Part shown: positions 1 through 64,000 of the stretch, piece by piece | How positions within the stretch are numbered: position 1 is the stretch's first letter | Layout: each line of letters starts with the position of its first letter | NCBI GenBank assembly: GCA_963169855.1 | Contig: CAUJCN010000002.1 | Location: forward strand, 69,508 to 133,507 | DNA length: 64,000 bases | Direction of reading: 5' to 3' | DNA from: Patescibacteria group bacterium | GTDB taxonomy: Bacteria > Patescibacteriota > Dojkabacteria > J137 | Notes under the pieces: model-generated | Databases searched by the model: none | What the model saw: the letters and a program-made list of their open reading frames with translations, nothing else | What the model was told of the DNA's origin: nothing | Program-made: the position numbers and the translations under genes

Positions 1-120
1 TAATTTTAGAAGAAGGGATTCAATTCTACTTTGGAGATACTCAAATCTGCTATCGTTTATTCCTGGTATTAATTCTGTTGTTTCTCTATATTCCACATGT
101 GCATTTTAGCACAGAAAGGA

Positions 121-873
121 CTATTCAGTCTTGAGAGGAGTTCTTGCATACAAAAAGAAGAACTTTAAAAGTAAACTGATTATTAAGAAGAAAATAACTG
201 CGAAGATCGCGATATCTTCAGGATTTCTAATCCAAATTCCTACTGCTGCCCAAACAATTACAAGATAATATGCCTTATCTTTAAATCTACTCAGCATATA
301 CCAACCTAGTAAAGTCGCTACTATAAGCATTGCAGTTGTCCAACTGTGTTGAGAAATTCCAAATCCATCCCACTGAAAAGTATTTAAAACAATAGCGACA
401 TTAGCTATGGTAGCTACAGAAATCCAACCTAAATATACAGAAAAAACGAGTTTAATTACCCTAGAAACAGTCGAAAGTATAAAAAATTTGTATAGATACC
501 CTAAGCTGATCAAAAGTAACACCATAGGGATTATACTCACTTTGATATATTCGTAATGCCAAGTCACTAGCCAAATACAATTTAAAGCTGCTGCAGAAGT
601 ATAAAGTAGTAACGATTTATCAATAATTTCTTTATTCTTTGCATAAGTTAACACCGACCAAATTGCGAAGATTCCAAGCAGTACGTAAATTAAACCCCAA
701 ATTGAGAAGATAATCCCAGCAGGTGTAAACATTGTTGAATACTTATCCGAAATCGTATTTGTATAAATGTTGTTTAATGGCAAATACGAAGCTAGAAGAT
801 TGAATCCTATAACAAATACGGTTGATAGTACTATGAAAATTGGAACTATATTATTCTGAATCTTTTTGAACAT
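121..873 (-). CDS. polytopic membrane protein, Trp-rich (possible TspO/MBR-like); function unknown
   Basis: 250-aa ORF with multiple hydrophobic helices and many Trp residues; no catalytic motif recognised. Confidence 0.35.
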   Translation of the reverse strand: MFKKIQNNIVPIFIVLSTVFVIGFNLLASYLPLNNIYTNTISDKYSTMFTPAGIIFSIWGLIYVLLGIFAIWSVLTYAKNKEIIDKSLLLYTSAAALNCIWLVTWHYEYIKVSIIPMVLLLISLGYLYKFFILSTVSRVIKLVFSVYLGWISVATIANVAIVLNTFQWDGFGISQHSWTTAMLIVATLLGWYMLSRFKDKAYYLVIVWAAVGIWIRNPEDIAIFAVIFFLIISLLLKFFFLYARTPLKTE

Positions 874-911
874 AAAACTATACTAAATATCTTATTATAT
901 ATAGAATCCAA

Positions 912-958
912 ATAATAAGAAACCCCCCTACGTAGCCTTGGCGGTTAGCAAGGGGGTT
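912..958 (-). terminator. rho-independent terminator downstream of the giant surface-protein gene
   Basis: 7-bp GC stem aaccccc/gggggtt (921-928 / 952-958); on the minus strand it is followed by a T-rich run. Confidence 0.45.
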
Positions 959-979
959 AATTCTTATATTAAACTATTA

Positions 980-3900
980 TTATTCGTCTCGTCTTCCAGC
1001 GTATAGATATACACCAGTTCCTCCTCCGATAACAATAATTATTAGTAATAGAATCCACCAGTTAAATCCATTTCCTCCGTTATCTTGAACCCCAAGAACG
1101 AAGTTGAAGTTTTCGACAGCGTCATCAGTAATGCTAACTTCTTTATCAGAAGCTCCTAATACCGAGAAGTTGTCTGGAATATCATTTCTATCGATTCTGA
1201 TATTGTAATTTCCAGGACAAATTTCGAATTCATAAGATCCGTCTGCAGCAGTAGTTTCCTCTGCAACAATTACTTCATCTCCGTTTTCGATATAGTAAAC
1301 CTGAACTAGAACTCCAGCAATTCCTTGCTCTCCAGATTCCTGAGTATTGTTTTTATTAATATCATCGAATACTGATCCAGATAGTGTGAATCTTTCGTCA
1401 CAAGTCTGAACTCCGCTTCCTAAGATATCTTGTTCATCATCCTCTTCTTCAGAAGGTTCTGGTGTCTGAGGTCCGCTGTTTCCAACTCCTAGAACAGATC
1501 CTACAATCACTGGAACTGAAGCAACTGCTACATCAGCATCGCTATCAGAAACTGTTACAGTACATACATAGTTTCCAGCAGTTAAATTCATTGCGTTAGA
1601 TACAAAGATTGATGATCCAGTATTTACTACAGATCCTGCACATACGCCTCCAAACGTGAAGTTGTAGTTTGGATTTCCTAAGTTGTTTAGACTTGCTGTA
1701 ATTGTAAAGCTACTTCCAGCTGTTACGTTTACTGTTCCAGAATTATTAGTTGCTGGAGAGTTTCCAAATAATACTACTGTTGGTAGCAAATCTGTTATAA
1801 CCGCAGGATTAACAACTACAGTCTTTTCTGCAGTCGCTGTATCTCCATCAAAGTCTTCAACAGTTACTTTACATGTGTATGAACCTGGAGTTGCTGGTGT
1901 AACAACAAACTCAGCATTTCCTGTACATCCTGCAAAGTTTCCATCAGCCCAAGTGTAAGTAAATGGTGCGTTTCCTCCTAATACATTAGCGTCCATTGTG
2001 ATCGCTTCTAGAGTTGTTGAGTCTCCAGGTGTAGTAGCAATTGACACCGAAGGTGCATTGTTTGTTACTGTAACTGTTACAGAATCACATCCGCACATTC
2101 CCTCGCCGTTTCCTGTTGCATAGAATTCAACAACTTCTTCATAATCCTCTGTTAATAGATCATAAACTGGCTCTTCTTCTTCGATTTCACACATAACTGG
2201 GTGACACCAGTCTCCTTCCCATCCATAATCAACAAAGTCAGCTAATGCCGCAAATGATGCTACCTTAGCATACTTATAGAATGATTCGCTTTCACAAACC
2301 ATTAGAGTAACTTCGTATTCTCCTTCATGAGTGTAAGTATGACTTGGAATTGTAATGTTTCCAGGTGTTGATTGAGAGAATGTTGTGCTTGATCCGTCTC
2401 CGTAATCAACTACAATTACCCAATCAGAATCGTCAGGAGTTTCTCTGTTATCGCAGTAAACCTCTGATTCAGAAATGCTAAGCAATGTGAATCCTTCTTC
2501 GTATTCTGTCTCGCTCTCACCTTCTATACAACTTGGATCTGAGAACCAACCTGTAAATATTGCTTCTTCACCTTCTGTTATAGTTTGATCACTTTCAATA
2601 TCTACAGATGGAATTACATTTTCAATATAGTAATTTACTGAATATATTTCACTTTCATTTCCTGCTTCATCTACAACATAATAAGAAACTTCGTAAGCTC
2701 CTTCGTGAAGGAATGAAGTATCCCAATGTGTAATTCCAGCATCAGCTAACAATTGAGCAATATCCCATGTATATTCTGTGTTTTCAACTAATGAATCAGC
2801 GTAACATCCTAAGTCAGTCTCTCCTATTGGTGACCAAGTCAGATAGAAGCAAACTTCAGCGATATCAAAATTATCGTTTGCAGTCAGATCCCATAGTGTT
2901 GGAATTGAATCGCCTTCGTAGAATGTTGCATCTTGCAACTGATTTTCTTCAGCAACAGTAGGAGCTGTTGTGTCGATTATAAATGGTCCGTAGTGAGCTG
3001 TACTTGTCCAGTTTCCAACGTTGTCCACTGTGCTTAAATTGAACCACCAAACTCCGTCAGCTAAAGGTGTACTTGTAGCTTCGTTATCAGTTTCTTCCAA
3101 ATCCTTTACTTGATCTGGTGTAGAAGGTGCAGGTGTAAAATCGTATGAATATCCATCAACTCCTGATTTATTATCAACGCCTCCGTTTAACCATGATACC
3201 CAAACAGTATTATCGTTTGAAGGTGTGTTAATTGCAGGATCAGATGTAAATCCTGACGGATCTGCTGAAGGAATCTGAGAATCAACTCTTAAATTGTAGA
3301 TTACATTACTTTCTTCCCAGTGACCTGCAGAGTCTTTGACTCTCATTTGGAAATCATAAACAGAATTGTGTGTTAATCCTGAAAGATTTACTACACAAGT
3401 TGCGTCTAATCCAACTGGTGTTAATACTCCGTTAATCCAGCCTGACCATAGTAATCTCTTGTATCTAGCCTGACATTCTGTGATAGGACTTACAGTATCG
3501 GAAACTGTAGATGTTAAAGTAGGCGAACCATTCGTGTAGTTTCCCGAAACCGGAGTTACATTAAATGTATTAAAATCTGGATCTCTACTATCAGCAATTC
3601 TTTCGATAAATTCTCCATATCCGATGTTTCCAACATTGTCCTCAACTCTTACATTAATTTCTAATTCATCTCCATCAGTTTCGAATAAACTTCCAGATAC
3701 GCATCTTCCGAATAAGTATAACCCTGGAGTCCAATCTGAGCTTTCTGGGTTTGATACGTTGAAGTTTGTAGTTACTGCACAAGTGAATGGATTAATTCCC
3801 GCAACTGCATCAGAAACGTTTGCTCTGATTAAGAATGCGATTCCATTAACGTATGGGTCATAATCTGCAACAACCTCGATAGGTCCAACTGTAGGAGCTG

Positions 3901-5923
3901 TGTTATCTACAACAATTGTTCTTGAAGTAGCTTTTGTGTTTCCAGCTTCGTCTGTAGCAGCAGTTCTTAAAGTATAAGTTCCATCTGCTAATGTAGTTGT
4001 ATCAATATCACAATTGAATGTGAATGATGTTCCCCCGATTGATGAGTCTGCAGGAGTTGATCCGCAAGGCATTAAGAAAACAGTATTAGTATCGTTGTAA
4101 ACATTTACAGCAACTCTTTTCAACATCATATTATCTGTAGCGTGAACTTCAACGTTGTACGTTCCACCAACAATCATTCCATCTGAAGAAGGATCTACAA
4201 ATGAAATTCCTGGCTTAGTATTATCAACAAAGAATGTGTTTGTATCCATGCCCCAGGCGATGTCTTCGTCTAGAAACTGAGCTGAGAATACATACATTCC
4301 ATCTGGGTTTGTAGTTGTATCATAAGCACAAGTTACATCAAGTGAATCTCCTAAAAGATCTGCTCCTGGTGCTTCCTGACAATTTCCTACCAAGTTAGCA
4401 GGTCCGCTTTCGAATGCATCTTTCCAGAATCTTAAGTAGTAGCTGCCCATTCCAGAGTCATCGGTTGCTAAAGCTCTTCCTGTGATCGATCCTCTAACAT
4501 AAGAGTTTTCTACAGGTGTAACGATTGTTACAGATGGAGCTTCGTTAGGGATAACTGGGTCCTGTTCGAAGTCGTAAGTAATGTGATTAATCTGAACTTT
4601 GTCTACAACGATGTTCCATGAAGGATTCCAGTTTCCTAATCCAACACTTACAGCTCTTACAACTGCTGAAGGTGTAACACCAGGAATTGAGCTTAGAGGT
4701 TGATTTGAGTCATATCCTCCAGCTGGGTTCCATGAACCCCAGAATAAACCTCCATCAACATCCCATGTCTGCCATACATTATCTAAAACTGTTTCGTTGT
4801 AATAAGGTTCGTAAACAATATATTGATCAATAGATCCGTTTCCTTCATTGTCGATTCCTAATCTGAATGCTGCTCCAGCAAATTCAGGACCAGATACTTT
4901 CTTAGCGTCGAAACTTAAATTTGTAATTTCGCTTAGAGGAATTTCTACCGATAAAGTAGTTCTGCTTCTAGAAGCTGTAGTTTCGTCTGTAATTAGTTCT
5001 AATGCTCCAACCGGTAATGGTGAATCTGGTTGAGAAATGAAATTCACTTGAGCTCCACTTTCTGCAACAACAGACCATCCCTGCATTTCTGAAGGTCTAA
5101 CAATGTATGTTACTGGATCAGGAGTAGTTGGATTCGAGTAAGTAATAGAACATTCTGCTGACCATCCACTAACGTAAGGTGCAGTTGCTCTAACTTTAAA
5201 TGTATACGTTCCTTCACCTTCTGTGAATGCTCCAACGTAAGAATTTGTTCCTACTGTTGTTGTCCATTCTGGGAGACCAGGTGTTGTAACATGATATTCA
5301 TATTGAGTAGCTCCATCAAATGCATCCCATTGAGCTGTAACATCATAACTTTCTGTTGTAGATCCACAGGCTAATGTTTCTGGAGTTGGGATTTCCCATC
5401 TTAGATTCTGAGGAACACCCTGACAAGCAAATGAATTTAGGCTTGTAACAATATTATAATTTAGAGTATCTAAATTACCGATTGGAGTCATAGTTGCATC
5501 AACAACTCTAACTTCCCATCCTGCTAAACCTGCTGGACTATCTCCGCTGTTATCTAAGAAGATATTTGCGTTGATTCCTGATACATTAAGAGTTCCTAGA
5601 GTTGCAAGGTTGAACCAAGAACTGAATGAACCACCGTTAATAAAGTATCTTCCCTCTAAAGTATATTCGTCGTACCAATTTTGTACGCTTACTTCAAGAC
5701 CATCATTTGCAATCGCAGAACCGATTCCGCAAGCATTTCCTCCCACAAGCTGAGATGTAGATTCAACAATATCTACAACTGGTGCTGCAACAGGAAAACT
5801 TACTGGTAGTGGTTCAGCCTTTACATAGCTAATGAAAACCATTGGGTTAATCTGAAGTAAAAGTAGGGATGCGAGAACGGTAGATATGATTACACGCCTC
5901 AATCTAGTGGATTGAAAATTCAT
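980..5923 (-). CDS. giant multi-domain surface protein (adhesin-like) with N-terminal signal peptide and C-terminal TM anchor
   Basis: ORF 980..5992. Likely start at Met24 (5923) giving signal peptide MNFQSTRLRRVIISTVLASLLLLQ. Repeated Ig-like junctions (VDNTAPTV, IDTTAPTV, VDNTKPG), a PKD-like motif (VVDYGDGSS...HTYTHEGEYEV), a Cna-B/SdrD-B-like C-terminal domain (SGSVFDDINKN...GNYNIRIDRNDIPDNF), an acidic linker and a C-terminal hydrophobic helix with RRDE tail. Confidence 0.8.
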   Translation of the reverse strand: MNFQSTRLRRVIISTVLASLLLLQINPMVFISYVKAEPLPVSFPVAAPVVDIVESTSQLVGGNACGIGSAIANDGLEVSVQNWYDEYTLEGRYFINGGSFSSWFNLATLGTLNVSGINANIFLDNSGDSPAGLAGWEVRVVDATMTPIGNLDTLNYNIVTSLNSFACQGVPQNLRWEIPTPETLACGSTTESYDVTAQWDAFDGATQYEYHVTTPGLPEWTTTVGTNSYVGAFTEGEGTYTFKVRATAPYVSGWSAECSITYSNPTTPDPVTYIVRPSEMQGWSVVAESGAQVNFISQPDSPLPVGALELITDETTASRSRTTLSVEIPLSEITNLSFDAKKVSGPEFAGAAFRLGIDNEGNGSIDQYIVYEPYYNETVLDNVWQTWDVDGGLFWGSWNPAGGYDSNQPLSSIPGVTPSAVVRAVSVGLGNWNPSWNIVVDKVQINHITYDFEQDPVIPNEAPSVTIVTPVENSYVRGSITGRALATDDSGMGSYYLRFWKDAFESGPANLVGNCQEAPGADLLGDSLDVTCAYDTTTNPDGMYVFSAQFLDEDIAWGMDTNTFFVDNTKPGISFVDPSSDGMIVGGTYNVEVHATDNMMLKRVAVNVYNDTNTVFLMPCGSTPADSSIGGTSFTFNCDIDTTTLADGTYTLRTAATDEAGNTKATSRTIVVDNTAPTVGPIEVVADYDPYVNGIAFLIRANVSDAVAGINPFTCAVTTNFNVSNPESSDWTPGLYLFGRCVSGSLFETDGDELEINVRVEDNVGNIGYGEFIERIADSRDPDFNTFNVTPVSGNYTNGSPTLTSTVSDTVSPITECQARYKRLLWSGWINGVLTPVGLDATCVVNLSGLTHNSVYDFQMRVKDSAGHWEESNVIYNLRVDSQIPSADPSGFTSDPAINTPSNDNTVWVSWLNGGVDNKSGVDGYSYDFTPAPSTPDQVKDLEETDNEATSTPLADGVWWFNLSTVDNVGNWTSTAHYGPFIIDTTAPTVAEENQLQDATFYEGDSIPTLWDLTANDNFDIAEVCFYLTWSPIGETDLGCYADSLVENTEYTWDIAQLLADAGITHWDTSFLHEGAYEVSYYVVDEAGNESEIYSVNYYIENVIPSVDIESDQTITEGEEAIFTGWFSDPSCIEGESETEYEEGFTLLSISESEVYCDNRETPDDSDWVIVVDYGDGSSTTFSQSTPGNITIPSHTYTHEGEYEVTLMVCESESFYKYAKVASFAALADFVDYGWEGDWCHPVMCEIEEEEPVYDLLTEDYEEVVEFYATGNGEGMCGCDSVTVTVTNNAPSVSIATTPGDSTTLEAITMDANVLGGNAPFTYTWADGNFAGCTGNAEFVVTPATPGSYTCKVTVEDFDGDTATAEKTVVVNPAVITDLLPTVVLFGNSPATNNSGTVNVTAGSSFTITASLNNLGNPNYNFTFGGVCAGSVVNTGSSIFVSNAMNLTAGNYVCTVTVSDSDADVAVASVPVIVGSVLGVGNSGPQTPEPSEEEDDEQDILGSGVQTCDERFTLSGSVFDDINKNNTQESGEQGIAGVLVQVYYIENGDEVIVAEETTAADGSYEFEICPGNYNIRIDRNDIPDNFSVLGASDKEVSITDDAVENFNFVLGVQDNGGNGFNWWILLLIIIVIGGGTGVYLYAGRRDE

Positions 5924-6339
5924 ATAAATGAATATAAAAATTACACAGTAAAATAATTCAATTATAGCATCAAGATTTTTTTTTGCAGGCAAAATACACT
6001 ATAGGAAAAAAGTCTATATATGAATGAGCTTTGCTATTCTGTTTCTAATCGTGTAAACCTAGCAATTTGTTTTCCATTAACTGTTAGTTTCTCTAAAAAG
6101 TTTTCGATAGTTCTAACGAAGTTCACTCCTTCAAATTCTACGTAATCTGGAGAATAGACTACCCCAACTTCTTCTGTAGATTCAATAATTACGATATCAC
6201 TTATTGTATAGGTCTTCTCAACGCTTTTATAGTGAACATATTTATCACCTATATTGATAAGCTTTTTTGCATCTGCAATTTTAAGTTTTCTTCAGGTGAG
6301 TGCATACGGTTTAAAGTCGTTATAAAATAATAGTAATTA

Positions 6340-6771
6340 TTGCAGAAAAATATGCCACAAGCAAAATTAAAAACTCAAACAACTTCAGATGACCCAATAA
6401 AATTCATTGACTCTGTTGAGGATTTAGAGAAAAAAGAGATGAGCAAAATGATTTTAAAAATGATGGAAAGAGCTACTAAATCTAAGGCGAAGATGTGGGG
6501 AGAAACTATAGTTGGGTTTGGTGATGTCCATCTAAAGTATGAAAGCGGGAGAGAACTTGATTGGTTTAAAATGGGATTCTCACCAAGAAAAGGGCAAATG
6601 ACTTTGTACATCTTGAATGGATCTAATGAACAGAAAAAGCATTTGGACAAACTGGGTAAGTTTACAACTGGAAAAGGTTGTCTTTACATTAAGAAACTTG
6701 AAGATATAAATGTTGATGTTCTAGAAGATCTGATCAACGTTTCCGCAGATAAGGCTTACGGTCAGCAATAA
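6340..6771 (+). CDS. DUF1801 (YdhG-like) family protein
   Basis: 143 aa; WGETIVGFG...YESGRELDWFKMGFSPRKGQMTLYIL matches the DUF1801 signature as I recall it. Confidence 0.55.
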   Translation: MQKNMPQAKLKTQTTSDDPIKFIDSVEDLEKKEMSKMILKMMERATKSKAKMWGETIVGFGDVHLKYESGRELDWFKMGFSPRKGQMTLYILNGSNEQKKHLDKLGKFTTGKGCLYIKKLEDINVDVLEDLINVSADKAYGQQ

Positions 6772-6846
6772 AACGATTTAATACATGTCTTGGTGAGGCT
6801 CTCGAACCACACATGTATTTACTACAAATACACAGTAAATCACTAG

Positions 6847-6866
6847 ATTCCTGCATACGCAGGAAT
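6847..6866. terminator. bidirectional hairpin between convergent genes
   Basis: perfect inverted repeat attcctgc-atac-gcaggaat between the DUF1801 stop (6771) and the ABC exporter stop (6898). Confidence 0.45.
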
Positions 6867-6897
6867 GACGTTGTTAGGTGAAATTGAGTGTTAGGTT

Positions 6898-8703
6898 CTA
6901 CGAGTTTTTCTTTGTTTGGTTGATCAGTTCCAATGCCTGTTTATAATTTACCGGTTCGCTGATTTCTCCGTTTGCGATAAAGAAGATTTCATCTGCTTTG
7001 CTGATTGTATTTAATCTATGAGCAATAATGATCTTTGTTGTTTGTTCTGGTAACTTATCAAGAATTTCTTGTAACAGAGCTTCTGTAACCGTATCGATGT
7101 TTGCTGTTGCTTCGTCTAAGATTAATAGTTCTGGCTCTCGTAAGATAACTCTCAAGAATGCAATTAGTTGTTTTTGACCTAACGAAACGCTATCACTTGC
7201 ATTAGCCACTTCTGTCCCTAATCCATTTGGGAATCTTTCAATTAAACCTTCTAATCCCTTTTCTTTAAGAAGTGTTGTTAGTTTCTCTTCATCATATCCC
7301 TGGTACTTATCGTTTGAATAAAGAATATTATCCATGATTGTTCCCTGGAATAAGAATGGTTCTTGTAAAATGAATCCAACTTTTTTAGCCAATGACTCTT
7401 TATCGTAACTTTTGATATTCTTTCCATTCAAAAGAATTTCTCCTTCAACTGGATCGTATAATCTAGAAACCAATGCTGCCGTTGTGCTTTTTCCTCCTCC
7501 TGTTGGTCCAACAAGAGCATAAATTTTTCCCCTTTGTAGTTCTAAGTTCTCTTTCTTTAATATCATTTGTTCCGGATTGTACCCAAAACTAACATCTTTA
7601 AACTGTATTATTGGAGCCGATTTATCTTCATTTCTTGAATCTTCGATTACAGTTAAATTACTTTCTAGTTTCAATAAGTGAGAAATTCTTGCCCAGGCAG
7701 CTAAAGAAACTTGAATTGATGAAAAAAGTTGAGCCATAATTCTGAGTGGAGAATAGAATCTGTCAACGTATAGTGCGTAACTAACAAGTGTTCCGAACTC
7801 TAAAGCGCTAGTGAAGCTAATTCCTAAGAAGGAGAACACTCCGGTTAAAATCAAATTAATTCCTACGAAGTAAACTGAGAATAAAGCTAGGTTTCCAGCC
7901 ATATCGTAAATCGGAGTAAGAATATTATTTAAAATCCCAGCTTTTGTGTTAGCTTGTTTGTTTTCTTCGTTTACGTCTTTGAAGGATTCCCGGAAGTAAT
8001 CTTTTCTATTGAATGCTACTACAACTTTATAATTTGTTAAGCTCTCTTGAATTTCTGCTGATAGATTTCCAGTAGACTTCAAAGCCGATTTATTTGCTCT
8101 ATTAAGCATTCCACCTACAAAAGTAGTAATTACAAAAAGAATAATTGAAAAAGATAGACTGAAAATTCCTAGAATTGGATTAATTACTAACATTGCTCCT
8201 GCAACTCCGATCATCACAAATACATTTCCTATAAATCTCAAAAGAGTTTCTGAGAATGCCTGATTTAGCTTATCTGTATCGCTATTAATTCTGGAAATCA
8301 AATCCCCTGATTTATTTTCATTAAAGAATGCCAATGGTAGTGATTGAATTTTTTCGAAGATTTTTGCTCTAAGTTTCGCCAGTAGTTCTTGACCGATGAA
8401 TCCCATCAAAAGAATTTGAAAGTAACTAGCAATACTTGCTCCAATAAATAAAACCAGTATTCCAATAACTGCCTGTAAAAGTGCGTCCTTATCTCTATTT
8501 GCTAGAGCAGCTTGAGAAGCGTCTCCAATCATATTTGGAGTAACAATGTTAATTACAGAACCTAACAATACAAAGAATAGTGCAATTGCTGCGAGAAGAA
8601 GAATTCTTTTACCAAACCCTCCTGTAAACTGATTTAATTCTCTAACTAGAGTAATAAATGATACTCGCTTTTCGTTGTTTTCGTCGCTTAATTTGTAGTT
8701 CAT
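6898..8703 (-). CDS. ABC exporter subunit (fused TMD-NBD), heterodimer partner B
   Basis: 601 aa; six N-terminal TM helices; Walker A GPTGGGKST; signature degenerate (VSLGQKQ); Walker B LLILDEATANID. Confidence 0.85.
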   Translation of the reverse strand: MNYKLSDENNEKRVSFITLVRELNQFTGGFGKRILLLAAIALFFVLLGSVINIVTPNMIGDASQAALANRDKDALLQAVIGILVLFIGASIASYFQILLMGFIGQELLAKLRAKIFEKIQSLPLAFFNENKSGDLISRINSDTDKLNQAFSETLLRFIGNVFVMIGVAGAMLVINPILGIFSLSFSIILFVITTFVGGMLNRANKSALKSTGNLSAEIQESLTNYKVVVAFNRKDYFRESFKDVNEENKQANTKAGILNNILTPIYDMAGNLALFSVYFVGINLILTGVFSFLGISFTSALEFGTLVSYALYVDRFYSPLRIMAQLFSSIQVSLAAWARISHLLKLESNLTVIEDSRNEDKSAPIIQFKDVSFGYNPEQMILKKENLELQRGKIYALVGPTGGGKSTTAALVSRLYDPVEGEILLNGKNIKSYDKESLAKKVGFILQEPFLFQGTIMDNILYSNDKYQGYDEEKLTTLLKEKGLEGLIERFPNGLGTEVANASDSVSLGQKQLIAFLRVILREPELLILDEATANIDTVTEALLQEILDKLPEQTTKIIIAHRLNTISKADEIFFIANGEISEPVNYKQALELINQTKKNS

Positions 8704-10412
8704 TCTGTTGTTTGTTGAGAATTATAAATTTGTTGGTATTCAAAACTGTTCTTTAACAATTCTTCGTGCGTTCCTTTTGCAATAAGCTCTCCCTCCATAA
8801 TTAACAAAATCTGATCGTAATCTTTAATTGATTCAATCTTTTGAGTAATTGAAAGTAAAGTGATATCAGGATAATTTTTATCCAGGTTATCAATAATGTT
8901 CTTTTCTGTTTTGATATCGACTCTTGCTGTAAAGTCATCTAGCAATAGTACTTTTGGGTTAATAGATAGTGCTCTAGCGAGCGTTAGTCTTTGTTTCTGT
9001 CCACCAGATAATGATGAGCCTCTCTCAGTAATAATTGTTTCTTCTTTTTTATCTTGAGCCGCTACGAAGTCACTTAATTCTGCTGTACTAATTGCTTTGT
9101 TTAGATTCGATTCGTTAACTTCAGAATTAAATAGAATGTTCTCTTTAATTGTTGTATTGAAAATAACACTATCTTGGAAAACTAAAGCTACTTGTGAGTA
9201 AAAGTTTTCTATTTCGAATTCTTTAATATCAATTCCATCAATCGAAATCTTTCCTTCCGTTGCATCCTGCAGTCCTGCAATTATATTGAAAATTTGAGTT
9301 TTTCCTGCAGCTGTTGGTCCTACAATCGCATTCTTAGTGCCTGCTTTGATTTCGAAGGAAATATTATTTAAAATCTTCTTATTGTTAATCTCGTACGATA
9401 CATTCTCAAATTTAATTGCTCCTCTGATTTCAGCCTTTGTTTTTCCCAAGTCCTCTTTCTCTTTAGTATCTAACGTTTCTTTTATTCTTTTAATTGATGT
9501 GATAGATCTTCCAATTGTACTTGCAATGAATCCCATAAAGATTATTGGACCAATGAAAGTTCCTACGTAACTAAAGAAGGCTGTGTAGTCTCCAGGAGAC
9601 ATCCCTTGCCCACCTAGAGAGTTAATAAAATCAATTACCTGTTGACCTCCAAAATATACAACTGCAAGCAAAGCTAAGTTTGCAAGAATCGTAATTACTG
9701 GAATAAGTCCAGCGAATCCTTTTGTAATCTTCATTCCTACTTGTCTATTAAGCTCGTTTATATGAGAAAACTTTTCAATTTCTGTTCCACCGGCATTCAA
9801 AACTTTCGTTAAAGATGATCCTACAATGTTCTCGTTAATAACCAAGTTCATTTTGTCTAGATTCTTTTGAGCTTGTTCGAAGAATTTTCCAATAAAACTG
9901 AAAATCACTCCAAATGAAACCAACAGTAATGGAATCACAAGCATTACAATCAAACCTAGGTCTCTATTAATTGAAAGCATGGAGATTGAAGCTCCAATAA
10001 TCAATACTAATGAAGAGAAAACTGTAATAATGCTTTGATTGAAAAGCATTTTTACTGCATCTACATCGCTTGTAAGATTAGTTAGTAATTTTGAAGAAGT
10101 CAGTTCGTTAACACTCTTATATGATAAGAATGAAATTTTATTAATGATTCTTTTTCTAACATTCGCAGCAAAGTTCTCTGTAACTACATTAGACATTACT
10201 GTTATGACTACTGCAAAAATGAAAATGAGTGAAATCAATCCTACATATGTCAAAGCAAATTGATTTAAGTCTGATTCTCCGGTAAAAATCTTATTCAGCT
10301 CGACGGAAGCTACCCTTGGAAGAGCTAGTGCTAATAAGTTTTGACCTAATGAAAAGGCCAATACTATAATGATTCCAATGATTGTGGTTCTTTTAATAAT
10401 TCGATTATCCAT
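8700..10412 (-). CDS. ABC exporter subunit (fused TMD-NBD), heterodimer partner A
   Basis: 570 aa; Walker A GPTAAGKTQ; canonical signature LSGGQKQR; Walker B LLLDDF with Asp in place of the catalytic Glu; 4-bp ATGA overlap with the downstream partner. Confidence 0.85.
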   Translation of the reverse strand: MDNRIIKRTTIIGIIIVLAFSLGQNLLALALPRVASVELNKIFTGESDLNQFALTYVGLISLIFIFAVVITVMSNVVTENFAANVRKRIINKISFLSYKSVNELTSSKLLTNLTSDVDAVKMLFNQSIITVFSSLVLIIGASISMLSINRDLGLIVMLVIPLLLVSFGVIFSFIGKFFEQAQKNLDKMNLVINENIVGSSLTKVLNAGGTEIEKFSHINELNRQVGMKITKGFAGLIPVITILANLALLAVVYFGGQQVIDFINSLGGQGMSPGDYTAFFSYVGTFIGPIIFMGFIASTIGRSITSIKRIKETLDTKEKEDLGKTKAEIRGAIKFENVSYEINNKKILNNISFEIKAGTKNAIVGPTAAGKTQIFNIIAGLQDATEGKISIDGIDIKEFEIENFYSQVALVFQDSVIFNTTIKENILFNSEVNESNLNKAISTAELSDFVAAQDKKEETIITERGSSLSGGQKQRLTLARALSINPKVLLLDDFTARVDIKTEKNIIDNLDKNYPDITLLSITQKIESIKDYDQILLIMEGELIAKGTHEELLKNSFEYQQIYNSQQTTE

Positions 10413-10840
10413 ATGAGTTTTGGCAGATGAACACTTTAAGTGCCAGAAGGCAGTGTAACTCCGAATAGAGCCTGTGTCAATGGCATTTGACTACTTTAAA
10501 CATCGTGTTTAACTCGGCTTAATTGCACGGATACTCTCAATTAGAAACCTTTCACTGAGACGCTTTTTCTAAAGAATGCAGGTAAACTGCGAATTTCTAG
10601 ACTAGAAGCAGTTTTAGAAACTCTCGACTATTTGCTTCAGGAAAAGAGAAAATTGTAGCCTAGAGAACCTACATTCGATGCGTTTGATAACAAGACCATA
10701 CACAATATGAAACTAGAAATGGAAGAACTAGTTAGAGACCGATTCTCCAAAATATTAAAAGGATATTTTTCAGACTTTGTATCGCAGGAAAGTTAAAATG
10801 AGCATTTAGTTCAAATTAAATTTCAAGTAAAGTATATTCA

Positions 10841-11773
10841 ATGGACACAATATTTGAAGTACCTCTACTTTCTCAATTCCCTCAAGCAAAGATGGAGAAA
10901 TTCTTAACTTTAGTAGAATCCTACAGTCCTTCGCAAGAGGATTTAGAAACAAAAGCATTTCCAAACAGGGTAACTCAATTGCGCGTGGGAAACACTTCTG
11001 TAACAGTTGGCCTTCATGGAATAGAATATCCTCAGAAGAGCTTCGATCAAATGAGAAGAAACTTAGGATCAATATTTAGAATTGTCTTTTCAGACAAGGC
11101 TTTTATCCATAATTGCCTGAGTTATCAAATTTCCCAACTCAATTCCTCTAGTTCTAGATCGACTTTAAGTGAAGTTGTGAAGTCGTATAAAGAAGCGAAA
11201 CAAATTGTTAGATTACCAGAACTAGAAGAGCAGAGACAAAAATACGCTAATCAGTTAGGTGATAGGGTTCAATTTGGCGTTGCTTATAAACATGTAGATT
11301 CAAAAGAGTTTCTTAGAAAATATCCAGAAGTATTGTTAGCAACGTTTCTTTTTCAGAATGTGTTTGCTTATGCATTTGAAATTTTCGTAAACTCACTTTC
11401 TACGACCTCCGCTGCTAGAGACCTAATTGATGATTTAAGAAAAATCATCCCTGGGTTTACTTCGGGGAATGTAGTTGATGAATATTTAGGCTATGCTTTG
11501 CTTAGATTTAAAGAATCAGGTTCAGTCATCGTAATCTTTGACGATATTGCGAAAGAAATGAATGATCTAAAAGCTTTTCACAATTCTTACACTCTCCCAA
11601 GTGGTGAGCTACTCAGAACAATGTGCCTAGCTAAATCATTTCTGACCGAACAGACTGGCGGCGTACAACGAAATCAGAGAAACGTTCTTGCCGATACCTT
11701 GGAGTACATCAAAAGCCATCGCGCAGACTTTGCAGAACCACTCGGTTTCATTTCTTCTGAACTGTCTTATTAA
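10841..11773 (+). CDS. hypothetical protein
   Basis: 310-aa ORF with no recognisable motif. Confidence 0.45.
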   Translation: MDTIFEVPLLSQFPQAKMEKFLTLVESYSPSQEDLETKAFPNRVTQLRVGNTSVTVGLHGIEYPQKSFDQMRRNLGSIFRIVFSDKAFIHNCLSYQISQLNSSSSRSTLSEVVKSYKEAKQIVRLPELEEQRQKYANQLGDRVQFGVAYKHVDSKEFLRKYPEVLLATFLFQNVFAYAFEIFVNSLSTTSAARDLIDDLRKIIPGFTSGNVVDEYLGYALLRFKESGSVIVIFDDIAKEMNDLKAFHNSYTLPSGELLRTMCLAKSFLTEQTGGVQRNQRNVLADTLEYIKSHRADFAEPLGFISSELSY

Positions 11774-11829
11774 TTTCTTCAGTTGTCTATTTTAAACTTT
11801 TTGATATAATTCTTTAGATCTTTGAAAAT

Positions 11830-11901
11830 GCAGGTATAGTATAGTGGTTATTATTTCGGTTTTCCAAACCGCGGACGGGGGTTCGAATCCCCCTACCTGC
11901 T
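11830..11901 (+). tRNA. tRNA-Gly (anticodon TCC)
   Basis: Hand-folded cloverleaf: acceptor GCAGGTA/TACCTGC, anticodon loop TTTCCAA, T-arm GGGGG-TTCGAAT-CCCCC, 72 nt, no encoded CCA. Confidence 0.8.
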
Positions 11902-12007
11902 TTCAAGATTTAAACTTCAAATTACAATTTCCCAATCATTGCAATATTTCTCCATTTTCTTTATCCTAACCTTATAGAAGTATTTTATTTAAGTTATATT
12001 TACTTAT

Positions 12008-12352
12008 ATGAAAACACTCATAAGTTTAGTTGTAAGCGCTGTGGCTGTTTTAATTGCTGCTTATGTAATTCCTGGTGTAACTGTTAATGGTTTCTTTACA
12101 GCTGTAGTTGTAGCAGTAATCTTAGGTTTAGTAAATATGTTTATAAGACCAATCATTTCTCTGCTTACTCTTCCACTGAATATACTCACGCTTGGATTAT
12201 TTAGTTTCGTAATTACTGCTTTAATGATTATGTTAACAGGTGCTATTGTTCCAGGATTCACTGTTTCTGGATTTTTAACTGCATTGATTTTTGGAGTTGT
12301 TCTGTCACTTGTTAACGGATTACTATTCTCCTTAATGGGAGACGATAAATAA
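12008..12352 (+). CDS. DUF360 / phage-holin-4_2 (YvlD-like) family small membrane protein
   Basis: 114 aa, 4 TM helices; IPG...LGLVNMFIRPIISLLTLPLNILTLGLFSFVI motif pattern. Confidence 0.55.
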   Translation: MKTLISLVVSAVAVLIAAYVIPGVTVNGFFTAVVVAVILGLVNMFIRPIISLLTLPLNILTLGLFSFVITALMIMLTGAIVPGFTVSGFLTALIFGVVLSLVNGLLFSLMGDDK

Positions 12353-12374
12353 TTTTACTAATTAACAGAAATTT

Positions 12375-12740
12375 ATGGGAGTTCCTCAAAAGTACGCAGA
12401 TATCGATGACTATATTAAGAATTTCTCTCCTGAAGTTCAGGATGTATTAGAAAGAATTCGAAAATTAGTTCATAAAATTGCACCTGATGTAGAAGAGTCA
12501 ATTACTTACCATATGCCAACATTCAAAGTTGCGGGGAAAGGAATCATATACTTTGCTGCTTGGTCAAAACACGTTGCTTTTTACGCGCTCCCAGTAGATT
12601 TACCAGAATTCAAAGAAGAGTTTGCACCCTACATCCAGTCGAAAGGAACTGTTCAGTTTAAATTCGATGCACCAATGCCTTGGGACTTAATTGAAAAAGT
12701 AATTAAATATAGAGCTAAAAATCCAATTGATTACCAATAA
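12375..12740 (+). CDS. DUF1801 (YdhG-like) family protein, second paralog
   Basis: 121 aa; IDDYI...VQDVLERIRKLVHKIAPDVEESITYHMPTF...GKGIIYFAAWSKHVAFY pattern. Confidence 0.55.
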   Translation: MGVPQKYADIDDYIKNFSPEVQDVLERIRKLVHKIAPDVEESITYHMPTFKVAGKGIIYFAAWSKHVAFYALPVDLPEFKEEFAPYIQSKGTVQFKFDAPMPWDLIEKVIKYRAKNPIDYQ

Positions 12741-12743
12741 TTT

Positions 12744-13169
12744 ATGAAGGAAGTAAAGTTAGTACTTTTTAAATTTACGAAATACCTAGTAATAATAGGT
12801 TTCTTTTTAACATTTGGTTCTTTTATTATTGCAGGAAATTACGAAATAGCATTCACTGCTATTTTCGTTACAGGAACAATCATTCTAACTATTAGCCAAG
12901 GAGTTCTAAGTTATTCACCCTCGATTAAAAACGATTCATTACAAGATGAATTTACTAATTCGGGCAAGTCACTGTTTACATCATCAATTTGGCTTTTAAT
13001 ATCAGGGATATTTGTTTTCTTATACTTGGGAGTTATTCTTTTTTCTCAACTACAACCTGTTGTTTTAGAATCCATTAAAATAATTGTGCTGCTTCTTTAT
13101 AGTATTTCTTATCTATTTTTCGCGGAATCCTTTGTAAAAGGAATCAAAAAAGTAGAAGATATATTATAA
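12744..13169 (+). CDS. hypothetical membrane protein
   Basis: 141 aa, four predicted TM helices. Confidence 0.4.
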   Translation: MKEVKLVLFKFTKYLVIIGFFLTFGSFIIAGNYEIAFTAIFVTGTIILTISQGVLSYSPSIKNDSLQDEFTNSGKSLFTSSIWLLISGIFVFLYLGVILFSQLQPVVLESIKIIVLLLYSISYLFFAESFVKGIKKVEDIL

Positions 13170-13176
13170 TCATTGA

Positions 13177-13602
13177 ATGACGAGACGAATCACAGTTGTA
13201 AAACCTTCTGAAATGTTCAGACTAATGAACGACAACCTTACTTTAGGTGATTCTACATTTTCTTCACTTATTGAAAACAAATCAAGTTTAAGAATTAACA
13301 TTGAGAATATGTCTGATAAATTTGTAGTTACTGCAGTTGTACCAGGTTATAAAAAAGACGAAATTAGTATTTCTTTTAGAGATAACGAACTTCTTTTAGA
13401 AGCTCAGAAGGAGGAACAAAATGAGTCTTCTGATTCAGAAATAATTTTAAGAGAGTATTCTATTGAATCACTTAAAAGAAGAATCACTCTTCCAGAAAAA
13501 GTTGATGTAGAAAATGCCGAGGCAGAACTAAATGATGGTATTATGACCATAACGGTTCCAAAAATGCCTGAAATATTACCAAAGAAAATTAGTATTAAGT
13601 AA
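13177..13602 (+). CDS. Hsp20/alpha-crystallin family small heat-shock protein
   Basis: 141 aa; alpha-crystallin-domain pattern including the C-terminal AELNDGIMTITVPK. Confidence 0.75.
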   Translation: MTRRITVVKPSEMFRLMNDNLTLGDSTFSSLIENKSSLRINIENMSDKFVVTAVVPGYKKDEISISFRDNELLLEAQKEEQNESSDSEIILREYSIESLKRRITLPEKVDVENAEAELNDGIMTITVPKMPEILPKKISIK

Positions 13603-13702
13603 TATTAAGTTCTAAGCTCCAATATCAAAATTCCAGAATTTAGAATTTGGATATTAGATATTAGAATTTTCAGTTTTCTTATTTCAAATTTAAGATTTTG
13701 AT

Positions 13703-14665
13703 ATGATTCCAGTAATAATTCTCACAGGATTCTTAGGTAGTGGAAAAACCACTCTTTTGAACAGAATTCTCGAAAATAAGAAAGATTACAAAATCGGTGT
13801 TGTCCTGAATGAATTTGGAAATATCAGTCTTGAAAGCCAATTCGTAAAAGCCGAAGATGAGAAAATCGTCGAAATCTCTGCCGGCTGTGTTTGCTGTGTT
13901 GCTAGAGGTGATATTTTAAAGGCACTAAATAGCATTGTTGACTATCAGCCAGACACAGAAATAGTTATTATGGAAGCTTCTGGACTTTCCGATGCACTTT
14001 CACTTTCGCTTACAATGTACTCTCCTTCAATCGCTGATAGATTTATTCTGGATTCAATTGTCTGCGTTGTTGATTGTGTCAATTTCGAAAAAACGTTAGA
14101 CGAAAACGAAATAGTTCGTGACCAAATAATTGCAGCTAGTTCGATCTATCTTGCGAAAACAAAAGATGTTGGTGAACAGCAAATCAAACAAATTTCAGAA
14201 TTGGTCAAAGATTTGAATCCAAAAGCTCTTATCCACAGAGACTCCGACTCAATCAATTTTGATTTAATATTAGGAACAAACTTAGATAGAACAAAAGTAA
14301 AAGATCATGGACATTCAGAACACGATCATGATGAATTTGAAACATTTACATTCGAAACTAACGAGGCTATCGACTACAATAAATTTGAGAATTTCATTAG
14401 AACTTTGCCTTCAAACGTCCTTAGAGTAAAAGGTTACTTGAACTTCAAGAATGCACCGATTAAGGACAAACAATACCTTATTCAATATGTTATGGGAAGA
14501 AGAGATTATGTTCTCAAAGATTCCAAGAATCAATCAACACACATACTCTTTGTAGGGAAAGACTTGCAAAAAGAGAACATAAAGGACGTCATGTCTAGCA
14601 TCATGTTCAGCAATAATATTATCTACAATACCATCAGTAAGCTTTTCAATATTTTCCACTCCTAA
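13703..14665 (+). CDS. COG0523 (CobW/YciC/ZigA) family metallochaperone GTPase
   Basis: P-loop GFLGSGKTTLLN; GCVCC metal-binding motif; His-rich stretch HGHSEHDHDE. Confidence 0.8.
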   Translation: MIPVIILTGFLGSGKTTLLNRILENKKDYKIGVVLNEFGNISLESQFVKAEDEKIVEISAGCVCCVARGDILKALNSIVDYQPDTEIVIMEASGLSDALSLSLTMYSPSIADRFILDSIVCVVDCVNFEKTLDENEIVRDQIIAASSIYLAKTKDVGEQQIKQISELVKDLNPKALIHRDSDSINFDLILGTNLDRTKVKDHGHSEHDHDEFETFTFETNEAIDYNKFENFIRTLPSNVLRVKGYLNFKNAPIKDKQYLIQYVMGRRDYVLKDSKNQSTHILFVGKDLQKENIKDVMSSIMFSNNIIYNTISKLFNIFHS

Positions 14666-15420
14666 AACTTCACAATCCAAAACCTATTCTTACCAAACTC
14701 GTCTTCAACTGCATTAGCATCAATTCCAAGTTCCGATATCTTTTCCTGAGTATGAGTATCGTCGACTTCCAAAATCAAAACTCCATCTTTTGCTAAATAT
14801 TCTCTAGATTGTTCAATTAGCTTTTTAATCAAATCTAGACCATCTACTCCACCATCCAAAGCTAAATGTGGCTCGAAATCTTTTACAGATCTAGCTAATT
14901 GAGTAATTCTAGCACTTGGAATATAAGGTAAATTTGAGAAAATAAGGTCGAATTTTTTATTCTTTGGGTAATCCGAAAGTAAGTCTGATCTTATTACCTT
15001 AAGCTTTGAATCGTTAATTCCGTTTGTAAAACAATTCAAATGTTTCGGATCTAAGTGTTCGTCAAGGTTCTGTTTTGCAACCTCAATTGCTGCATCAGAA
15101 ATATCGCTCAGATAACCATCAAATGTTACTCCCCTTTTATTTAGTTGCTCTGCAAACACAATTCCGATCACCCCAGATCCTGTTGCAACATCAGCAAATG
15201 AAATACTTTTTCTATCGATAATATACTCAAGACCAAGCCTGATTATCTGTTCGGTTTCTATTCGTGGAATAAGAACATTCGCATTTACATTGAATAAATG
15301 ACCATAAAACTCTGCTTTCCCAAGCACATATTCAACTGGCATTTCAGTTTGAAATTTGGGATCGAAAGGATCTTGCCCAGCTTTAATAATTAGATTTATT
15401 TCGGCTGGACTTAAACTCAT
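14662..15420 (-). CDS. prmC: release-factor glutamine N5-methyltransferase PrmC/HemK family
   Basis: SAM-binding DVATGSGVIG; NLPY variant of the NPPY motif. Confidence 0.7.
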   Translation of the reverse strand: MSLSPAEINLIIKAGQDPFDPKFQTEMPVEYVLGKAEFYGHLFNVNANVLIPRIETEQIIRLGLEYIIDRKSISFADVATGSGVIGIVFAEQLNKRGVTFDGYLSDISDAAIEVAKQNLDEHLDPKHLNCFTNGINDSKLKVIRSDLLSDYPKNKKFDLIFSNLPYIPSARITQLARSVKDFEPHLALDGGVDGLDLIKKLIEQSREYLAKDGVLILEVDDTHTQEKISELGIDANAVEDEFGKNRFWIVKF

Positions 15421-15800
15421 GCAGATTTCTTAGTTAAGTTATTGTCGTCTTTTCCTTCTTTAACAATATAAACAAGTTTAAGTTTTCTTCCATCTTTTTT
15501 AACTTCTTCTTTTCCTGAATCAATTAGATCAATTCTGATCATTTCTTTTAGAAGATCCATTCTTTCCTTCAACATAGAAATCTTTTCGGACATTTCATGA
15601 ATAGTTTCGTCAGCCTTTAGCTTATCTCTAAGTTCTCTAGCTTTCTTTCCGATTTTTTCCATCTCGATAAAATCATCCATTTGTGTTTTGATGTCTTTAA
15701 GATCACCTCTCATTGTTTTTAATTGAGATTTTGTCTTGAAGTATTCTTCAACTTTGTCTAAGTTTGAATCGTCGAGTATATCTGAATTATCATTTGCCAT
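15417..15800 (-). CDS. hypothetical coiled-coil protein
   Basis: 127 aa, highly charged and helical; 4-bp overlap with prmC suggests co-transcription. Confidence 0.4.
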   Translation of the reverse strand: MANDNSDILDDSNLDKVEEYFKTKSQLKTMRGDLKDIKTQMDDFIEMEKIGKKARELRDKLKADETIHEMSEKISMLKERMDLLKEMIRIDLIDSGKEEVKKDGRKLKLVYIVKEGKDDNNLTKKSA

Positions 15801-15994
15801 AAATAAGATTAATAATAAATAGTTGCAAAAAATATCATAGGTAGTATACTTTATTAAGAGAAGCTTCTCAAACGGAATTTAAAATTGAATGAATCTCGAA
15901 ACTTAGCTATTGCTAGTTTTTAGATAATTGAAGTTAGGAAACTAACATCAAATGAGCCGCTTGTTACAAGAGGAAAGGAGATTTTATTTGTTAA

Positions 15995-16306
15995 GTGACC
16001 GTGATGAACTACTTACTCGTTGCGCCTACGTTATCAGCGCCAACTCTAGATACTGTAAAAGAACTGTCGTCGAAAGTTTTTACCAAAATTGAAAAACTAC
16101 TAAAAAAGTTTGGACAAGAAGGATGTGTCGTAAAGATTTCGGTTCTCAGAGATGGCAATTCTTATAAAGTAAATGTAGAACTTTTAAACCATAACCTGTA
16201 CAAACCATTTATTGCTTTTAGGGACTCAGATTTAAGAAGAGCAATTGGAATGTCTGCTGTTAAATTAAAAGCTCAACTCCTCAACTTACATAATAAAAAT
16301 AAATAA
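15995..16306 (+). CDS. hpf: ribosome hibernation factor (HPF/RaiA, S30AE family)
   Basis: ~100 aa; VKISVLRDGNSYKVNVEL and AFRDSDLRRAIGMSAVKLKAQLLNLHNK resemble the YfiA/HPF beta-alpha-beta-beta-beta-alpha pattern; true start may be ATG at 16004. Confidence 0.6.
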   Translation: MTVMNYLLVAPTLSAPTLDTVKELSSKVFTKIEKLLKKFGQEGCVVKISVLRDGNSYKVNVELLNHNLYKPFIAFRDSDLRRAIGMSAVKLKAQLLNLHNKNK

Positions 16307-16318
16307 TAAGTTATCTTC

Positions 16319-16352
16319 ACTCCCCCTAGCAATGCTTTGGGGGAGTTTTTTG
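16319..16352 (+). terminator. rho-independent terminator after hpf
   Basis: actccccc-N12-gggggagt followed by TTTTTT. Confidence 0.65.
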
Positions 16353-16403
16353 TTGATATTTTAAAGCATTTCAATTAAACTCGAAGTAGTTATTATTATC
16401 ATA

Positions 16404-16979
16404 ATGAAAAAAGTTAGAAACGCTGTCTTAGCCTCTTTTGGCTTACTTACACTTTTTGCTCCTGCTGTTAGTGCTCAATATTACTATTACTACGAAAGTT
16501 CACCAGAAGCTGGTGCATTTTTAGCTGGATTCGGTGTTTTATACCTTATCTTGTGCTTATGTGGAGGGTTAGTTGCTTTAGTTGCATATATCTTTACATC
16601 TATGCAGTATGCAAAGATTTTCGAGAAAAATGGAATGGCTGATAAGAAAGTATTGGCATTTATTCCTATCGCACAGAACTATTACTTAGCTAAAGCTGTG
16701 GGTGAAGATGAATACGCTTGGGTTCAAGTTGCAGTTCCATTGGGAATTTTAATCTCTATCCCACTTACATTCTTTATAATTGGATTCTGCATTCTTTTCC
16801 CTTTGGCAATTGTTGGTATTGTGTTCGGAGTTAAGCTTTGGTTAAAAGCTGCTGAAAGAATGGGACAAGACCAAATTTGGGGAATCGCTGCTTCTTTAGC
16901 AAGTTTCATTCCACTTGTTGGATATTTCATTCAACTTTATGCAATTTATGTAATTGCGGAAGGAACTGTAAAGAAATAG
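16404..16979 (+). CDS. secreted/membrane protein of unknown function (signal peptide plus 3-4 TM helices)
   Basis: 191 aa; signal peptide with AVSA|QYYYYY site; conceivably a pilin or VirB2/VirB3-like secretion component given the neighbouring VirB4-like gene, but no supporting motif. Confidence 0.45.
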   Translation: MKKVRNAVLASFGLLTLFAPAVSAQYYYYYESSPEAGAFLAGFGVLYLILCLCGGLVALVAYIFTSMQYAKIFEKNGMADKKVLAFIPIAQNYYLAKAVGEDEYAWVQVAVPLGILISIPLTFFIIGFCILFPLAIVGIVFGVKLWLKAAERMGQDQIWGIAASLASFIPLVGYFIQLYAIYVIAEGTVKK

Positions 16980-17003
16980 AAATCTAAAAGATTTAAATAC
17001 GAG

Positions 17004-17040
17004 AAGACTAGAAGATTAAAATTCTAGTCTTTTCAATTTT
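17004..17040 (+). terminator. rho-independent terminator
   Basis: 10-bp stem aagactagaa / ttctagtctt with 8-nt loop, followed by ttcaatttt. Confidence 0.5.
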
Positions 17041-17121
17041 CAAACTATTCTTAAGCAACCTTTCAACTACTTTTGCACTACCCATATTCACCTTGATTTC
17101 TGATTATGATAGACTGATTGC

Positions 17122-17793
17122 ATGGGAATTTTTGACTCAAGAAAAATTAGTACTCAAGACCATTTAGACATTGCTGATATTCGTGACGACTTAGTTGTTC
17201 TAAAGAACGGAAAAGTTGCAGTAGTTTTAGAAACATCTTCTTTAAACTTTGAACTGTTAGACCCAAAAGAACAGGATGGGAAAATAGGTTCATTTGCAGC
17301 ATTTTTAAATGCTATCAATTTTCCTATTCAAATTGTAATTAGAACTCAAAGAACTGACATTGCTAGGTATCAGAAATTGCTCGAAGAATATAAAGCAAAG
17401 ACAGCAACTCAGAAGGTTGTTCAACAAATTAATAACTACCAGGCTTTTGTGAACGAATTGACACAAACAACTCAAATTCTAGATAAAAGATTCTTTGCAA
17501 TAATTCCTACAATAAAGCTTCCTGTTATACAAACAAACATTATTAAGCAAATACTTGGAAGAGAAGAAATTCTAGAAAATATTCCTTCGATTGTCAGAAA
17601 AGCAAAAGAAGAGCTTTATCCTAAAAGAGATCATGTACTTAAACAGTTCGCAAATATGAACATCGCAGCAAAACAGTTAACTAACGATGAATTAATAAAA
17701 CTCTACTATTCTGTCTACGAACCTGATAAATTAGGTATTGAGGTACTTAACTTAAAGGCCGAAGATATCGGTAGTTCAATGGTAACTTCTTAA
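17122..17793 (+). CDS. virB4: VirB4/TrbE-family ATPase, N-terminal segment (ends at an in-frame TAA)
   Basis: 223 aa; DIADIRDDLVVLKNGKVAVVLETSSLNFELLDPKEQDGKIGSFAAFLNAINFPIQIVIRTQR resembles the VirB4/TrbE N-terminal region; same reading frame as the next ORF. Confidence 0.55.
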   Translation: MGIFDSRKISTQDHLDIADIRDDLVVLKNGKVAVVLETSSLNFELLDPKEQDGKIGSFAAFLNAINFPIQIVIRTQRTDIARYQKLLEEYKAKTATQKVVQQINNYQAFVNELTQTTQILDKRFFAIIPTIKLPVIQTNIIKQILGREEILENIPSIVRKAKEELYPKRDHVLKQFANMNIAAKQLTNDELIKLYYSVYEPDKLGIEVLNLKAEDIGSSMVTS

Positions 17794-17796
17794 ATT

Positions 17797-19638
17797 ATGG
17801 GATTATTTAGTTTATTATTTCCAAAATCAGATACAAAACCTGCAGTTAGCAAGGAAGAGGCTGCTATCCTGGATCAGGAAAGGAAGTCAGTGGAAAAATT
17901 TGCAAAAGGTTTGGTCGATGTAAAAGACATCATTGCACCATCAGCGATTGAGGTGAATTTCAACAATATGATTATCGGAAATAAATTTTTCAGATCATAC
18001 TTTGCAATTGGATTCCCTACTTTTGTTTCTCCAAGTTGGCTTGGACCACTAATCAATTTTGAATATCCTATCGATATTAGTACCTATTACTATCCAAACG
18101 ATACAGGTGATGTATTGAAACTTTTGAAAAGAAAAATTGCGGAACTTCAGGCAACAATTAATATCGAAATGGATGCTGGAAGACCAGCGGATCCAATTAT
18201 TCAAGAACAGTTGAAAAGTGCGATTTTGGTTCAAGAACAACTTGCTGCTGGGAATGAACAATTCTTTCAATATGCTTTATACATGACTGTTAGAGCTGAT
18301 ACGTTAGAAGAACTAGATAGAATTTCAAAGAACTTGGAATCTACTATGGCAACAATGGGCGTTGTTATTAAGGTAGCGACTCTTCAACAAGAAGAAGCTT
18401 TCCAAAGTACAATTCCTTACGGAATGGACAAGATTAACATGACTAGAAATCTTGATACCACAGCCATTGCTACAACATTCCCATTCGTAAGTTCGGAACT
18501 GACCATGGAAAAGGGAGTTTTGTATGGAATTAATTTACACAATAGTTCGTTAGTTATTTTTGATAGATTCTCTTTACCAAATGCAAATTCAGTAATTCTC
18601 GCTACTTCTGGAGCTGGTAAATCTTACGCAGTTAAACTAGAAGCAGTTAGATCTTTGATGCTTGGAACAGACATTATTATTATCGACCCCGAAAAAGAAT
18701 TTGATAGATTGTGTGCCGCTGTTGGAGGAGAATACATTTCTTTCTCTCAAGATGGTGCTCAAAAGTTGAATCCATTCGAATTATCAGGTGTTTACAGTCC
18801 AGATGAAGATGAGCTTAGATTCAAAATTCTTACACTTTCTGGTTTAATTAGAATTATGCTTGGAGGAAGCGTAACTGCAGAGGAAGGAGCGATCTTAGAT
18901 AGAGCTTTGATTTTGACCTATAAAGAAAAAGGAATTACTCCAGATCCATCGACGCATACAAAAGAAGCTCCTTTATTAGAAGACTTGTATAAAATTTTGA
19001 ACGCCATGTCCGAAGAGGAAGCACATTCGATGGCACGAAGATTGGAAAAATATATTCGAGGTTCTGCTGCTGGAGTTTTTGATCAAAAATCATCAGTGGA
19101 TATTAAAAATAATTTTACAGTTTTCAGTATTAGAGACTTGGCAGACGATTTAAGACCAATGGCCATGTACGTTATGTTGGATTTTATCTGGACAAAGATT
19201 AAACGAGATAAGAAAAAAAGGCTTCTACTTATCGACGAGGCTTGGATTATGATGCAGTATCCTGATGCAGCTAGGTTTGTATATTCAATTGCGAAAAGAG
19301 CTAGAAAATATGGGCTAGGTTTAACAACAATTACACAAGATGTAGACGACTTCCTAAGTTCAGATTTTGGAAAAGCAATCGTAAGTAACTCATCTATGCA
19401 GTTACTTTTAAAACAGTCTCCTTCAGCAATCGAAAAGATTCAGAAAGTTTTCTACCTGACAGAGGGAGAAAAAGAATTCTTAATGAGTGCTGGAATTGGA
19501 CAAGGATTATTCTTTGCAGGTGCAAACCATGTTGCTATGCAGGTTGTAGCAAGTGAAGATGAACATACTTTAATTACAACCAACCCTCAAGAATTACAAA
19601 GAATCCAAGAAGAAGAGAACGGTGGAATTACCTCTTGA
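17797..19638 (+). CDS. virB4: VirB4/TrbE/TraC-family secretion ATPase (main body)
   Basis: 613 aa; Walker A ILATSGAGKSY; IDPEKEF...GGEYISFS...LNPFEL; Walker B LLLIDEAWIMM (the VirB4-specific DEAW); TTITQDVDDF. Confidence 0.8.
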   Translation: MGLFSLLFPKSDTKPAVSKEEAAILDQERKSVEKFAKGLVDVKDIIAPSAIEVNFNNMIIGNKFFRSYFAIGFPTFVSPSWLGPLINFEYPIDISTYYYPNDTGDVLKLLKRKIAELQATINIEMDAGRPADPIIQEQLKSAILVQEQLAAGNEQFFQYALYMTVRADTLEELDRISKNLESTMATMGVVIKVATLQQEEAFQSTIPYGMDKINMTRNLDTTAIATTFPFVSSELTMEKGVLYGINLHNSSLVIFDRFSLPNANSVILATSGAGKSYAVKLEAVRSLMLGTDIIIIDPEKEFDRLCAAVGGEYISFSQDGAQKLNPFELSGVYSPDEDELRFKILTLSGLIRIMLGGSVTAEEGAILDRALILTYKEKGITPDPSTHTKEAPLLEDLYKILNAMSEEEAHSMARRLEKYIRGSAAGVFDQKSSVDIKNNFTVFSIRDLADDLRPMAMYVMLDFIWTKIKRDKKKRLLLIDEAWIMMQYPDAARFVYSIAKRARKYGLGLTTITQDVDDFLSSDFGKAIVSNSSMQLLLKQSPSAIEKIQKVFYLTEGEKEFLMSAGIGQGLFFAGANHVAMQVVASEDEHTLITTNPQELQRIQEEENGGITS

Positions 19639-19687
19639 CACGGATATCGAAAAATTATTTAATAGTGCTAGATATTAATATAAAACT

Positions 19688-20518
19688 ATGTTTGGAACAG
19701 AAAGTTTAAGAAATGCTTTACAAGATAATCTTGATTCAAAGAATAGATCTAGAACAGCAAAGATTACTAAAGGATTAATTGGTCCTGGATTAATGGCGTC
19801 TGGAGGAGGTGCAATGGTTGCTGGAGGAGCATTGGCAGCTACAGGAATGTTAGCTCCTATTATTCCATTTGGAGTACTTACTGCTGGAGCTGGAGTATTT
19901 ACAGTTGCAACAGCTAAAACCGTTTGGAACACAGGATGGGGAGTATTAGAAAGATTGAGAGAAAAAAGACAAGGTGTAGATGTCAGAAAACAAGCTGATG
20001 AGTACAAAAGACAAATGGATGCACTGGAATCAAAAATTGGATCTTCAACAAACCAGAAAGTAATTGATAAGGCAGAAAGAGCAAAAGACAGATTGATTGG
20101 ACAAGTAGAGCGAATGAATGTAAAAGCAAGTTCAAAAGAAATCGATGCTATTAGAACTGGGAATTTACCTGCCCAAAAGAACTTTGGCTCTGCAGCAAGA
20201 ACTACAGATAGAATAAGAAACACTTACGATGCTGGTCAAAGAGCAGAACTAGTTGCAGCAGCTAAAGAGGAGTTATCCGCAATTATTCAGTCGAATGTTA
20301 TGGATACAAGCGCAATAGCAGCAGAAATCAAAAGAATAACTAAACTTGATCAAAAGTTCACAGAAGCTGAGGCACAGGATTTAATAACGTACGCTAAGAA
20401 TGAAATCGCAGACAAAAAAGCATATGACAAAATGATAGCTGATTTGAATGACGATTTTAAAAAAGGAGCTGATCTTATTGATGCTGTTGACTGGGAAGAT
20501 GAGCTTACAAAACCTTAA
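19688..20518 (+). CDS. membrane protein with two Gly/Ala-rich TM helices and a long coiled-coil domain; unknown function
   Basis: 276 aa; N-terminus GLIGPGLMASGGGAMVAGGALAATGMLAPIIPFGVLTAGAGVFTVATA; rest is charged and helical. Confidence 0.45.
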   Translation: MFGTESLRNALQDNLDSKNRSRTAKITKGLIGPGLMASGGGAMVAGGALAATGMLAPIIPFGVLTAGAGVFTVATAKTVWNTGWGVLERLREKRQGVDVRKQADEYKRQMDALESKIGSSTNQKVIDKAERAKDRLIGQVERMNVKASSKEIDAIRTGNLPAQKNFGSAARTTDRIRNTYDAGQRAELVAAAKEELSAIIQSNVMDTSAIAAEIKRITKLDQKFTEAEAQDLITYAKNEIADKKAYDKMIADLNDDFKKGADLIDAVDWEDELTKP

Positions 20519-20538
20519 TTAACATTTAACTTCATGAT

Positions 20539-20886
20539 ATGGAAGAACTATTAAGAACATTAGTAAACACAATTTTAAATGAACAATCAGATGAGGACAG
20601 AGCTAAAGCATTAGAAGTGCTAATGAGTAATTCTGCAAGAACTCTGGTTGATAAAGTTGCAGGAAGTGCAAACGAAGACCAGCAAGCTCAACTCGATCAA
20701 ATCGAAGAGGAAGATATTACTTTAGGTGATGTTGTTAGAATCTTTTCAATTGATGCTATTAGAGATAGTATGACTGATGCAGTTGTAGAAGAAGCTGGAA
20801 AGTTCATCGAAGAAAACTCTGCTCTTGTTACTGACGAAAAGATTCAGCAAATTGAGTCTGTAGTTAATCAACTCCAAACTGTATAA
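20539..20886 (+). CDS. small acidic hypothetical protein
   Basis: 115 aa, D/E-rich. Confidence 0.4.
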   Translation: MEELLRTLVNTILNEQSDEDRAKALEVLMSNSARTLVDKVAGSANEDQQAQLDQIEEEDITLGDVVRIFSIDAIRDSMTDAVVEEAGKFIEENSALVTDEKIQQIESVVNQLQTV

Positions 20887-20896
20887 GAATCTGTTA

Positions 20897-20924
20897 AAAT
20901 GCAGAGTTTATACTTTGCATTTTT
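20897..20924 (+). other. hairpin (aaaatgca / tgcatttt) immediately upstream of the tgt start
   Basis: 8-bp inverted repeat ending 3 nt before the ATG at 20928. Confidence 0.3.
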
Positions 20925-20927
20925 CAG

Positions 20928-22001
20928 ATGATTAAACCAAAATTTCCCATATTCCTACCTGACGCCACTTACGGTTCTGTTAAATCTACCACTTTTAATG
21001 ATTTAAAAGAGATTGGAACTCCTGGTGTTGTAACAACTACTCTTCATATTGAGAATGCCATTGGAAGCGAGTATATCAAGGAATTTGGAGGTATTAAGAA
21101 GTTCTTTGGTTGGGAGAATTTATTATTGACTGATAGCGGTGGATGGCAGGTTTTTTCTCTAATCAATTCTAAGGGTGCATCATCTAAAAACAAAGCTACC
21201 GAAGCTGGATGTTCTTTTGTTGATGAAAAAACTGGTAAACAAAGACTCTTAACTCCTGAGTCCTCAATTCAAATTCAATATAATTTAGACCCCGACATCC
21301 TGACTGTGCTGGATTTCCCAATCTTAGGAAATGCAACATTTGCTCAGAGAAAAGAATGTGTAAGAATAAACACAGTATGGGCTAAGAGAGCCAAGACTGC
21401 ATATGTAAATACTTATGGAGATTCGTCAGGTAAATTACTGGGGGCAGTTATTCAAGGAGGAAACGATTTCGAGTTAAGAAAGCAATCTGCTCAGGAACTT
21501 TTGGAATTGGACTTCGATTTATACAACTTTGGCGGGTTACCTCTACATACCCCAATTACTTGGAAAACTAAGTCCGAAGAAGGTTTCTACCACGAAATGC
21601 TTCAATATGTTTCCGAACTTATCCCATCAAGTAAAACCAAGTACGCAATGGGGGTTGGACAACCAACGGATATTGCATTCTGTGTAGATGTTGGTTGGCA
21701 AATTTTTGACAGTGTCCTGCCAACAAGAAATGCAAGACATGGATATTTATATGTATCCGAAGGGCAAGGAGAAGAGACGAAATCATACAAAAATCTTTCT
21801 CACGATATTTTGAGAGTTAAAAAAGAGGATTATAAATTTGATGAAAAACCTGTTGATGCCAATTGTAAATGCGAATGCTGCACCACAGTCTCTCGAGCGT
21901 ACTTAAGACACTTAATTAGAATCAACGAACCAGCAGGTTTTAGACTGGCAACAATCCATAACCTATGGTTCTATCAGAGATGGATGGAAAAACTAAACTA
22001 A
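20928..22001 (+). CDS. tgt: tRNA-guanine transglycosylase family protein (Tgt homolog) with an atypical substrate-pocket motif
   Basis: LLTDSGGWQVFSL, LTPESSIQIQ, AVIQGG, YAMGVGQPTDIA, VLPTRNARHG, zinc site CKCECC...SRAYLRHLIRINE all align to bacterial Tgt; the canonical GGLAVGE is replaced by GGLPLHT. Confidence 0.8.
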   Translation: MIKPKFPIFLPDATYGSVKSTTFNDLKEIGTPGVVTTTLHIENAIGSEYIKEFGGIKKFFGWENLLLTDSGGWQVFSLINSKGASSKNKATEAGCSFVDEKTGKQRLLTPESSIQIQYNLDPDILTVLDFPILGNATFAQRKECVRINTVWAKRAKTAYVNTYGDSSGKLLGAVIQGGNDFELRKQSAQELLELDFDLYNFGGLPLHTPITWKTKSEEGFYHEMLQYVSELIPSSKTKYAMGVGQPTDIAFCVDVGWQIFDSVLPTRNARHGYLYVSEGQGEETKSYKNLSHDILRVKKEDYKFDEKPVDANCKCECCTTVSRAYLRHLIRINEPAGFRLATIHNLWFYQRWMEKLN

Positions 22002-22009
22002 ACTAAACT
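21990..22009 (+). repeat. pentanucleotide microsatellite (AAACT)x4
   Basis: aaact repeated four times plus a partial unit; the tgt stop codon TAA (21999-22001) lies inside the repeat. Confidence 0.7.
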
Positions 22010-22230
22010 AAACCCTTGTTTCTTCTCTGAGACAATTTTAGAATAACTAGATTAATAAAGATATATGGCAAATTCAGATAATTTCTTTGATGTTTTTGTT
22101 CCTGAATCACCCACTCCATATACAGAAACTCTGTACTTAAACAATCCTATAGATTTGACCATGATGTTTCTTCCAGAAATTAAGGAAAGAAAACAATCTT
22201 TTACATGACTAATTATTTTCAATATTAAAT

Positions 22231-22626
22231 ATGAATGAATCCTCCTTAATGCCGCTTCCAAATATTATGGAATATAAGTATAGAAACGCTCTTATCGCCT
22301 GTCATATACTTTCTGAATCTGCTCAAAACGACATTGGAAACAGAATTCATTCACCAAAACCATATCTTAAAATTATATTAAAGGCACTGGCTTTGCTAAG
22401 CGAACGGTCATATAGAACAATTCCTGGAGAAATTGATAGTTTAAGATATGTTCGCTGGAATGACGAAGACTTGGCAAGGCGAGATCATAACAATTTGTGC
22501 GACATTAGAGATTTTTTTAATCAAACTATCCAACAATATCCCGATGTTTGCGCAGAACTATTTGAAGAAGAAAAATGCTTATTTCAAACAAGAGAAGGCC
22601 ATGACGAAAAGATGCTAGAAAGTTGA
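22231..22626 (+). CDS. hypothetical protein
   Basis: 131-aa ORF with no motif recognised. Confidence 0.35.
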   Translation: MNESSLMPLPNIMEYKYRNALIACHILSESAQNDIGNRIHSPKPYLKIILKALALLSERSYRTIPGEIDSLRYVRWNDEDLARRDHNNLCDIRDFFNQTIQQYPDVCAELFEEEKCLFQTREGHDEKMLES

Positions 22627-22651
22627 GTAGCCATCAGATATAATCAACAGT

Positions 22652-23677
22652 ATGAATATCGAATCCAAGTATTACAATTTTAATGAAATCAAGTTTTCTG
22701 TAGACGCAGAATTACTATCAGCTGGGAATCCAGAAGAGGTTGCTGCAGTATGGAGAAAATACCTAGGAAAAGACGGTCTTGTGACTGAAATGCTAAAGAA
22801 AATTAAAGATATCGCACCTGAAGAAAGAAAGCAGTACGGGAACGATATCAACCTTTTAAAGAATTATCTTGATGAATATATAAACTCGAAAAGAGGAACT
22901 TTATTAGATACCGACAAAAATGCTTATTTTGCTCAAATTTTGGAGAATCCAGTATACGAAGCGCCAAAGGTGGGTCATTTACACCCTCTAACAGAAACTA
23001 CAATGCAAATGAACGAAGTCTTCAGAAGATTAGGGTTCAGCATTATGGACGGACCCGAACTAGAAACTGATGAATATTGTTTCCAAAGACTAAATTTGCC
23101 TTTGCATCACCCTGCAAGAGATTTACAAGATAGCATTTTCATCGAAGAACCTAATGTTCTTTTAAGAACTCAAACATCTTCAATCGAAGCTAGAGTTCTA
23201 GAAAGCTACGAACCACCATTCAAAGTTGTAATGCCTGGAAGAGTTTACAGAAACGAAAAAGTTAATAGAACAAATCATTTTACATTTCACCAATATCAGT
23301 TAACTGTTGTGAAAGAAAAAGTCAGTATGTCTGAATTGTTCTCTGTAATTGATTATCTTTTCAAATCGGTTTTCGGTGAAGATGTTAAAACCAGGTTCAG
23401 ATGTAAATATTACCCAGAAGTTGAGCCTGGGGTAGGACCAGACATGCTTTGTTTTAACTGCAAGGGAGATGGTTGCCCAATTTGCAAAAATCGAGGTTGG
23501 ATCGAGATGGGAGGAGCAGGAATTATTCATCCTAATGTTATGAAGATGGCTGGCTTAGATCCTACTAAATATCAAGGATACGCATTTGGAATGGGATTAG
23601 ACAGGTGGACAATGGCTCGACACGGAATTGACGACATCAGAACTCTTCTAGATGGAAATTTAGTTTACAAAAACTAA
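22652..23677 (+). CDS. pheS: phenylalanine--tRNA ligase alpha subunit
   Basis: class II motifs FQRLNLPLHHPARDLQDS, RTQTSSIEAR, GFAFGMGLDRWTM; CxxC...CxxC insertion before motif 3; no pheT adjacent. Confidence 0.9.
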   Translation: MNIESKYYNFNEIKFSVDAELLSAGNPEEVAAVWRKYLGKDGLVTEMLKKIKDIAPEERKQYGNDINLLKNYLDEYINSKRGTLLDTDKNAYFAQILENPVYEAPKVGHLHPLTETTMQMNEVFRRLGFSIMDGPELETDEYCFQRLNLPLHHPARDLQDSIFIEEPNVLLRTQTSSIEARVLESYEPPFKVVMPGRVYRNEKVNRTNHFTFHQYQLTVVKEKVSMSELFSVIDYLFKSVFGEDVKTRFRCKYYPEVEPGVGPDMLCFNCKGDGCPICKNRGWIEMGGAGIIHPNVMKMAGLDPTKYQGYAFGMGLDRWTMARHGIDDIRTLLDGNLVYKN

Positions 23678-24207
23678 ACCCACAGTTTTTTCAATTTGGG
23701 ATTATCCGTAAACACTCGTCCTAATCTTTCGAACGCAACTCTAATTTGCTTGGAGTGTTCATCAGTGTAGTAATTCTCTCTTCTTTCCAATACATCCAAC
23801 AGAAGATTGATAGCATTCTGAAGATTCCACCCTGTAAGTTCTAATGGGGCATCCCAGAGTTTGTTACTTTCGTATAGTTTAATATCCCCTGGATATATTC
23901 TAGAAGTGTGCTCTAGAATATATTTGTCAAAGAAACGTTTTAGATCTGTAAGAGCTTTTTTAAAAGCTCCTTCTGTTACGGTACCTAAATCAATTCCATT
24001 AAATTCACCCGAATCTCCGTTGATCCAACCAGATTCAACATCTCGAATCACTGTAGGTAAAGTATCCCAGACTTTCTTATCTTTTAAGTTCAGATCGGGA
24101 TAAAATTTCAAATTTTCTTTACTGATTAAACTACTTGAAGAGTATGCTAGCAACATATCTTTAATTCCTTGCTGTGGTTTAAAAAGTGCTGATTTTAAGT
24201 CAACCAA
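23674..24207 (-). CDS. hypothetical protein (TTG start; probably the C-terminal part of a frameshifted longer gene)
   Basis: 177 aa; its frame stays open upstream (IEDALAQPQSATDRVRIL...) into the 3' end of ORF 24218..24538. Confidence 0.4.
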   Translation of the reverse strand: MVDLKSALFKPQQGIKDMLLAYSSSSLISKENLKFYPDLNLKDKKVWDTLPTVIRDVESGWINGDSGEFNGIDLGTVTEGAFKKALTDLKRFFDKYILEHTSRIYPGDIKLYESNKLWDAPLELTGWNLQNAINLLLDVLERRENYYTDEHSKQIRVAFERLGRVFTDNPKLKKLWV

Positions 24208-24217
24208 AATTCTAACT

Positions 24218-24538
24218 CTATCTGTAGCTGATTGTGGTTGTGCTAATGCGTCTTCTATGGGCGAACAAACCTCTTATTGCGACTAAATCTGTTGCAGGTA
24301 ATTTATACTCATCTGCAATTCTGTATAGAAAACCTGTTAACTTATTAAGTTTATCGGGAAGCTTATTAAATCTATCAGAAGTAACTATTAATTTTTCGAG
24401 TTCATCAACCCATAACTGTGCTTCTTTAATAACAATTCGCCCGTTATCTATTTCTGGGAAATCTGAAGGGTGAAAGTCTTTACGTTTAGTTAAGGTAGGT
24501 CGCTCAGATCGAACTAAAGCTTCAAAAGGATGATCCAT
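24218..24538 (-). CDS. hypothetical protein (probably the N-terminal part of the same frameshifted gene)
   Basis: 106 aa, ends 10 nt upstream of the next ORF in a different frame. Confidence 0.35.
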   Translation of the reverse strand: MDHPFEALVRSERPTLTKRKDFHPSDFPEIDNGRIVIKEAQLWVDELEKLIVTSDRFNKLPDKLNKLTGFLYRIADEYKLPATDLVAIRGLFAHRRRISTTTISYR

Positions 24539-24681
24539 CTAAAGAGTTAATATACAATATTGTACACTATTTGATCCATTAATCCACAGGTTTGAATCTA
24601 CCCAAATAGTCCAATATATAATATAATTGCGAGATTCAATTTTTAATCTTTTGAATTTTTAAATTTTAGACTTTCTCAAAT

Positions 24682-25239
24682 ATGGCAATGACAATGGAAA
24701 TTTCGAGAGGAATGATTATTAAATTTAATAATGAACCTCATATTATTATAGAAAAAGAATTCTACTCACCAGGAAAAGGTGGTTCATTCAACAAGACTAG
24801 ATTAAAGAGCATCAAGACTGGAAAAATCATTGCTAATGTTTTCAAGTCAGAAGAAAAAGTAGAAGAAATTGAGGTAAATACAATGACTGTTCAATTTGTT
24901 TATATTGACGGAGAAAACGCAGTTTTCATGGATCCAAATACTTACGAACAAATGAACGTTGCTTTGAGCATGATTGAAGGTGGAATTGATTTTCTTCACA
25001 CAGAAGCAAAATACATCGCTAAGATTTACGAAGGTGAAGTTATTTTCTTACAACTTCCTCCAAAGATTACTCTTTTAGTAACAGAAACGCCTGATGCAGT
25101 AAAAGGAGATACAACTAGTGGTGCTTATAAAGATGCTACATTAGAAACTGGAGCAGTTGTAAAAGTTCCTTTGTTTATTAAAGCTGGACAAAAGATTATC
25201 GTAAATACAGAAGACAGAGCTTACTTCAGCAAGGAGTAG
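24682..25239 (+). CDS. efp: elongation factor P
   Basis: 185 aa; SPGKGGSF loop, which would carry the conserved modified Lys by alignment, and overall EF-P pattern. Confidence 0.9.
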   Translation: MAMTMEISRGMIIKFNNEPHIIIEKEFYSPGKGGSFNKTRLKSIKTGKIIANVFKSEEKVEEIEVNTMTVQFVYIDGENAVFMDPNTYEQMNVALSMIEGGIDFLHTEAKYIAKIYEGEVIFLQLPPKITLLVTETPDAVKGDTTSGAYKDATLETGAVVKVPLFIKAGQKIIVNTEDRAYFSKE

Positions 25240-25261
25240 TACATAAATCCCCACCAGACCC

Positions 25262-25326
25262 TTCGACAAGCTCAGGGTGACAGGTGGAGAATAAATCTTT
25301 AACATTGTCATATTGAGCTTGTCGAA
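25262..25326 (+). other. long hairpin between efp and epmA (13-bp perfect stem, ~39-nt loop)
   Basis: ttcgacaagctca (25262-25274) pairs with tgagcttgtcgaa (25314-25326). Confidence 0.45.
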
Positions 25327-25346
25327 ATATACAATGTTTTTTACAT

Positions 25347-26432
25347 ATGGAGAATTCAATTCCAACTTGGAAGCTTTTAAAACGGAATCCACACCTTTTT
25401 CAGAGATATTTCGTAAAGGAATATATGATTCACGCTTGTCGTGAATTCTTTCTGGCTAGAAATTATCACGAGCTTGAAAGTCCTATAATGACTCCAGCAT
25501 TACCTCAGGAAAGATATATGAGTCCTTTGCACACTACAGTTACATTTGGAGATGGTTCAACTAAGAAGTTATACATTACCCCAACTACAGAAACTTTCAA
25601 TAAAAAGATTTTAGCCGCAGGACTTGGAGAGCATTTTGTTATTACAAAAGTTGCAAGAGGTTTGGAACAAATTGGTCATAACCACAACCCAGAATTCACA
25701 ATGTTGGAGTGGTATCACCTAGATGCTACCTACAAAGATATTATGTCTGATTGCGAAGAACTTTTCAGATTTATAAAAAAGAAATTAGATGAAAAGTTTA
25801 CAGAAAATCTCCCTCACCCAGATTATGTTTTCGGTGACAAAATATTTTATGCAGGAAATGTTATCGATATTTCTGAAGGCTGGGATAGGTTATCGATACC
25901 TGAAGCTTTAAAAGACATTTGTGGAATCGATTTAGTAGAAATTCAAGATATCGAGAAATTTAGAGAAGTAGCTAGAGCAAAAGGCTACAATGTTTCAGAT
26001 ACTGACGACTGGCAGATAATCTTTGAACTTATCTTTGCTTCTGAAATTGAGCCAACATTCAGTAAAACTAATCCAACTTTTGTTTACAACTATCCTAAAA
26101 TCATGTGTCCACTAACTCAGGAAAATGCAGAGAACCCATTAGTCTGCGAAAAGGTTGAAGTTTACATTGCAGGGAAAGAACTAGGAAATGGTTATACAGA
26201 GCTTAGGGATTGGGAAGAACAGTACAAAAGATTCAAGATCGAAGAAGAAGCGAGAGAGGAGTTAGGATTAGAAAAAATAGAATTTGACCATGATCTTGTA
26301 GATGCGCTAAAAGAAGGCTTACCAAACGTAGCAGGAATCGGAGTTGGGCTAGATAGAGTTGCAATGCTATTTGCGAATGCTAAATATATTTCCGAAGTAA
26401 ATTACTTCCCTGGTTCCGACTGGAGTTTATGA
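25347..26432 (+). CDS. epmA: EF-P beta-lysyltransferase EpmA (GenX/PoxA), truncated LysRS paralog
   Basis: class II motif 2 HNPEFTMLEWY; motif 3 GIGVGLDRVAMLF; no anticodon-binding domain; adjacent to efp. Confidence 0.75.
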   Translation: MENSIPTWKLLKRNPHLFQRYFVKEYMIHACREFFLARNYHELESPIMTPALPQERYMSPLHTTVTFGDGSTKKLYITPTTETFNKKILAAGLGEHFVITKVARGLEQIGHNHNPEFTMLEWYHLDATYKDIMSDCEELFRFIKKKLDEKFTENLPHPDYVFGDKIFYAGNVIDISEGWDRLSIPEALKDICGIDLVEIQDIEKFREVARAKGYNVSDTDDWQIIFELIFASEIEPTFSKTNPTFVYNYPKIMCPLTQENAENPLVCEKVEVYIAGKELGNGYTELRDWEEQYKRFKIEEEAREELGLEKIEFDHDLVDALKEGLPNVAGIGVGLDRVAMLFANAKYISEVNYFPGSDWSL

Positions 26433-27196
26433 AAAACTCAAACGACTCAGTTTCAAAATACTACAACATAGTCAGCAATTATATTAAACCTACTGAAATT
26501 ACCAAACAGGAAATAAGTTTAATTAAAGACATTAAAGCTCCTGGAGTAAAAGTTCTAGACATTGGATGTGGAACAGGAAGGCACTCTATTCCACTTATAG
26601 AAAATGGTTACGAGGTTTACGGAGTCGAAGAAAGTGAAGGAATGCTTAATCAACTAAAGTTTAATATCAAAGATCAAAGTAGTGAAAGAGATCCCGGATT
26701 AAATCCGGGATCTGGTTACGCTTCCCATTTCCAAAATATAAGCATTTTTGATTTTCAATCTGAAGTTAAATTTGATCTGATTGTCATGTTCTGGAATACT
26801 TTCAACGAGATTGCTTTATCCGATGAAATTGCAGTAGAACTGGTTCGGAAATTAGAAACATTGTTAAGTCCATCTGGGCAGATTCTAATCAACTCCGACA
26901 ACCCAGGAACCAGAAGTTCAGATTTATACAACTACAATTACTCAATCAGTAAAGACAACGTAAACATTGATTACAGCTGGGAAGTTCTTTCTAAAGATGT
27001 AAATAATGTGACCACATCGCACGAAACGATTAACGTTACTACTAATTCAGAATCTAAATTCTTTGAAACCACTATAAAGCAAAGATGGTACAGCGTTTTA
27101 GATTATAAGAATTTGTTTGAAAAATTTAATTTCAAAGTAGAGGAGCGACACATTTCTGGAAGTGGGGAAATGTACTTACTAATCAGCAGAGTTTAA
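26429..27196 (+). CDS. class I SAM-dependent methyltransferase
   Basis: VLDIGCGTGRHS motif I. Confidence 0.65.
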   Translation: MKNSNDSVSKYYNIVSNYIKPTEITKQEISLIKDIKAPGVKVLDIGCGTGRHSIPLIENGYEVYGVEESEGMLNQLKFNIKDQSSERDPGLNPGSGYASHFQNISIFDFQSEVKFDLIVMFWNTFNEIALSDEIAVELVRKLETLLSPSGQILINSDNPGTRSSDLYNYNYSISKDNVNIDYSWEVLSKDVNNVTTSHETINVTTNSESKFFETTIKQRWYSVLDYKNLFEKFNFKVEERHISGSGEMYLLISRV

Positions 27197-28380
27197 AGAT
27201 CTAAACTACCTTCATCTCCTAATCTCCAATACGCGATCCCTTTAATTCCGTATTTTGATGCTAATTCTTTACGAGCTTGGAAACTCTGTTCGTTTGGATA
27301 AACAACCACCCTGTTCACTCCGTTAAAATTGTATCGCAAAACCATTTCCTGCCAAGAAGAATTGTATTCCTCTGTATATTCGTACTTTGATTTAATAACC
27401 TCTACAGAGTTGTTATAGAGTGGAGTTCCGGGTTCATGCTCAGTAGTTCGGCTATATGCCACAGGACTGTAAATTTCTATTTGATTTCCGGCTATTTCCC
27501 TAGAAGCCCAGTCGTATGAGTATGTAGGAACACCAAGAACAATCTTTTCCCTCGGAACTCCATTAGCAACAGCAAATTTTATAGATGATTCTAACCAATT
27601 AACTGGTGCTACAGGTCCTATAACTTGGCTATTAGTCCAGAATAGGTCGTAAGTCATTATTCTCAATTCATCTACGTATTTGGCCATCTCAGCGTAATCT
27701 TGAACCTTTCTAGTTTGAGGACTTCCTGTGTATCTTAGACTTTTGTACCAGATTGGAAGAACTGCAAATGTCAGAATTTTATTATTTTGATGAAGACGAG
27801 TAGAGAGCCTATCTAAAAATTTGAAGAAGTTCTTTTTATCTTTAAGGTAAATTACTTCGTAATCAAGATCGATTCCTCTGTAGTTATTAGTATTTACGAG
27901 ATTCATTATGTCTTCGACGTGCTTATTCATTGATTCTTCTGAGCTTAAAACAAACGAGAATTTATCAACATTCAACTGTAAAATGGAAGGAACGAGATCT
28001 ATACCTTCATTTTCAGTAAATCTTGTAATTCCAGGACCATTGGCAAGTTGAGTCTCTTTTATTTCTCCTTCTTCCTCTAACGTAAACCAAACAGGGCTAA
28101 CATAATCAAACTCAGGATTATTTTCGAGAGATTCAAGACCGCTATTCATGTCCCAATCTGGGATCCAACCACCTACAACTATGTCTGAGGGAGCTGCAGC
28201 TTGGGTAATTTTATTTATATTTTCTACTTCTATATCCAGTACAGTTTTATAACTGATTTCTAGTTCTGTGTATCTAGTTTCTGTAGTTTCTTTTACTTCA
28301 CGATTTGATGCAAGAAATATTGCCGAAGCAATAAGTGCAGGGATAAGCAGCAATTGTAATCCAATAAAGACTTTTGACAT
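27193..28380 (-). CDS. glycoside hydrolase family 18-like protein (membrane-anchored)
   Basis: N-terminal TM anchor; DxxDxDxE-type motif GIDLDYE; MTYDLF motif. Confidence 0.65.
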   Translation of the reverse strand: MSKVFIGLQLLLIPALIASAIFLASNREVKETTETRYTELEISYKTVLDIEVENINKITQAAAPSDIVVGGWIPDWDMNSGLESLENNPEFDYVSPVWFTLEEEGEIKETQLANGPGITRFTENEGIDLVPSILQLNVDKFSFVLSSEESMNKHVEDIMNLVNTNNYRGIDLDYEVIYLKDKKNFFKFLDRLSTRLHQNNKILTFAVLPIWYKSLRYTGSPQTRKVQDYAEMAKYVDELRIMTYDLFWTNSQVIGPVAPVNWLESSIKFAVANGVPREKIVLGVPTYSYDWASREIAGNQIEIYSPVAYSRTTEHEPGTPLYNNSVEVIKSKYEYTEEYNSSWQEMVLRYNFNGVNRVVVYPNEQSFQARKELASKYGIKGIAYWRLGDEGSLDL

Positions 28381-28388
28381 TGTTAGGT

Positions 28389-29534
28389 TTATTCTACAAA
28401 TCCAATCTCAGATGGTTTTTCTACTTCTGTTGAAGTTATAGAAATTACTTCGCCCGAGATTTTGTAAACGTCTTTATCTATCTTTTTGTATTCGTTTCTA
28501 GCATCGTTAAATGCACCCACTGATGTTCCGAGACTTCTTCCAAGTTTTTCCATATTTTGTTCGAAACTTGCTAAGTGTTTCTGAAGTTTCATTACGTTTT
28601 CTTTAATTTCCGAAGCTTGTTCCTCAATTTTAAGCATGTTCAAACCTTGTAAAACTGTTTGTAGATATGCCAAGAACGAAGTTGGAGAAACAATAATTAC
28701 TCCTTTTTGTTTAAATGCGTATTCAATTAAATCGTGTGTGTTCGTTTTTACAGCACCAACTTGATTAATTAGTAAATCATAGTAAATTCCTTCACTAGGA
28801 ATAAACATGAATGCAAATTGCATTGTGCCTTCGTCTGGTCGGATGTATTTCGAAGTTTCATCAATTCTATTTTTTAAGTCTTGTTTGAATATTTTCTCTA
28901 ATTTTTCTTTTTCTGCAATATTATCTTCGTTAATAATCCTATTATAATTCTCCAGCGAGAATTTAGAATCAATAGGAATAATCTTATCTTTAACTTTTAC
29001 GATTGCGTCGACAATTTCTCCATTTTTGAATTTGTATTGCATTTCGTAAGATGACGGTGGCATAACGTTTTTCAACAGTGTTTCTAGAAAGTATTCACCT
29101 AGAATCCCTCTTTGTTTAGGATTTGTAAGAATGTTCTCTAAACTTTGTAACTGACCTGCAAATCCAACCACTTGCTTGTTTGTTTCATCAAGTTTTGTAA
29201 GTTTCTCAGTAACTTCTTTAATAATTTTACTTGCAGAATCACTCGCATCTTTGGACGATTTCTGGGTCATTTGAAACTGCTGAATAAGACTTGTTTGCGT
29301 TTTATTCATTTGATCGTTTAATGTGGAATTTTGTTCCTTTAGACGATCATTCATTTCCTTGTTCAATCTATCAAGTCTTTCTGCCTGCATTTGGGAGATT
29401 GAATTGATTTGACTTTGCAAAAGTTGCATTGAATCTGTCGATGGGCCAGTACTTTTGTTTTTATTCAAAAGTGTGAATACTAATCCGATAAGGATTACCA
29501 AAAGAATTATTACAGCGATTATCAATATTTCCAT
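28389..29534 (-). CDS. rmuC: DNA recombination protein RmuC
   Basis: N-terminal TM plus coiled coil, then FAFMFIPSEGIYYDLL and VIIVSPTSFLAYL. Confidence 0.75.
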   Translation of the reverse strand: MEILIIAVIILLVILIGLVFTLLNKNKSTGPSTDSMQLLQSQINSISQMQAERLDRLNKEMNDRLKEQNSTLNDQMNKTQTSLIQQFQMTQKSSKDASDSASKIIKEVTEKLTKLDETNKQVVGFAGQLQSLENILTNPKQRGILGEYFLETLLKNVMPPSSYEMQYKFKNGEIVDAIVKVKDKIIPIDSKFSLENYNRIINEDNIAEKEKLEKIFKQDLKNRIDETSKYIRPDEGTMQFAFMFIPSEGIYYDLLINQVGAVKTNTHDLIEYAFKQKGVIIVSPTSFLAYLQTVLQGLNMLKIEEQASEIKENVMKLQKHLASFEQNMEKLGRSLGTSVGAFNDARNEYKKIDKDVYKISGEVISITSTEVEKPSEIGFVE

Positions 29535-29606
29535 ACTATTTGTTTAAAAAGTGACTTTAATAATTGTACCATCTTCATGTTTTGCAAACTTTGTAATCTT
29601 CCATAC

Positions 29607-29631
29607 AGATCCCGCACTTGATGCGGGATCT
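29607..29631. repeat. GC-rich palindromic hairpin (copy 1), likely the miaA terminator
   Basis: agatcccgca-cttga-tgcgggatct; reverse-complement copy at 56042..56066. Confidence 0.6.
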
Positions 29632-29632
29632 C

Positions 29633-30586
29633 TCACTTCATTAGAAATGTATTTACAAGTTTAGCTGCCATATCTGTGCTATTTATTTTATTCAACTCAT
29701 ATCCTCTACCCTCTCCTTCAAACCAAGTAATTTGTCTTTTTGCGTAATGCCAATGAGCGTTCTTAACCAGTTCCAAACATTGTTTTCCTGTAATTTTACC
29801 GCTTAATAAATCTAATACTTCTGAATAGCCAATTCCATGTAACGCAATACTATTTTCGCCATATTTTTCCTTTGCCTTAAGAGTTTCTTCAACTAGTCCT
29901 TCTTTAAACATCTCCTCTACTCTGTTATGAATTCTGTTACGTAAATCCTCACGATCAAAACTTGGGTATAAAAAGATCAGTTCATATTTTTGATTCTGAT
30001 TTTGAACTAATGTGATTCCCTTTTCTAATTTTGAAAGATGCATAGAAAGTCTTCGTGGATTCGATTTATCGCTTACATTTAACTGCTCGTATTCTTTAGG
30101 ATATTTTTCTTTATAAGTTTTCTGAAGTTTATCTAAATCAACATCTTCGTAAGTATTTTCAACATTATCTTGTAGATCATAATTTCGAAATATAGAATCG
30201 ATGTACAAACCTGTACCTCCTACGAGAAAAATGTTTTTATCTTTAAGTTCTTCGACTTTTGCGTCAGAGTCTCTTTTGAAATCATAAACGCTATATCGTT
30301 GATCGGGATCAATCAAATTTACTAAATGAATTGGAATGTTCTGAACAAGGTACTGATTATCTTTAAACTCCAAATCACCTTTGTTTGTACCAATATCTAG
30401 GTCTCGATAGACCTGTCTTGAGTCTGCAGAAATGATTTCCCCACCCATAGACGTAGCTAACTCTACTGCAAGTTTAGTTTTACCAGACGAAGTCGGTCCA
30501 CAAATCACTACTATCTTTTGCATAAGTTCAGCCAATTTAATATTATGTATTATATCAACTAAGGCTACGACTTTGATAAAAGTCAA
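29633..30586 (-). CDS. miaA: tRNA dimethylallyltransferase
   Basis: P-loop GPTSSGKT; ADSRQVYRDLDIGTNK. Confidence 0.85.
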   Translation of the reverse strand: MTFIKVVALVDIIHNIKLAELMQKIVVICGPTSSGKTKLAVELATSMGGEIISADSRQVYRDLDIGTNKGDLEFKDNQYLVQNIPIHLVNLIDPDQRYSVYDFKRDSDAKVEELKDKNIFLVGGTGLYIDSIFRNYDLQDNVENTYEDVDLDKLQKTYKEKYPKEYEQLNVSDKSNPRRLSMHLSKLEKGITLVQNQNQKYELIFLYPSFDREDLRNRIHNRVEEMFKEGLVEETLKAKEKYGENSIALHGIGYSEVLDLLSGKITGKQCLELVKNAHWHYAKRQITWFEGEGRGYELNKINSTDMAAKLVNTFLMK

Positions 30587-30629
30587 CCTTTTTATTTTTC
30601 AGCTTTTAGCTTCTTAGCTTTAAGCCTTT

Positions 30630-31976
30630 TTGATTATGTTTGAAACTACAATACTTTTTCGAATTCTACTTTCTACAGTTTTAGGAGCTGTAATTGGGTT
30701 AGAGACGGAAACCAGAGAAATCGAGAAAAAAGGAAATGTCGATAAAATTGATGAGAGAAGCAGAATCGGAGGTGTCAGAACTTACACTCTGATTTCTTTG
30801 TTAGGTGGAATATCAGGACTTTTCTATTACATTAACGAGAAGACAATCGCGATGATTATTTTTACTGCGATTATTCTTTTTCTTCAAGTTGCATATTATC
30901 TAAATGTTCAGTTAAAGAAAGCTTTTGGTTTAACTACTGAAATTGCAATTCTGATTACCTTTATATCCGGATTTTTGATCACAAGCGTTATTACAAATAT
31001 TGAAGTTGTCTTGTTCATTCTAGTTTTACTTTCCTTCTTCTTGTCTAATAAACGAGGCATTGGAAAGATCATAGCCAGAATTCAGCACTATGAGGTTATT
31101 GATTTAATCAAATTCGGATTGGTAGGTTTGGTTGTACTTCCACTTTTACCAAATAGAGATATTTATGTTAACGATGTTTTATCCATCTTCGCTACAGGGA
31201 CTCAAGTCTCCGAACAATCCAACCTGCTTTTAATAAATCCATTTCAAATCTGGTTGATAGTTGTAATCATTTCTGGAATTTCGATTGGAAGTTACTTAAT
31301 TTCTAAAATCTTTGGAGAAAAAAATGGATTAGTAATCTCATCATTCTTCTCTGGGCTAGTATCCTCTACTTCGTCGTTGATTGCTTTTGCAGGTAAATCC
31401 AAAGAAAATTTGAAAGCATCTTCTAGGTTCGCTGGAGCCACTTTGATTTCTAATGCAACTAGTTTTTTAAGTATAGTTGCATTAATTACTGTTACGAACG
31501 GAACTTTCAGTGCTTACTCGCTTCCTATTTTCGTAATTCTTTTTCTGAGCAGTTTGATAATGGGTTTATATTTCTTGCTAACTGATGATGGAAAAGGATT
31601 CGTTAGTAATGGACATGATTCATTTACTTTAATTCCTGCACTTAAATTTGTTTCGATAATTATAGTTTTAAAGATTTTTGTTCAAATTGTTATAAATTCA
31701 AATCTTGGAACAGGTTTATTAATATTTGGAACAGCACTTTCAGGAATTACAGGGATTGATGCCCCACTTATTGCAACAGCTACTTTGGTTTTAGATGGAA
31801 TAATTTCCCCAGACCTTGGAATACTCATAATATTCTTAACTAACTCAGTAAATTATATTGCTAAAATGTTCTATGCAAAAACAAGCGGAAGTAAGGAGTT
31901 TTTACAGAACGTCTCCTTTGGACTTATAATCTCTTTGATTTCATCTTTAATCATTTTGATCACTTATGTTTTCTAA
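30630..31976 (+). CDS. MgtC/SapB-family membrane protein with C-terminal DUF4010-like region
   Basis: LSTVLGAVIGLETETRE...GGVRTYTLISLLGG resembles the MgtC N-terminal motif; >10 TM helices. Confidence 0.5.
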   Translation: MIMFETTILFRILLSTVLGAVIGLETETREIEKKGNVDKIDERSRIGGVRTYTLISLLGGISGLFYYINEKTIAMIIFTAIILFLQVAYYLNVQLKKAFGLTTEIAILITFISGFLITSVITNIEVVLFILVLLSFFLSNKRGIGKIIARIQHYEVIDLIKFGLVGLVVLPLLPNRDIYVNDVLSIFATGTQVSEQSNLLLINPFQIWLIVVIISGISIGSYLISKIFGEKNGLVISSFFSGLVSSTSSLIAFAGKSKENLKASSRFAGATLISNATSFLSIVALITVTNGTFSAYSLPIFVILFLSSLIMGLYFLLTDDGKGFVSNGHDSFTLIPALKFVSIIIVLKIFVQIVINSNLGTGLLIFGTALSGITGIDAPLIATATLVLDGIISPDLGILIIFLTNSVNYIAKMFYAKTSGSKEFLQNVSFGLIISLISSLIILITYVF

Positions 31977-32277
31977 AAATAACGAGAGTTTTACTTGTAT
32001 AAACTGCGGAAAGAAGGTCGAAGAGCACCCAACTAGTTCAAGAGATCACTGTAATCATTGTTTAGTTGGGCTTCATGTTGATATCGATCCCGGCGACAGG
32101 TTAAATGAATGCAAAGGAATCCTGGAACCCATCGGACTCAAAACCGTGAATAATAAGGAACAAATTGTCTACAAGTGTTTAAAATGCTCAAAAACACTTT
32201 TCTGTGTAACTGCACCCGATGATAATAGAGAGAAAGTCGTAGAACTGGCTCAACTCCGTTGGGAGGACTCTCTATGA
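31966..32277 (+). CDS. RNHCP-domain zinc-ribbon protein
   Basis: CINCGKK...RDHCNHCLVGLHVD...CLKCSK. Confidence 0.5.
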   Translation: MFSKNNESFTCINCGKKVEEHPTSSRDHCNHCLVGLHVDIDPGDRLNECKGILEPIGLKTVNNKEQIVYKCLKCSKTLFCVTAPDDNREKVVELAQLRWEDSL

Positions 32278-32310
32278 AAATCACCAAAAAGTGATATCAT
32301 ATAGTTAGTA

Positions 32311-32898
32311 ATGAGAAAATATACAAAAACAACTTCATTAATAATTCCATGCGGAATTGTTTTTTTGATCTTATCGAGCCTTGTTCCTTTACACCTAGAA
32401 GCTTATTCTAATTTCACAACTGTAAGGTCTGAGAAACTTCACCCAGTAACTGCTGAAATTGTGGAGGAAATCAAAGTCCAGATGCAAGCCGATTTAGAAG
32501 TAAGAAAACAGGAAGCTTTGATCCAACAACAAATTGCAAAGGTAAGATCGTTCTTTCAATCTTATGGAGCAGTAATGCAAGGCTACGAAGAGCTTTTGGT
32601 ACGAAGATCTCACGAATGTGGTGGTGATTATAGGGTTATAGTTGGTATTGCAGGAAACGAATCTGGGTTGGGTCGAATTCCATATAAACTTTACAATCCT
32701 TTTGGTTATCTAGATGGAATGCAATATGGATCTTGGGAAGAATCACTTCACAAATTGGTTTGTGTAATTTCTCAAAGATTTATTGCACCTTGCCAATCCG
32801 ATTTACAATGTATAATTAACAAATACGGCGGTCCTGGGGATGACCAGCAAAGATGGATAAACAATGTAAGCTGGTTCATGCGACAAGTAACTTTGTAA
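32311..32898 (+). CDS. secreted hypothetical protein (possibly lysozyme/transglycosylase-like)
   Basis: signal/TM N-terminus; GIAGNESGLG faintly resembles the SLT Glu-Ser motif; weak. Confidence 0.35.
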   Translation: MRKYTKTTSLIIPCGIVFLILSSLVPLHLEAYSNFTTVRSEKLHPVTAEIVEEIKVQMQADLEVRKQEALIQQQIAKVRSFFQSYGAVMQGYEELLVRRSHECGGDYRVIVGIAGNESGLGRIPYKLYNPFGYLDGMQYGSWEESLHKLVCVISQRFIAPCQSDLQCIINKYGGPGDDQQRWINNVSWFMRQVTL

Positions 32899-33027
32899 AG
32901 AAAGGTGTTGGTTATTGGGACTTAAGTCTTAGCTTTTTCGCCTTCTAGTCTTTCAGTCTTTTCACCTTCTTTAGTAATGGTATAATTCATTTACTTGAAT
33001 CTTGTTTCTTTAATCTTTTAACCTTTT

Positions 33028-33438
33028 TTGTTTATGATAAAGATTTTTACTGATGGTGGTTCTAGAGGAAATCCTGGCAATGCAGCCTGTGCATTTGTTG
33101 TTTTTGATGAAGAAAAAGTTGTTCATTTTGATTCGATATTTTTGCACCAAGCAACAAATAATTTTGCCGAATACACTGGACTAATTAGTGGACTTAAATA
33201 CTTAGTAAAAGCAAATATCACAGAAGCGTCAGCTTTCTTAGATAGCGAGTTAGTAGTAAAGCAACTGAATGGAGAATATAGAGTTAAAGATGAAAACATT
33301 CAGAAACTTTTCTCTCAGATCGTCGAACTTAAAAAGAGTTTTAAAAGTCTTACATTTACTCACGTAAGAAGAGAAGAAAATAAACTAGCAGATAAACTTG
33401 TTAACATTGTTCTCGATGCAGTCGAAGCGGTTAATTAA
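33028..33438 (+). CDS. rnhA: ribonuclease HI family protein
   Basis: IFTDGGSRGNPGNAACAFVV...AEYTGLISGL... RNase H fold motifs. Confidence 0.7.
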   Translation: MFMIKIFTDGGSRGNPGNAACAFVVFDEEKVVHFDSIFLHQATNNFAEYTGLISGLKYLVKANITEASAFLDSELVVKQLNGEYRVKDENIQKLFSQIVELKKSFKSLTFTHVRREENKLADKLVNIVLDAVEAVN

Positions 33439-34291
33439 AATTATTCTACCAATCGCAATTGTAGTTCTTATAGGAGTAAATATCTACTTCCTTTTGAACA
33501 GAACTTCGTACTCTGTAAACTACGTTGATGAAATCACGTATAAAACTAACAACGAACTCTCCAATTTTGATACTGAACAGGGAAACTATAAAAAATTTTC
33601 TTACTCAAGAAACGATAACCTAATTAACAAAGACTATTTAGAATTTGAGAACCAGCTCATTTCTGAAGGCGATGAACTTCCAGCAGATACTAGTTCCGAA
33701 GTAATATTCGATAAAGGCTATATCAGCAGTAAAGTTAATCTGGAGACATTTACAAACAAGTCTGTAGTTCTTCCACTAAAATATAGTAAGTACTTTGATT
33801 ACTTAATCTACGGTGAGTCTGAGCCAGAATTAGCTCAAAGTTGGAATTTTACAAAACTAAAGGAATTCAAGAATTTTTACATCGATTTGACTGGTTATAC
33901 AAACGAGTTCTTTATCCTACCTGGACCGCTTTCTACATTAGAATTGATGGAGAACACCGTGGGATATTTAAAAGAAAATGGCATCGAACCTTCCAGAATT
34001 TTCTTTATAATTGACATTCGAAACTATGTTTGGCCAGATAGGTTCTTCGAGAGTAACGTTATTATGAACTATACCGATAAAGTCCAACAAGCTGAGATTC
34101 TAGACGATGACCAATATATGCAGAAGTACTCTGGAATAGAAATTTTCCGAGGAACAACCGAGGCAATAGATCCATCATATAATAAAAGTCACGTTTCTCT
34201 ATCCCTGAAATCGGATTTAAGTGATATCATAGAGCTAGCCAAAAAACTTGGGCTTCAAGGATTTACTATTCAAGATGGACGAACAATTTGA
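33398..34291 (+). CDS. membrane-anchored hypothetical protein
   Basis: 297 aa, single N-terminal TM. Confidence 0.4.
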   Translation: MLTLFSMQSKRLIKIILPIAIVVLIGVNIYFLLNRTSYSVNYVDEITYKTNNELSNFDTEQGNYKKFSYSRNDNLINKDYLEFENQLISEGDELPADTSSEVIFDKGYISSKVNLETFTNKSVVLPLKYSKYFDYLIYGESEPELAQSWNFTKLKEFKNFYIDLTGYTNEFFILPGPLSTLELMENTVGYLKENGIEPSRIFFIIDIRNYVWPDRFFESNVIMNYTDKVQQAEILDDDQYMQKYSGIEIFRGTTEAIDPSYNKSHVSLSLKSDLSDIIELAKKLGLQGFTIQDGRTI

Positions 34292-34823
34292 TTTTAAGAA
34301 AATAGAAATTATTATCGGACTTGGTAACACAGGAAACGAATACTTAAACACTCGACACAATGCTGGGTTTGAATTTGTCGACTATATGGCAAACGGAACA
34401 AGATTTGTTAAAGACGACAAGTTGAAAGCTTTTGTAGCTGATGTTTCTATAAACGGACAAAGAGTCAGACTTCTAAAACCAACTACTATGATGAACTATT
34501 CTGGCGAAACACTAGTTTTAGCTATGAATTACTTCAAAATCGACCCCTCAAAAGTTTTAGTAGTATTTGATGATTTAGATTTACCTTTAGGAGAATTTAA
34601 AATACAATTTGCTAGAGGACCAAAAGTACATAACGGATTGTTATCTTTAGAAAACCGTTCAAAAGTTAAAGATTTTTGGAGAGTAAGAATTGGAGTTGAC
34701 TCCAGAGATGAAGTAACTCGAAATAGTGTTAGTGGATCAGATTACGTTTTAGCAAAATTTAAAATTAAAGAAAGAGACCTACTTCAGGAAACATTCTTCA
34801 AAATTGTAGAAGAAATATTATGA
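34275..34823 (+). CDS. pth: peptidyl-tRNA hydrolase
   Basis: IIGLGNTGNEYLNTRHNAGF motif; start placed at Met10 of the tracked ORF. Confidence 0.8.
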   Translation: MDEQFDFKKIEIIIGLGNTGNEYLNTRHNAGFEFVDYMANGTRFVKDDKLKAFVADVSINGQRVRLLKPTTMMNYSGETLVLAMNYFKIDPSKVLVVFDDLDLPLGEFKIQFARGPKVHNGLLSLENRSKVKDFWRVRIGVDSRDEVTRNSVSGSDYVLAKFKIKERDLLQETFFKIVEEIL

Positions 34824-35992
34824 AACAAGTTTATCTAAGACCTGGGAAGGAAATTCCTGTTAAATTCAAACATCACTGGATTTTTTCTGGTGCTGTCAGT
34901 GCTCCAAAAGAAAGAATCGAGGAAGGAGAAATTGTTCAGGTATTATCTGCAAATCGGGAAGTTCTAGGTCACGGATACTTCAATAACAAAACAACAATTC
35001 AGATTAGAATGCTGAACTTTAGAAATGAAGATCCTTTGATGAGTTTAGAGAATAATATTAAAAGTGCTGTCAGATTGAGAAATTCGTTGTTCGATGAAAA
35101 CACTAATACATTCCGAGTTATTAATGGCGAAGGTGATTACATTCCTGGATTAGTTGTAGATAGATACAACGATGTTCTAGTAGTTCAAGTTGCGACAGTT
35201 GGAATTGAAAAGTTGAAGAATAGAATTCTAGATCTGCTAAAAAAAGAGACCACTGATTGGAATATAACTACGATCTACGAGAAATCCAATATGCCTGCAA
35301 GAATTAAAGATGGGCTTGAAAGTTTTTCGGGACATTTGTGGGGAAATGAAATCGAAGAAACTAATGTTTTGGAAAATGGTATTAAATTTAAAGTGAACTT
35401 TGTTAAATCTCAAAAAACAGGATTATTCCTAGATATGAGAGAGATGCGAAAGTTGGTAGGTGAATATGCAAAAGGACGAAATTTGTTGAACTGCTTTAGC
35501 TATACTGGAGGATTCTCTCTTTACGCTGCTAAAGGTGGAGCTACAAAGGTGACTTCTGTAGATTTAGATAAAGATGCGATTGAAAATTGTAACGAGAACT
35601 TTGCTCTAAATGAAATCACTTCCCCAAACGAAGCAATTGCAGTTGATGCATTCAAATTCTTAAACGACGACAAACTAAATTACGACTTTGTTATTCTTGA
35701 TCCACCAGCGTTTGCAAAGAAAAAAGAAGATATTCCTAACGCTAAAAGAGGTTACGGACAAATCAATAGAATGACTTTATCAAAAATTCCTTCAGGGTCG
35801 TTCCTTTTAACTTGTTCATGCTCTTATCATTTGAGCTTTGAAGAGTTCGAAACAGTTATTAAAAAAGCTGCTAGCGATGCGAGAAGGGAGCTAAAAGTGT
35901 TGGCGAAGCACCATTTAGCTCCGGATCATCCTATCAATATAAACCATAATGAAGTAGACTATCTGAAGAGTTTACTTTTATATGTCGAATAA
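34820..35992 (+). CDS. RlmI/RlmK-like class I SAM-dependent rRNA methyltransferase (PUA + MTase)
   Basis: GLFLDMRE, FSYTGGFS, ILDPPAF, CSCS motifs. Confidence 0.7.
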   Translation: MKQVYLRPGKEIPVKFKHHWIFSGAVSAPKERIEEGEIVQVLSANREVLGHGYFNNKTTIQIRMLNFRNEDPLMSLENNIKSAVRLRNSLFDENTNTFRVINGEGDYIPGLVVDRYNDVLVVQVATVGIEKLKNRILDLLKKETTDWNITTIYEKSNMPARIKDGLESFSGHLWGNEIEETNVLENGIKFKVNFVKSQKTGLFLDMREMRKLVGEYAKGRNLLNCFSYTGGFSLYAAKGGATKVTSVDLDKDAIENCNENFALNEITSPNEAIAVDAFKFLNDDKLNYDFVILDPPAFAKKKEDIPNAKRGYGQINRMTLSKIPSGSFLLTCSCSYHLSFEEFETVIKKAASDARRELKVLAKHHLAPDHPININHNEVDYLKSLLLYVE

Positions 35993-36890
35993 CGCTCCTT
36001 TTGAACAACCACAAATAGTTGAGGATAGATTTGAAACACCTGAATTTCTGTACCTTAATATTCCACAGCAGTTTTTAGGAATCTGGGCTACTTTACCACT
36101 CCAAAGCAAACTCTCAGCAACTGCACTAGGAGGAATCGGCTTAATGACAATTAAATCTATAGAAGCAGAAGAAGACTTACAAATCAAATTCAGAAATGTG
36201 TCTGGAAGAAAAAAATTTGCTGAACCTAAAACTCCACAGGAATTTATTAATATTCTAAAAACAGGTAACACAATTGTTCAAAAGGCTATTCCAACAATCC
36301 AGTATGTTATTGATTTGTGTGCTATTAAAAACAAGTTACACGAACTTACAAGCGAGGTTCTTTACCAATTGCTAGTGGCGATTTTGAAAACAAATGGAAT
36401 CGAGGAATCGTTTATAGGGGATTTAGAAAAGCGCTTAAAAGGACACTTAATGACTACACAGGAAACAGATGAAGTTGAGATTGAGAGTATTACGTATCAA
36501 GGAAAAACATTTACTCCTCAAGAGTTTGAAATTGAACAACAAGCGTTACTTGAAAAGATGAATCAAGTCCCAGCAACTGTTACCAAAGGAAGCTACCTTT
36601 ATAGAATGCCTAGGTCTAACGAATTCAAAGAAATGAGACAAAACAAAGGAATGTGGTTAATGCCGTTACGAACAAACTTTGTTGACGAAAAAGCATACAC
36701 TAGTGGTCCTAGCTTTATAGACATCTTTCAAGATGAGGATGACTATGCTGGTGTGAGCATTAGACTACAAGTTAAGTTCCAAGGATTCCAGTATAGATTT
36801 ATGAGTGGAGTTGTTGAAAGTTTTACTCCAATGTTTGTAGAAACTGAGTATTTAGATACGGAAACTGGTGAATGGAAGAAATTTGATTAA
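35982..36890 (+). CDS. hypothetical protein
   Basis: 302 aa, no motif recognised. Confidence 0.4.
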   Translation: MSNNAPFEQPQIVEDRFETPEFLYLNIPQQFLGIWATLPLQSKLSATALGGIGLMTIKSIEAEEDLQIKFRNVSGRKKFAEPKTPQEFINILKTGNTIVQKAIPTIQYVIDLCAIKNKLHELTSEVLYQLLVAILKTNGIEESFIGDLEKRLKGHLMTTQETDEVEIESITYQGKTFTPQEFEIEQQALLEKMNQVPATVTKGSYLYRMPRSNEFKEMRQNKGMWLMPLRTNFVDEKAYTSGPSFIDIFQDEDDYAGVSIRLQVKFQGFQYRFMSGVVESFTPMFVETEYLDTETGEWKKFD

Positions 36891-37531
36891 TAAATAGCCG
36901 TTCCTCTGGAATTAAAGATATATCTGAAGAAATCAAAATCTTGTCTTTTTACAGCAAGATCAAATTCTTTTTCTCCAGGATCAACAAATTCAATATATTC
37001 TCCCTTCTCGTCTGTTCCAATATTTTGAATTATAACTATGTGGCTTTCTCGAGTTCTTAATGAATGTATAGATGCTAGAAAATATTTGTATTTACCACTT
37101 TTGAAATCTGCAACTAACTCATCAAAAGGATAATCAAGCTTAGTTTCTGCTTTAATTCCGTAATCATTCATAACTTGAGGAATTCCACGATGATCGATTC
37201 CGTTGATTAATCCAAAGACTGGATTATATTCTTGATTCTCATCTTTAATTACATCGTGTGGTTGAATGTTTTTAACTTTTGACTGCTGTCCTACAGTAAT
37301 CAGAGAATCCTTCCCATTCAATATATATGGTCTGTAAACGGTCGGTCCTGAATTCTTGTGCATTTCAACTAATTTTGAAAGAAACTCCTCAAGACTACCG
37401 TTTTCGACAACTCTATTATTGGACAACTGCTGAATTATCATTGCTACACAAGTTACACCACAAGTTGACCACTGTAAGTCTTTATGGGAGAAAGCTGTGA
37501 ACTGAGAAATGTAGTTTTCTTTTGTAATCAT
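36887..37531 (-). CDS. papain-like cysteine peptidase, C39-like family
   Basis: Q...CGVTCVAMI (Gln/Cys) and downstream His (SHIVIIQN). Confidence 0.45.
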   Translation of the reverse strand: MITKENYISQFTAFSHKDLQWSTCGVTCVAMIIQQLSNNRVVENGSLEEFLSKLVEMHKNSGPTVYRPYILNGKDSLITVGQQSKVKNIQPHDVIKDENQEYNPVFGLINGIDHRGIPQVMNDYGIKAETKLDYPFDELVADFKSGKYKYFLASIHSLRTRESHIVIIQNIGTDEKGEYIEFVDPGEKEFDLAVKRQDFDFFRYIFNSRGTAIY

Positions 37532-37603
37532 TAAACTATTCTAGCACTGTTGAACTCTCGTGGCACATGAAAAAACACCGTTTTCGTGCTACAATTAGAA
37601 ATC

Positions 37604-40600
37604 ATGGACAACAAAGTACGAATAAAGGGTGCTAGGACCAACAACCTCAAAAACATCGATTTAGATATCCCAAAACATAAATTAGTAGTGATTACTGGAC
37701 TTTCAGGTTCAGGAAAATCATCACTAGCTTTCGATACGATCTATGCTGAAGGGCAAAGACGATACGTTGAATCGTTATCTGCTTACGCCCGACAGTTCGT
37801 TGGTTTAATGGATAAACCAGATGTAGACCTTATCGAAGGACTTTCTCCAGCAATTTCAATTGATCAAAAGACATCAGGTCATAATCCTCGATCTACAGTT
37901 GGAACAGTAACAGAAATCTACGACTATTTAAGACTTTTGTTTGCTAGAGTTGGTCACCCAAGAAGTCCCGTGTCTGGACAGAGATTGGAGAAGCAATCTG
38001 TTTCACAGATCGTTGACTCTATTTTAAGTTACCCTGAAGTTTTTGGAGAAAGCGTAAAAATATTAGTTCTTGCCCCTGTAATCAAAAATAGGAAAGGAAC
38101 TTACGAAGAACTATTCACCAGATTCTTTTCTCAAGGATACGCCAGAGTTAGAGTTGACGAACAAGTATATTCACTTGAAGAAGAAATTAAACTTGATAAA
38201 TTCGTCAAACATAATATCGAAGTTGTAATAGACAGATTAGTAATTGAGAAATCAAAAAAAGATGAAAAGGAATTTGTGAAAAGACTTACTGACTCAATCG
38301 AGTTAGCAATCAATTTAGGCGAAGGTGAAGTTTTAATCAATTTGGTAGATGCAAAAGAACTCGATACTAAGAAACTTAAAGCAACTTTAAGAGCAAATGG
38401 AGACGTTTTCTATTCAGAAAAGTTAGTTGATCCTGCTACAGGAACATCATTCTCAGAAATCGAACCACACTCATTCTCATTTAACTCTCCATTTGGAGCG
38501 TGTCCTGTTTGTAATGGACTCGGATCTATAAAAGAAGTTGACGAGTCTTTGGTTTATAACCCCAGATTAACAATTTCAGAAGGCGGAATTTACCCAATGG
38601 CTCGAACTATAGAGAATGAAGATTCAGCTACTTTCAAAATTCTTTTACAGGTTGCAGAGAAACAGAAAATCGATTTAAAGAAACCAATAGGACAACTGTC
38701 AGACAGAGAAAGAGAAGTAATTTTCTACGGAACTGGAGAAACATCTTATCCAGTAGAATATTTCGACTCAAGTGGAAACAGAAAAGTCTGGAATGCAAAG
38801 TACGAAGGGGTTGTTAATAACTTACTAAGAAGATACCAGGAAACAGATTCAGACTTTATAAGATCCGAAATCGAAGAATACATGGTAGAAAAACCTTGTG
38901 CAGAATGTAAAGGATATAGATTGAAGAAGGACGTTTTAGCAGTAACAATCGAAGGATTCAACATTGTAGACGTTGGAAACATGAGCATTTTAGACGCTCA
39001 CAAATGGATAGAATGGATTCAAAAACCAGATGAATCATTCAAAACTGAAAACATCTCTACTCTGTTCGATATTTTTGCCGTGCCTGACGGCAGGCAGGGA
39101 ATTAAGCCGGAAGACATCAAGGATGACCATCTAAGTAATCAAGAAAAGGAAATTGGAAAACAAGTATTCAAAGAAATTGCTACCAGATTAAACTTTTTAA
39201 ATTCAGTAGGATTGGATTATCTAACCTTGAACAGAACAGCAAAAACGCTATCTGGAGGAGAATCTCAAAGAATCAGACTAGCTTCTCAGATCGGAACTGG
39301 ACTTACAGGAGTTATGTACGTTTTAGATGAACCTTCAATTGGTTTACATCAACGAGATAACGATAAACTTCTGACAACCTTAGAAAGACTAAGAGACTTA
39401 GGAAACTCAGTTATTGTTGTAGAGCATGACGAAGACACAATCAAAAAAGCTGATTATATTGTGGATATCGGACCTGGAGCTGGAGAACACGGGGGACAAG
39501 TTATTGGGGCAGGAACATTAGAAGATATTGTTAAAGTAAAAGATTCATTAACAGCTAAATACCTATCTGGCGAAATGGTAATTACAAAAGAAAATGTTGA
39601 TAAAGATCTAAAAGAATTAGGTTTAAAGAAAGCGAAGACAAGTAGTAAAGGAGAAATGATTAGACTTTATGGGGTTACTCATAATAATCTTAAAAATGTT
39701 GATTTAGAAGTTCCATTATCAAAATTCGTAGCCATTACAGGAGTTTCGGGAAGTGGAAAATCATCTTTGATTAATGATGTTTTATACAACGCTTTAGCAA
39801 AACATTTCTACGATTCAAAAGAAATGCCTGGTCATTATTCAGAACTTAGAGGTCTTGAACATATCGACAAAGTAATCAATATGGATCAGTCTCCAATTGG
39901 ACGAACTCCTAGATCTAACCCAGCAACTTACACTGGAGTTTTCAATTTGATTAGAGACATTTTTGCTTCTACAAAAGAATCTCAAGTTAGAGGATACAAA
40001 GCAGGAAGATTCAGTTTCAACGTAAAAGGCGGACGATGCGAAAAATGTGAAGGAGCTGGAGTTATCAAGATTTCAATGCAATTCTTACCAGATGTTTACG
40101 TAACTTGCGAAGAATGTGGCGGAAAGAGATACAACAGAGAAACTCTTCAAATTGATTACAAAGGAAAGAATATTTCCGAGGTTCTGAACATGACAATTGA
40201 AGAAGGTGCTCAGTTTTTTGAGAATGTAACTGCAATTTCTACAAAATTGCAAACTTTAATGGATGTTGGACTTGGATACATTAGACTTGGTCAAGCTGCA
40301 ACAACACTATCCGGAGGAGAATCCCAAAGAGTTAAACTTGCTTCAGAACTTGCTAAACGATCAACAGGAAAAACATTCTACATTCTTGATGAGCCTACAA
40401 CTGGACTTCATTTTGAAGATGTTAGAAAACTTTTGATTGTTCTACACGGACTTGTTTACAAAGGAAACACAGTTCTGGTTATCGAACATAACTTGGATGT
40501 TATAAAAACTGCTGACTGGATCGTTGATTTAGGCCCAGAAGGTGGAGCAAAAGGAGGAGAAATTCTAGTAGAAGGAACTCCAGAAAAGGTCGCGAACACT

Positions 40601-40642
40601 AAAGGAAGTTACACTGGAGAATGGCTTAAAAAGATTTTATAA
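37604..40642 (+). CDS. uvrA: excinuclease ABC subunit A
   Basis: two ABC ATPase modules ([20 protein letters not shown]; two LSGGESQR signatures); zinc-finger CxxC pairs; start placed at ATG 37604. Confidence 0.95.
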
Positions 40643-40643
40643 T

Positions 40644-40880
40644 TTAGATCCTAAGCTGAGCATCGGACTGAGGTCTCTTACTCTCAACTACTTCTATAAT
40701 ATCGTTAATTAGTTCCCCTATAACAGGAACAGTAACAAAAGGTCTTAGTAAAAGAACCCCTATAGCAATTACCACTGTTGAACCTACAATGAATCCTATT
40801 CCGCTAAAGATTCCATTAACTAAAGATGCTTTGATGTTAGGACTTCTGATTTCTTTTAGAATTTTTTCTGTATCGTTCAT
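40644..40880 (-). CDS. small membrane protein
   Basis: 78 aa, two TM helices. Confidence 0.35.
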   Translation of the reverse strand: MNDTEKILKEIRSPNIKASLVNGIFSGIGFIVGSTVVIAIGVLLLRPFVTVPVIGELINDIIEVVESKRPQSDAQLRI

Positions 40881-41092
40881 ATAAATATTCTACTTCAAAA
40901 AAGCGGTTATTAAAAGATCTGGCAGAATAGTATGCATCCTGCAAGCCTCTATACTTACAAGTAAGAGATAGAAACCCATAGATACTGTTTGATGGATCAG
41001 ACCAAAATCAGTGATACATGTATGGTTCCAATGAGATCATGATCTACACCTGGACCCCAATCTTTAAATCTGAAAACCGTCCGATATTTAAG

Positions 41093-41734
41093 CTAGAATG
41101 ATTTAGAAAAAGTTGATAGTTTGATTCCAAAAGCATTTACAAAGAAAGCTAAACCAATCATTTCCAAGAATTCCTCAATCCCTACTTCGATCAAATACAA
41201 ATCAGATACTCCATAAAGTCGACCCCCAATTAGTTCCAAAACTGCCACTAGCACAAAACAAATTAATCCAAGGAACATGAATTTTCTTACGTCGCTCTTT
41301 TCTTTTAGTGTTCCATAAAGCAGGAAAGCAAAAAAAATTGCTACGAATACCCCCAGAGAGATTACCCAGGAAAAATTAGCCGCGTCAGAAAGAAACGAAA
41401 CATTACTTTTTATAAAATCATTTAGAGCATCTCTAAAACTAAAAGCTTCTTCAAGTCCGAATAGAATAAATACTCCACTGTACAAAAAATACAAAATTGA
41501 TTCTGATTTTTTTGTTGATACCAAAGCAATCTTACCTGCATATACAAACGCCGAGAAAGCGATGCATGTAGTTATAATTGATCCAATCGAAAAGCTCTCA
41601 TCTAGGTAAAAAATGCTGTAACTATATTGCAGAATTCTTACCGAGTGTAAAAGGAAATGCAAAATTAAAACTATGAAAGATACAAATGTTATTAACTTGA
41701 ATTCTGGAGTTAGTGTTTTTGCTAAATTTCTCAT
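41093..41734 (-). CDS. hypothetical polytopic membrane protein
   Basis: 213 aa, ~6 TM helices. Confidence 0.45.
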   Translation of the reverse strand: MRNLAKTLTPEFKLITFVSFIVLILHFLLHSVRILQYSYSIFYLDESFSIGSIITTCIAFSAFVYAGKIALVSTKKSESILYFLYSGVFILFGLEEAFSFRDALNDFIKSNVSFLSDAANFSWVISLGVFVAIFFAFLLYGTLKEKSDVRKFMFLGLICFVLVAVLELIGGRLYGVSDLYLIEVGIEEFLEMIGLAFFVNAFGIKLSTFSKSF

Positions 41735-41805
41735 AAAATTTCTTAACTTAAGGGGGAGAGTGTCTTCAAACTCTTCCTTTATATATTTGGTTAAGAATAT
41801 ACACC

Positions 41806-41817
41806 CGGAGGAGACAG
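41806..41817 (+). repeat. 12-nt direct repeat of the tRNA-Ser 3' end (candidate att remnant)
   Basis: cggaggagacag is identical to 43919-43930 within tRNA-Ser. Confidence 0.35.
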
Positions 41818-41989
41818 ATCAACTTCGCCAAAGGCTACTTTGCTCTCCTTGCCTTGAAAGATATTCTCGTACCAGATCTACGAAGCTTTTGCGTAGTAGA
41901 TCGGGACCATCCGAGTCTGGAACCCTTTACCCTAATCTCATTATATAAAAATGAGACAAATAAGACACCTAAAAAAGGAGTATCAAAAA

Positions 41990-42415
41990 TTAAGTCTCGT
42001 TTTTAACAGGCTCAAATAGCTGCTTAGCTTCCTCGATAGTTTCTGATGTCTTTGTATTATGGCGAGTTAATTTGAGTTGTCCTGCACCTTTTCTATCTGT
42101 GAAATACGATCCTGAAAGTTCTCGAACTGGGTCGCCAATAATATCAAGTGTCACAGCTCCGTCATGTGGACGGTTATCGCCTCTTTTCCCATGAGGTGCT
42201 TCACTTTTGTAAAGATAGTAAAGTTGTAGTTTGTTTTGGTAACTTTTGGTTATCTTTGCTGTTATTGAGTTTGATTCTGAAGGTTTTTCGAAAAAGGAGC
42301 GAATATGAATTGAAGTAAGTGTTTGGTGAATACAAACATAGATATCTACATTGCCTTTCTTTCCATCTTTATCACTCTCATAATAAAGGTTACCTTTCCA
42401 AGTTCCATGCATTAC
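41990..42415 (-). CDS. hypothetical protein in a GC-richer segment (start placed at internal Met)
   Basis: the N-terminal 60 codons of tracked ORF 41990..42601 look like antisense read-through; MHGTWKGNLYYESDKDGKKG... onward looks protein-like. Confidence 0.35.
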   Translation of the reverse strand, partial: VMHGTWKGNLYYESDKDGKKGNVDIYVCIHQTLTSIHIRSFFEKPSESNSITAKITKSYQNKLQLYYLYKSEAPHGKRGDNRPHDGAVTLDIIGDPVRELSGSYFTDRKGAGQLKLTRHNTKTSETIEEAKQLFEPVKNET

Positions 42416-42433
42416 TGGGATCTGGAAGTAGTG

Positions 42434-42709
42434 ATGCGATATACAGAATTTATGTGGCAAAGATTCGAAGATGACATTAAACGACTTAACCACCTGAGAG
42501 GCGTAATGAATCAAAAAGCCGATGAGATTAGACCTACACCGCACAATACTCAAAAGAGTAAAGCTGAGATTACCGAAGAAGAAAATCAGATGCTCAGACA
42601 ATATCTAGTACACATACTTCAATACGGTACGCCTGAGGAGAGGAAAAACATACTAGGCGGTATCAAATCAAAGTTTGAACTAACAGACAGGAGATTAATC
42701 CTTAAATAA
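42434..42709 (+). CDS. small hypothetical helical protein, divergent from the previous gene
   Basis: MRYTEFMWQRFEDDIKRLNHLRGV...LTDRRLILK; codon usage slightly GC-richer than neighbours. Confidence 0.35.
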   Translation: MRYTEFMWQRFEDDIKRLNHLRGVMNQKADEIRPTPHNTQKSKAEITEEENQMLRQYLVHILQYGTPEERKNILGGIKSKFELTDRRLILK

Positions 42710-42732
42710 TTTTTAAAATATCTCTTGACAAA

Positions 42733-42759
42733 TTAGCAGTTAATGCATTAGACTGCTAA
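42733..42759 (+). promoter_or_regulatory. CIRCE-like inverted repeat (putative HrcA operator) in the hsp20 leader
   Basis: TTAGCAGTT-AATGCATTA-GACTGCTAA (9-N9-9 geometry like CIRCE); TTGACA hexamer 3 nt upstream. Confidence 0.55.
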
Positions 42760-42886
42760 TAGATAAATAACTAAGGACTTTCATCTGAGGTTTCTGAAAT
42801 TATTTACAACCTCTTTTGAATTCCCCAATATTTATCAAGTCTTATATTACTTAATTAATTTTAGGTATTATGAACAATACATTTAC

Positions 42887-42912
42887 TTAGCGATTTATAG
42901 TCATGTCGCTAA
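42887..42912 (+). promoter_or_regulatory. second, weaker CIRCE-like palindrome in the hsp20 leader
   Basis: TTAGCGA-N12-TCGCTAA. Confidence 0.3.
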
Positions 42913-43095
42913 AACAACTTTACAATTTAATACAATCTTGTTTAGTTAGGTAAAACCTAATTTGTACTGAATATCTTTTCAGTAGGACTAATTAAAATGT
43001 AAAGAAAGCCAAGTTCCCCGGCTTGTAAAAGATAGGGGAACCATTAATACAATACACTGCTATAGTTATTATTTAATTTATTAAAGGAAGATATT

Positions 43096-43566
43096 ATGAA
43101 AATTACAAAAAGAAACAATAATGACAACACGCAACTTGCAACAACATCTTACTCACCTGTGAGAAGTATGTTTGATGATTTCTTTAGGATGCCATCATTA
43201 ATTGACGAAATGTTTAATAGATCGGTTATGCCAAGTTATAGTAGTCTTTCTGCTGATGTTTGGGAAGAAGACGATAGCTTCTTTGTGAAAATGGCTTTGC
43301 CTGGAGTAACTAAAGATGATGTCGAGATTGAGGTTGACGCAGATGTAGTTAGAATCAAGGGTGGGAAAAAGGTAGAAGAGAAAGAAGATAATAAAAAGAA
43401 GTATTATTATCGAAGCCTTGATACTCAATTTGAGCAGGCATTTAATCTACCTACTGTAGTAGATGCAGAAAAAGTAGAGGCTAAGTTTAAAGATGGTGTT
43501 CTTGAAGTAAAGTTACCAAAGGCTGAACAATATAAGCCGAAAAAAATCTCAATAGAAGGTGAATAA
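43096..43566 (+). CDS. Hsp20/alpha-crystallin family small heat-shock protein (paralog 2)
   Basis: 156 aa; alpha-crystallin-domain pattern (DGVLEVKLPK). Confidence 0.8.
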   Translation: MKITKRNNNDNTQLATTSYSPVRSMFDDFFRMPSLIDEMFNRSVMPSYSSLSADVWEEDDSFFVKMALPGVTKDDVEIEVDADVVRIKGGKKVEEKEDNKKKYYYRSLDTQFEQAFNLPTVVDAEKVEAKFKDGVLEVKLPKAEQYKPKKISIEGE

Positions 43567-43585
43567 AGAGAGTATATCAGCAAGA

Positions 43586-43617
43586 AGAAGGCGGACGCAA
43601 GTCCGCCTTCTCTTTTA
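43586..43617 (+). terminator. rho-independent terminator after hsp20
   Basis: gaaggcggac-gcaa-gtccgccttc followed by tcttttaat. Confidence 0.7.
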
Positions 43618-43915
43618 ATACACAACTTTAGTCAGGGCAAACCTGTTACTTGGTACTTAAAATTATCAATATATAACAATTTTTTTGTTTATATTTCAAG
43701 ACAGAAACAGGACTGCAACGGATATTTAGGCACCAGAAATGCAAGCCCAGCAACAAAAAAGCTTAGAACCACAGAGTTGTAAATTTCATCGGTTTTGGAA
43801 GAATTTCAGAAGATTTAGGCTCATTTCGGATTTCGAGAAGAATTTGGGCTGATTTAGCAAGCAGTATAAGCGTTTCTAGCGTCGAGAAACGGGTCTTATA
43901 AGAACATTAAGAAAA

Positions 43916-44005
43916 TGGCGGAGGAGACAGGATTTGAACCTGCGTCAGCCAGATGGCTGAACAGTCTTTCCAGGACTGCGCACTAGACCACTATGCGACT
44001 CCTCC
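43916..44005 (-). tRNA. tRNA-Ser (anticodon GGA), CCA encoded
   Basis: Hand fold: acceptor GGAGGAG/CTCCTCC, anticodon stem CAGTC/GACTG with loop CTGGAAA, long variable arm (CAGCC/GGCTG), T-arm GCAGG-TTCAAAT-CCTGT, 3' GCCA. Confidence 0.85.
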
Positions 44006-44245
44006 AGTTTGTAGTCTTCTTTTTAAATAGGCTCGACCATACCCAGTTTTTAACTGTTTCTCTCTTAGAATTGCCGACTTCCGATTTAAACATGCTTCGA
44101 AATAAATTAAAGTCAAAGGTCTCCTGTATTTGGTAGATGTGACTTTACCTAATTCATGTTCTTGCAATCTCTTGCTCAGATCCTCTGTAAAACCAATGTA
44201 CAGCTTTCCGTCTTGTGATTGTAAAACGTAGGTATAATATAGCAT
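43991..44245 (-). CDS. small GIY-YIG nuclease family protein (YhbQ-like)
   Basis: MLYYTYVLQSQDGKLYIGFTEDLSKRLQEHELGK; the tracked ORF extends upstream into the partial tRNA copy, so start placed at Met28; 3' end overlaps the tRNA-Ser 5' end by 15 nt. Confidence 0.65.
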   Translation of the reverse strand: MLYYTYVLQSQDGKLYIGFTEDLSKRLQEHELGKVTSTKYRRPLTLIYFEACLNRKSAILREKQLKTGYGRAYLKRRLQTGGVA

Positions 44246-44268
44246 TACTTTTTTAATATTCAAATAGA

Positions 44269-44324
44269 CACCACTACCCGCCTGCAACGCTTTGCGTAGC
44301 AATGCGGGCAGGTGCGACTCCTCC
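44269..44324 (-). repeat. partial duplicate of the tRNA-Ser 5' end with an inserted GC-rich hairpin
   Basis: minus strand reads GGAGGAGTCGCA + 36-nt GC-rich insert + TAGTGGTG; tRNA-Ser begins GGAGGAGTCGCATAGTGGTC. Confidence 0.5.
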
Positions 44325-44421
44325 ATTGGATTGACTGTAGATTATACCAAATCACATTAGTTTGCAGTATTCTTAAAAATACAACTATAATGAAATAAAC
44401 TTTACTTTTTACTATTATTTT

Positions 44422-44793
44422 ATGAATAGCGTAGTACACTTCGAAATACCAGCTGATGATTTAGAAAGAGTTCAAAAATTTTATAATGAGGTATTCAATT
44501 GGCAAGCTACAGAAACTATGGAAGGAGCAGTAATGGTAAATACAACAGAAACTCATGATAATGGCATTCCGAAAGCAGCCGGAGCAATAAATGGAGACTT
44601 CTTCAAAAGAGATGATAACTTAAAGCATCCACTTATTGTGTTAACAGTTGATAGCATAGTTGAGAAATTTGAGACTATTAAAAATGCAGGTGGTTCAGTT
44701 GTTGTAGATAAAATGCCAGTTGGAGATATGGGATTTTGTGCTTACTTTAAGGATTCAGAAGGTAATGTAATGGGATTGTGGGAAAATCCTTAA
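44422..44793 (+). CDS. VOC (glyoxalase/bleomycin-resistance) family protein
   Basis: 123 aa; HFEIPADDLERVQKFY...FKDSEGNVMGLWEN pattern. Confidence 0.65.
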   Translation: MNSVVHFEIPADDLERVQKFYNEVFNWQATETMEGAVMVNTTETHDNGIPKAAGAINGDFFKRDDNLKHPLIVLTVDSIVEKFETIKNAGGSVVVDKMPVGDMGFCAYFKDSEGNVMGLWENP

Positions 44794-45137
44794 TTCTGAT
44801 ATTCTGAATTTAAAACTTGCCCAAATTCCAACAGAGAATCAGATAGTGGAATGTTCGCATGAATAAGTGTCATTGCCAAAATACCTAAAAAGAACGCTGT
44901 TTTGATAGCGTCTATATCAGACTCTTTTAACTGATTCAATTTACTATCTAGTATATTTTTCTTTTCCTCAACTGACACATCATCTGCAATTGCAAGATCT
45001 ACTCCCATGGCTGAAAATAAACTCTGCAATATCTCGTAAACAGTTAGAGATTTAAATGATGTTTTCAGGAATAAAAAGCTTGGATCTAACCCGCCTACAG
45101 CGTCTTTCGCGATCTTCAAAAGTTCAAATTTCTCCAT
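44790..45137 (-). CDS. hypothetical protein
   Basis: 115-aa ORF. Confidence 0.35.
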   Translation of the reverse strand: MEKFELLKIAKDAVGGLDPSFLFLKTSFKSLTVYEILQSLFSAMGVDLAIADDVSVEEKKNILDSKLNQLKESDIDAIKTAFFLGILAMTLIHANIPLSDSLLEFGQVLNSEYQN

Positions 45138-45182
45138 AAAATGCTATAATGTTTATATAATTATACCGTATTGTATTAATCG

Positions 45183-45950
45183 ATGGTAGCTAAAACTGAC
45201 TTTAAAACTAAGTATGTTAAAACTCACTTTGGGCATCTAGCTTATCACCAGATTGAAGCCAAAAACAACGAATTTTGCATTTTTGTTCACGGGCACATGG
45301 ACAGTGGGCTAGATAGATTTAGCTATAGGTTAATAGAAGATTTTGAAGGAGCTGCATCGTTAATTTTATTGGACAGCCGAGGTCACGGTAGCTCAACCAG
45401 ATTAGAAAACTACCCTAGTTTGAAAGAGCGAGGTGAAGATCTAAAAATCCTAGTTCAACATTTAATTGAAAACCATAACCCCACTACAGTAACCCTTATC
45501 TCCTACTCTATTGCCTCTGGGATTATTCTGAATGTTCTATCTGAAGTTGAAACAATTCATTCTTCGACAAAATTTAAAGCTGTATTAGTCGCGCCTCTTT
45601 TAAAACTCTCGAAACACAAAGAATGGTTCAAGGAAAATATAAAAACATTAAAAAACACCTCTGCAAACTTTATCCAGAAGGTTTATAGAAGCAAGGGAAT
45701 TTTCAATATAAACAGGGATTACTTTAAGGACTTGTCAGTAAATTTTTACAGAAAGAATGCTTCTAAGATCAAATCAAAACTAAGCATTGTATTTGGAGAG
45801 CAAGATAATAGAACATCAGTTGCCGATGTATTGAGGTTTAAGAACGAGATTTTACCTAAAGCGAAGGTTTATTCTTATAAATCACTTGGGCATGTTTTTA
45901 ACGAAAAGGAATATGCCTTAATCAGTAAAAAGATTTCCCAAATAGCCTAA
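45183..45950 (+). CDS. alpha/beta hydrolase
   Basis: IFVHGHMDS...; nucleophile elbow ISYSIASG. Confidence 0.6.
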   Translation: MVAKTDFKTKYVKTHFGHLAYHQIEAKNNEFCIFVHGHMDSGLDRFSYRLIEDFEGAASLILLDSRGHGSSTRLENYPSLKERGEDLKILVQHLIENHNPTTVTLISYSIASGIILNVLSEVETIHSSTKFKAVLVAPLLKLSKHKEWFKENIKTLKNTSANFIQKVYRSKGIFNINRDYFKDLSVNFYRKNASKIKSKLSIVFGEQDNRTSVADVLRFKNEILPKAKVYSYKSLGHVFNEKEYALISKKISQIA

Positions 45951-47125
45951 ACAATTCTTGCTTCTTCGAATTTATTAACTGCAGACTGGATTACCGAAAG
46001 CATCTTCGCACAAACTAAATCTGTCTTAACTTGAGCTCTAATGTTGTTAATCTTTACTTTAGAAACTTTTCTTCCGCATAATTTCTTAATTTTAGTGATG
46101 ACTTCATCGTGATTTTTAAAGTCAGCCACCATGTTTTCTAACCCTGCATCAATCAGTAATTGAGCACAGCCAACCGTATGATTAACAAGAACAGGAACGC
46201 CAACGCAAATCGCTTCAACTGGAACATATCCAAATGTCTCGAAATATGATGGACAAACAATCAAACCTTGACTCTTATAGAAATCAAGAAGTCCTTCTGC
46301 AGACATCGGCGGAACTAATTCCATAGTTTCAGGAAATTTTGTATTAGCATTGCTGATATCAGAAACAAAAGTTGCTTTGTGCTTCCATCCATCCCCAAGC
46401 AAATCTCTGTGTATATTGAAAAACGCATCAAAATTTTTCACTCTTGCATATCTTCCTACCGCAGCAATACTTTTTTCTACAACTGTATCACCGACCTCTG
46501 CTTCAGTAAAAATATCATTTACTGGATTAGGTATAACGTAGTTATCAGGAAGTTTTCTTCTAGAAAATATTTTCTTAACTGTGTCTCTACAGATTTCTGA
46601 GGGGTAAATAATCGCTTCTGCTCCTAGCGTAATATCTTTTTCCATGATTTTGAAAACCTCCTTGAACTCTTTGTCATAATGCTCGACTTCTTTTGAAAGT
46701 ACACCTGCATACCAAAGTACATACGGGATATCTAGTTTCTTTGCAGCTTCAGAGATAATCCATGGAATATAGTAAGTACCATTCAAAAGAATTACATCAG
46801 GACGATTTTTATTCAAAAGATCTTCAACTGTCTGAATAACTTTTTTATATTTTTTTCTGATCTTATCAATGTCTTTAGTTTTTTTAATAACATCCATCAC
46901 ACCCAAGTCATGAATATTAATTACGTAGTGATCAAATCTATCTTCTTCGTATTTATCATAAATACGTGTATGTTTAGAAACTAATCGACCATTTAATTCA
47001 ATTCCTAGAAAATCGTGACCCTCTTCATAAAGATAGTCTATTAATGCCATATTGGCAGAAGTAATACCTCCTAACGGCTCTCTTGTAAGATTCAATCCTA
47101 GCTTCATATGAGTCAAATTAACCAT
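45947..47125 (-). CDS. glycosyltransferase family 4
   Basis: C-terminal ETFGYVPVEAICVGVPVL (E-x7-E motif). Confidence 0.75.
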   Translation of the reverse strand: MVNLTHMKLGLNLTREPLGGITSANMALIDYLYEEGHDFLGIELNGRLVSKHTRIYDKYEEDRFDHYVINIHDLGVMDVIKKTKDIDKIRKKYKKVIQTVEDLLNKNRPDVILLNGTYYIPWIISEAAKKLDIPYVLWYAGVLSKEVEHYDKEFKEVFKIMEKDITLGAEAIIYPSEICRDTVKKIFSRRKLPDNYVIPNPVNDIFTEAEVGDTVVEKSIAAVGRYARVKNFDAFFNIHRDLLGDGWKHKATFVSDISNANTKFPETMELVPPMSAEGLLDFYKSQGLIVCPSYFETFGYVPVEAICVGVPVLVNHTVGCAQLLIDAGLENMVADFKNHDEVITKIKKLCGRKVSKVKINNIRAQVKTDLVCAKMLSVIQSAVNKFEEARIV

Positions 47126-47273
47126 TACATTATATCAAAAATATATATCCAGATCTATACCCTTAACATACTGCAAACTTTATCTACTAACTACACTTTA
47201 ACTTTAGTTTGAAAGAAAATAAAGAAAAGCCTGGCAATTTTCTTACCAGGCTTTCAAATAATTTATATTCTTT

Positions 47274-49157
47274 TTATCTACTCAATTCTGCCCATGCATA
47301 AAACGCTGCTCCATTAAGATCGATACTTTCTGGATCAACATTCTTATTTAACTTAGAAACAATTTCCTTATTCATTTGAGCTGGAGTATATCGAACATCC
47401 TTTCCAAGTTTTTTACCCTCTCTTAAAATTGCAGCGGTATTTTCGCCTCCACCATACGCAGAAATTACATCACTAACCTCCAAGAAAATCTTTGTAGTTT
47501 CTGCTAATCTATCTGTTCCAGGAACTTTTCCTCCCCAGTATGGGTCATTTGCTATATAAATTCTATCTACAAATCTAGAAAATCTACCACTGTATTGCAA
47601 TGCAAGAGTAGATGCGACTCCAATCGTCATGAATCCCATTTCCTTTGCAATTTCGTATGCAGCTCCAATACCTTCTTCAGTTGCACCAATATTAATTATT
47701 GTTGTCTTAGGATCTAAAGTTTTTAATTCCTTTTTAATTTGCTTCATTACAGCATCTTTATCCTGATATTCAAGTTGAGAGTATCCAAATAAGGTAAATA
47801 CATTCTTCTCTAAAGCCTTGATTTGTTTAACTATACTTTCTGCAGATGTTGGTTCTGTCGCGAATTGCTCCATAACATCTGGATCGTCTGACATAAGACT
47901 CTTGTATACGAATTTTTCTTCCGAACCTTCTTTCGAAGTAATCAACTTCATGATTTCTTCGTCGCTAGGATAATCAGTGTAGTTCAATATTTTGAATACC
48001 TGTTTTGCTGCTTGAAGTAACCATTCTGGAGTTCTGTACTTAATTGCTACCAGTCCATCACCAGTATTTTCTGGATCATCGTAGAATCCATAATTAAGTT
48101 TGTTATAAACGTTTGAAAGCAAAGATAATGCTCTGTCATGGAAGAACCGAACTGTGATCGCTCCTCTTGTTCTAGTATTTGAAATTCCACTTTGAATATT
48201 TCCTGTTGGAGTTCGCAGATCCTCGATATCTTGCGGAGCATCGCTTTCTGGATAAATCATATGCTCAAATGGTTGAGGCATGTTTGGTCTTAAAATTTCT
48301 TCAATGACTGATTCTGGTTCGGCAGTTAATGCTGATTCGTGGAAAATTTCAAACATAATAACTCTTACCAATCTTCTTACGCCATTCTCATCTTCAGGAG
48401 TACCTTCTGGAGATTTATCGATGTTTGGAAAAATAACTTCTTTTAGGAAATTATCCATATGTCTGTATAAATTTATTTTCTGAACATCAAACGTATAACC
48501 CAAAGCTCTTTCCCTCATCATTGTGTAACCTTGCATTCTTCGAACATGATTAATATCGTGATACCAGAAATCTAATGGTGATTGTTGGTGTCTATCAACT
48601 CTAATTGTTCTAGAAACAACACCTATAAATCCTATAGGTACAGATCTTACTCGGATTAGATCATCCATTTTAAGTTCTGTAATTGTTGGGTAAACAATCA
48701 CATTTGGATCTGAAATTAATGCATGTCTATGATATGCGTATCTGTCAAAGTGATAAAGAGGAACTGCTTTGTTTCCTGGTTCCAGTCTATTCAACTTATC
48801 TAGAAGTCTTAGACCAGCTTCGATTGCGTCGATTGTTGGTCTGTATGGGAAAGGTCCGTTGAATGGTCTTGGATATGGATACTTTTCTTCATCCTCAAAC
48901 TGAAAGTTTAGATTAATATGAGCGAACAAAGTTTTAACTTCCTTTAGTTCATACGCTAACTGTTGATGATCTTCCAAAATCTTTGAGAATTCAGGGGTAT
49001 CTAGTTCATCCAAAATATAATTTACAGTAGGTTCGAATTCGGGGAAGCAAGCATTGAAGCCGTCTTTCTTGATTCTACAATAGAAATCAACGTAACAATC
49101 AATTGGATTTTCTATGATCTTTTGAACGAATATTTTATCTTTTTCTATGTTCGTCAT
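47274..49157 (-). CDS. large protein of unknown function; C-terminal Rossmann domain resembling LOG/DprA (SLOG-like)
   Basis: 627 aa; last ~150 aa TIINIGATEEGIGAAYEIAKEMGFMTIGVAS...ISAYGGGENTAAIL resemble the GxGxxG-type and PGGxGT-like elements of TIGR00730/DprA-type folds; N-terminal 450 aa not recognised. Confidence 0.45.
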   Translation of the reverse strand: MTNIEKDKIFVQKIIENPIDCYVDFYCRIKKDGFNACFPEFEPTVNYILDELDTPEFSKILEDHQQLAYELKEVKTLFAHINLNFQFEDEEKYPYPRPFNGPFPYRPTIDAIEAGLRLLDKLNRLEPGNKAVPLYHFDRYAYHRHALISDPNVIVYPTITELKMDDLIRVRSVPIGFIGVVSRTIRVDRHQQSPLDFWYHDINHVRRMQGYTMMRERALGYTFDVQKINLYRHMDNFLKEVIFPNIDKSPEGTPEDENGVRRLVRVIMFEIFHESALTAEPESVIEEILRPNMPQPFEHMIYPESDAPQDIEDLRTPTGNIQSGISNTRTRGAITVRFFHDRALSLLSNVYNKLNYGFYDDPENTGDGLVAIKYRTPEWLLQAAKQVFKILNYTDYPSDEEIMKLITSKEGSEEKFVYKSLMSDDPDVMEQFATEPTSAESIVKQIKALEKNVFTLFGYSQLEYQDKDAVMKQIKKELKTLDPKTTIINIGATEEGIGAAYEIAKEMGFMTIGVASTLALQYSGRFSRFVDRIYIANDPYWGGKVPGTDRLAETTKIFLEVSDVISAYGGGENTAAILREGKKLGKDVRYTPAQMNKEIVSKLNKNVDPESIDLNGAAFYAWAELSR

Positions 49158-49184
49158 AGTTAAATATAATAAGTTAAATATTAA

Positions 49185-50285
49185 TTAAGCTTCGCCTCTT
49201 TTTGATAAAGCTTTATTCTGTATATCTAATACAGTTTGGAATGCTCCTGGATTTGCGTCCATACCTACAATTCTGATCATTATCTTTAAAGCATCTTGGA
49301 CTGCATACCTTCTAGTTATATCACCTACGTCTGTTGCCAACAAGCTATTTAAGTAGTAACAAATATTTACAATCAACATAAAAGTGTCTACTGCTGCAAC
49401 TTCTGGATTTTTTTCGTAGTTAGCTCTAAACGCCTTAATTGCTGTAACTACATCATTAGCTGTTAAGTTATCGAAATCACTTAGAAGTGTTTTTAAAGTG
49501 TGATTAAGATCTGTGAATATATGTGGAGGAGTTGTTCTACCAGCTACGGATTGAGCTGAGTAATCTTGTTTTATATTTTCCAATTTATAAGCAGTCTTTC
49601 TCCAATTCTCGTGAGCTTTTACCATTTCATTTACAATTCCAAACTCTTCTGCAATACCCAAGTGCAGGGTTAATCCGTCAATTGTTGTTTCTCGATTCAA
49701 ATTAAGAACTGCATAGTATATTTCCTGAACAAGCTGCCTATCTGTTTTGCTCAGTTTACCTTCTACAAGATCGCTAAAATCAATATTATTTTGAACTAGA
49801 AGGTTTTTAACGAAATCTATCCAATGTGTATTTCCAGTTAATATTCTTTCTTGAGCTGAAATGATCCAATCTCTAAATTCTTGAGAAGTTAATTTATCTA
49901 GATAATCAAAATATGAAGCATTCGCTTTGAAAGCTAAGGAAAATTCAGCCTTGAATGTTGCTAAATCTTGTCTATATTGACTCTCATATTGATAAGGATT
50001 TTGAGCAATACGATGCATTAGTGGGAACAACGAACTTGGAATCATTACTGGGTGACCATCTTTTCCAAGTTCTTCAACTCTATCTCTTGTTGGCCAAGGA
50101 GTTCTTGTGTCGAATTGATGCTCTAACCAACTTTCGTGAGTATCAATAATTACTTGTTGAGATATCAAACTTAGTGCTTCAGCATCTGACATAGATTCCG
50201 ACTGCACAGCTTTGTAACGCATAAACTCAGGAGTAGCTCCCGAATCTGGTTCAGACATTGGATTTAACGATGCTGTACTTCTCAT
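49185..50285 (-). CDS. hypothetical helical protein, first gene of the operon
   Basis: 366 aa, no motif recognised. Confidence 0.4.
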   Translation of the reverse strand: MRSTASLNPMSEPDSGATPEFMRYKAVQSESMSDAEALSLISQQVIIDTHESWLEHQFDTRTPWPTRDRVEELGKDGHPVMIPSSLFPLMHRIAQNPYQYESQYRQDLATFKAEFSLAFKANASYFDYLDKLTSQEFRDWIISAQERILTGNTHWIDFVKNLLVQNNIDFSDLVEGKLSKTDRQLVQEIYYAVLNLNRETTIDGLTLHLGIAEEFGIVNEMVKAHENWRKTAYKLENIKQDYSAQSVAGRTTPPHIFTDLNHTLKTLLSDFDNLTANDVVTAIKAFRANYEKNPEVAAVDTFMLIVNICYYLNSLLATDVGDITRRYAVQDALKIMIRIVGMDANPGAFQTVLDIQNKALSKRGEA

Positions 50286-50421
50286 ATAAAATAAATTAAT
50301 TTAATAAATAACTATAGCGATTGTAATTTCCTTTACCTATATAGTTTTGACAAATAATGTCTAAATTGATGCCAATTCTGACAACTACCAACTAAATGTT
50401 AAAAACTGCTAAAATTTAGCT

Positions 50422-51549
50422 ATGAATAAGTTGAAAGAAGATGTAATCGGACTCTTGAACATGGGACTCAACCCTACAGTGGTGGGTTTCCAAGATGATG
50501 GGCTTTTTTACCTGTTCGACTCCCTTTTGAAAGGTAAACTGAGTTCTAATGGATACGATCCTACATTTACATTCACTCATGTAACTTTAGATTCAGGGTC
50601 AAAAATCACTAGTGAAAATTTAGAATTAGAAATAAATCGTGGATTAGAGTCTGATCCGTTTCCTGGGAACACTATTTACGAAACAATAGCTAATCAAATT
50701 GAAGTTGTTTGTGTAATGGATAATATTGCTGATTTGCAAAGTATCGAGACAATTATAGAAGTTTGCGATAATTTGATAAAGAAGTACCGAGAGAAACTTA
50801 GATTTGTTTATATAGTAGAAGACCCTAGCCTGTTGAGTAAGCTAAAAAACAAAATTTTCGCTCAATCTAGCTTCTTCGATGCAGTTGTATATCAAAAAAT
50901 TGGAGTAAATTGGGATGAAGAAAGTTTATACGAATTTTTAAAACCTCAGTTTAAGAAAGAATTGACTGCTGATCAGCTAAATCTATTAAAAGAGATTTCT
51001 GGAAATCATTTTGGAACTTACAAACGCTTATACAAAGATTGGGTTTTGAACCTAGAAACAACACAACGATACGTAGAGTTGTTGATTGAGAATTTTGATC
51101 CAGCAACGCTAAATACCTTCAGGAAAGTAATTAGAAATGAGCAATTGAATTCTGATGAGGAGAAAATTGCTTCTGATTATTCTAAAGTAAATTTACTTAA
51201 AGGAAATAAGATTACTATTCCAATTTTAGAATCTGCAATTAAAAATTCAAAAGTTCCTAACAAAATTTTTATAGATACGACTGATAAACTTTCTGGATTA
51301 GATTTAAATCTACTTTCCAAAACTGAGAGAGACATTACGGAAGCGTTAATGAAAACTAATGAAATTATTTCGAAAGAAGAAATGGGAAATGTAATTTGGA
51401 AAGATCGCGCAGGAGAAATGTTCTCTGTTTGGGCTGTAGATCAAAGAATATCGCGACTAAGAAGGAAGTTTATGGATCTTGGTTTAGAATATGATATTCA
51501 AACAGTTTATGGGAAAGGGTTTAAATTGGTAAAATTTGGAAATAACTAA
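50422..51549 (+). CDS. transcriptional regulator with C-terminal OmpR/PhoB-type winged-helix domain and non-canonical N-terminal region
   Basis: LSKTERDITEALMKTNEIISKEEMGNVIW...VDQRISRLRRKF...IQTVYGKGFKLV matches trans_reg_C; N-terminal 280 aa lack a recognisable receiver. Confidence 0.55.
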   Translation: MNKLKEDVIGLLNMGLNPTVVGFQDDGLFYLFDSLLKGKLSSNGYDPTFTFTHVTLDSGSKITSENLELEINRGLESDPFPGNTIYETIANQIEVVCVMDNIADLQSIETIIEVCDNLIKKYREKLRFVYIVEDPSLLSKLKNKIFAQSSFFDAVVYQKIGVNWDEESLYEFLKPQFKKELTADQLNLLKEISGNHFGTYKRLYKDWVLNLETTQRYVELLIENFDPATLNTFRKVIRNEQLNSDEEKIASDYSKVNLLKGNKITIPILESAIKNSKVPNKIFIDTTDKLSGLDLNLLSKTERDITEALMKTNEIISKEEMGNVIWKDRAGEMFSVWAVDQRISRLRRKFMDLGLEYDIQTVYGKGFKLVKFGNN

Positions 51550-51550
51550 A

Positions 51551-53317
51551 CTACATTCTCTCCACTTGAAGCTTGTATGCTTCGGCATAAATTCCATTCT
51601 TCTTCATCAGATCATCGTGTGTTCCTTCTTCTGCAATTTCACCGTCAGACATTACGATAATCCTGTCCGCATTTTTAACTGTAGAAAACCTGTGAGAGAT
51701 TATCACAACAGTTTTATCTTTAAAGAATTCATAAATATTGTTAAAGATTTTGAATTCTGATTTAGCGTCAATCGCAGATGTTGGTTCGTCGAAAATTAAA
51801 AGGGGAGCATCTTTGTAAAAGAAACGAGCAAGTGCAAGTTTTTGACTCTGACCTCCAGACAATCTTATCCCTCCTTTAAATCTTTCGGATGGAATTGTTT
51901 CGTATTGATTTGGTAACGCTTCAATGAATTCTGTTGCATCAGCTAATTCCACAGCCGCACGAACTTTCTCCATGGAAATTTTTTCATCTTGATCTAGTGC
52001 AATATTTTGTTTTATAGAAACTGATTCATAATTAAAGAAATCTTGAAAGATTACACCCATGTTTTCGAAATGATCTGCATAGCTTATCTCATTTAAATTA
52101 ACGCCATTTACAAGAATCTCGCCTTTCTCGACATCGTAAAGTTTAGAAAGGAGTTTGATCAGGGTCGTTTTCCCAGCTCCGTTTTCTCCTACAATCGCAA
52201 TCTTCTCACCCTGCTCTATTTTGAGGTTTAAATTCTTAATAACTTCTTTTTCCGAGCGAGCGTAATTAAAACTTAAATTATTAATTTCTATTTCTGGTGC
52301 TCTTCCCGTTACAAATGTTCTAAAGTTTTTCTCCTGAGGTTTAAGCTCCAAGAATTTCCTAAATTCATTTATATCAATTGAGAATTGTGAAAGAAAACTC
52401 ATCTCATCGGCAAGTGCAGAAACAGCAGTATTAAATCTAGTTAAACTTGCAAAACGAAAAGTCATTGTACCCAAAGAAATAAAATTCTCGATGTAAGCTA
52501 TGACCGTTGAAACATATCCGAAGAAGTACACTATTTGCATTGGAAGGCCTGAAAGAAATTCAGCAATTTCCCAGCTTCTTACAATTCTTAAATACCCATC
52601 AAGATATTTTATTCTGAACGATTTAAAGAGACCATCAAAGAAATTGAACGAATCGTTAATTTTAATATCCTTTAAATAAAGTGACTCAGATAGATACGTT
52701 TTAGTTGTCCAAGCTCGTCTTTCTTCTTCGGTCCATTTTCTTCTGAATTCGAAATCTTTTCTTATAAATCGTCTGATAGAAAAGTAATATAAAAGCGAAC
52801 CAAGAATGTACGCCAATATATAGAAAGGAAGAAAGGCAACAATTATCAAAAGATCTGCTACAAGTCCAGTAAAGATAGAAATTACATGAACAACACTTCT
52901 GAAAAGGTCTAAAGATTTTCTTACACTTTCAGAAGCACGCATCATTAGATTGTTAATTTCAGGGTTTTCTAGTTGTTCTAAAGTTAAATCTGCGGCCTTT
53001 TGGTAAATTCGTTCTGTACCAAAAAATCTTATATTCTGAGAAAGGTAAGTAGAAGAATAGGCGTTAATATGAATGGATATTCTTTCTGAAACTATGATTC
53101 CAAATAGAATAAGAATATTTGTAATCACCAAAGAAATTTTCTGTTCTTTTGTAACATCTCCTAACAAAAGAATATCGATAATTCTTGCACCCTGAAGTGT
53201 TAGAGCAATTGGAACAATTTTTCTAAAGACAGAAGTAAGTATGAACAAAAAGGTTCTCGATTTCGAAATTCCAAATACAAAACTTATAGACCAAAGTGCG
53301 TTAGAGAAAATGTTCAT
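51551..53317 (-). CDS. ABC exporter (fused TMD-NBD)
   Basis: Walker A GENGAGKTTL; signature LSGGQSQK; Walker B LLIFDEPTSAID. Confidence 0.85.
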   Translation of the reverse strand: MNIFSNALWSISFVFGISKSRTFLFILTSVFRKIVPIALTLQGARIIDILLLGDVTKEQKISLVITNILILFGIIVSERISIHINAYSSTYLSQNIRFFGTERIYQKAADLTLEQLENPEINNLMMRASESVRKSLDLFRSVVHVISIFTGLVADLLIIVAFLPFYILAYILGSLLYYFSIRRFIRKDFEFRRKWTEEERRAWTTKTYLSESLYLKDIKINDSFNFFDGLFKSFRIKYLDGYLRIVRSWEIAEFLSGLPMQIVYFFGYVSTVIAYIENFISLGTMTFRFASLTRFNTAVSALADEMSFLSQFSIDINEFRKFLELKPQEKNFRTFVTGRAPEIEINNLSFNYARSEKEVIKNLNLKIEQGEKIAIVGENGAGKTTLIKLLSKLYDVEKGEILVNGVNLNEISYADHFENMGVIFQDFFNYESVSIKQNIALDQDEKISMEKVRAAVELADATEFIEALPNQYETIPSERFKGGIRLSGGQSQKLALARFFYKDAPLLIFDEPTSAIDAKSEFKIFNNIYEFFKDKTVVIISHRFSTVKNADRIIVMSDGEIAEEGTHDDLMKKNGIYAEAYKLQVERM

Positions 53318-53354
53318 TAAGTAATAATAAACTAAAGAATTTGAGATTTAAAGA

Positions 53355-54115
53355 CTAGAATATTAATCTCCAGGGAACAAATTTTACAAAGAATGTGATT
53401 GCAATCCAATAAGGTAAGCCAGGAATGACAACTGCCTTGTTACGCCTAAAACCCTTGTAACCTCTTTTCGCTACAAATTCTGTTGAGTAACTAATTGCTT
53501 TGTAGAAAGTTGAAAGTTTGTAACCAGTATTCGCACGACTAAAGAATTGTGTTCTAGTAACTGGTGGACAAAGAACTGTTACGCCAACCCCACGTTTGCG
53601 TAATTCACCTCTCAAACCTAGAGAAAAGTTATAAATGTATGTTTTAACTGAGGAGTAAATATTTAATGTTGAGCTTGGTATAAACGCTACTACAGAAGAT
53701 ACGTTCATAATTTGCCCAGAATTTCTTTGCAGATTAGGAATAAAAAGGTTCACAATTTTTGTAAGATTCATCACATGGACTGTAATGACTTCATTTATCT
53801 GTTCTTGAGTAGTATCTGCGACATCTTCGTCTAAACCTTCACCAGCGTTATTTACTAAAAAGCCGATTTCAAGATTATTATTGGTTACAAATTCGTACAA
53901 TCTTTGTGGTGCATCAGATTCAGAAATATCTAATTTCAAAGTTCTAATATCCAAATCCTGTCGTCCAGATTCATTTCTAATTTCATCGGGGTAAAGCTTC
54001 CAATTTAGCTTCGTTTCTTCCAACAATAATTAGATTTACTCCATCCTTAGCAAAATGCCTTGCGAGATCCAATCCCTGAAGTGCTACCTGTAATTAGTGC
54101 ATATGAATTTGTCAT
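53355..54115 (-). pseudogene. short-chain dehydrogenase/reductase disrupted by two +1 frameshifts near the 5' end
   Basis: Frame A MTNSYALITGSTSGIG; frame B LARHFAKDGVNLIIVGRNEAKLEAL; frame C (tracked ORF) continues ...LVNNAG...YSSVK. Concatenation gives a canonical SDR. Confidence 0.6.
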
Positions 54116-54180
54116 ACTACAATATACCATCTTGGAATTAGTTAATTAATATGAGATACTTCAGTAGTTAAAACTGATAC

Positions 54181-55509
54181 ATGAATTTTACTAAAACCAT
54201 GGAATTCGAAGGCGTTGCAATGAAACCTGTTGTTCAACCACAGCTTTTAGCAGGACAGACTCAAGAAGCTTTTTTTCGATACCCAGATACTATTGTGACT
54301 TTGCCATACGGTAGAAACCAGGCTGGCGAAATCGTACTAGGAAATTTCTCTTTTGAAGAAGCAGACACAACTAATAAGAAAACATCCCAACCATTTCCTA
54401 AATACATTCAAAATTCAACTGCATTCAACTTTCCAGAACAAACAGAGATTACCCAAGGAATGACTTTCAAAGATTTCTTCCATTCAGTTATAGTAGGAGA
54501 AGAAACAGATATTCGAAAAATTACTGCAGTTACTGAACTCATGATTTCTCAATACCCTAAAATTTTCGAAAGAATTTTCAACCCTGAAGTTATCAAATCT
54601 GTAAGAAACAAGTACTATTCAGTAATGATAAATACATTGAAAAAATATTCAGCAGATCCAAAGGTTTCGCAGCAAATGCAAGACTACATTCAAATATTCG
54701 AACACAACGGGCTAGAAGGATTAACAACATCAATGTCACAAATCGCTAGTATGTCAGGTAAATATGCAGATAAAATCCATGAAGATCCATGGATGAAAAC
54801 CGATGAATACGGAGTATACACTGGTGGGCAAGAGGTTCTATCTTTCACACATACAGGAGATCTTGTTAAAAATGATATTCCTGATTTAAGAAATGTAAAA
54901 ATTGCGCTGAATTTCGAATATGTTCCGGCTGCACAGAGTTTACAAGTGATTCTAACTGGAGGAGGATTGCAAAGATTTAATGATCCATCAAGACACGCAA
55001 AAATTTTTAAAGGAAAAGATGGATTAATTGATGAACCCCTAAAAGATAGAGTAATGAATTTCTATAATTACTTAACTTCAGCATTGATGTTTGTTTATCA
55101 AGGCGCTGGTGTAGATCAGGATGATATTATCCAAGTTGCCAATAATGCGTGTACAGTTATTATGGAAGTTATTCAGGAAACAGGGAAATCATTAATTCCC
55201 GAAAATTTCCCTGTTTTAGAACAAAAGAATCTACGTGAGATTTCTAAATTTATTCAAAACTTTTTCCCTTTGGATTTTAAACCTAACCCAGAAATCACAA
55301 CTGTAACTACTTCCATCATGTTTCCTAAGATTGTAGGTACAGTTGCAGAAAATGCAACAAATACAGCAGACGAGGTACTAGAACCAGTTGCGTTAAACAT
55401 GAGCTTGGAAGATCTTCTTGTGTTGATTCAACAAGGACTTATTCAAGACCAAAGATTAATAGCTGCAACTGGAACTTTTATTGCAAAAGAAATTTTCAAC
55501 TTAAACTGA
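54181..55509 (+). CDS. hypothetical protein
   Basis: 442 aa, no motif recognised. Confidence 0.4.
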   Translation: MNFTKTMEFEGVAMKPVVQPQLLAGQTQEAFFRYPDTIVTLPYGRNQAGEIVLGNFSFEEADTTNKKTSQPFPKYIQNSTAFNFPEQTEITQGMTFKDFFHSVIVGEETDIRKITAVTELMISQYPKIFERIFNPEVIKSVRNKYYSVMINTLKKYSADPKVSQQMQDYIQIFEHNGLEGLTTSMSQIASMSGKYADKIHEDPWMKTDEYGVYTGGQEVLSFTHTGDLVKNDIPDLRNVKIALNFEYVPAAQSLQVILTGGGLQRFNDPSRHAKIFKGKDGLIDEPLKDRVMNFYNYLTSALMFVYQGAGVDQDDIIQVANNACTVIMEVIQETGKSLIPENFPVLEQKNLREISKFIQNFFPLDFKPNPEITTVTTSIMFPKIVGTVAENATNTADEVLEPVALNMSLEDLLVLIQQGLIQDQRLIAATGTFIAKEIFNLN

Positions 55510-55512
55510 TAA

Positions 55513-55959
55513 TTATTTCTTTAAAGAATCTCTAATTTGTTTTAGAACTTTTAATTCCTCTGAATCTGGAACAACAGTTTCTTTAATTTTTTCGTCTTCT
55601 TTGATTTCTTCTTTCTTTTGCTCTCTTTTAACTCGATTGATTACTTTGACAAACAGGAAAACTGATGCTGCAATTATTAAAAAGTTGAAAGTAATTTGAA
55701 GAAAGTTTCCATATCTAACTGATACTTCAGGCATTAACTTCTCACCCTCCGTGTATGCTTCCCTAATTACTACTTTCAAATCAGTAAAGTTTACATTACC
55801 AATCAAAACCCCAACTGGAGGCATGATAATATCTTCAACAATTGAAGTTACTATTCTTCCAAACGCAGTTCCTAAAATAACTCCAACTGCTAAATCGATT
55901 ACGTTTCCTCTAGATATAAATTCTTTGAATTCTTGGATTAGTGATTTATTTTCTGCCAT
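55513..55959 (-). CDS. mscL: large-conductance mechanosensitive channel
   Basis: EFKEFISRGNVIDLAVGVILGTAFGRIVTSIVEDIIMPPVG. Confidence 0.85.
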   Translation of the reverse strand: MAENKSLIQEFKEFISRGNVIDLAVGVILGTAFGRIVTSIVEDIIMPPVGVLIGNVNFTDLKVVIREAYTEGEKLMPEVSVRYGNFLQITFNFLIIAASVFLFVKVINRVKREQKKEEIKEDEKIKETVVPDSEELKVLKQIRDSLKK

Positions 55960-56041
55960 AACTGTATAAAAGTTTCAAAATTTAAAGCTAAAAGATTAAA
56001 AATAATCTGACTAAATTTTATCACAACGTTTAATCTAAAGC

Positions 56042-56066
56042 AGATCCCGCATCAAGTGCGGGATCT
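56042..56066. repeat. GC-rich palindromic hairpin (copy 2), likely the dnaK terminator
   Basis: agatcccgca-tcaag-tgcgggatct; exact reverse complement of 29607..29631. Confidence 0.6.
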
Positions 56067-56087
56067 AATAATCAAGTTGTTGTAACC

Positions 56088-58022
56088 TTAGTTGTTGTCT
56101 TTTTCTGGATCGATAACCTCGCTTGGTTCAGCTGGTTCATCGTTTGTTGGAGTTGGAACTCCAGATCCATCATTTGGTTGTGCTTCTGGTTGAGAATTGC
56201 TTTGATATAAAGTTGCATCTACGCCTTGCAAAGCTTCCATTAATTCCTTAGTAGCATTTTCTAAATTAGCCAATTCTGCGCTATTAGAATCTTTTACAGT
56301 CTTAAGTTCAGTTTTTGTTTTTTCAACACTTTCCTCAAGCTTCATCTTATCCTCTTCCTTCACCTTGTCTTTATTTTCAGATAAAAGTTTTTCTGTTTGA
56401 TAAATTACAGTTTCAGCTTCGTTTATAGCTTTTAATCTTGCGAGTTCTAACTGATCCTTTTGTGCATTCTCAGCAGCTTCTTTTACGAATTTATCGATTT
56501 CAGCCTGATCTAATTGAGTAGATGCTGTAATTGTAATCTGTTGCTCTTTCTGAGATTTAAGATCTTTAGCTTTAACATTCAAGATTCCGTTTGCATCTAG
56601 TTTAAATGTAATTGCAAATCTTGGTGTATTTCTTGGTGCTGGATCAATTCCATCCAATCTAAAGTTTCCTAAAACCTTGTTATCTCTTGCCAAAGGTCTT
56701 TCTCCTTGGAGAACTTTTACATCGATTGCTGGTTGATTATCCACGGCAGTTGTAAACATATCTTCAGTTTTTTCAGTTGGGATTGTTGTGTTTCTTGGAA
56801 TTAATACGTGCATTTCTCCAGCATTAACTTCTAAACCTAATGATAACGGTGTAACGTCCAATAAAGTAATGTCTTGAACAGAAGAATCTCCTGCAAGAAC
56901 TGCAGCCTGTAGAGATGCTCCAACAGCTACAACTTCATCTGGGTTAACACTTAGGTTTGGTTTCTTTCCAAAGAATTCTTCCACTTTCTTTAAAACCAAA
57001 GGCATTCTTGTCATACCTCCAACCATAATTACTTCTTGAATTTCTGATTTAGAAATTCCTGCGTCTGTAATAGCCTTATTTACTGAATCAAAAGTTCTTT
57101 CGATAAGATTCATTACTAATTTCTCGTAGTCTGCTTTCGATAAAGTCATTCTGAAATGCTTAGGACCTTTTGCATCAGCAGTGATGTAAGGTAAGTTCAC
57201 TTCTGTAGATTCTGCACTAGACAATGTAATCTTTGCTTTTTCTGCAGCTTCTTTTAATCTTTGTAATGCTGCGGGATCTTCTTTCAAATCAATTCCCTGA
57301 TCTTTCTTGAATTCAGCAATCATGTGGTCGATTAATACTTGGTCGAAGTCGTCTCCTCCTAAGTGAGTGTCTCCAGATGTAGATTTCACTTCGTAAACAC
57401 CATCTCCAATTTCTAAGACAGAAACATCGAATGTTCCTCCTCCTAAGTCGTAAACAATTATTGTTTGATCTCCTTGTTTATCAAGACCGTACGCAATTGC
57501 TGCTGCTGTAGGTTCGTTAATAATTCTTAGAACTTCTAGTCCTGCGATCTGACCTGCATTCTTTGTTGCCTGTCTTTGTGCATCATCAAAGTAAGCTGGA
57601 ACAGTAATTACTGCTTGATTTACAGGCTCACCTAGATAAGCTTCCGCGTCGGCTTTAATTTTTGCTAAAACTTTAGCAGAGATAACTTCTGGTGCAACCC
57701 ATTGATCACCAAATTTAATTTCAATTCCGTCTTTTGCACTCTTTCTAATTTCGAAAGGTAAAAGACCTACATCTTTCTGGACAGCAGCATCGTCGAAACG
57801 TCTACCGATTAATCTTTTGATTGAATAAAATGTCTGCTCAGGATTTGTAACCATTTGGTTTTTTGCTGTGATTCCAACAATTTCTGATTGAACGTCTACA
57901 GCTACAACAGATGGAACTAGTCTAGATCCTTCTTTACTCGTAATAACTTCAGGTTTTCCTGCCTGTACGAAGGCAACTACTGAGTTTGTTGTTCCTAAGT
58001 CGATTCCTACAACTTTTGCCAT
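56088..58022 (-). CDS. dnaK: molecular chaperone DnaK
   Basis: IDLGTTNS, DLGGGTFD, VGGMTRMP and other Hsp70 motifs. Confidence 0.95.
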   Translation of the reverse strand: MAKVVGIDLGTTNSVVAFVQAGKPEVITSKEGSRLVPSVVAVDVQSEIVGITAKNQMVTNPEQTFYSIKRLIGRRFDDAAVQKDVGLLPFEIRKSAKDGIEIKFGDQWVAPEVISAKVLAKIKADAEAYLGEPVNQAVITVPAYFDDAQRQATKNAGQIAGLEVLRIINEPTAAAIAYGLDKQGDQTIIVYDLGGGTFDVSVLEIGDGVYEVKSTSGDTHLGGDDFDQVLIDHMIAEFKKDQGIDLKEDPAALQRLKEAAEKAKITLSSAESTEVNLPYITADAKGPKHFRMTLSKADYEKLVMNLIERTFDSVNKAITDAGISKSEIQEVIMVGGMTRMPLVLKKVEEFFGKKPNLSVNPDEVVAVGASLQAAVLAGDSSVQDITLLDVTPLSLGLEVNAGEMHVLIPRNTTIPTEKTEDMFTTAVDNQPAIDVKVLQGERPLARDNKVLGNFRLDGIDPAPRNTPRFAITFKLDANGILNVKAKDLKSQKEQQITITASTQLDQAEIDKFVKEAAENAQKDQLELARLKAINEAETVIYQTEKLLSENKDKVKEEDKMKLEESVEKTKTELKTVKDSNSAELANLENATKELMEALQGVDATLYQSNSQPEAQPNDGSGVPTPTNDEPAEPSEVIDPEKDNN

Positions 58023-58205
58023 AATAATAAAAGTTTAAAAATAAAAAGGTCTAAAGATTAAATTAAGCTCGAAATTCAAAGATTGAAGTTCGAAAATTAA
58101 TTAATCTTACACTTTATTCCTAATGTGAGCCACTAGGTGGCTTGTCGAACCATCAAGGTAATTTCACATTTCGACTTCGCTCATGTGACACCTTTGCTGC
58201 TCGAA

Positions 58206-58232
58206 TTAGCAGTATAAGTATAAGCCTGCTAA
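58206..58232. promoter_or_regulatory. CIRCE-like inverted repeat ~180 bp upstream of dnaK
   Basis: TTAGCAGTA-TAAGTATAA-GCCTGCTAA; same TTAGCAG-N13-CTGCTAA core as 42733..42759. Confidence 0.55.
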
Positions 58233-58439
58233 TTTATTGTGTCAAGAATTAATATGTTACAAAATGGGATTTTATAGTTCTACTAACTGTTTTTTTAACT
58301 CTTCAATTAATTCATCAATAATTGTATGTAATGATTCAATTCCTGCGACAATCTCGATAGTTATGTTTAGCTCCCTTTGTAGATAATTCTTTTGTACTAC
58401 TAGGGAAGTTACGAAAGTGAGATGAAAGTTGCACAGCGA

Positions 58440-59693
58440 TCAAATTGCCGAAATCAATGCGTTAAGTTCAGGAAAGTTCTGGTTGAAAACCTCTACAATC
58501 TCGGATCTGAATACAGGACAAGTTTTATTGTAAATTTCAGTAATGCCAGCTTGATATGGATGTGAATCATAGTTTGGGTATTCTAGATCAAATTGCTCAC
58601 CATTATTACTTTCTGATTCTCGAATTTTATCTTGGGGCATTCTAACTGCAACTGCTTTATAGTGGGCAAAAGATCCCACAACTTTTCCAGTTGGGTCAAT
58701 AATTGTCACACATGATAGAAAAGGTAAATGAACAGGAAGTCCTCTGGCAGCTAATGATTCAACCCAACCTACAGCGTTGTAATATCCTGTTTTTTCAACA
58801 ATTGAGTATCCTAAAGCTATCAACTTCTTAGCTGTTTCTGACCCAGTAAAGTCAAAGAATGGTTCTTCAAAGACCTCGTTGTTTTTCATGTTTTCTACAA
58901 GTTCGCTTTCTGGAGTTTCCGAAACAATTTTATGTTGGAGTTTGAGAAATTCGCTTAAGTAACCGACATTAGCATCTGGTTGAACCCAATGACCTGCAGT
59001 TTGTATAGATTTTGTTGGAGAAAACCCCTTGGTCATCTGACCCAAAACTCGAGCGTATTCTTCGTAAGAACCGAAATATTTAAGCAAATACTGTCTAAAA
59101 ACATTAACTGGTAAATTTGCTGAGTATTTTAAAGATAAGATTTGCAGCGTTTTTATTGAAAAGCTGTACGAATCTAATGCTGTATTTAACGGAGGTTTCA
59201 GCTCTTGAGATTGAATATCGTAATAGTCTTCTTCGAAATGTTTTAAAACTGCTTCTAGCTCTTGTTTATCTGTTGGTAGTTCTGAATTTAAGTAGTTTTT
59301 GAAAATGACTTCCAGTACCTTTCGGATATCTGGATTATCGCTTACAACAAATAATTGTTTTCGACCAATTAATTCAGCGATTAGACTTCCAGCGTTTAAA
59401 TCTATCTGAGTATCTCCTTCCTTCGAAACGATTTGATCGAATAATGAAGATATAGCTATTTTTGCGATACTTGCTAGATAAACAGGTTCAGAAGGCTCCT
59501 GTATTAAAATATTTTCACCTTTGATAACTGAACTTGCAGTCTCGCTAGGTATTTCTAGAAATTCAGCTTCTTGGTATTGAGAAAATAGTTTTTGCTCACT
59601 TTCAGCATATGCCGAATTTACTTGTTCAATTCTTGCTTGAAGTCTTGATCTTATTACTTCTGTTTCTGGCGATAGTTCCCTAGGTTTATCCAT
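58440..59693 (-). CDS. hypothetical protein inside the heat-shock operon
   Basis: 417 aa, no motif recognised; 18 bp downstream of grpE. Confidence 0.45.
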   Translation of the reverse strand: MDKPRELSPETEVIRSRLQARIEQVNSAYAESEQKLFSQYQEAEFLEIPSETASSVIKGENILIQEPSEPVYLASIAKIAISSLFDQIVSKEGDTQIDLNAGSLIAELIGRKQLFVVSDNPDIRKVLEVIFKNYLNSELPTDKQELEAVLKHFEEDYYDIQSQELKPPLNTALDSYSFSIKTLQILSLKYSANLPVNVFRQYLLKYFGSYEEYARVLGQMTKGFSPTKSIQTAGHWVQPDANVGYLSEFLKLQHKIVSETPESELVENMKNNEVFEEPFFDFTGSETAKKLIALGYSIVEKTGYYNAVGWVESLAARGLPVHLPFLSCVTIIDPTGKVVGSFAHYKAVAVRMPQDKIRESESNNGEQFDLEYPNYDSHPYQAGITEIYNKTCPVFRSEIVEVFNQNFPELNALISAI

Positions 59694-59711
59694 AAAAATA
59701 GTATATCAGGA

Positions 59712-60674
59712 TTACTTTCCCACTACTACTTTTGCTGGTTTAAAAACGCCTTCTCGATCTTTGTACTTGTAAGCTGAGCTGATTACAGCGATTACTTTTC
59801 CTTTCTGAGATTCGTCTGGAACAGGAATCATAGAAACTGCTTCCATCTTTTCTTTGTCAAAAATATCTCCAACATTAACAGCAATTGTCTCAACTCCAGC
59901 AGAAGCTACAGTTTGAACAATTTTATCTTTTGCTGATCTGATTGAAGATTTTGCATTTTCGATGTCTAGATTCTCATCATTCAGAGCCAGATTGATATCA
60001 TCGTGAATTTCTAAGATAGACCTGATTAATCCCATGTTTGCCATTGCCCCGAATAATGCTTTTTCTCCCTCAACTCTTTTCTGATAATTCTGAAAGTCAG
60101 AAATTAAAGTTATTCTTTTGCTAGTCTCGTCTTTTAATTTAGCTTCCAAATCAGCGATTTTTGCTGATTCACCTTTGTGTTCAATTTTTTCTGTTTCTCC
60201 AAATGAGTTTGCTAAAACTTTTTCCAAAAGACTGAATTCTCTTACTACAATGAAGTAATCTGCATCCTTATCTTCAAGAGTTACTAATTTTATACTCTCT
60301 GAGTCACTGGACACACTAAAGTAATCGCTACCTGAATATTTAGTTAAAAATCCTTGGAAATCGTTAGAAAAATAGTTCACATTTCCTATGTCTTCTCTGC
60401 CTGCGCTAGGTTTTCTAATTTTAACTACATCGACTCCTCCTAAAGAAGTATTTAGAATTCTATCTAGCTTAATAAAAATACCAGTTGAACTTTCTGCAAA
60501 AAATGAACCTTCTTTCAAAAGTTCTTCAGAAAATTGTTCGTATTCTTCTGTAGATTGAGCGAAAATAGAAATAAACTCTAGATTTTCCTCTCCAAAGTTT
60601 AGTTTATCTAAAAAGCTCGCTGCTTTATCTGCAATTTCGATGATTAATGCTGATGCTGACTTCATAATTTTCAT
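59712..60674 (-). CDS. grpE: GrpE with ~165-aa N-terminal extension
   Basis: C-terminal 155 aa carry LISDFQNYQKRVEGE, HDDINLAL, AGVETIAV, FDKEKMEAV, FKPAKVVVGK; N-terminal part unrecognised. Confidence 0.8.
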   Translation of the reverse strand: MKIMKSASALIIEIADKAASFLDKLNFGEENLEFISIFAQSTEEYEQFSEELLKEGSFFAESSTGIFIKLDRILNTSLGGVDVVKIRKPSAGREDIGNVNYFSNDFQGFLTKYSGSDYFSVSSDSESIKLVTLEDKDADYFIVVREFSLLEKVLANSFGETEKIEHKGESAKIADLEAKLKDETSKRITLISDFQNYQKRVEGEKALFGAMANMGLIRSILEIHDDINLALNDENLDIENAKSSIRSAKDKIVQTVASAGVETIAVNVGDIFDKEKMEAVSMIPVPDESQKGKVIAVISSAYKYKDREGVFKPAKVVVGK

Positions 60675-60780
60675 TCTTAACTTGGGATATTATAACACTT
60701 GAAAACTAATGCCAGAATATACCTTACAGTTAATCAAAGCTTGAAAAGTGAAGATAGAAGATCGAAAAAATTACTCTAGA

Positions 60781-61119
60781 TCATCTCAGTGTTTTCTGGA
60801 TACTACCTAATATTAACCCCAACTCTCTAGCCTCTGAGCGGAAATCTTGGAATCTACTATCAGAGGTCACCGCGCTAAGTATATCCAACCAGTAAACAGT
60901 TTCTGCAGCTTCCTTTTTTGCTATTTTAACCCTCATTTTAAAGTCCTTAGGACCAATATGCTGGTTAGCCTCTATATAATTGGCACCTATAGAACCTGAT
61001 GAACGAATTACCTGTCTGAAATCGTCAATTAGTAGAGAGTTGTACTTGAATGTCGCTAGGTGCTGTCTTACGTTTATGGAAAAATTTTTGGCTCGATCTA
61101 CTAAATCAAATGTTTTCAT
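60781..61119 (-). CDS. four-helix-bundle protein (TIGR02436-like)
   Basis: 112 aa; QVIRSSGSIGANYIEAN...KIAKKEAAETVYWLDIL pattern. Confidence 0.55.
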   Translation of the reverse strand: MKTFDLVDRAKNFSINVRQHLATFKYNSLLIDDFRQVIRSSGSIGANYIEANQHIGPKDFKMRVKIAKKEAAETVYWLDILSAVTSDSRFQDFRSEARELGLILGSIQKTLR

Positions 61120-61237
61120 AAAGCTATTCTATGAAATCTATAAACAAGACACCATGTTTTGCAATACAATTTTCGATCTTTAAGTTTCTGATTTCGAACT
61201 TAACTTTGAATTAGTTGAAGAGACCTAAGTTTGTCAG

Positions 61238-61972
61238 TTAGCGAATTACCAAAATCTTTCTAATTGCTTCGATAGTGAATTGAAGAAGAGGAATGATTCT
61301 ATTGTATCTCATTCTATTTGGACCAATAATTGCTAAGTATCCATGATTTTCGCCATTTATTCTCAATTCGTTGAAAACAATCGCATATTCACCAAACATA
61401 TCTTGACCGGATTCTTCGCCAATTAGAACATTTGTATCATGATCTTTGACTTCTCTGTTCATCATTTCGGATAAAACGCTGTAATCTTCCAAAATTGTTA
61501 AGATTCTTTTTAGATTGTCTGTATCTCTAAATTCTGGGATATTTACTAATTCTGAAAGTCCTGAATACATTACTTGACCGTCTACAACAGCAATCGCTGC
61601 GTTTCCGCTAAACTTGCTCAGCATCACTACACTTTTTCTAATAACCTGTTCTGAATCTTCGTTGACTTTGTGAAGAACATTTTGAATTTCGTCTTGAGTT
61701 CCAGTATCGATATCGTCAAATCCTATTGATTCTAAGTAGTCTACAAAGAACCTCCATCCTTTAGTCGTAGGTATTCTTCCACTACTTAGGTTCTTTTGAT
61801 AAAGATATCCTAGTAGTCCCAAATTCGACATCTCATTTCTAATTGTTGCTGGACTTAAGTCAAAATCGTATTTATTTTGAAGGCTGATAGAACCAACTGC
61901 TTCTGCAGTTTCTATAAACTCTTTGATTATTGTCAAAAGTAGCTCTTTTTGTCTCTCTGAGAACTTATCCAT
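61238..61972 (-). CDS. hrcA: heat-inducible transcription repressor HrcA (short form)
   Basis: N-terminal wHTH LSERQKELLLTIIKEFIETAEAVGSISL...LSPATIRNEMSNL...SSGRIPTTKGWRFFVDYL. Confidence 0.8.
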   Translation of the reverse strand: MDKFSERQKELLLTIIKEFIETAEAVGSISLQNKYDFDLSPATIRNEMSNLGLLGYLYQKNLSSGRIPTTKGWRFFVDYLESIGFDDIDTGTQDEIQNVLHKVNEDSEQVIRKSVVMLSKFSGNAAIAVVDGQVMYSGLSELVNIPEFRDTDNLKRILTILEDYSVLSEMMNREVKDHDTNVLIGEESGQDMFGEYAIVFNELRINGENHGYLAIIGPNRMRYNRIIPLLQFTIEAIRKILVIR

Positions 61973-62042
61973 GTTTGTAGTATACCATATATTCTAGAGC
62001 TGAAATCGAGCTTATACTATACATCTATGATATAATTAATAC

Positions 62043-62714
62043 ATGCAAAACAAGGTTAGTATAATAATAAAAGTCATAGGTTATATCGGAGTATTTCTGA
62101 TGATTCTGCCTATCGGAATTTTGGGTTACTCTGTAATTGTTCCAGAGAAATCTGCTGTACAGGCTGAGGAATTCAATTCAGAAAAGGAAAATGACATTCT
62201 ATTAAAACCTATTTTCACAGAAAAAACTGCAACGAAATTCAAAGACCCATTCTTGAACATTAATAACGAAGAATTGAATGAATTACCTCTACAATTCGAA
62301 GTTCCTGTTGATTCAGTAGTTACAACAGGAGCAACAATAAGAATCCCTTCAATCGGAGTTTCCACAACAATTTATGAATCGCAGGATGCCGAAAAAGCTC
62401 TTGAATACGGAGTTTGGAGAGACCCAACAATGAGTACGCCAGACAGATACGGGAAACCTATTGTTATGGCAGCCCACAGATGGGGATCAGAGAGCTTATC
62501 TTGGGAATGGAGGTATCAGAATTTATTCAATAAATTTGACCAATTACAACCAGGTTCTACAGTTGAAATCACTTGGAATAACAAGATATACACTTTCAAA
62601 ATCAGATCAATTGACCAGAACTTTGTTGTGGAAGAGTACGCTGACTTGATCCTATACACTTGCGTGTATTACGGATCTCCAGAAAGATACATTGTTTACG
62701 CTGATAGAATCTAA
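62043..62714 (+). CDS. sortase family transpeptidase
   Basis: N-terminal TM; IRIPSIGVSTTIYES; His in VMAAHRWG; catalytic Cys in LILYTCV; Arg in RYIVYADR. Confidence 0.75.
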   Translation: MQNKVSIIIKVIGYIGVFLMILPIGILGYSVIVPEKSAVQAEEFNSEKENDILLKPIFTEKTATKFKDPFLNINNEELNELPLQFEVPVDSVVTTGATIRIPSIGVSTTIYESQDAEKALEYGVWRDPTMSTPDRYGKPIVMAAHRWGSESLSWEWRYQNLFNKFDQLQPGSTVEITWNNKIYTFKIRSIDQNFVVEEYADLILYTCVYYGSPERYIVYADRI

Positions 62715-62773
62715 ATGACTTTGAGGTTATATATATATTGAAAATATACTATTTCGTGATATAATCTGCAGGT

Positions 62774-63091
62774 ATGAAAAACTTTTTAGTAAAAGCATTA
62801 CAAATCACAATAGCATCAGGAGCAATTTTCGCTTCAGGTTTCTTATCTACAGCTACACCAGTTTACGCTGCTAATGGATGTGGGAAGGGAAACTATTTCG
62901 ACTATAACCATAACAGATGCTTACCATGTCCAGTTGGACCTTACGGGGTTTCAATTTGTCCAGACACAGGTATCATTTTTGACGATAACGGTAATTTACA
63001 AACTGGAAACCTTATAGCACTCTCCGCTTTATTTGGATCCGGAGCTTTGATATTCTTAGGAAGTAAGTACAACTTATCAAAGTTACAATAA
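62774..63091 (+). CDS. small Cys-rich secreted protein with C-terminal tripartite anchor (candidate sortase substrate)
   Basis: signal peptide ...TPVYA|AN; C-terminus LQTGN + hydrophobic LIALSALFGSGALIFLG + basic tail SKYNLSKLQ. Confidence 0.5.
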   Translation: MKNFLVKALQITIASGAIFASGFLSTATPVYAANGCGKGNYFDYNHNRCLPCPVGPYGVSICPDTGIIFDDNGNLQTGNLIALSALFGSGALIFLGSKYNLSKLQ

Positions 63092-63108
63092 TTCGTCTTT
63101 AATAAACT

Positions 63109-64000
63109 ATGCAAGGTTTAATTGCAGGGGTTTCAAGATTAATTTCAAATATAGCACCACTTTTCTTGCTGTTTGTTTTTACGAAAACATCCAGCCTAGA
63201 AGATATTGGACTAATCAACTATTTCATTGCTTTAATCACGATCATCGGTGTTCTTACTGACTTTGGCTTACCAGAAGTAGTTCAAAGTTTTCTACCAAAA
63301 ACTCAGAACAAAAAAGCAGTTGTTTCTAAGTCATTTTTCTACGAAATTGCTATAGTTTTGCTTGCTGGAGGCGCGATTCTATTAATCGATACTTTAACTG
63401 GACTATCAATCAGCAAAGGCTTTCCTTTCATTCTTTTAGCAATAATCATTTTCTCTAGTAGCAATACTTTCATTCTGATTTTCAATGGATTAAAGAGAGA
63501 AAAACTAGTTTCTACTTTCTACCTAGGATCAGCAGTACTTTTCATTGGCATTTCGACCATTTTGAATATAGTTTTCAAGATTAACGCAGTAGAAGCATTC
63601 CTTTACGGAAGATTAATTTCTTGGGTTATTTTCTGGATCTTACCTTTAATAGTTCTATTTAAAGACAAGTTGATTTCGATCTCAGGAATAAGATCAGGAG
63701 ACAAAATATTACCTTTTGCAATTAACGCCTTCCTAGCTTCAATCGCCTATGTAATTGCTGGGCAACTTGATTCGATTTTGATCACGAATCATTATGGATT
63801 AGAGGCAAATGGCATCTTTAAATCTGCAGTTTTCGCAGGAACTATTCCAATCGCCCTAGCTACAATCTTACAAACAAAGCTTATCCCTGAGTTCTCAGAA
63901 AACTTATCGAAGGCATACTCCTCTTTAAAAAAGTACCTAAAGCTAGTCATTGGGTTGTCATTTGGATTATTAATAGCCGGCTTATTACTGGGTAACCTGG
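63109..64000 (+). CDS. polysaccharide biosynthesis/flippase (Wzx/MOP family) membrane protein; runs off the window end
   Basis: ATG at 63109 followed by >290 codons of multi-TM sequence with no stop before position 64000. Confidence 0.55.
   Translation, partial: MQGLIAGVSRLISNIAPLFLLFVFTKTSSLEDIGLINYFIALITIIGVLTDFGLPEVVQSFLPKTQNKKAVVSKSFFYEIAIVLLAGGAILLIDTLTGLSISKGFPFILLAIIIFSSSNTFILIFNGLKREKLVSTFYLGSAVLFIGISTILNIVFKINAVEAFLYGRLISWVIFWILPLIVLFKDKLISISGIRSGDKILPFAINAFLASIAYVIAGQLDSILITNHYGLEANGIFKSAVFAGTIPIALATILQTKLIPEFSENLSKAYSSLKKYLKLVIGLSFGLLIAGLLLGNL

Follow-up and report, generated by a model that had tools for sequence, protein, structure and literature searches.

The window, as we call the whole 64,000-nucleotide stretch of DNA analyzed here, very probably carries the two-gene motor ATPase of a Patescibacteria-type type IV secretion system (T4SS) that is chromosomal and relaxase free. 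On this reading the flanking genes are bystanders and the partner subunits are encoded elsewhere. The system is already known, and the locus is an ordinary instance of the catalogued TrsD-plus-VirB4 pair. The original prediction had proposed a minimal cluster consisting of a VirB4-like ATPase and the genes flanking it. The ATPase is present as described, but the flanking genes are not conserved with it, and the cluster comes down to the ATPase pair alone. The features of the locus are listed in Table 1.

Table 1. Features of the TrsD-VirB4 locus and its surroundings (positions in the window; genes without a name are called by their start positions in the text)
Position	Strand	Feature	Evidence
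16323..16343	+	Terminator-like hairpin with a T run after it, 3' of the HPF-like gene and 5' of 16404	Consensus scan and sequence
16404..16979	+	191-aa membrane protein, weakly DUF5684-like	PF18936 below cutoff; signal-peptide-like N terminus
17004..17031	.	Inverted repeat with 10-bp stem and T-rich sequence after it, located between the 16404 and TrsD-like genes	Scan and sequence
17122..17793	+	TrsD-like protein, 223 aa, the separately encoded VirB4 N-terminal domain	NF045975, NF041427, PF26593
17797..19638	+	VirB4 ATPase, 613 aa, MPF-FATA/CD1110 type	NF045971, PF19044, PDB 4AG5
18601..18624	+	Walker A motif ATSGAGKS (VirB4 aa 269-276)	Sequence; aligned to the P-loop of 4AG5
19222..19245	+	Walker B motif LLLIDEAW (VirB4 aa 476-483)	Sequence; aligned to VVDEAW of 4AG5
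19688..20518	+	Orphan, 276 aa, Gly/Ala-rich 2-TM hairpin (about aa 28-85) and helical C-terminal region	
20539..20886	+	Orphan, 115-aa acidic protein, travels with 19688	pI 4.05
20928..22001	+	tRNA-guanine transglycosylase (Tgt), housekeeping, outside the system	PF01702, E = 1e-85; TIGR00449, E = 1e-82

A VirB4 ATPase encoded by two genes

The VirB4 protein matches the NCBIfam family of CD1110 VirB4 (NF045971) with 397.8 bits, above the curated cutoff of 325 (E = 9e-119), and Pfam PF19044 with 95.7 bits (cutoff, 25.8; E = 3e-27). Its closest solved structure is PDB 4AG5, the C-terminal domain of a Thermoanaerobacter VirB4 (E = 1e-46). Both the Walker A (GxxGxGKS/T) and the Walker B (hhhhDE) motifs are intact. 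The NF045971 match spans profile positions 176 to 734 of 752, and the protein does not have its own N-terminal ~175 residues. This domain comes from a separate open reading frame which stops 3 nucleotides before virB4. The TrsD-like product aligns to positions 100 to 279 of NF045975 (VirB4_plasma; E = 8e-10) and to positions 12 to 199 of the 201 positions of NF041427 (TrsD/TraD; E = 3e-6, with 27.1 bits against a curated cutoff of 200), and its precomputed Pfam annotation is PF26593 (TraC-like). VirB4 is encoded here as two genes, a TrsD-like piece and a remainder with the P-loop ATPase domain, and these two are the core parts of the module. The split had been missed in the original prediction.

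We confirmed 249 VirB4 relatives. The best 80 of the 249 are all from Patescibacteria-type metagenome-assembled genomes with sequence identities of 45 to 96%, including Dojka-, Wirth-, Gracili-, Peri-, Berkel-, Nomura-, and Doudnabacteria as well as Kazan. The window itself looks Dojkabacteria-like. In 70 of these 80 loci, a TrsD-like homolog is encoded directly 5' of VirB4 and in the same direction, and the median gap is 3 nucleotides. Because the split is conserved to this extent, it is the known TrsD-type architecture and not a truncation. The pair is under strong purifying selection: in the comparison of the window with a related locus (L002), dN was 0.059 for VirB4 and 0.064 for TrsD, while it was 0.081 for PheS and 0.119 for Tgt.

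Chromosomal context and search for partner genes

Housekeeping genes surround the locus, encoding an HPF-like protein, Tgt, PheS, EF-P, UvrA, and DnaK, and their order is kept in relatives. Tgt forms the right edge of a variable slot and is syntenic with PheS in three related loci (L002, L088, and L091). It also takes up the last 1.07 kb (20928 to 22001) of the interval that had been assigned to the cluster. A further housekeeping gene among them, with weak methyltransferase matches in Pfam, presumably encodes a HemK/PrmC-like methyltransferase, judged by a sequence motif. The composition profile of the window shows no obvious GC anomaly. Neither dnaA nor dnaN is among the Pfam results for the window, which give no sign of proximity to an origin.

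Partner genes were searched for in the window and in the 10 kb past each end (about 84 kb in total) by Pfam sweeps, precomputed Pfam annotation, and custom HMMs. No VirD4, relaxase, VirB6, VirB8, or PrgI was found in this region. The original prediction had recognized none of VirD4, relaxase, VirB6, and VirB8 in the window, which holds for the flanks as well. Pfam sweeps of the window and precomputed annotation of the flanks also gave no type IV coupling protein and no integrase or replication functions such as a conjugative element would carry. Within the 64 kb, there was no Pfam match to TrbL/VirB6, TrbC, or T4SS_pilin, no large polytopic open reading frame, and no array of small signal-peptide open reading frames with two transmembrane (TM) helices. 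A PrgI HMM built from 28 relatives had no match at an E value below 1 in the window or its flanks, whereas the same HMM scored between 1e-29 and 1e-44 in loci L022 to L079. PrgI/VirB3 is easily recognized where it is present, and it is absent from this locus. The same holds for the subclade: in none of about 25 Dojkabacteria loci did a search up to 8 kb from VirB4 give a coupling protein, PrgI/VirB3, VirB6, or a VirB2-like pilin array.

The more distant relatives (L022 to L080) have another arrangement. PrgI (PF12666) is encoded directly 5' of TrsD-VirB4 in most of them, and a weakly TrbL/VirB6-like protein with nine TM helices is encoded near the pair in several. Since these genes adjoin the pair in other lineages, the ATPase belongs to a multisubunit system. 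The membrane subunits of this Dojkabacteria subclade are not encoded beside the ATPase; that their genes lie elsewhere in the genome is an assumption of our reading.

Could the pair instead be a stand-alone ATPase without a canonical channel, re-used for Ced-like DNA translocation or in another envelope machine? No locus of the subclade has PrgI or VirB6 less than 8 kb away from VirB4, nor do the ~84 kb here contain either, and the pair is nonetheless under very strong purifying selection. The archaeal Ced system, whose ATPase CedB is of the VirB4/HerA type and operates with no relaxase, could serve as a conceptual model in which DNA is imported and not exported. A weak similarity to CedB would fit as well, but it is distant (E = 9e-14, some 100 orders of magnitude below the match to CD1110 VirB4), and no CedA-type partner appeared in the general family searches. 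Dispersed T4SS genes are also common in Patescibacteria (PMC12102498), and our search covers only ~84 kb. We consider a stand-alone ATPase unlikely. It seems just as unlikely that the motor of this subclade has been uncoupled from the PrgI/VirB6 platform and works with lineage-specific membrane proteins or with none. On the same view, the hypervariable slot 3' of VirB4 could encode strain-specific cargo or host specificity factors of the epibiont's T4SS.

Genes flanking the pair

The 16404 product is a signal-peptide multi-TM protein, as had been described. It has a signal-peptide-like N terminus, a Tyr-rich stretch, and three to four hydrophobic, TM-type helices. Its match to DUF5684 (PF18936; 19.2 bits, gathering threshold of 27.4, E = 0.0019) is a resemblance only. 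Seven relatives were found in 5.8 billion clustered sequences. When the window and the 80 loci are taken together (81 genomes), the type occurs in 7, and it is also present in a few metagenome relatives. It is encoded 5' of TrsD in the window and in L001 to L004, L031, and L088 to L093, and 3' of VirB4 in L009; near VirB4 in most of the subclade it is missing. The AlphaFold2 (AF2) model is all helical (pLDDT of 75) and had no match in the PDB by Foldseek at an E value of ≤1e-3. Comparison by hhalign with PrgI, marked by an N-terminal VPQN..E.K.FG.LT.KQF motif ahead of a TM hairpin, gave a probability of 2%, and there was no PrgI match in Pfam. Terminator-like hairpins stand on both sides of the gene. 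The one on the 3' side was reported on the minus strand by the scan; its stem, AAGACTAGAA/TTCTAGTCTT, is palindromic and is followed by TTCAATTTTC on the plus strand. Judged by these letters, it is likely a terminator that would separate 16404 from the ATPase genes, and 16404 is probably not part of the machine.

Two further genes fill the slot between VirB4 and Tgt. The 19688 product had been described as a Gly/Ala-rich protein with two TM helices, and its hydrophobic hairpin indeed consists of 43% Gly plus Ala and is followed by a long helical region. In two protein sets, one of 5.8 billion clustered sequences and one of 1.84 billion representatives, its sole homolog is a protein (P0002) from locus L001, with 39 to 41% identity. 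The hairpin is nearly invariant between the two while the remainder has diverged, with a dN of 0.63 for 19688 and 0.034 for VirB4 in this comparison. The AF2 model has a pLDDT of 60, and its structure matches are generic helical bundles only; hhalign against PrgI gave 4%, and Pfam gave no PrgI match. The small acidic protein of the original prediction is the 20539 product. The only homolog found is again from L001 (65% identity), and no family was assigned at curated thresholds in Pfam, NCBIfam, and further profile sets. VirB4, 19688, and 20539 follow each other on one strand with gaps of 49 and 20 nucleotides and no terminator predicted between them. In L002, L088, and L091, an unrelated gene on the opposite strand, for a protein of 488 to 515 aa, takes the place of 19688 and 20539. 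VirB4 is 93% identical in these loci, and an identity of about 90% holds for VirB4 and TrsD.

None of the three flanking proteins matched a T4SS family in Pfam, NCBIfam, PHROGs, PADLOC, or the PDB, by hhalign against PrgI, or by Foldseek. We conclude that 16404, 19688, and 20539 are specific to the lineage and occupy a variable slot of the chromosome, and that none of the three is a core T4SS component.

Are 19688 and 20539 still linked to the T4SS in function? They might be a strain-variable cassette of a membrane-inserting effector with an acidic chaperone or immunity protein, or a host specificity module. The slot carries alternative orphan genes in different strains; 19688 combines a conserved hairpin with a rapidly diverging exposed region, has a small acidic protein as its companion, and is probably cotranscribed with VirB4. 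Hypervariable VirB2-like arrays near virB4 are also known in the phylum (PMC12102498). However, there is no homology to effector, toxin, or immunity families. The PADLOC match to LeoBC is weak (E = 2.5e-4, 18 bits) and falls on compositionally biased sequence, and confidence in the structure model is low. Little follows from adjacency by itself, and Patescibacteria commonly have orphan genes. We regard such a cassette as quite improbable.

More improbable yet is that the three proteins are unrecognizably divergent analogs of VirB3, VirB6, and VirB8 which form, with VirB4, a self-contained minimal apparatus for secretion or DNA uptake. The arrangement of 19688 and 20539 behind VirB4 would fit, and in other lineages membrane proteins often come after VirB4. 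The near-invariant hairpin of 19688 would also fit, as would the occurrence of the 16404 type beside the ATPase genes in two arrangements, 5' in the group of the window and 3' in L009. The presence/absence pattern already weakens this view: 19688 has a single homolog among 1.84 billion representatives, an unrelated gene replaces it together with 20539 in three loci, and 16404 lies between terminator-like hairpins and does not occur near VirB4 in most of the subclade. Dispensable structural subunits are not expected in a machine with an ATPase that evolves more slowly than PheS, and neither the profile comparisons with PrgI (2 to 4% probability) nor the searches of families and folds gave a T4SS match. 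The checks that the original prediction had proposed thus gave no T4SS family for any of the three products, no T4SS fold for 16404 and 19688, and no conserved co-occurrence with VirB4 across related genomes. With a housekeeping gene, tgt, as a neighbor in addition, these results go largely against a cluster of unrecognized components. Its idea of a reduced T4SS survives in part: there is an ATPase of a T4SS, probably not a conjugative one, without a nearby relaxase or coupling protein, but a role of the flanking membrane proteins as its divergent components is not supported.

Relation to known systems

VirB4 is found in 2,417 of 3,035 Patescibacteria genomes, with TrsD as its most frequent partner (PMC12102498). 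The T4SSs of this phylum have PrgI, VirB6, and VirB2-like pilins and almost no relaxases, and coupling protein genes are mostly far from virB4; 880 of 1,649 VirB3 homologs are near virB4, with far fewer in Microgenomatia and Gracilibacteria (PMC12102498). Like these systems (Quinonero-Coronel 2025, PMC12102498) and that of Southlakia epibionticum (SEML1_0006-0019; PMC10633639), the locus has a chromosomal, highly conserved VirB4 of MPF-FATA ancestry with a TrsD-like gene immediately 5' and neither a relaxase nor a nearby coupling protein. Unlike in the usual case, the PrgI/VirB3, VirB6, and VirB2-like pilin genes are not adjacent, here or in the subclade. The placement in the Patescibacteria clade is by proxy, from the best 80 of 249 VirB4 relatives and a best curated family of MPF-FATA type.

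The order of a small homolog of the VirB4 N terminus just 5' of VirB4 is also that of TrsD-TrsE (TraD-TraE) on the staphylococcal plasmids pGO1 and pSK41, another MPF-FATA system (PMC12102498). Those genes are plasmid borne in a full trs operon with relaxase and coupling protein, whereas the pair here is chromosomal and isolated, and its TrsD scores well below the family cutoff. CD1110 VirB4 from the CTn2-type conjugative transposons of Clostridioides difficile, the top curated family, shares the organization of the ATPase domain. The CD1110 proteins, however, are single polypeptides of ~750 residues on mobile elements, while VirB4 here is without positions 1 to 175, which are supplied in trans. 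CD1110-type VirB4 is typical of integrative conjugative elements and conjugative transposons of Firmicutes, and only the ATPase genes are left at the locus. Decay of an integrated conjugative element or plasmid to such a remnant, with loss of the genes for relaxase, coupling protein, and channel, is nonetheless hardly credible. It runs counter to the selection and synteny data (intact motifs, dN below that of PheS and Tgt, conserved order with housekeeping genes), to the orthologs across Patescibacteria, and to the lack of an integrase, a relaxase, and an obvious GC anomaly. Among solved structures, the VirB4 of Thermoanaerobacter pseudethanolicus (4AG5/4AG6) shares the P-loop and Walker B residues, with a similarity confined to the C-terminal ATPase domain, and TrwK/VirB4 of R388 (7O41) matches at an E value of 3e-6. 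To our knowledge, no structure exists for a split TrsD-VirB4 pair.

Under the preferred reading, the T4SS is carried on the chromosome, is passed on vertically, and goes back to the conjugation machinery of monoderm (MPF-FATA) bacteria. By analogy with characterized VirB4 proteins, TrsD and VirB4 would assemble at the inner face of the membrane and dock on membrane subunits of the VirB3/PrgI and VirB6 types. The energy of ATP hydrolysis would then be used to build the channel, possibly also VirB2-like pili, and to move macromolecules between this cell, a probable epibiont, and its host. A role in classical conjugation is unlikely.

Among the machines of the ultrasmall Patescibacteria, few have been shown to be essential for epibiotic life. 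The T4SS is one of them: its genes are required for epibiotic growth of S. epibionticum (Wang 2023, PMC10633639). As another instance of a catalogued pair, the locus adds little to this picture. The rate at which the pair evolves, lower than for PheS and Tgt, is in keeping with an essential role in Dojkabacteria as well. In this one subclade the pair also stands apart from PrgI and beside a strain-variable orphan slot, and T4SS detection based on gene neighborhoods may therefore undercall such genomes.

An ATPase encoded in two pieces

The TrsD-like and virB4 genes of the window together encode a complete VirB4 in two pieces with its catalytic motifs intact, and the pair is tightly coupled, vertically inherited, and strongly constrained. 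They lie among seven ORFs, all in the same direction, between positions 15995 and 22001 (+), three of which (613, 357, and 223 aa) are identified by family searches. The VirB4-like ATPase of the original prediction is the 613-aa protein. It belongs to the CD1110 family of VirB4, matching NF045971 at E 9e-119 (397.8 bits; cutoff, 325) and PF19044 at E 3e-27, with intact Walker A (ATSGAGKS, aa 269 to 276) and Walker B (LLLIDEAW, aa 476 to 483) motifs. Its nearest solved structure is the C-terminal domain of Thermoanaerobacter VirB4 (4AG5, E 1e-46). The 223-aa protein, which had not been singled out before, is placed by family searches as the N-terminal, TrsD-like piece of VirB4. It resembles the N-terminal part of full-length VirB4 (VirB4_plasma positions 100 to 279, E 8e-10), aligns over nearly its full length with the TrsD/TraD family at a subthreshold E of 3e-6, and has a precomputed Pfam match to the TraC-like family PF26593; a PDB sequence search with it gave no meaningful match. 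The alignment of the 613-aa protein to the CD1110 profile begins at position 176; VirB4 is therefore made as two polypeptides, from genes 3 nt apart.

Table. Features of the window and orphan genes occupying the VirB4-Tgt slot in related loci
Feature	Position	Strand	Family matches
Surface protein, 1,670 aa	980-5992	-	Ig-like, PKD, SdrD-B domains
HPF/S30AE-like protein (weak)	15995-16306	+	
Membrane protein, 191 aa	16404-16979	+	
TrsD-like protein, 223 aa	17122-17793	+	VirB4_plasma, TrsD/TraD, PF26593
VirB4 ATPase, 613 aa	17797-19638	+	NF045971, PF19044
Orphan, 276 aa	19688-20518	+	
Orphan, 115 aa	20539-20886	+	
tRNA-guanine transglycosylase (Tgt), 357 aa, housekeeping	20928-22001	+	PF01702, E 1e-85
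Cap15 protein, 203 aa	41990-42601	-	Cap15 domain (Pfam, E 7e-18); PADLOC CBASS '2TM' effector models (E 7e-32)
ORF, 627 aa	47274-49157	-	
ORF, 366 aa	49185-50285	-	
ORF, 442 aa	54181-55509	+	
ORF, 417 aa, between DnaK and GrpE	58440-59693	-	
23S rRNA intervening-sequence protein, 112 aa	60781-61119	-	PF05635 (precomputed)
Sortase	62043-62714	+	
Slot orphan	L002 9863-11329	-	
Slot orphan	L088 9166-10698	-	
Slot orphan	L091 9179-10726	-	

Neighbors of the pair in related genomes

A scan with one genome per species found 249 VirB4 relatives. The best 80 of these all come from Patescibacteria-type MAGs (45 to 96% amino acid identity), among them Dojkabacteria/WS6, Wirth-, Gracili-, Peri-, Kazan, Berkel-, Nomura-, and Doudnabacteria, and the closest carry Dojkabacteria labels or generic "Saccharibacteria" binning names. 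We called and clustered the ORFs of all 80 loci and mapped their gene order. In 70 of the 80, virB4 is directly preceded on its own strand by a TrsD-like gene (median gap, 3 nt); most of the exceptions are Gracilibacteria and Peribacteria loci with longer VirB4 ORFs. A frameshift artifact as the origin of the split was rejected because the split is conserved in these 70 genomes. The second most conserved neighbor, found in 38 loci just upstream of TrsD, is a two-TM protein identified as PrgI/VirB3 by PF12666 on 119 of the 120 database relatives listed. Several lineages also have a nine-TM protein with a weak TrbL/VirB6 match, and a RadA or PilB-like ATPase is close by in some loci.

PrgI was detected with E values of 1e-29 to 1e-44 in most of the loci L022 to L079, except for the Gracilibacteria/Peribacteria group. 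None was found in the approximately 25 loci nearest the window (L001 to L021, L024, L031, L043, and L049; VirB4 at least 71% identical), in the 64-kb window, or in an additional 10 kb past each end. HMMs built for each neighbor family of the 80 loci (PrgI, the VirB6-like c27, c8, c4, c3, c6, and others) had zero matches among all ORFs of the window and both 10-kb flanks, and of the 1,775 matches of a PrgI profile search, none among the 120 listed is on the 817,811-bp contig of the source genome. The ATPase pair therefore stands alone in this Dojkabacteria subclade. We assume that the genes for its membrane partners lie in other parts of this genome; we regard the chief alternative, a stand-alone or repartnered ATPase, as improbable.

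Deeper-branching Dojkabacteria (L023 to L048; e.g., L034 1638-10438) share a conserved block in the order PEGA-like, approximately 1,036-aa epimerase-like/DUF4012-like, GreA-like, PrgI, TrsD, VirB4, and a 190-aa two-TM protein, in which the PEGA-, epimerase/DUF4012-, and GreA-like names come from reading the sequences alone. The PrgI of this block has a long C-terminal extension (265 to 524 aa versus approximately 145 to 190 aa in other classes), and the two-TM protein downstream of VirB4 (cluster c4) is an uncharacterized candidate T4SS subunit. In the Kazan loci L073 (10666-12408) and L074, a PilB-like T2SSE ATPase (Pfam E 1e-114) is encoded two genes downstream of VirB4, which brings ATPase genes of the type IV pilus and the T4SS near each other. 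A MAG named 'uncultured Gammaproteobacteria' (L070, CAZRZA010000001.1; VirB4 identity of 46%) has the PrgI-TrsD-VirB4 arrangement typical of Patescibacteria; its label is probably wrong.

Flanking proteins and a variable slot

The original prediction was that the proteins flanking VirB4 may be components of a reduced type IV secretion or DNA-uptake apparatus, too divergent to recognize by eye. Searches of Pfam, NCBIfam, PHROGs, and PADLOC placed none of the products of the ORFs starting at 16404, 19688, 20539, and 22231 in a T4SS family; this set gave only subthreshold matches (DUF5684, LeoBC, and phrog_1095), and PHROGs, PADLOC, and PDB searches returned nothing credible for the flanking proteins. 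Profile-profile comparison of the 191-aa membrane protein and the 276-aa orphan with PrgI gave probabilities of 2 to 4%, and neither AF2 model matched a PDB structure in Foldseek at E ≤ 1e-3.

The 191-aa protein does have the predicted signal-peptide-like start and multiple (three to four) TM helices, together with a Tyr-rich stretch; DUF5684 is its sole family hint, and it was modeled (pLDDT 75) as a membrane protein made up entirely of helices. A search of 5.8 billion protein clusters gave seven relatives. In the related loci, its relatives are encoded upstream of TrsD in the closest kin of the window (L001 to L004, L031, and the JGI contigs L088 to L093), with one case, in L009, downstream of VirB4. 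Terminator-like hairpins on both sides of the gene (16323-16343 and 17004-17031) suggest that it has a separate transcript.

The slot between VirB4 and Tgt (19639-20927) varies by strain. In the window and L001 it holds two + strand orphans of 276 and 115 aa. Both are missing from L002, L088, and L091, in which VirB4 is approximately 93% identical and the order of HPF-like, 16404-type, TrsD, VirB4, Tgt, and PheS genes is retained; there the slot holds one unrelated, acidic low-complexity orphan of 488 to 515 aa on the opposite strand. Only the L001 homologue of the 276-aa orphan was found in a word-indexed database and by exhaustive HMMER against 1.84 billion representatives, which returned two proteins in total. 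The two are 39 to 41% identical (dN of 0.63), versus 96% (dN of 0.034) for VirB4 of the same genome pair, with a near-invariant Gly/Ala-rich hairpin and a diverged helical remainder. That the orphan is a spurious ORF opposite 19675-20223 (-) was rejected, as the L001 homologue conserves the hairpin and gene callers called the ORF on nine contigs. A PDB sequence search with it gave no meaningful match, and syntaxin-like helical-bundle matches were dismissed as generic to a low-confidence model (pLDDT 60). Given the slot variability, the PrgI probabilities, the lack of credible matches, and the low-confidence model, the flanking proteins are most plausibly lineage-specific proteins encoded in a variable slot rather than conserved machine subunits. 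The original picture of a minimal VirB4-centered cluster with divergent membrane components and no relaxase or coupling protein is partly confirmed as an observation and partly supported as an interpretation.

Constraint, genomic setting, and likely role

We compared the ATPase pair (17122-19638) with Tgt and PheS (20928-23677). Synonymous divergence of the window from both L001 and L002 has reached saturation. Against L002, dN is 0.059 for VirB4, 0.064 for TrsD, 0.081 for PheS, 0.119 for Tgt, and 0.33 for the 191-aa protein. The pair is therefore under tighter constraint than an aminoacyl-tRNA synthetase, to a degree that is unusual for a secretion ATPase. This speaks for an important role in the cell and against the remnant of a mobile element in decay. 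The window reads as chromosome rather than mobile element: it encodes ABC exporters, HSP20, CobW, a HemK-like methyltransferase, Tgt, PheS, EF-P, an EpmA-like protein, RmuC, MiaA, Pth, UvrA, DnaK/GrpE/HrcA, and a sortase. Pfam sweeps and precomputed Pfam matches revealed no integrase, relaxase, VirD4, VirB6, or VirB8 in the 64 kb, in agreement with the first reading for the last four. The contig on record is 817.8 kb, and the identical sequence is also on a 131.7-kb Logan contig.

Systems of this kind have been reported before, and this locus is one more example. Southlakia epibionticum has an essential T4SS locus that is like Gram-positive conjugative systems, with pilin genes and no recognizable coupling or relaxase proteins (Wang et al. 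2023, PMC10633639). VirB4 was found in 2,417 of 3,035 Patescibacteria genomes as a monophyletic clade nested in MPF-FATA, and the component most often associated with it was TrsD (1,664 near virB4); PrgI/VirB3, VirB6, and VirB2-like pilins are widespread, VirB3 is frequently nonadjacent to virB4 in some classes, relaxases are nearly absent, and T4CPs are mostly far from virB4 (Quinonero-Coronel et al. 2025, PMC12102498). Dojkabacteria genomes are among those scored VirB4 positive in that study. The window locus stands out only in that PrgI adjacency is lost in its subclade and that a variable slot of orphan genes follows downstream. By analogy with established VirB4 biology, the pair would oligomerize at the membrane, dock on VirB3 and VirB6, and supply the power to assemble a channel or pilus and to transfer substrate. 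A 2025 review (PMC12857230) and a 2026 preprint discuss the T4SS as a channel through which host macromolecules might pass, and, judging from the literature on the phylum, the system may serve epibiont-host exchange rather than conjugation.

The window has further features. The 1,670-aa surface protein might be an adhesin anchored by the sortase, which is encoded apart from it; such a pair would bear on an epibiotic lifestyle. The Cap15 protein has a cyclic-dinucleotide receptor domain and strongly matches CBASS effector models; as no CD-NTase was recognized among its scanned neighbors, this Patescibacteria protein may represent a CBASS effector that is orphaned or degenerate. Neither a Pfam family nor predicted TM helices were found for the large ORFs of 627, 366, 442, and 417 aa, and the 23S rRNA intervening-sequence protein is encoded between grpE and hrcA.

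Follow-up and report, generated by a model that had tools for sequence, protein, structure and literature searches.

Adjacent trsD-like and virB4-type genes in a Patescibacterial genome probably encode a two-subunit VirB4 ATPase

When two neighbouring open reading frames lie in one frame and together have the length of a single known protein, do they represent one gene broken by a stop codon or two genes? This question is raised by a locus within the 64-kb stretch of DNA that was analysed here (the window). ORF A (17122..17793, plus strand; 223 aa), a trsD-like gene, ends with the stop codon TAA at 17791-17793, and ORF B (17797..19638, plus strand; 613 aa), which encodes a VirB4-type ATPase core, starts with ATG at 17797. 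The gene junction TAA-ATT-ATG (17791..17799, plus strand) consists of the stop of A, a 3-nt spacer (ATT, 17794-17796) and the start of B. An earlier, sequence-only reading of this DNA had described the two ORFs as sharing one frame, parted by TAA and one codon, with a combined length of 836 aa, and the sequence agrees on both counts (223 + 613). We consider it highly probable that A and B are two intact, co-transcribed genes for a two-subunit VirB4 ATPase of a Patescibacterial monoderm MPF-FATA-like type IV secretion system (T4SS).

VirB4 features of ORFs A and B

The Walker A, NPF and DEAW motifs that had been assigned to the downstream piece were all located in ORF B on the plus strand: Walker A as ATSGAGKS (18601..18624, residues 269-276), NPF at 18769..18777, and Walker B as LLLIDEAW (19222..19245, residues 476-483). 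Walker A and Walker B both lie in a RecA-like ATPase C-terminal domain (residues 260-590; 18574..19566, plus strand). Using phmmer, this domain was matched to residues 33-384 of VirB4 chain 4ag5_A (E 1e-46); PDB entry 4AG5 is the VirB4 C-terminal domain of Thermoanaerobacter pseudethanolicus. ORF B scores 397.8 bits against NCBIfam conju_CD1110 (NF045971), above the curated cutoff of 325, which bears out its identification as a VirB4 ATPase, and it also matches Pfam P-loop_TraG (E 3.2e-27).

A complete VirB4 N-terminal domain is not contained in this polypeptide. Matches to B begin at position 176 of CD1110 (176-734/752), 292 of VirB4_plasma (292-893/894), 239 of TIGR00929 (239-726/792) and 274 of TraC-F, and B alone leaves the N-terminal ~175-290 positions of each full-length VirB4 model uncovered. 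The N-terminal-domain portion that is present (residues ~45-240; 17929..18516, plus strand) is the one that directly follows the A domain in natural single-chain fusions, and weak Pfam matches to CagE_TrbE_VirB and TraC_F_IV were found at residues 133-208. From these matches, ORF B is predicted to comprise the second half of the VirB4 N-terminal domain and the RecA-like ATPase C-terminal domain, with the missing N-terminal positions supplied by ORF A.

ORF A has a conserved core (residues 8-205; 17143-17736) and a variable tail (residues 206-223; 17737-17790). It matches positions 100-279/894 of NCBIfam VirB4_plasma (E 7.7e-10), in agreement with the earlier statement that the upstream piece resembles the VirB4 N-terminal domain, and positions 12-199/201 of NCBIfam TrsD/TraD (NF041427; E 3.2e-6), although at 27.1 bits it falls far below the curated NF041427 cutoff of 200 bits. 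Comparison with TrsD of pSK41 by hhalign aligned residues 5-200 of A to residues 28-216 of TrsD (178 columns, E 2.8e-5, probability 74%). The similarity to TrsD runs end to end; A is likewise a stand-alone protein of ~200-230 aa (223 aa, and 227 aa for pSK41 TrsD) and is encoded directly 5' of a VirB4-type gene (gap of 3 nt, and 14 nt in pSK41). On this evidence A is only a remote homologue of staphylococcal TrsD and, by the NCBI criterion, not a member of NF041427; its counterpart in VirB4 is the first subdomain of the N-terminal domain. A precomputed match to Pfam PF26593 ('TraC-like') is on record for a protein identical to A and for all 120 of its best homologues. Our own scan of A with a local copy of Pfam gave only noise (GmrSD_N, E 0.08) and did not list PF26593, a model probably missing from that copy, and a phmmer search of A against PDB sequences gave no match at E<=10.

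The two pieces of a divided VirB4 are expected to tile one full-length profile, and this was indeed observed. On VirB4_plasma, A covers positions 100-279 and B covers 292-893, and the conceptual A+B chain gives a single alignment to positions 101-893/894, with 307 bits compared to 263 for B alone. The same chain aligns to positions 18-726/792 of TIGR00929. The profile check proposed in the sequence-only reading was thereby answered for both models.

The split and fused forms among relatives

Conservation of the split was assessed in 78 informative related loci from Dojkabacteria, WWE3, Curtiss-, Shapiro-, Beckwith-, Woyke- and Amesbacteria. The A homologue adjoins a VirB4 gene in all 78 loci, of which 77 are split and one is fused, and in the 77 split loci its stop abuts or overlaps the VirB4 start (ATGA, TAATG, TAAnATG and similar junctions). 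The proposed search of orthologous loci for the same stop was thus positive in 77/78, and the headline claim of an in-frame TAA within an "interrupted" gene gives way to two intact neighbouring genes. The best 120 homologues of A are all stand-alone proteins (212-257 aa, down to 56% identity), and the 118 of these that are complete cover 98-100% of A. Among the 1,506 representative clusters of A homologues (E<=1e-3), fusion to an ATPase was seen in only 1 of the top 150. The C-terminal tails of A homologues vary in length and sequence, many being long and rich in Q/P/S/T. Across the loci, A is less conserved than B (34-93% identity vs 54-96%), and the N-terminus of B (M-G/A-L/I-F/L...) is kept in 20 of the 30 closest loci and varies in more distant ones. 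Together, these comparisons indicate that the split is ancient and conserved, and with the tiling they make a genuinely two-piece VirB4 the answer among the options that had been raised for this locus.

The frame shared by A and B in the window is not a general property of these loci. Relative to A, B lies in the +2 frame in 41 loci, in +1 in 26 and in frame 0 in 11, so that 67 of the 78 differ. Both nearest relatives, L001 (93% A and 96% B identity) and L002 (89% and 93%), read TAAtATG with B in the +1 frame, and a 2-nt difference from them (TAAtATG to TAAattATG) puts trsD and virB4 in frame in the window. Close spacing is found for 12 of 39 same-strand neighbour pairs in the window (gaps of -11 to +10 nt), and one unrelated pair (12375-12740 and 12744-13169) has an identical 3-nt in-frame spacing. 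The common frame of A and B is a coincidence, no more than chance expectation.

The junction and the coding capacity of both genes were also assessed. A 50-nt segment across the junction is identical, with 0 mismatches, in five independent assemblies (runs ERR10655377, ERR10655380, ERR10655381, ERR10655382 and SRR24928191), as is the whole 2,517-nt A-B region where available. In both genes, pN is 0.03-0.06 whereas pS is saturated (0.72-0.81), which points to strong purifying selection on A and B.

Single-chain forms also occur naturally. Of the best 120 matches to a fused Amesbacteria-like query, 40 are themselves fused; these measure 738-860 aa, apart from an intein-bearing one of 1,429 aa, and on a rough tree fusions appear in several places. 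An alignment pairs residues 212-773 of the fused homologue P0229 with residues 45-606 of B, and fused Patescibacterial forms are without the tail of A and without roughly the first 44 residues of B. The fused protein of locus L080 aligns to positions 25-735/752 of CD1110 and 8-726/792 of TIGR00929. The predicted structure of a fused relative, a protein other than the A-B pair of the window, forms one compact VirB4 that superimposes on R388 VirB4 (TrwK) over 682 residues. In this model the A domain and the N-terminal region of B show a similar order of secondary-structure elements; an internal duplication is not claimed, since hhalign of the two profiles gave a probability of 2.6%.

Alternative explanations for the junction

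Two ORFs in one frame, parted by TAA and one codon, could result from a continuous 836-aa VirB4 gene that recently gained a nonsense codon and is decaying, and single-chain VirB4 proteins of about this size are known, among them fused Patescibacterial forms with 783-860 aa. However, the stop is kept across several lineages, down to 34% A identity, B is out of the frame of A in most loci including the two nearest relatives, the best A homologues are all stand-alone, pN is low in both genes, and B has its own ATG and an N-terminus conserved in most of the closest loci. Recent pseudogenisation is refuted by these results and retains virtually no probability. A base-call or assembly error, a general possibility in an AT-rich metagenome assembly, might also create a false stop, but the junction is base-identical in the assemblies of five runs and relatives at 89-93% identity carry the stop as well; this explanation is likewise refuted, and its probability is next to nil. 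Programmed read-through or recoding of the TAA would instead produce a functional single-chain VirB4 similar to the natural fusions with 834-842 aa, P0292 (836 aa) among them, and in the window strain both cistrons happen to be in frame. Yet most ORFs in the window end in TAA (36/59) and all three stop codons are used, which indicates a standard genetic code, and no tRNA or structural recoding signal was found near the junction. Ahead of the stop, the tail of A varies in length and sequence as a true C-terminus would, and the in-frame layout is already lost in L001 and L002. With B in the +1 frame in these nearest relatives, read-through is not needed to explain the locus and is extremely improbable. 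It is also very improbable, if slightly less so, that the window locus is a visible stage in the turnover by fusion and fission that Amesbacteria-like lineages show; one point mutation here would yield a single-chain VirB4 of 838 aa (223 + 613 residues and two junction codons), close in length to P0292, and low-level TAA read-through could already give some full-length protein.

Even with two genes, A might be an independent accessory or regulatory protein of VirB4 N-terminus ancestry that is not assembled with B as part of the ATPase. [quoted passage not shown] In light of the Gracilibacterial arrangement, an A-B complex need not be an obligatory 1:1 one. Nevertheless, an accessory role for A is very unlikely in view of its constant adjacency to VirB4 in the 78 loci, the natural fusions at several places on the tree, the compact VirB4 fold modelled for a fused relative, and the N-terminal positions of every full-length profile that B lacks by itself.

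Known systems and the proposed role of the pair

The split into TrsD-like and VirB4 proteins is already published for Patescibacteria, and in this respect the finding is ordinary. TrsD was described as a remote homologue of the VirB4 N-terminus by Quinonero-Coronel et al. (2025, Microb Genom, PMC12102498); according to the same paper, 1,664 of 2,272 Patescibacterial TrsD homologues adjoin virB4, TrsD next to virB4 outnumbers every other type IV secretion component in Patescibacteria, and TrsD appears among the essential proteins of S. epibionticum ML1. For the TrsD-VirB4 homology the paper cites Guglielmini et al. 2014, but the term 'TrsD' is absent from the main text of the latter, and the homology therefore rests on PMC12102498 and our own HMM results. 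Gene order and split point of A-B are the same as those of TrsD/TraD and TrsE/TraE of the staphylococcal plasmids pSK41/pGO1. In pSK41, trsD precedes a 672-aa VirB4-like gene and follows a gene for a 135-aa protein, annotated as hypothetical, at the expected place of the VirB3-like TrsC. Residue 19 of B aligns to TrsE from residue 10 onward (E 1e-34, 24% identity). The plasmids carry a conjugative system that includes a relaxase and a coupling protein, whereas A-B is chromosomal and neither protein was found in the window. The profile positions covered by A and B together are also covered by single-chain monoderm VirB4 proteins (CD1110 family, NF045971; Mbov_0397 family, NF045975) and by fused Patescibacterial forms (e.g. 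P0271, Amesbacteria), but in the window the first ~200 residues form a separate polypeptide. TrwK/VirB4 of R388 (PDB 7O41/7O42) differs in belonging to a diderm system, in being a single chain and in its low identity (~13%).

As in other Patescibacterial TrsD + VirB4 pairs, a small TrsD-like gene lies directly 5' of a chromosomal MPF-FATA-related VirB4 gene. Compared to the T4SS of those pairs, the window pair stands alone among housekeeping genes, which encode tRNA-guanine transglycosylase (TGT), PheS, EF-P, an aspartyl/asparaginyl-tRNA synthetase type protein, UvrA and DnaK. No VirB3/PrgI, VirB6, VirB2 or VirD4 was recognised in the 64-kb window by searches of 34 larger ORFs, including the A-B flanks, against Pfam/NCBIfam, which small or divergent membrane proteins could escape. 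The VirB3/PrgI, VirB6 or VirB2-like pilin gene that accompanies virB4 in a T4SS cluster was accordingly not found nearby, and the site is chromosomal and without a relaxase, no relaxase domain having been found in the window. A PrgI-like gene lies immediately upstream in 54 of 80 related loci; a tblastn search of the window with the PrgI-like neighbour from locus L023 gave no match. For the genes flanking A-B (16404-16979, 19688-20518 and 20539-20886), homologues were seen in the two closest loci only, except that 16404-16979 also has a weak, out-of-position match in L024. These flanking genes have no T4SS family matches and were not assigned to the system.

In the proposed two-subunit mechanism, A and B would be transcribed together. 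Downstream of the preceding membrane-protein gene and ahead of ORF A sits a palindromic hairpin with a 10-bp stem and a T-rich tail (17004..17031, plus strand); the terminator-like scan called it on the minus strand, but its stem is palindromic. This hairpin is probably a terminator that would give A-B their own transcription unit. Shine-Dalgarno sites are lacking in this genome (2/49 genes), and B would be translated from its own ATG at 17797, probably coupled to A by termination-reinitiation at TAA-ATT-ATG. A is then expected to bind B non-covalently, rebuilding a complete VirB4 N-terminal domain that may dock the ATPase hexamer onto a VirB3/PrgI-type membrane subunit. In R388, VirB3 wraps around the VirB4 N-terminal domain (PMC9259494), and a similar contact is suggested for A-B. 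The machine may power a chromosomal, relaxase-less secretion system that serves an epibiotic lifestyle and not conjugation. Epibiotic growth of Southlakia epibionticum requires its T4SS, in which no coupling or relaxase proteins are recognizable (Wang et al. 2023, Cell, PMC10633639).

For annotation, these results caution against merging in-frame adjacent ORFs of compact Patescibacterial genomes or calling them pseudogenes, and the trsD-like gene should be annotated as a VirB4 ATPase subunit. The biological value is modest and lies in comparative and structural-model support for TrsD as a first VirB4 N-terminal subdomain that has become detached. The N-terminal domain contacts VirB3 in solved systems and, in these bacteria, would be part of a secretion system on which the epibiotic lifestyle reportedly depends.

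Two adjacent ORFs and the VirB4 profile

ORF A (17122–17793, + strand, 223 aa) ends at a TAA codon (17791–17793) and is separated by an ATT spacer (17794–17796, +) from the ATG at 17797 that opens ORF B (17797–19638, +, 613 aa) in the same reading frame. The sequence-only reading had described a VirB4 gene interrupted by a single in-frame TAA, and its coordinates and sequence facts are correct. B contains Walker A (ATSGAGKS, 18601–18624, +), NPF (18769–18777, +) and Walker B/DEAW (LLLIDEAW, 19222–19245, +) motifs. It scores 397.8 bits against NCBIfam conju_CD1110 (cutoff 325), matches Pfam P-loop_TraG (E 3e-27) and the solved VirB4 C-terminal domain 4AG5 (E 1e-46), and by profile is a VirB4-type ATPase. 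Its matches begin late in four profiles (position 176 of CD1110, 292 of Mbov_0397 'VirB4_plasma', 239 of TIGR00929 and 274 of TraC-F), so the opening part of the VirB4 N-terminal domain is missing from B. Exactly this missing part is matched by A (VirB4_plasma positions 100–279, E 7.7e-10), which also aligns end to end with the TrsD/TraD family (positions 12–199 of 201, E 3.2e-6). A conceptual A+B chain aligns with VirB4_plasma in a single stretch (positions 101–893 of 894), raising the score from 263 to 307 bits, and with TIGR00929 at positions 18–726 of 792. Thus, the proposal that both pieces are homologous to VirB4 is upheld, and they do tile one full-length profile.

An unrelated pair in the window (12375–12740 and 12744–13169), of which one gene encodes a DUF1801 protein and the other an unknown product, has the same stop and 3-nt in-frame spacing, which indicates that such junctions are routine in this compact genome. 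Among neighbouring genes on the same strand, 12 of 39 pairs are spaced by −11 to +10 nt, and the A–B frame relation is unremarkable for the window. Both A (17122–17133) and B (17797–17808) open with a similar peptide in the Dojkabacteria loci L001–L030 (MG[ILV]F... and M[GA][LI][FL]...), a motif that is not conserved in more distant lineages.

The stop codon between A and B

The stop had been variously explained as recent pseudogenisation, a base-call error, programmed read-through or the boundary of a two-piece VirB4. The best 120 homologues of A are all stand-alone proteins of 212–257 aa, at identities down to 56% and annotated as Candidatus Dojkabacteria wherever named; the 118 complete members cover 98–100% of A. 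Their C-terminal tails are variable in both sequence and length, as is typical of real termini. An exhaustive search covering 1.8 billion representatives returned 1,506 clusters of A homologues at E<=1e-3, and only one ATPase fusion is found among the top 150, with Q/P/S/T-rich tails instead in many others. Such tails, of 100–500 aa and presumably disordered, occur in many TrsD-like homologues outside Dojkabacteria (representatives P0171–P0265); the tail of A is only 18 residues.

A survey of one genome per species yielded 80 related loci, spanning Dojkabacteria, WWE3, Curtiss-, Shapiro-, Beckwith-, Woyke- and Amesbacteria. At 77 of the 78 loci that reach far enough, the A homologue stops and a VirB4 gene begins nearby, through abutting or overlapping junctions of the coupled type (ATGA, TAATG, TAAnATG; −23 to +25 nt) in 73 of the 77 split loci and across gaps of 47, 49, 97 and 651 nt in the remaining four. 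This recurrence of the stop, which the sequence-only reading had wanted checked in orthologues, contradicts recent pseudogenisation, as do substitution rates in both genes relative to the two nearest relatives (pN 0.03–0.06; pS 0.72–0.81, saturated), which indicate strong purifying selection on A and B alike. A base-call error is ruled out, since the junction and the whole A–B region are identical, with zero mismatches, in assemblies from five different sequencing runs. Read-through is contradicted by reading frame: B lies at +2 relative to A in 41 of the 78 loci, at +1 in 26 and in the same frame in 11. In the two nearest relatives (A/B identities of 93/96% and 89/93%), TAAtATG leads into B in the +1 frame, so a 2-nt coincidence accounts for the frame that A and B share in the window. 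Furthermore, TAA is an ordinary stop here, terminating 36 of 59 window ORFs, and with all three stop codons in use the genetic code is standard. Each of these three explanations is therefore contradicted by several independent lines, and on comparative grounds the stop is not a lesion. The observation of an "interrupted" VirB4 was real; its homology claim and its two-piece option stand, the framing as a lesion does not, and the correct reading is a two-piece VirB4.

Fused relatives and genomic surroundings

The exception among the 78 loci is L080 (Amesbacteria), where a TrsD-like domain and VirB4 are fused in a single 821-aa ORF (L080 3893–6359) matching CD1110 positions 25–735 of 752 and TIGR00929 positions 8–726 of 792. 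Forty of the best 120 matches to this protein are fused, 39 of them of 738–860 aa with PF26593 and ATPase domains and the fortieth, of 1,429 aa, carrying an intein as well; the others are unfused (~580–670 aa) or intein-bearing (1,158–1,215 aa). A rough NJ tree built on the ATPase part places fused forms at several separate points among split forms, a pattern suggesting that fusion or fission occurred repeatedly. Single-chain fusions are seen in Amesbacteria-like lineages (L080, P0271–P0293, P0316, P0327 and others). Intein/homing-endonuclease domains (PF14528, PF14890) occur in some Patescibacterial VirB4 homologues of 1,158–1,429 aa (P0311, P0313, P0317, P0321, P0332, P0347, P0353, P0369, P0376, P0378), with P0376 combining TrsD-like domain, VirB4 and intein.

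A PrgI/VirB3-like membrane-protein gene (PF12666) lies directly upstream of the trsD-like gene in 54 of the 80 loci (L023 2733–3983, L045 2316–3983, L068 2797–3981 and 51 further loci), giving the order VirB3–TrsD–VirB4, as proposed for the staphylococcal plasmid pSK41. The PrgI/VirB3-like protein often combines a long low-complexity region with a carboxypeptidase-regulatory-like domain at its C-terminus. Neither the window nor its closest relatives have this gene upstream of A, and no homologue of it was found within the 64-kb window, nor were further T4SS components recognised there. The genes immediately flanking A–B have no T4SS family matches, and their homologues are found only in the two closest loci, apart from one weak, out-of-position match in L024; the surroundings are housekeeping genes (CobW-family GTPase, methyltransferase, tRNA-guanine transglycosylase (TGT), PheS, EF-P, tRNA synthetases, UvrA, DnaK). 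In 14 loci a dnaN-like (beta-clamp) gene, identified by eye from translation, adjoins virB4 (e.g. L040 6545–7657, −), consistent with the published location of Patescibacterial T4SS genes, often near the replication origin (PMC12102498).

Downstream of B, a minus-strand ORF (19675–20223, 182 aa, GTG start) overlaps almost completely with a 276-aa ORF (19688–20518, +); it is probably spurious, since public assemblies call the latter. Elsewhere, a 1,670-aa ORF (980–5992, −) contains Ig-like, PKD and SdrD-B domains and probably encodes a large surface adhesin. Taxonomic mislabelling is probable among L039–L044, L048, L050, L052, L055, L058–L061, L064, L066, L067, L073 and L074: in TPA_asm records, several contigs with a trsD–virB4 pair of Patescibacteria type bear the title 'uncultured Gammaproteobacteria' or 'Pseudomonadales', and Dojkabacteria-like contigs go under 'Candidatus Saccharibacteria'.

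Precedent and proposed mechanism

In pSK41, trsD ('TrsD/TraD family', 227 aa) lies 14 nt 5' of a 672-aa VirB4-like gene, and is preceded by a small gene, annotated hypothetical, at the expected place of the VirB3-like TrsC. A residues 5–200 align with TrsD 28–216, and B from residue 19 pairs with the pSK41 ATPase from residue 10 (E 1e-34), placing the split at the same point. Of the 2,272 TrsD homologues reported in Patescibacteria, 1,664 are associated with virB4, and the one in Southlakia epibionticum is listed as essential (Quinonero-Coronel et al., PMC12102498). The arrangement is thus already described, and its biology is ordinary. The T4SS of S. epibionticum is essential for epibiotic growth, and neither coupling nor relaxase proteins are recognizable in it (Wang et al. 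2023, PMC10633639).

A is preceded by a hairpin whose tail is rich in T (17004–17031), and the 3-nt A–B gap is too short for a promoter, so A and B probably share one transcript. The genome is nearly devoid of Shine-Dalgarno motifs, with only 2 of 49 long window ORFs having one at −20 to −4, and the lack of one before 17797 is therefore normal. TATAAT-like boxes lie just 6–12 nt before the ATG at many starts (e.g. 62774, 62043, 45947(−), 22652, 13177), suggesting that leaderless or very short-leader mRNAs are widespread. TAA-ATT-ATG is a good fit for coupling by termination and reinitiation, through which B output would also be tied to A output.

A would bind B and complete the VirB4 N-terminal domain. 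The only rival that carries some weight is that A is an accessory factor and not a structural part of the ATPase; however, the tight A–B adjacency, the natural TrsD-like/VirB4 fusions and a predicted model of a fused relative, which resembles the R388 plasmid VirB4 TrwK, argue against it. For A as part of a two-piece VirB4, a role can be proposed: in R388, VirB3 wraps around the VirB4 N-terminal domain (PMC9259494), and together with the VirB3–TrsD–VirB4 order this contact would make A the likeliest docking module between membrane subunit and ATPase.

Follow-up and report, generated by a model that had tools for sequence, protein, structure and literature searches.

The window (the whole 64-kb stretch of DNA that was analysed) encodes two small heat-shock protein (sHSP) paralogues as well as dnaK and hrcA. 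The larger of the two hsp20 genes is separated from the upstream ORF by a gap of 386 nt, from the stop of that ORF at 42709 to the hsp20 ATG at 43096, and this gap contains a promoter, a 27-bp palindrome and a long leader. The features of the promoter and of the two hsp20 genes are as follows.

42725..42730, plus strand: hsp20 promoter -35, TTGACA, unchanged upstream of every hsp20 orthologue
42733..42759, unstranded: 27-bp operator, a G-type CIRCE variant and predicted HrcA site (sequence, orthologue series, metagenome regulon)
42749..42754, plus strand: -10 hexamer TAGACT, 18 nt after the -35, in the operator spacer and right arm (promoter scoring)
43083..43090, plus strand: Shine-Dalgarno-like (SD) AAAGGAAG of hsp20, for the most part unpaired in predictions between 20 and 45 C
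43096..43566, plus strand: hsp20, 156 aa (Pfam HSP20, E 2.7e-22; 185 homologues)
43586..43611, plus strand: intrinsic-terminator-like hairpin after hsp20 (terminator search)
13177..13602, plus strand: paralogous hsp20, 141 aa, without an operator, inside an apparent operon (begins 8 nt past the preceding ORF)

The palindrome at 42733-42759 reads TTAGCAGTT-AATGCATTA-GACTGCTAA, with AATGCATTA as the 9-nt spacer; its arms are complementary at 8 of 9 positions, the TTAGCAGT/ACTGCTAA portion being perfect. The initial annotation had described this element as having the 9-9-9 geometry of CIRCE with CAC/GTG replaced by CAG/CTG, and this description is borne out: the 27-bp site consists of 9-bp arms around a 9-bp spacer (in the L013 orthologue, the arms are complementary at 9 of 9 positions), the outer TTAGCA/TGCTAA is that of CIRCE, and G and C occupy positions 7 and 21, respectively. 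With 3 of the 18 arm positions differing, the site does not match the canonical arms TTAGCACTC/GAGTGCTAA, and when canonical CIRCE was searched for in the 64-kb window, this site with its 3 mismatches was the sole match and none was closer.

The palindrome is separated from TTGACA (42725-42730) by 2 nt ('aa'), not 3 nt as originally given, and the predicted promoter TTGACA-N18-TAGACT has 10 of 12 consensus matches; hsp20 orthologues possess a TAnnCT or TAnnGT hexamer at the same place as the -10. Projected from this -10, the transcription start is predicted at about 42761. Because the -10 is inside the palindrome and the predicted start is at its edge, the palindrome, located 336 nt upstream of the hsp20 start, is on sequence grounds a promoter-overlapping operator outside the leader, and not an element carried by the leader as had been proposed.

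Upstream of the hsp20 paralogue (13177), no TTAGCA-N15-TGCTAA was found at up to 2 mismatches, which confirms the initial observation that this gene lacks such an element; differential regulation of the two sHSP paralogues would be consistent with the sequence. Control of these promoters by HspR/HAIR, CtsR or sigma-32 was ruled out, since neither HAIR (CTTGAGT-N7-ACTCAAG) nor the CtsR box (RGTCAAANANRGTCAAA) nor the sigma-32 promoter (CTTGAAA-N13-15-CCCCAT) had a match at up to 2-3 mismatches near the hsp20, dnaK, hrcA and hsp20-paralogue upstream regions.

Recurrence of the operator in the window, in relatives and in metagenomes

The exact motif TTAGCAG-N13-CTGCTAA is present in two copies in the 64 kb, at 42733 and 58206, both of which are intergenic, each preceded by a TTGACA in the orientation of a chaperone gene. 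The second copy precedes dnaK (L-numbers here and below denote loci that were compared with the window).

56088..58022, minus strand: dnaK, 644 aa (Pfam HSP70)
58206..58232, unstranded: the other operator copy, upstream of dnaK; minus-strand sequence TTAGCAGGC-TTATACTTA-TACTGCTAA, kept in L002
58217..58222, minus strand: dnaK promoter -10, TATACT, in the operator spacer and 17 nt past the -35 (from sequence)
58240..58245, minus strand: dnaK promoter -35, TTGACA, separated from the operator downstream of it by 7 nt (from sequence)

The predicted dnaK promoter is thus TTGACA-N17-TATACT with the -10 within the operator, and dnaK has a predicted structured leader of about 188 nt (fold z-score -2.96). 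The operator before dnaK is TTAGCAGTC-TTATACTTA-TACTGCTAA in L002, and TTAGCACTC-N9-TCTTGCTAA is found before dnaK in L003. No groES or groEL was detected by tblastn in the window or in the first 15 loci compared; in this genome, groES, lon and clpB map outside the window.

Every retrieved hsp20 orthologue promoter from related Dojkabacteria (L012-L022, L143-L151) has a 27-bp palindrome 1-2 nt after TTGACA. The arms form a graded series that starts with the near-canonical CIRCE of L149 (TTAGCACTC-N9-AAGTGCTAA), passes through mixed arms in L016-L018 and L146, and ends with the G-type operator of L013 (TTAGCAGTC-N9-GACTGCTAA). This gradation argues for the descent of the G-type operator from CIRCE and, because the orthologous sites include the near-canonical L149 form, the hsp20 palindrome of the window is, judging from these comparisons, a derived CIRCE variant and not a canonical member. 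Several arms are degenerate, namely the right arm of L012 (GACTGCCAG) and the left arms of L143, L144, L146 and L151, so that regulation may be weak or lost in places. Sites with the canonical C at arm position 7 (C-type) were absent from the first 11 loci compared.

The metagenome search with the pattern TTGACA-N1-8-TTAGCAG-N13-CTGCTAA yielded at least 120 matches. Among the 120 matches listed, 111 are located directly upstream of a heat-shock gene in the right orientation: hrcA (56), lon (30), hsp20 (19), dnaK (3), groES (2) and clpB (1). When the downstream genes were checked against Pfam, Lon was identified in 8 of the 8 tested, and ClpB and Cpn10 were confirmed as well, the latter for one of the two groES sites among the matches listed. 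Recurrence at other chaperone genes, groES among them, on which the initial annotation had hinged, is accordingly seen at dnaK in the window and at metagenomic hrcA, lon, hsp20, dnaK, groES and clpB; together with the orthologue intermediates toward near-canonical CIRCE, it supports the original reading of the element as a CIRCE variant that would act as a heat-shock operator beside a promoter hexamer. The location at class I chaperone promoters that characterizes CIRCE is also found here, at the dnaK copy of the window and at metagenomic hrcA-grpE-dnaK-dnaJ operons, dnaK and groES.

The hrcA sites comprise nearly half of the matches listed, and there the operator heads hrcA-grpE-dnaK-dnaJ operons, a placement that would be typical of a repressor controlling its own gene. 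The hrcA genes at these sites belong to Microgenomates-branch CPR and encode a short HrcA (~243 aa) like that of the window. No C-type sites were found in the 721 kb of metagenome contigs carrying G-type sites. Because the scan required both TTGACA and the G-type motif, it is silent on the frequency of C-type sites in the same lineages.

The hsp20 leader RNA

Transcription from ~42761 would yield a 335-nt multi-helix leader, with a long hairpin at the 5' end, four more hairpins and a possible pseudoknot.

42761..43095, plus strand: predicted 335-nt 5' UTR of hsp20 (start placed from the -10; fold z-score -4.0)
42762..42836, plus strand: long imperfect 5'-terminal hairpin (helices 1 and 2) with conserved TAAGGA and GAATTCC blocks; 23 pairs, 3 compensatory
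42840..42875, plus strand: helix 3 hairpin (CTTATATTACTTAATTAATTTTAGG block); 14 pairs, 2 compensatory
42887..42912, plus strand: helix 4, TTAGCGA-N12-TCGCTAA (second palindrome); 2 of 5 counted pairs compensatory
42946..42960, plus strand: hairpin TTAGGT-AAA-ACCTAA, read from the alignment
42965..42984, plus strand: helix 5 hairpin TACTGAAT-ATCT-TTTCAGTA; 8 pairs, A:U to G:C in L146
43005..43041, plus strand: possible H-type pseudoknot of stems S1 and S2, with the A-rich conserved loop TAAAAGATA

The leader modules are conserved in L012, L013, L014, L016/17, L146 and L022, the 5'-terminal hairpin is also recognisable in L143, L144 and L151, and the conservation is far above the neutral expectation at 70-87% protein identity. 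In the alignment of 8 sequences from about 5 lineages, 95.6% of the cells are paired and 14 pairs show compensatory changes, distributed over 6 helices; none of 500 shuffles scored as high, and slid controls were 39-49% paired. The many G:U pairs make the leader structure specific to the plus strand. The hairpin at 42946-42960 appears in relatives as TTAGA/TCTAA (L013), TTCAGA/TCTGAA (L016, L146) and GCTAGA/TCTAGC (L022), and is missing from L014 in the alignment. Stem S1, read by eye from the alignment, joins AAAGCC (43005-43010) with GGCTTG (43020-43025) and shows almost no variation apart from a single compensatory change in L012; in S2 (helix 6), GTTCCCC (43013-43019) pairs with GGGGAAC (43035-43041), and 6 of the 7 pairs have compensatory changes. 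Conceivably, S1 and S2 form together as a pseudoknot.

The second, weaker palindrome reported at 42887-42912 is indeed present, but it is not CIRCE-like. Its spacing, N12 in the window, is N11 in L013 and L014, and its sequence is replaced by GTGGCA..TGCCAC in L016 and by ACGACA..TGTCGT in L012; because sequence and spacing vary among the relatives and only the pairing is kept, this element is a hairpin of the leader RNA, and its interpretation as a weak HrcA site was ruled out.

Several other candidates for this region were rejected. A conserved small ORF was ruled out given that neither the window nor L012 or L146 has a start codon and that L151 has a different frame; in L013, L014 and L143, an ATG giving MRFLNL... 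follows the conserved TAAGGA. A minus-strand terminator at 43024-43006 was discarded because its stem is S1 of the plus-strand structure, the partner helix S2 of which covaries; the T-tract is not conserved either, L016 and L146 being A-rich there. A dispersed repeat or MITE was likewise excluded, with no other copy of the leader in the window or in unrelated loci. The Rfam search of 42700-43110 gave best matches with E 2 and 9.4, far below the gathering score, which in the whole window is passed by tRNAs alone.

RNA thermometers such as ROSE are classically found at small heat-shock genes, and the leader could in principle be the main regulator of hsp20 translation (an RNA thermometer or a riboswitch-like element), with the palindrome playing a secondary part. 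The conservation far beyond the neutral expectation, the structure with its compensatory changes and the possible pseudoknot with a conserved A-rich loop are compatible with this possibility; however, the region of the ribosome-binding site (RBS) has a predicted mean unpaired probability of 0.35-0.71 that changes little from 20 to 45 C across 9 leaders, and the centroid structure leaves the SD unpaired. Furthermore, a recognisable SD is missing in several hsp20 orthologues, the conserved leader helices stop 34-59 nt before the ATG, the close orthologues L018, L020 and L149 keep the operator and lack the leader, and Rfam offers no match, so that a leader-based main control appears unlikely. The predicted accessibility of the RBS between 20 and 45 C rules out an RNA thermometer of the ROSE/fourU type and, in these models, the leader does not look like an SD-masking thermosensor; our best guess for its role is mRNA stabilisation or other post-transcriptional control. 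An operator layer and a leader layer are not mutually exclusive.

HrcA and the interpretation of the operator

The presumed repressor is encoded in the same window, as stated in the initial annotation.

61238..61972, minus strand: hrcA, short form, 244 aa, presumed repressor (Pfam HrcA, E 7.7e-22)

In addition to the Pfam match, this protein shows a sequence match (E 2.6e-15; residues 2-85 aligned to residues 13-96) and a fold match (TM 0.83 on query length, 0.64 on target length) to 1STZ, such that a candidate cognate repressor for CIRCE is at hand. Conservation between its winged-helix region and that of T. maritima HrcA is high. The three-domain organization of HrcA (winged helix, GAF-like, inserted domain) is not retained: the winged helix and the C-terminal part align, and ~86 residues of 1STZ (roughly 103-233) are without a counterpart, the shortfall being about 86-105. 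The inserted domain is reportedly named 'inserted dimerizing domain' in the paper on 1STZ. Given the residues missing relative to 1STZ, dimerisation and DNA binding of the short HrcA may depart from the textbook model. The best 120 homologues are all 233-261 aa long, and the window protein is ~103-108 aa shorter than proteobacterial HrcA in L009-L011. Unlike the 56 metagenomic hrcA genes among the matches listed, hrcA in the window has no operator upstream; autoregulation of hrcA was probably lost in this lineage, in which the ancestral hrcA-grpE-dnaK operon has been broken up.

Taken at face value, the deviation from the strict CIRCE consensus at position 7, the shortened HrcA and the lack of such a site upstream of the window hrcA could indicate that the palindrome is the site of a different heat-shock repressor and that HrcA here binds something else or nothing. 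We consider this scenario very unlikely, given that 56 of the 120 metagenomic sites listed immediately precede hrcA and overlap its promoter, that among orthologues the site passes gradually into near-canonical CIRCE, that it shares the outer TTAGCA/TGCTAA and the 9-9-9 geometry with CIRCE, that HrcA retains a well-conserved winged-helix region, and that the examined loci show no consistent linkage to another regulator gene.

Even less likely is the possibility that the inverted repeat works chiefly at the RNA level, as a hairpin that affects mRNA stability or as a 5' attenuator, and not as a DNA operator. An 8-bp stem can form, and the 15 nt that separate the upstream ORF from the -35 showed no terminator, so that read-through transcripts would contain the repeat; in Bacillus subtilis, CIRCE lies downstream of the start site and is reported to affect mRNA stability. 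In every hsp20 orthologue, however, TTGACA occurs at a constant 1-2 nt before the repeat, so that the -10 falls within the repeat and the start coincides with its 3' edge; the arms are kept as sequence (TTAGCA/TGCTAA) and not as mere pairing, unlike the covarying leader helices; and at hrcA promoters, where the ATG follows 0-2 nt after the repeat, a transcribed hairpin could not be accommodated. A chance origin of the palindrome in AT-rich intergenic DNA can be dismissed: DNA with the base composition of the window (35% G+C) commonly contains short AT-rich inverted repeats, but TTAGCAG-N13-CTGCTAA occurred 0.00 times in dinucleotide-preserving shuffles (n=100), even with 1 mismatch, dnaK has a second copy, orthologues retain the site, and heat-shock genes account for 111 of the 120 metagenomic copies listed.

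The interpretation that we favor, and regard as highly probable, is that 42733-42759 is an HrcA operator, a lineage-specific CIRCE variant overlapping the hsp20 promoter, with a like operator at dnaK, and that it is followed by a conserved structured leader. Because of the association with heat-shock genes and the occurrence of the same short HrcA, the G-type operator most likely represents a lineage-wide CIRCE variant bound by the shortened HrcA. Under this model, TTAGCAGTC-N9-GACTGCTAA would stand in place of TTAGCACTC-N9-GAGTGCTAA, with position 7 of each arm G/C-swapped, and would overlap the spacer and -10 of a sigma-70-type promoter, so that, at normal temperature, HrcA bound as a dimer would obstruct RNA polymerase, and inactivation of HrcA by heat or chaperone titration would release the polymerase. 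The operator-in-promoter design would also apply at dnaK, 15 kb away, making hsp20 and dnaK at least part of one HrcA regulon here; the second hsp20 paralogue and hrcA itself would lie outside that regulon.

A broader scenario, to which we assign somewhat less than an even chance, is that Microgenomates-branch CPR including Dojkabacteria re-specified CIRCE by a symmetric C-to-G change at arm position 7, read by a minimal ~243-aa HrcA without the inserted domain, and that the hsp20 leader of Dojkabacteria is a new class of structured RNA with an H-type pseudoknot adding post-transcriptional control. If true, this would amount to an undescribed, phylum-scale co-evolution of repressor and operator over a compact regulon consisting of hrcA-grpE-dnaK-dnaJ, lon, hsp20, groES and clpB.

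Relation to known systems

Our literature search retrieved no paper linking HrcA or CIRCE with CPR/Patescibacteria or describing the variant, which is not proof of unpublished status. CIRCE/HrcA is among the most conserved bacterial repressor-operator pairs. A clade-wide symmetric shift at a single operator position, accompanied by a short repressor, would provide a clean natural test of the co-evolution of operators and DNA-binding specificity. With the G-type motif, the heat-shock regulon can be predicted from sequence in uncultured CPR, in which gene regulation is almost unstudied, and standard CIRCE pattern searches would miss G-type sites. For annotation, hsp20 and dnaK can be marked as predicted co-regulated stress genes, and the structured hsp20 leader as a candidate new cis-regulatory RNA.

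RNA thermometers in sHSP leaders include ROSE elements, the 5' UTR of Synechocystis hsp17 and fourU. The leader described here shares with them a multi-hairpin 5' UTR before a small heat-shock gene but is much longer (335 nt) and has no predicted masking of the SD or AUG, no melting between 20 and 45 C and no Rfam match.

The HrcA site has been described as 'extremely conserved in Bacteria' (PMC5138195). Compared with the CIRCE/HrcA system of Bacillus subtilis (hrcA-grpE-dnaK-dnaJ, groESL), the system analyzed here has in common the 9-N9-9 geometry, the outer half-sites TTAGCA/TGCTAA, the placement at dnaK, groES and hrcA promoters, and an HrcA with a conserved winged helix encoded nearby; in metagenomic relatives, the site heads hrcA-grpE-dnaK-dnaJ operons, as in B. 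subtilis. The differences are that (i) arm position 7 is G (C on the other arm) where the canonical element has C (G), (ii) the site is placed between -35 and +1, on the core promoter, whereas the known one is downstream of the start, (iii) the repressor is ~100 aa shorter than canonical HrcA, and (iv) the regulon, as predicted, extends to lon, hsp20 and clpB. With respect to the last feature, a parallel is found in the HrcA regulons of Mollicutes (Mycoplasma, Spiroplasma), in which CIRCE controls dnaK, clpB and lon in minimal genomes; Mollicutes, however, keep the canonical CIRCE, whereas here the consensus is shifted and HrcA is without the internal segment.

Promoter-overlapping palindromes at hsp20 and dnaK

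On the basis of its HrcA and Hsp20 relatives, the window (G+C content 34.8%) is assigned to a Candidatus Dojkabacteria (WS6, CPR/Patescibacteria) genome. The hsp20 gene, whose product matches Pfam HSP20, is separated by 386 nt from the preceding 128-codon ORF (stop at 42709; hsp20 ATG at 43096), and its upstream region reads ...cTTGACAaaTTAGCAGTTAATGCATTAGACTGCTAAtagataaat....

Operator, promoter and gene features in the window
42725-42730, plus strand: TTGACA hexamer of the hsp20 promoter
42733-42759: 27-bp palindrome, putative hsp20 operator, arms complementary at 8/9 positions
42749-42754, plus strand: -10 hexamer TAGACT of the hsp20 promoter, inside the operator spacer and right arm
56088-58022, minus strand: dnaK (Pfam HSP70)
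58206-58232: second operator copy, within the 417-nt gap upstream of dnaK
58440-59693, minus strand: 417-aa ORF of no known family and with no Pfam match, between grpE and dnaK
59712-60674, minus strand: grpE, third in gene order
60781-61119, minus strand: 23S-rRNA-IVS-protein gene, second in order, after hrcA
61238-61972, minus strand: hrcA (Pfam HrcA), only 244 aa

The hsp20 palindrome differs by three mismatches from canonical CIRCE, the classic HrcA-bound operator with a 9-N9-9 inverted repeat, and is the closest match to it anywhere in the window. The initial annotation's description of a CIRCE variant, with hrcA encoded in the same window, holds: the element combines the 9-9-9 geometry, outer half-sites and gene association of CIRCE with a linked HrcA. 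The variant TTAGCAG-N13-CTGCTAA (G-type, with a C/G swap at arm position 7 relative to the canonical C-type) occurs in two exact copies, at 42733 and 58206, and was not found with up to one mismatch in 100 dinucleotide-preserving shuffles of the window.

The promoter scan recovered TTGACA-N18-TAGACT (10/12 matches) at hsp20, with a predicted transcription start near 42761 as judged from the -10 position; the hexamer reported in the initial annotation is present, 2 nt rather than 3 nt upstream of the palindrome. Read on the dnaK strand, the second site is TTGACA-caataaa-TTAGCAGGC-TTATACTTA-TACTGCTAA, and the near-consensus dnaK promoter (TTGACA-N17-TATACT) has its -10 within the operator spacer, which would put the start at about 58210. 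Because the -10 lies within the palindrome at both genes, the palindrome falls between the -35 and +1 and is, according to these predicted promoters, an operator overlapping the promoter and outside the transcribed leader, not part of the hsp20 leader as originally proposed. Among the loci of relatives compared (L001 to L151), L002, with an HrcA 81% identical, carries TTGACA-cattaaa-TTAGCAGTC-TTATACTTA-TACTGCTAA 29 nt before the dnaK ATG, and L003 (58% identical) carries TTAGCACTC-AACCTTACC-TCTTGCTAA 83 nt upstream of dnaK.

The ancestral hrcA-grpE-dnaK operon is interrupted in the window, whereas L002 retains this gene order without the IVS-protein gene or the 417-aa ORF; the operator in this cluster stands before dnaK, not hrcA. 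Upstream of hrcA (61973-62042), an extended -10, TGgTATACT, lies six nt before the ATG, and the hrcA mRNA is probably leaderless. The operator half-sites are missing there and in L001; L002 retains TTAGCA-N15-TGCTAT over the same promoter. Given this loss relative to L002 and to the 56 operator-bearing metagenomic hrcA genes among the matches listed, HrcA autoregulation is probably absent in this genome. No operator was found upstream of the paralogous hsp20 (13177), which begins 8 nt past the preceding ORF; the lack of the element there, already noted in the initial annotation, supports its suggestion that the two paralogs may be differentially controlled.

Several other observations concern these regions. 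GrpE is 320 aa long, of which about 165 aa form an N-terminal extension not covered by the Pfam GrpE domain. A minus-strand ORF (41990-42601) encodes a Cap15 cyclic-dinucleotide receptor domain of the CBASS effector type (E 7e-18), with no adjoining CD-NTase gene, and overlaps a plus-strand ORF without a Pfam match (42323-42709), which stops 15 nt short of the hsp20 -35; the segment 41990-42709 may be a defence-island remnant. Downstream, tRNA-Ser(GGA) (43916-44005, minus strand) overlaps about 15 nt of the 3' end of a 111-codon ORF (43991-44326, minus strand), possibly GIY-YIG-like as judged by eye; this ORF may have been miscalled or given a false stop.

HrcA form and the distribution of the putative G-type operator

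The winged-helix region of the short HrcA (residues 2-85) aligns with residues 13-96 of Thermotoga maritima HrcA (1STZ; E 2.6e-15). In a profile of 61 homologs, 1STZ 14-102 is matched by positions 2-90 and 1STZ 234-292 by positions 136-201, which leaves about 86 residues of 1STZ without a counterpart; the shortfall relative to proteobacterial HrcA (L009-L011) amounts to about 103-108 aa. Among PDB entries the AlphaFold model (pLDDT 91.8) matches 1STZ best, with a TM score of 0.83 by query length and 0.64 by target length. The winged helix and GAF-like fold are kept and the missing residues are internal; we take them to be the 'inserted dimerizing domain' of 1STZ. All of the best 120 homologs are 233-261 aa long, and those named belong to Dojkabacteria, Doudnabacteria or 'Patescibacteria group'.

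Metagenomes scanned with TTGACA-N{1,8}-TTAGCAG-N13-CTGCTAA yielded at least 120 stretches, and the downstream genes were classified by blastx.

Genes downstream in operator orientation, among the 120 matches listed
hrcA: 56
lon: 30
hsp20: 19
dnaK: 3
groES: 2
clpB: 1
contig end: 4
no recognised gene: 5

Pfam matches confirmed Lon in 8/8 proteins tested, as well as ClpB and Cpn10. Recurrence of the motif at other chaperone genes, on which the initial annotation had made its reading depend, was thus found at dnaK in the window and at heat-shock genes in metagenomes. Among the matches listed, the -10 lies inside the operator in all gene classes and the distance from the -35 to the operator varies with gene class (1 nt in 30/30 lon matches, 4-5 nt for hrcA, 4-7 nt for dnaK, 1-7 nt for hsp20). 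The hrcA class consensus, TTAGCAGTC-gTGnTAttn-TACTGCTAA, contains an extended -10, and the ATG follows the operator by 0-2 nt in many of these genes, which implies that many metagenomic hrcA mRNAs would be leaderless. On metagenomic contigs the operator heads hrcA-grpE-dnaK-dnaJ operons that lack separate sites for dnaK and dnaJ.

Almost all complete metagenomic hrcA products among these matches are 240-246 aa long, and their identity to the Dojkabacteria set is only 32-58%, so deep lineages are spanned; named cluster members include Levybacteria, Beckwithbacteria, Shapirobacteria, Woesebacteria, 'Microgenomates group' and 'Patescibacteria group', and a single Methanoperedens MAG label is probably a binning error. 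No canonical C-type site was found in 721 kb of contigs with G-type sites. The scan, which was conditioned on the G-type and is silent on absence of the C-type, shows the variant, as a sequence motif, to be widespread and tied to heat-shock genes.

In the upstream DNA of all retrieved hsp20 orthologs (68-89% protein identity), a TTGACA hexamer is separated by 1-2 nt from a 27-bp palindrome downstream of it.

Palindromes upstream of hsp20 orthologs
L149: TTAGCACTC-ACTATGTTA-AAGTGCTAA, near-canonical CIRCE
L020: TTAGCACTC-...-AAGTGCTAG
L018: TTAGCACTC-...-CACTGCTAA
L016/17: TTAGCACTC-...-AACTGCTAA
L146: TTGGCACTC-...-GACTGCTAG
L022: TTAGCAGTC-...-ACCTGCTAA
L014: TTAGCAGTC-...-GGCTGCTAA
L013: TTAGCAGTC-GGCATGTTA-GACTGCTAA, perfect G-type
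window: TTAGCAGTT-...-GACTGCTAA

Intermediates join canonical and G-type arms at the homologous position, which argues for descent of the hsp20 element from CIRCE; degenerate arms occur in L012 (right arm, GACTGCCAG) and in L143, L144 and L151 (left arms). The gene moves together with its promoter, operator and leader, in neighborhoods that differ in every relative (L012, L013, L014, L016, L022, L143) and contain tRNA, DUF1801, OmdA, clpB, restriction-modification genes or a recombinase; hsp20 appears to be located in rearrangement-prone regions. In some Dojkabacteria (L016/L017 6922-9618; L146/L148 1-2634), clpB lies directly upstream, across a 380-nt gap that holds the hsp20 operator and leader, and the region upstream of clpB in L016/L017 yielded no CIRCE-like site with up to one mismatch across the outer 12 positions.

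Predicted structured leader of hsp20

The predicted 335-nt leader, which would begin near 42761 and extend to the hsp20 start codon, shows block conservation in L012, L013, L014, L016/17 and L146 and partial conservation in L022, L143, L144 and L151; short leaders, 61-65 nt from operator end to ATG, occur in L018-L021 and L149/150.

Leader elements in the window
42762-42836: 5'-terminal long hairpin, helices 1 and 2
42840-42875: helix 3
42890-42909: helix 4, core of the palindrome at 42887-42912
42946-42960: hairpin TTAGGT..ACCTAA
42965-42984: helix 5
43005-43010 with 43020-43025: stem S1, AAAGCC/GGCTTG, nearly invariant, interlocking with helix 6
43013-43019 with 43035-43041: helix 6, GTTCCCC/GGGGAAC

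RNAalifold predicted 71 pairs for eight sequences, 14 with compensatory changes. When the DNA operator and long-range pairs are left out, 57 pairs in six helices remain, with 95.6% of cells paired and both-side changes in 14 pairs; these values were reached by 0/500 shuffles, and slid controls gave 39-49% paired and 2-4 compensatory pairs. The single-sequence fold recovers the helices (z-score -4.0), and the many G:U pairs tie the structure to the hsp20 strand.

The second palindrome of the initial annotation (42887-42912) is a genuine inverted repeat; its CIRCE-like nature is ruled out, because the spacing (N12 in the window, N11 in L013 and L014) and the sequence (GTGGCA/TGCCAC in L016, ACGACA/TGTCGT in L012) change among relatives, as expected for an RNA hairpin, helix 4. 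Helix 6 has compensatory changes in 6/7 pairs. With S1 it is arranged in the order a-b-a'-b', with a first loop of 2-4 nt and a conserved A-rich loop, TAAAAGATA, and we hypothesize an H-type pseudoknot, S1 itself having only one compensatory change. A minus-strand hairpin with a T-tract found by the terminator scan (43006-43024) was rejected as a terminator: it corresponds to S1 in reverse complement, and L016 and L146 do not preserve its T-tract.

Predictions between 20 and 45 C leave the RBS largely unpaired in every leader tested, so that an SD-masking RNA thermometer is not supported. No Rfam match, no conserved uORF among the relatives compared and no repeat copies elsewhere were found for this leader. 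An SD-like TAAGGA is conserved near its 5' end (L013 9665-9745, L014, L143, L144; window 42772-42860), followed by a short ORF of 25-27 codons (MRFLNL...) in L013, L014 and L143 and by one starting with TTG in L144; the window, L012 and L146 lack a start codon after it, and L151 has a different frame. A 5'-terminal stem-loop can stabilise mRNA against 5'-end-dependent decay, and the stem-loop beginning at +1/+2 suggests that the leader may have such a role. Altogether, the hsp20 leader is likely to be a functional structured RNA.

The dnaK leader (58023-58210, minus strand, about 188 nt; fold z-score -2.96) is also structured, with three predicted stable hairpins and no Rfam match, in contrast to the 29 nt in L002; both genes predicted to be controlled by HrcA in this genome would have acquired long structured leaders.

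Comparison with known HrcA systems

The CIRCE geometry, the outer half-sites, the gene association, the linked HrcA and the location of nearly half of the copies (56 among the 120 matches listed) on the hrcA promoter itself make it very probable that the element is an HrcA operator acting by promoter occlusion. HrcA would bind the G-type site and block transcription from the overlapping promoters, and the operator-bearing genes would respond to heat. No HAIR, CtsR or sigma-32 motifs were found at these promoters. The initial observation is confirmed and its interpretation supported and extended, the most economical reading being that TTAGCAGTC-N9-GACTGCTAA is the consensus HrcA operator of this CPR branch. 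The HrcA site has been called 'extremely conserved in Bacteria' (PMC5138195); our literature search, that study included, found no description of the G-type variant or of HrcA in CPR. The dnaK operon, lon and clpB are also regulon members in Mollicutes (PMC5138195). The element shares geometry, context and descent with the CIRCE/HrcA system, but departs from the strict consensus at one symmetric position, the C/G swap at arm position 7, and is accompanied by a truncated form of HrcA.
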